NCBI GenBank assembly: GCA_900128565.1
Contig: LT639098.1
Coordinates: forward strand, 1 to 1,406
Length of the DNA: 1,406 nt
Reading direction: 5' to 3'
Source of the DNA: Stramenopiles sp. TOSAG23-6
Lineage: Eukaryota
Shown: one piece after another, positions 1 through 1,406 of the stretch
Layout of the letters: every line of letters starts with the position of its first letter
How positions within the stretch are numbered: the stretch's first letter is position 1
Position numbers and translations under genes: made by a program
The notes under the pieces: generated by a model
What the model saw: only the letters and a program-made list of their open reading frames with translations
Told to the model about the DNA's origin: nothing
Databases searched by the model: none

Positions 1-142
1 AAAAATATAAAAAAAATGTAAAAAAAATATTTAAAAAAAAATGTAAAAAAAAAAAATGTAAAAAAAAAATATAAAAAAAAATATAAAAAAAATATAAAAA
101 AAAATATAAAAAAAATATAAAAAAAATATAAAAAAAAAATGT
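1..142. repeat. Degenerate tandem repeat A(8-12)-TRT, 12 units, period 11-15 bp
   Basis: TAT/TGT spacers start at 6, 17, 28, 42, 57, 70, 82, 93, 105, 116, 127 and 140, separated by A runs of 8-12. The array is truncated by the window edge. Confidence 0.92.
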
Positions 143-155
143 AGGGTTAGGGTTA
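142..155 (+). repeat. Short telomere-like tract TAGGG-TTAGGG-TTA
   Basis: About 2.3 exact TTAGGG units lie between the A-tract array and the intron donor. Confidence 0.7.
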
Positions 156-160
156 CGTAC

Positions 161-575
161 TATATTGTGTCCGTAGTAAAGAAACACTCACTGAATCCTT
201 TGGTAAAAATACTTTTGTATTATGTTTTGTACTACTTTTTGTATCTACCAAAGTATGTTCTAAATGATGTCTTGCCAAACGTTCAAATAAACTGATTTTT
301 AGTGGATGAGGAGAATTGTTAGGGTTAGGGTTTTGTGAATGAGGCAAACTATTACATCCAAACTCATCTTGTTTTGTATTTGTTGTATTTGTTGAATTTG
401 TTGTATTTGTTATATTTTCATCATCATTTATATAATGTACATTTTTTTCTGATAAAACTGTAGGTGGTAATTGGCAATGGTCTCCTGCCAAGACTAGTAA
501 ACCATTATTACTTAATCTACAAATAGGAACAAGGGCTTCTGGTTCTTGACATTGAGACGCTTCATCTAATAATAC
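161..575 (-). CDS. UPF1-like SF1B helicase, exon B (Walker B, motif III, start of AAA_12-type domain)
   Basis: The translation shows Walker B VLLDEASQCQEP, motif III LVLAGDHCQLPP (GDHCQLPP = 485-462), SLFERL (293-276) and LRTQY plus the first base of the expected Arg of QYR (176-161). The motif order continues exon A exactly. The 575 boundary is inferred from restoring FDL|VLLDEASQ and is uncertain by a few nt. Confidence 0.88.
318..332 (+). repeat. Short telomere-like tract G-TTAGGG-TTAGGG-TT inside exon B (encodes NPNPN)
   Basis: There are 2.5 exact TTAGGG units. The minus strand reads AAC CCT AAC CCT AAC. Confidence 0.7.
374..411. repeat. 9-bp coding tandem repeat (TTGTATTTG) x4, encoding TNTTNSTNTTNT
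   Basis: Units at 374, 383, 392 (one mismatch) and 401. Confidence 0.9.
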
Positions 576-667
576 AAGTATTGTGAAAAAATATTTCAAA
601 AAAAAAACGTTAGGTACGAAATTTCGTATGAAAACAAAATTAAATTATAAATTCATGTAAAACATAC
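576..667 (-). other. Putative 92-nt intron or insertion with GTATGT donor but no in-phase AG acceptor
   Basis: The minus strand has GTATGT (667-662), an in-frame TGA (655-653), a CTAAC branch-point-like motif (613-609) and a T10 tract (607-598). The segment changes the reading frame between two collinear helicase blocks. Removing 92 nt gives FDLVLLDEASQ. The exact borders are ambiguous because of a 7-bp direct repeat. Confidence 0.75.
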
Positions 668-1406
668 AAGATCAAATTCAAGATTTTTTAATGTTGCACT
701 TCCACTACTAGCACAGGTGCAACACAACACACGAGCATCACCAAGAATATCTCGCATTGCATGATTACGTATAGCATTATGAAATTTTGAACTTTCTTGT
801 GCTTCTCTTGTTGCATGTTTAACATTTTGTCTTGTCTGAGGATCAGAAGAAATTAAATTTGTTTCTACAGCATATCGAAGTTCCGATAATGAATTTTCTT
901 TTAATTGTTGAGCAGCATTCCAACCATTATCTTTTGAATCACTCAATCGTGATTCCATTGATAAAGACAACAAATTTTGTCTAATTTTTGATTCATGACC
1001 AAGACGAATAGCAGGAACGTCAAGTTGTTGAAGTTGAGATAAAAGAGCATCTACACCGACATTTGATGGTGCTGTGACTAATGCCATTCCTGTATTAGGA
1101 TTTCCACTAGAATCTGGACGATCTAACCACTCTTTAACAAGATGTGCAATTGAAAATGTTTTACCTGTACCAGGTGGACCTTGAATTAAGCTAAGTTTTT
1201 GACCTGGTGCGAGTGCTGTTTCAATACTTTCTCTTTGACTTTTGTTTAATCTTTTTTCATTGTTTGTTTTTTCGTTTTGACTTTTGTTTAATGTTTTTTC
1301 ATTGATTGTTTTGTTTATTTTGTTTATTTTGTTTTTTTTGTTATTACTACTATTATTTTGTAGTAATAAACTTCGTTCCATTGGATTATTTTGTAGTAAT
1401 AAACTT
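668..1406 (-). CDS. UPF1-like SF1B helicase (DNA2/NAM7 family, AAA_11-type domain), exon A, 5'-partial
   Basis: The translation shows the Q-motif LNKSQRESI, Walker A LIQGPPGTGKT (GPPGTGKT = 1180-1157), motif Ia TAPSNVGVD (1075-1049), IRLGH, and VLCCTCASSG followed by LKNLEFDL. The frame stays open upstream of the ORF-track ATG (SLLLQNNP-MER) to the window edge, so that ATG need not be the start. The exon is taken to end at CTT|GTATGT. The last ORF residues (VCFT*) are probably read-through into the intron. Confidence 0.92.
1234..1312. repeat. 42-bp-period in-frame tandem duplication (KTxNEKxLNKSQ x2)
   Basis: 1234-1270 and 1276-1312 match at 35 of 37 nt. Confidence 0.9.
1309..1334. repeat. 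9-bp coding repeat (TTTTGTTTA) x~3, encoding NKINKINK
   Basis: Units at 1309, 1318 and 1327 (partial). Confidence 0.75.
1352..1406. repeat. 33-bp-period direct repeat (SLLLQNN x2), truncated by window end
   Basis: ATTATTTTGTAGTAATAAACTT is identical at 1352-1373 and 1385-1406. Confidence 0.9.

What the first reader, a model, noticed from the sequence alone, without database searches (positions are those of the whole stretch)
566..670. Intron-like insert in Walker B with no usable AG acceptor, bounded by a 7-bp direct repeat
Seen: the minus strand reads GAT CTT GTATGT...CTAAC G T10...ACAATA CTT GTA TTA TTA GAT GAA. CTTGTAT occurs at both ends (670-664 and 578-572, 92 nt apart). There is no AG between 667 and the TTAG ending at 566, which lies within the LLD codons. 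Splicing GTATGT to that AG shifts the frame and hits a TAA soon after. Excising 92 nt restores a textbook FDLVLLDEASQ, but none of the 8 equivalent registers is GT-AG, GC-AG or AT-AC (the best is GT..TT). The only in-frame GT-AG option at this junction uses a weak GTTTTA donor (663->566) and gives FDLVYEASQ, which destroys the catalytic Asp. Known: direct-repeat-flanked introns arise from introner elements with target-site duplications, and non-canonical borders are common in a few lineages such as Amoebophrya and Fritillaria. Inference: this is a non-canonical intron, a recently gained intron with a target-site duplication, or a DNA-level excised element. A broken allele or an assembly error is also possible.
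Basis: partly seen in the sequence, partly recalled or inferred. Interest (0 to 1): 0.7.

Follow-up and report, generated by a model that had tools for sequence, protein, structure and literature searches.

The report
Transposon-like intron ending in TT
The 92-base insert that splits the helicase gene is one copy of a very abundant, transposon-like intron family of an uncultured marine protist, and it has to be cut out exactly although it ends in TT, not the near-universal AG.

Summary
Observation confirmed.

New here: the insert is not a one-off. Its body (579-656) attracts about 1.4 million summed contig depth in run X2, against 155-171 on the exons. The same excess appears in two other seawater runs.

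A second copy sits in an unrelated gene (L001). It has the same ends (GTATGTTTTA ... CACAATAC), the same core with a CTAAC branch-like motif, and no AG.

In both genes, removing the element plus one flanking dinucleotide (TT here, 92 nt; AT in L001, 104 nt) is exactly colinear with homologues.

So the duplication is best read as 2 nt (4 nt is possible). The rest of the 7-bp repeat is the element's own GTAT and C meeting like flanks.

Best reading (0.7): an introner-like mobile intron that carries the 5' site, branch point and T-run. Its 3' cut is set by the element's end, not by AG.

Splicing was not shown: no RNA contig bridges the junction.

This scan noted the same GT-AT/GT-TT family before on other pieces of this genome.

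The parts
668..1405 (-). Exon 1 (5' end open at the window edge) of an SF1 Upf1-like/SMUBP2-like helicase. It contains GPPGTGKT and ends in ..LEFDL.
   Evidence: Pfam AAA_11 E 2e-31, profile positions 2-215. It aligns to P0002 residues 356-549, ending FDL.
576..667 (-). The 92-nt removable unit in the GT..TT register: the 90-nt element plus the 3' copy of the TT duplication.
   Evidence: Removal is exactly colinear with P0002 at 549|550 and keeps the frame open. The body is a member of a repeated family.
578..667 (-). Element proper (90 nt), from GTATGTTTTA to CACAATAC. If the duplication is 4 nt, the element is 579-666 instead.
   Evidence: Both ends are identical in the L001 copy. In one search, 6 of the 14 listed family pieces whose low end lies in 571-581 stop exactly at 578.
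662..667 (-). 5' splice-site-like GTATGT, carried by the element.
   Evidence: Identical in both copies.
615..628 (-). Perfect 14-nt palindrome TACGAAATTTCGTA in the conserved core.
   Evidence: Self-match on the opposite strand. Identical in L001.
609..613 (-). CTAAC branch-point-like motif (within TACCTAACG), 34 nt from the 3' end of the unit.
   Evidence: Identical in L001, where the distance is 40 nt.
598..607 (-). T10 run (pyrimidine tract). Position 607 differs from most family members.
   Evidence: table 3: at 607 most family depth reads the other letter (847,285 of 1,000,776 in X2). L001 has that letter too.
578..591 (-). Conserved 3' terminal motif, a T-run followed by CACAATAC.
   Evidence: Identical in L001.
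668..669 (-). 5' copy of the flanking dinucleotide TT (stays in exon 1).
   Evidence: TT in the window and AT in L001, at both ends of each copy.
576..577 (-). 3' copy of the flanking dinucleotide TT (the last two bases of the removed unit).
566..567 (-). First AG after the branch motif. It lies inside the LLD codons and is not usable.
   Evidence: Using it gives a frameshift and a stop, or loss of the Walker B Asp.
161..575 (-). Exon 2: VLLDEASQ..AGDHCQLPPTV..LLRTQY. It has a 33-residue low-complexity insert relative to P0002.
   Evidence: Pfam AAA_11 profile positions 217-257. It aligns to P0002 residues 550-643.
1..160 (-). Start of the next intron: GTACGT at 160-155, then AACCCTAACCCTA, then an 11-12-nt T-rich tandem array. 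It runs off the window.
   Evidence: Reading. Homologues continue TQYRMH, which needs a split Arg codon. Tandem array.

Best explanation
Window 667..576 (minus strand) is one copy of a high-copy, transposon-like intron family ('introner') in the genes of an AT-rich, uncultured marine protist. The element is about 90-102 nt. It carries a yeast-like 5' splice site (GTATGT), a conserved core with a 14-nt palindrome and a TACCTAAC branch motif, a T-run, and a fixed 3' end (CACAATAC). It is flanked by a short duplication of the target: TT here, AT in the second copy. The pre-mRNA must lose the element plus one copy of that dinucleotide. That makes the unit GT...TT here (GT...AT in L001), and its removal restores the Walker B motif DLVLLDEASQ. 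The 3' cut is therefore placed by the element's own end, two bases past ..ATAC. It is not placed by an AG or by a fixed distance from the branch point. Shown here: family membership, the shared anatomy of two copies, exact colinearity in two genes, and the absence of a usable AG. Inferred: that removal happens at the RNA level, by a U2-type spliceosome with relaxed 3' site recognition; that GT..WT is the chemical register (rather than WT..AC); and that the family spread by DNA transposition.
For: (1) Repeat family. In one search the bin 579-617 has summed contig depth 1,425,352 in X2 (exons 155-171), 25,202 in X3 (exons about 3) and 9,660 in X4 (exons 2.7-3.9). Of the 32 listed pieces, 17 lie inside 571-669 and carry 2-6 differences, so they are other copies. 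The unique X2 contigs stop inside the element, at 597 and 611.
(2) Second copy. L001 has the same first 10 nt, the same 22-nt core and the same last 13 nt. It sits in an unrelated gene, in sense orientation.
(3) Exact colinearity in 2 of 2 copies. In the window, exon 1 ends at P0002 residue 549 and exon 2 starts at 550. In L001, exon 1 ends at P0161 residue 127, exon 2 starts at 129, and the split codon T|GG supplies W128. All 8 homologue junctions printed read T then W/F/Y/H, followed by PR.F.K.
(4) No AG. There is none between CTAAC and the junction in either copy. The first AG would lengthen the removed unit by 10 nt (window) and 26 nt (L001), and both shift the frame.
(5) The branch-to-end distance differs (34 vs 40 nt) while the terminal motif is identical.
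(6) The insertion is present in an independent metagenome: X5 record 25 covers 369-587 with 1 difference. It is therefore not a private lesion or an amplification artefact.
(7) The conserved parts of the element are those a spliceosome reads: the 5' site, the branch motif and the T-run.
Against: No RNA evidence for this junction. The one RNA run laid (X4) has no cover on 423-539, and no contig joins 668 to 575. No spliced or insert-free protein form was found in the public protein sets. Only two copies could be read with their flanks, so the duplication length (2 or 4 nt), the orientation bias and the target preference rest on n = 2. The inverted termini are weak: GTAT/ATAC, plus GT after a 1-nt offset. 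The RNA fold shows no end-to-end helix (z -1.28). Summed contig depth is not a copy number, as the tool warns. The element is AT-rich, so some of the laid pieces could be low-complexity cross-matches.
Confidence: 0.7

Rival explanations
1. A plain MITE insertion that is never removed. The helicase gene (or this allele) is broken, and the splice-like motifs are incidental.
For: There is no usable AG and no RNA junction. The public ORF calls for the L001 gene stop in the element (P0144 and P0178 end ..KVQTCMF).
Against: Both host genes are otherwise intact and conserved on both sides of the insert. Both copies are in sense orientation. The invariant parts of the element are GTATGT, CTAAC and the T-run. 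The insertion persists in an independent sample (X5). A family this abundant in coding exons would be lethal if never removed (inference).
Confidence: 0.12
2. The family is removed by a minor (U12-type) or U12-like spliceosome. That machinery is known to tolerate varied 3' terminal dinucleotides, including GT-AT.
For: [quoted passage not shown] The 5' end GTATGTTTT differs from the Physarum form [G/A]TATC[C/T]TTT only at +5. TACCTAAC loosely resembles TTCCTTRAC.
Against: Position +5 is G, not the conserved C, in both copies. GTATGT is a 6/6 match to the yeast-type U2 site (recalled). The branch motif lies 34-40 nt from the 3' end, not the roughly 10-20 nt typical of U12 introns (recalled; 9-12 nt in Physarum). 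No minor snRNA could be sought, because no genome is held.
Confidence: 0.07
3. DNA-level programmed excision (ciliate IES-like): the element plus one repeat copy is cut precisely out of somatic DNA.
For: It is short, AT-rich, flanked by a dinucleotide repeat of which one copy must stay, it interrupts coding sequence, and its exact removal restores the gene.
Against: Every DNA contig laid on the site carries the insert, and no DNA contig shows the joined form (table 5). Contigs can hide rare forms, however. The conserved GTATGT, CTAAC and T-run, and the sense orientation in 2 of 2 copies, are what RNA splicing needs and what DNA excision does not. The flanks are TT/AT, not the TA of Paramecium IESs (recalled).
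Confidence: 0.05
4. An assembly or sequencing error hides a real AG at the 3' border.
For: The element is a high-copy repeat, and contigs break inside it at 597 and 611. An assembler had to bridge it.
Against: X2 record 1 (150-597, 0 differences) and X5 record 25 (369-587, 1 difference not listed in table 3) give the same border. The L001 copy ends the same way without AG.
Confidence: 0.02

Closest known systems
Introner elements that carry the 5' splice site and take the 3' site from the target-site duplication (e.g. Chrysochromulina sp., 4-bp TSD; Micromonas pusilla IE1, 3-nt TSD). Sources: Gozashti et al. 2022, PMC9860276, passages; review PMC11282704, passages.
   Same: Many look-alike short introns in unrelated genes. 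A short flank duplication. The element brings GT and the branch signals. The last bases of the removed unit come from the duplication. Removing the element plus one duplication copy leaves the mRNA unchanged.
   Different: In those families the duplication supplies AG and the introns are GY-AG. Here the duplicated dinucleotide is TT or AT, so the unit ends without AG. That survey started from annotated introns, so I infer it could not have seen such a family.
Non-canonical, MITE-derived introns of Fritillaria borealis. Henriet et al. 2019 was seen only as cited in the review passages. Soo et al. 2026, PMC13326754: abstract only.
   Same: Transposon-derived introns with TSDs that are removed exactly despite non-AG 3' ends. 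They imply changed 3' site recognition; in Fritillaria this is linked to divergent U2AF paralogues.
   Different: Fritillaria introns mostly begin with AG (AG-AC, AG-AT) and have TIRs. Here the 5' end is a perfect GTATGT with a strong CTAAC branch motif, and the TIR is minimal.
Introner elements and non-canonical introns of Amoebophrya (Farhat et al. 2021, PMC7789003, passages).
   Same: A marine protist with repeated introns. Direct repeats overlap the exon/intron borders, so the cut cannot be placed from the mRNA alone. The borders are non-GT-AG.
   Different: Amoebophrya IEs have 8-20-nt inverted repeats that form a hairpin, 3-5-nt direct repeats and no fixed dinucleotides, and U1 snRNA was not found. 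Here the 5' site is fixed and no terminal hairpin is predicted.
Nonconventional introns of euglenids (review PMC11282704, passages).
   Same: Non-canonical borders, TSD-like repeats at the junctions, and a suspected MITE origin.
   Different: Euglenid introns lack a pyrimidine tract and rely on pairing of +4..+6 with -8..-6. Here there is a T-run and a CTAAC motif, and no such pairing was predicted.

Membership tests
Introner elements (transposon-derived intron families) | Many similar copies within one genome | tested here: met
   summed depth on 579-617 is about 8,000-9,000 times that of the flanking exons in X2 and X3. 17 of the 32 listed pieces are other copies. One further copy was read in full (L001).
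Introner elements (transposon-derived intron families) | Copies sit in genes as introns, and their exact removal restores the coding sequence | tested here: met
   2 of 2 copies are exactly colinear with homologues after removal of the element plus one flank dinucleotide.
Introner elements (transposon-derived intron families) | Removed from RNA by splicing | tested here: inconclusive
   The RNA run X4 does not cover 423-539 and no contig joins across the insert. No spliced protein form was found in the public sets.
Introner elements (transposon-derived intron families) | Target-site duplication and/or terminal inverted repeats (present in many but not all described families) | tested here: inconclusive
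   The flank repeat is TT/TT and AT/AT (or CTTG and CATG) in 2 of 2 copies. The termini are GTAT..ATAC only. n = 2.
Introner elements (transposon-derived intron families) | GY-AG borders, as in the described Micromonas, Aureococcus and Chrysochromulina families | tested here: not met
   None of the 8 registers (window) or 6 registers (L001) is GY-AG.
U12-type (minor spliceosome) introns | 5' site [G/A]TATCCTT | tested here: not met
   GTATGTTT in both copies: +5 is G and +6 is T.
U12-type (minor spliceosome) introns | Branch motif TTCCTTRAC close to the 3' end | tested here: not met
   The motif is TACCTAAC, 34 and 40 nt from the end.
U12-type (minor spliceosome) introns | Minor snRNAs present in the genome | not testable with these tools
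   No genome is held for this window.
Amoebophrya-type introners / euglenid nonconventional introns | Terminal inverted repeats that pair and bring the intron ends together | tested here: not met
   The fold of the 92-nt unit has MFE -10 kcal/mol and z -1.28. The 5' GUAUG pairs with an internal CAUAC, not with the 3' end.
Fritillaria-type non-canonical introns | AG-AC / AG-AT borders preceded by exonic TAC | tested here: not met
   No register begins with AG.
SF1 Upf1-like helicase (Pfam AAA_11), the host gene | Walker A GxxxxGKT and Walker B DEAxQ in one colinear domain | tested here: met
   GPPGTGKT lies in exon 1. DEASQ is restored only by the 92-nt removal. The AAA_11 profile runs 2-215 and then 217-257 across the junction.

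The most novel reading that the evidence does not exclude
This protist's major spliceosome has dropped the AG requirement for a whole class of introns. An active DNA transposon with a 2-nt duplication seeds thousands of GTATGT...CTAAC...ATAC+WT introns. Their 3' cut is read from an element-encoded terminal motif (or from a G+1:U-1 end contact) while nearby AGs are skipped. That would be a natural system in which 3' splice-site choice is uncoupled from AG while the 5' site and branch point stay textbook.
Probability: 0.45. Interest if true: 0.85.

Novelty: new variant of a known kind. Interest (0 to 1): 0.68.

Why it matters
Introners are the best-supported route by which genomes gain introns in bulk. 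The described families keep the GT-AG rule because the duplication or the element supplies AG.

A family with textbook 5' and branch signals but a TT/AT 3' end would show that a spliceosome can place the second cut without AG. The question of what then defines a 3' splice site would become testable in a natural system.

There is also a practical consequence. Standard gene callers truncate genes at these elements: P0144 and P0178, the public ORFs of the L001 gene, end inside the intron. Protein catalogues of this lineage are therefore fragmented.

Two searches of the held library found no paper describing such a family. 'GT-AT' with 'introner' gave 0 papers. 'GT-AT' with 'non-canonical', 'introns' and 'transposon' gave 2 papers, neither on such a family.

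Tried and rejected
- Whole-genome search for other copies: no genome is held.
- Metagenome scan with a 19-nt core pattern: only 1 locus, L001.
- Genome-contig scan with a two-part pattern: 6 loci (L002-L007). All are chance matches, because only the two typed parts match the element.
- Viral-contig scans: 0 and 0.
- Rfam on the window at E up to 1: 0 matches.
- Search for a spliced or insert-free protein form. Exon 2, 'near' lengths: best hits 64-65% identity over about 30% of the query. Exon 1, 'near': best hit 33%. Exon 1, 'longer': best hits P0001 at 55% and P0002 at 42%. The P0144 cluster has 2 members, both unspliced ORFs. No close relative was found, so the empty-site test could not be done.
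- RNA run X4: it covers 150-243 and 961-1111 of this gene but not the junction, so it says nothing on splicing here.
- The joints table 5 (338 or 339 to 578/587, 409 or 416 to 578, and the 'goes back' rows) have sides of 20-31 nt at 88% likeness. They link the family region with the low-complexity stretch 338-416. I read them as cross-matches from other copies, not as events at this locus.
- End-to-end hairpin: not predicted.
- My first reading was a 4-nt CWTG duplication. It is kept only as an alternative. The earlier notes of this scan and the pile-up of piece ends at 578 favour 2 nt.
- Pfam on the L001 host gene: nothing significant.
- The search of earlier findings by sequence and by several words: nothing.

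Full report
**Observation**

The minus strand of the window encodes an SF1 Upf1-like/SMUBP2-like helicase (Pfam AAA_11).
- CTTGTAT at 670-664 and 578-572
- GTATGT at 667-662
- CTAAC at 613-609
- T10 at 607-598
- a single AG at 567-566

I computed the reading options from the window file:
- Unspliced: ..FDLVCFT*.
- GTATGT joined to AG566: a frameshift, with a stop after 17 codons.
- GT663 joined to AG566: ..FDLVYEASQ.., which loses the Walker B Asp.
- Removal of 667..576 (92 nt): ..FDLVLLDEASQCQEPE.., and the frame stays open.

The 8 equivalent registers contain no GT-AG, GC-AG or AT-AC. Across all 92-nt offsets in the window, no other position has a straddling repeat longer than 4.

**Colinearity**

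- Exon 1 aligns to the closest full-length relative P0002 up to residue 549 (..FDL). Exon 2 starts at residue 550 (VLLDEASQC..).
- The Pfam profile runs 2-215 and then 217-257 across the junction.
- P0001 (55% identity) reads FDMLLLDEASQC at the same place.

A functional product therefore needs exactly the 92-nt removal.

**Is the DNA sequence right?**

- In run X2 (same sample as the likely source, but a different run), a contig covers 150-597 with no difference and another covers 611-1213 with no difference.
- In X5 (another study, 2024), a 219-nt contig covers 369-587 with one difference that does not appear in the table of differing letters.

The AG-less 3' border is thus seen in an independent sample. 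The insertion is not private to one cell.

**The new fact: the insert is a repeat-family member**

When contigs of four runs were laid on 150-1300 at 88% likeness, summed depths were as follows:

| Run | Bin 579-617 | Exons of this gene |
|---|---|---|
| X2 | 1,425,352 | 155-171 |
| X3 | 25,202 | about 3 |
| X4 (RNA library) | 9,660 | 2.7-3.9 |

- In total, 1584, 530 and 234 records were laid in X2, X3 and X4.
- Of the 32 pieces listed, 17 lie within 571-669 and carry 2-6 differences each. They are other copies, not this locus.
- The unique X2 contigs break inside the element, as expected for a high-copy repeat.
- The tool warns that summed depth is not a copy number. I take it only as 'very many copies'.
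- At 607 most family depth carries the other letter (847,285 of 1,000,776 in X2).

**A second copy read in full**

One metagenome scan with a 19-nt core pattern returned a single locus, L001. On its minus strand a 104-nt unit interrupts an unrelated gene. It shares these parts with the window copy:
- the first 10 nt (GTATGTTTTA)
- a 22-nt core (TACGAAATTTCGTACCTAACG, with the family's majority letter after it)
- the last 13 nt (TTTTTCACAATAC)

The stretch between the 5' end and the core, and the T-run, differ in sequence and length.

The host gene is conserved: phmmer found 34 relatives at E up to 0.001. Exon 1 ends at P0161 residue 127 (..KVTT / ..KVQT). The next exon (SFPRNFRKA..) starts at residue 129. 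The split codon T|GG supplies W128. The 8 homologue junctions printed read T then W/F/Y/H, followed by PR.F.K.

So the second copy also needs exact removal. It too has no AG between CTAAC and the junction. Its first AG would lengthen the removed unit by 26 nt, against 10 nt in the window, and both shift the frame.

**Anatomy from the two copies**

- The only registers common to both are GT..WT (GT-TT here, GT-AT in L001), WT..AC and TA..TG.
- The flank repeat that differs between the copies but matches within each is the dinucleotide: TT/TT versus AT/AT.
- The C before it and the G after it are the same in both copies. The duplication is therefore 2 nt with element ends G...C, or 4 nt (CTTG/CATG) with ends T...A.
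- In one search, 6 of the 14 listed family pieces whose low end falls in 571-581 stop exactly at 578. This fits C578 being the last base of the element.
Exon 2 happens to start GTAT, like the element, and exon 1 has a C before TT, like the element's last base.
- The termini are only weakly inverted (GTAT/ATAC, then GT after a 1-nt offset).
- The branch-like A lies 34 nt (window) and 40 nt (L001) from the 3' end. The cut is therefore not at a fixed distance from the branch. It is at a fixed place relative to the terminal ..CACAATAC.

**Mechanism**

The parts of the element that stay invariant are those a U2-type spliceosome reads: GTATGT, TACCTAAC and a T-run. Both copies are in sense orientation, inside otherwise intact, conserved coding sequence.

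I therefore read the family as introners. The element brings the 5' site and branch signals, and the last two bases of the removed unit come from the duplication. The architecture matches the described class 'carries the 5' site, co-opts the 3' site from the TSD' (Gozashti et al. 2022, passages). The difference is that the duplication is WT, not AG.

The GT..WT register is preferred because it puts the cut at the G of a perfect GTATGT. The mRNA alone cannot distinguish it from WT..AC. How the 3' cut is chosen is inferred, not shown. Candidates are:
- a changed U2AF-type recognition (as reported for Fritillaria; PMC13326754, abstract only)
- recognition of the terminal ATAC motif

Pairing of the intron ends is not supported.

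**What is missing**

There is no RNA evidence for this junction. X4 covers parts of both exons but not 423-539, and no contig joins 668 to 575. No spliced or insert-free protein form was found. No close relative was found to test for an empty site.

Rivals kept:
- an unspliced, gene-breaking MITE (0.12)
- U12-like removal (0.07): GT-AT is a known minor variant in Physarum, but the +5 G and the distant branch motif argue against it
- DNA-level excision (0.05)
- assembly error (0.02)

**Relation to earlier notes of this scan**

Searches show that other pieces of this same genome were already reported as carrying a roughly 100-base mobile intron family ending in AT or TT. Those notes include a 2-bp co-varying flank repeat and a statement that messenger RNA shows exact removal.

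I could not see those sequences or that RNA evidence, and I count neither as support. My own calls agree on the family, on the GT..WT unit and on the skipped AG.

**Comparison with what is known**

- Known introners (Micromonas, Aureococcus, Chrysochromulina and others): same logic, but GY-AG borders.
- Fritillaria, Amoebophrya and euglenids: non-canonical, transposon-derived introns, but with other borders, hairpin-forming inverted repeats, or no pyrimidine tract.
- A family with a fixed GTATGT and CTAAC and a WT 3' end was not found in two searches of the held library.

I class it as a new variant of a known kind. This particular copy is the GT-TT form, and it splits the Walker B motif of a helicase.

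**Papers**

- PMC11282704, PMC7789003, PMC9860276 and 10.1101/2020.10.12.336362: passages only.
- PMC13326754: outline and abstract only.
- Henriet et al. 2019 and the Micromonas/Aureococcus primary papers: seen only as cited in those passages.
- Supplements were not opened. The tables of introner families in PMC9860276 could list related families that I did not see.

Noticed in passing
window 146-154, 318-332 (minus strand); L001 1289-1297: The telomere-like hexamer repeat AACCCTAAC occurs 3 times in the window, where 0 are expected (0 of 200 shuffles). One lies right after the GTACGT donor of the next intron. Two overlap inside exon 2, where they encode NPNPN. The motif also occurs in the L001 intergenic or intron region, next to an inverted TTAGGGTTAGGG. 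It may be a second repeated element.
   Followed up: partly
window 1-140: A T-rich tandem array on the minus strand, with a period of 11-12 nt and about 11 copies. It fills the start of the next intron, where GC is 3-6%.
   Followed up: no
window 310-446 (minus strand, exon 2): A 33-residue low-complexity insert (N/T-rich, including a 9-nt tandem repeat at 374-417) between helicase motifs, relative to P0002. P0001 has a shorter, partly alignable loop, so this is coding sequence and not another intron. This stretch also attracts cross-matching contigs.
   Followed up: partly
window 1241-1406 (minus strand, 5' part of exon 1): Internal duplications in the N-terminal low-complexity region: SLLLQNN appears twice, and EKTLNKSQ is followed by EKRLNKSQ. 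There are also 22-nt and 9-nt tandem repeats.
   Followed up: no
L001 1389-1394 (minus strand): An ordinary-looking GTAAGT donor follows the short exon, 72 nt after the family intron of the L001 gene. Canonical-type and family introns therefore sit side by side in one gene.
   Followed up: no
P0144, P0178 (public ORFs of the L001 gene): The public protein sets hold this gene only as a 170-residue ORF that reads into the intron (..KVQTCMF). This shows that gene callers truncate at these elements.
   Followed up: yes
L001 880-1010 (minus strand): A tandem triplication of a unit of about 58 nt (..AAGAATATTAAAAAATGTTTATTACCTTGAAG..) lies between the two genes of L001.
   Followed up: no
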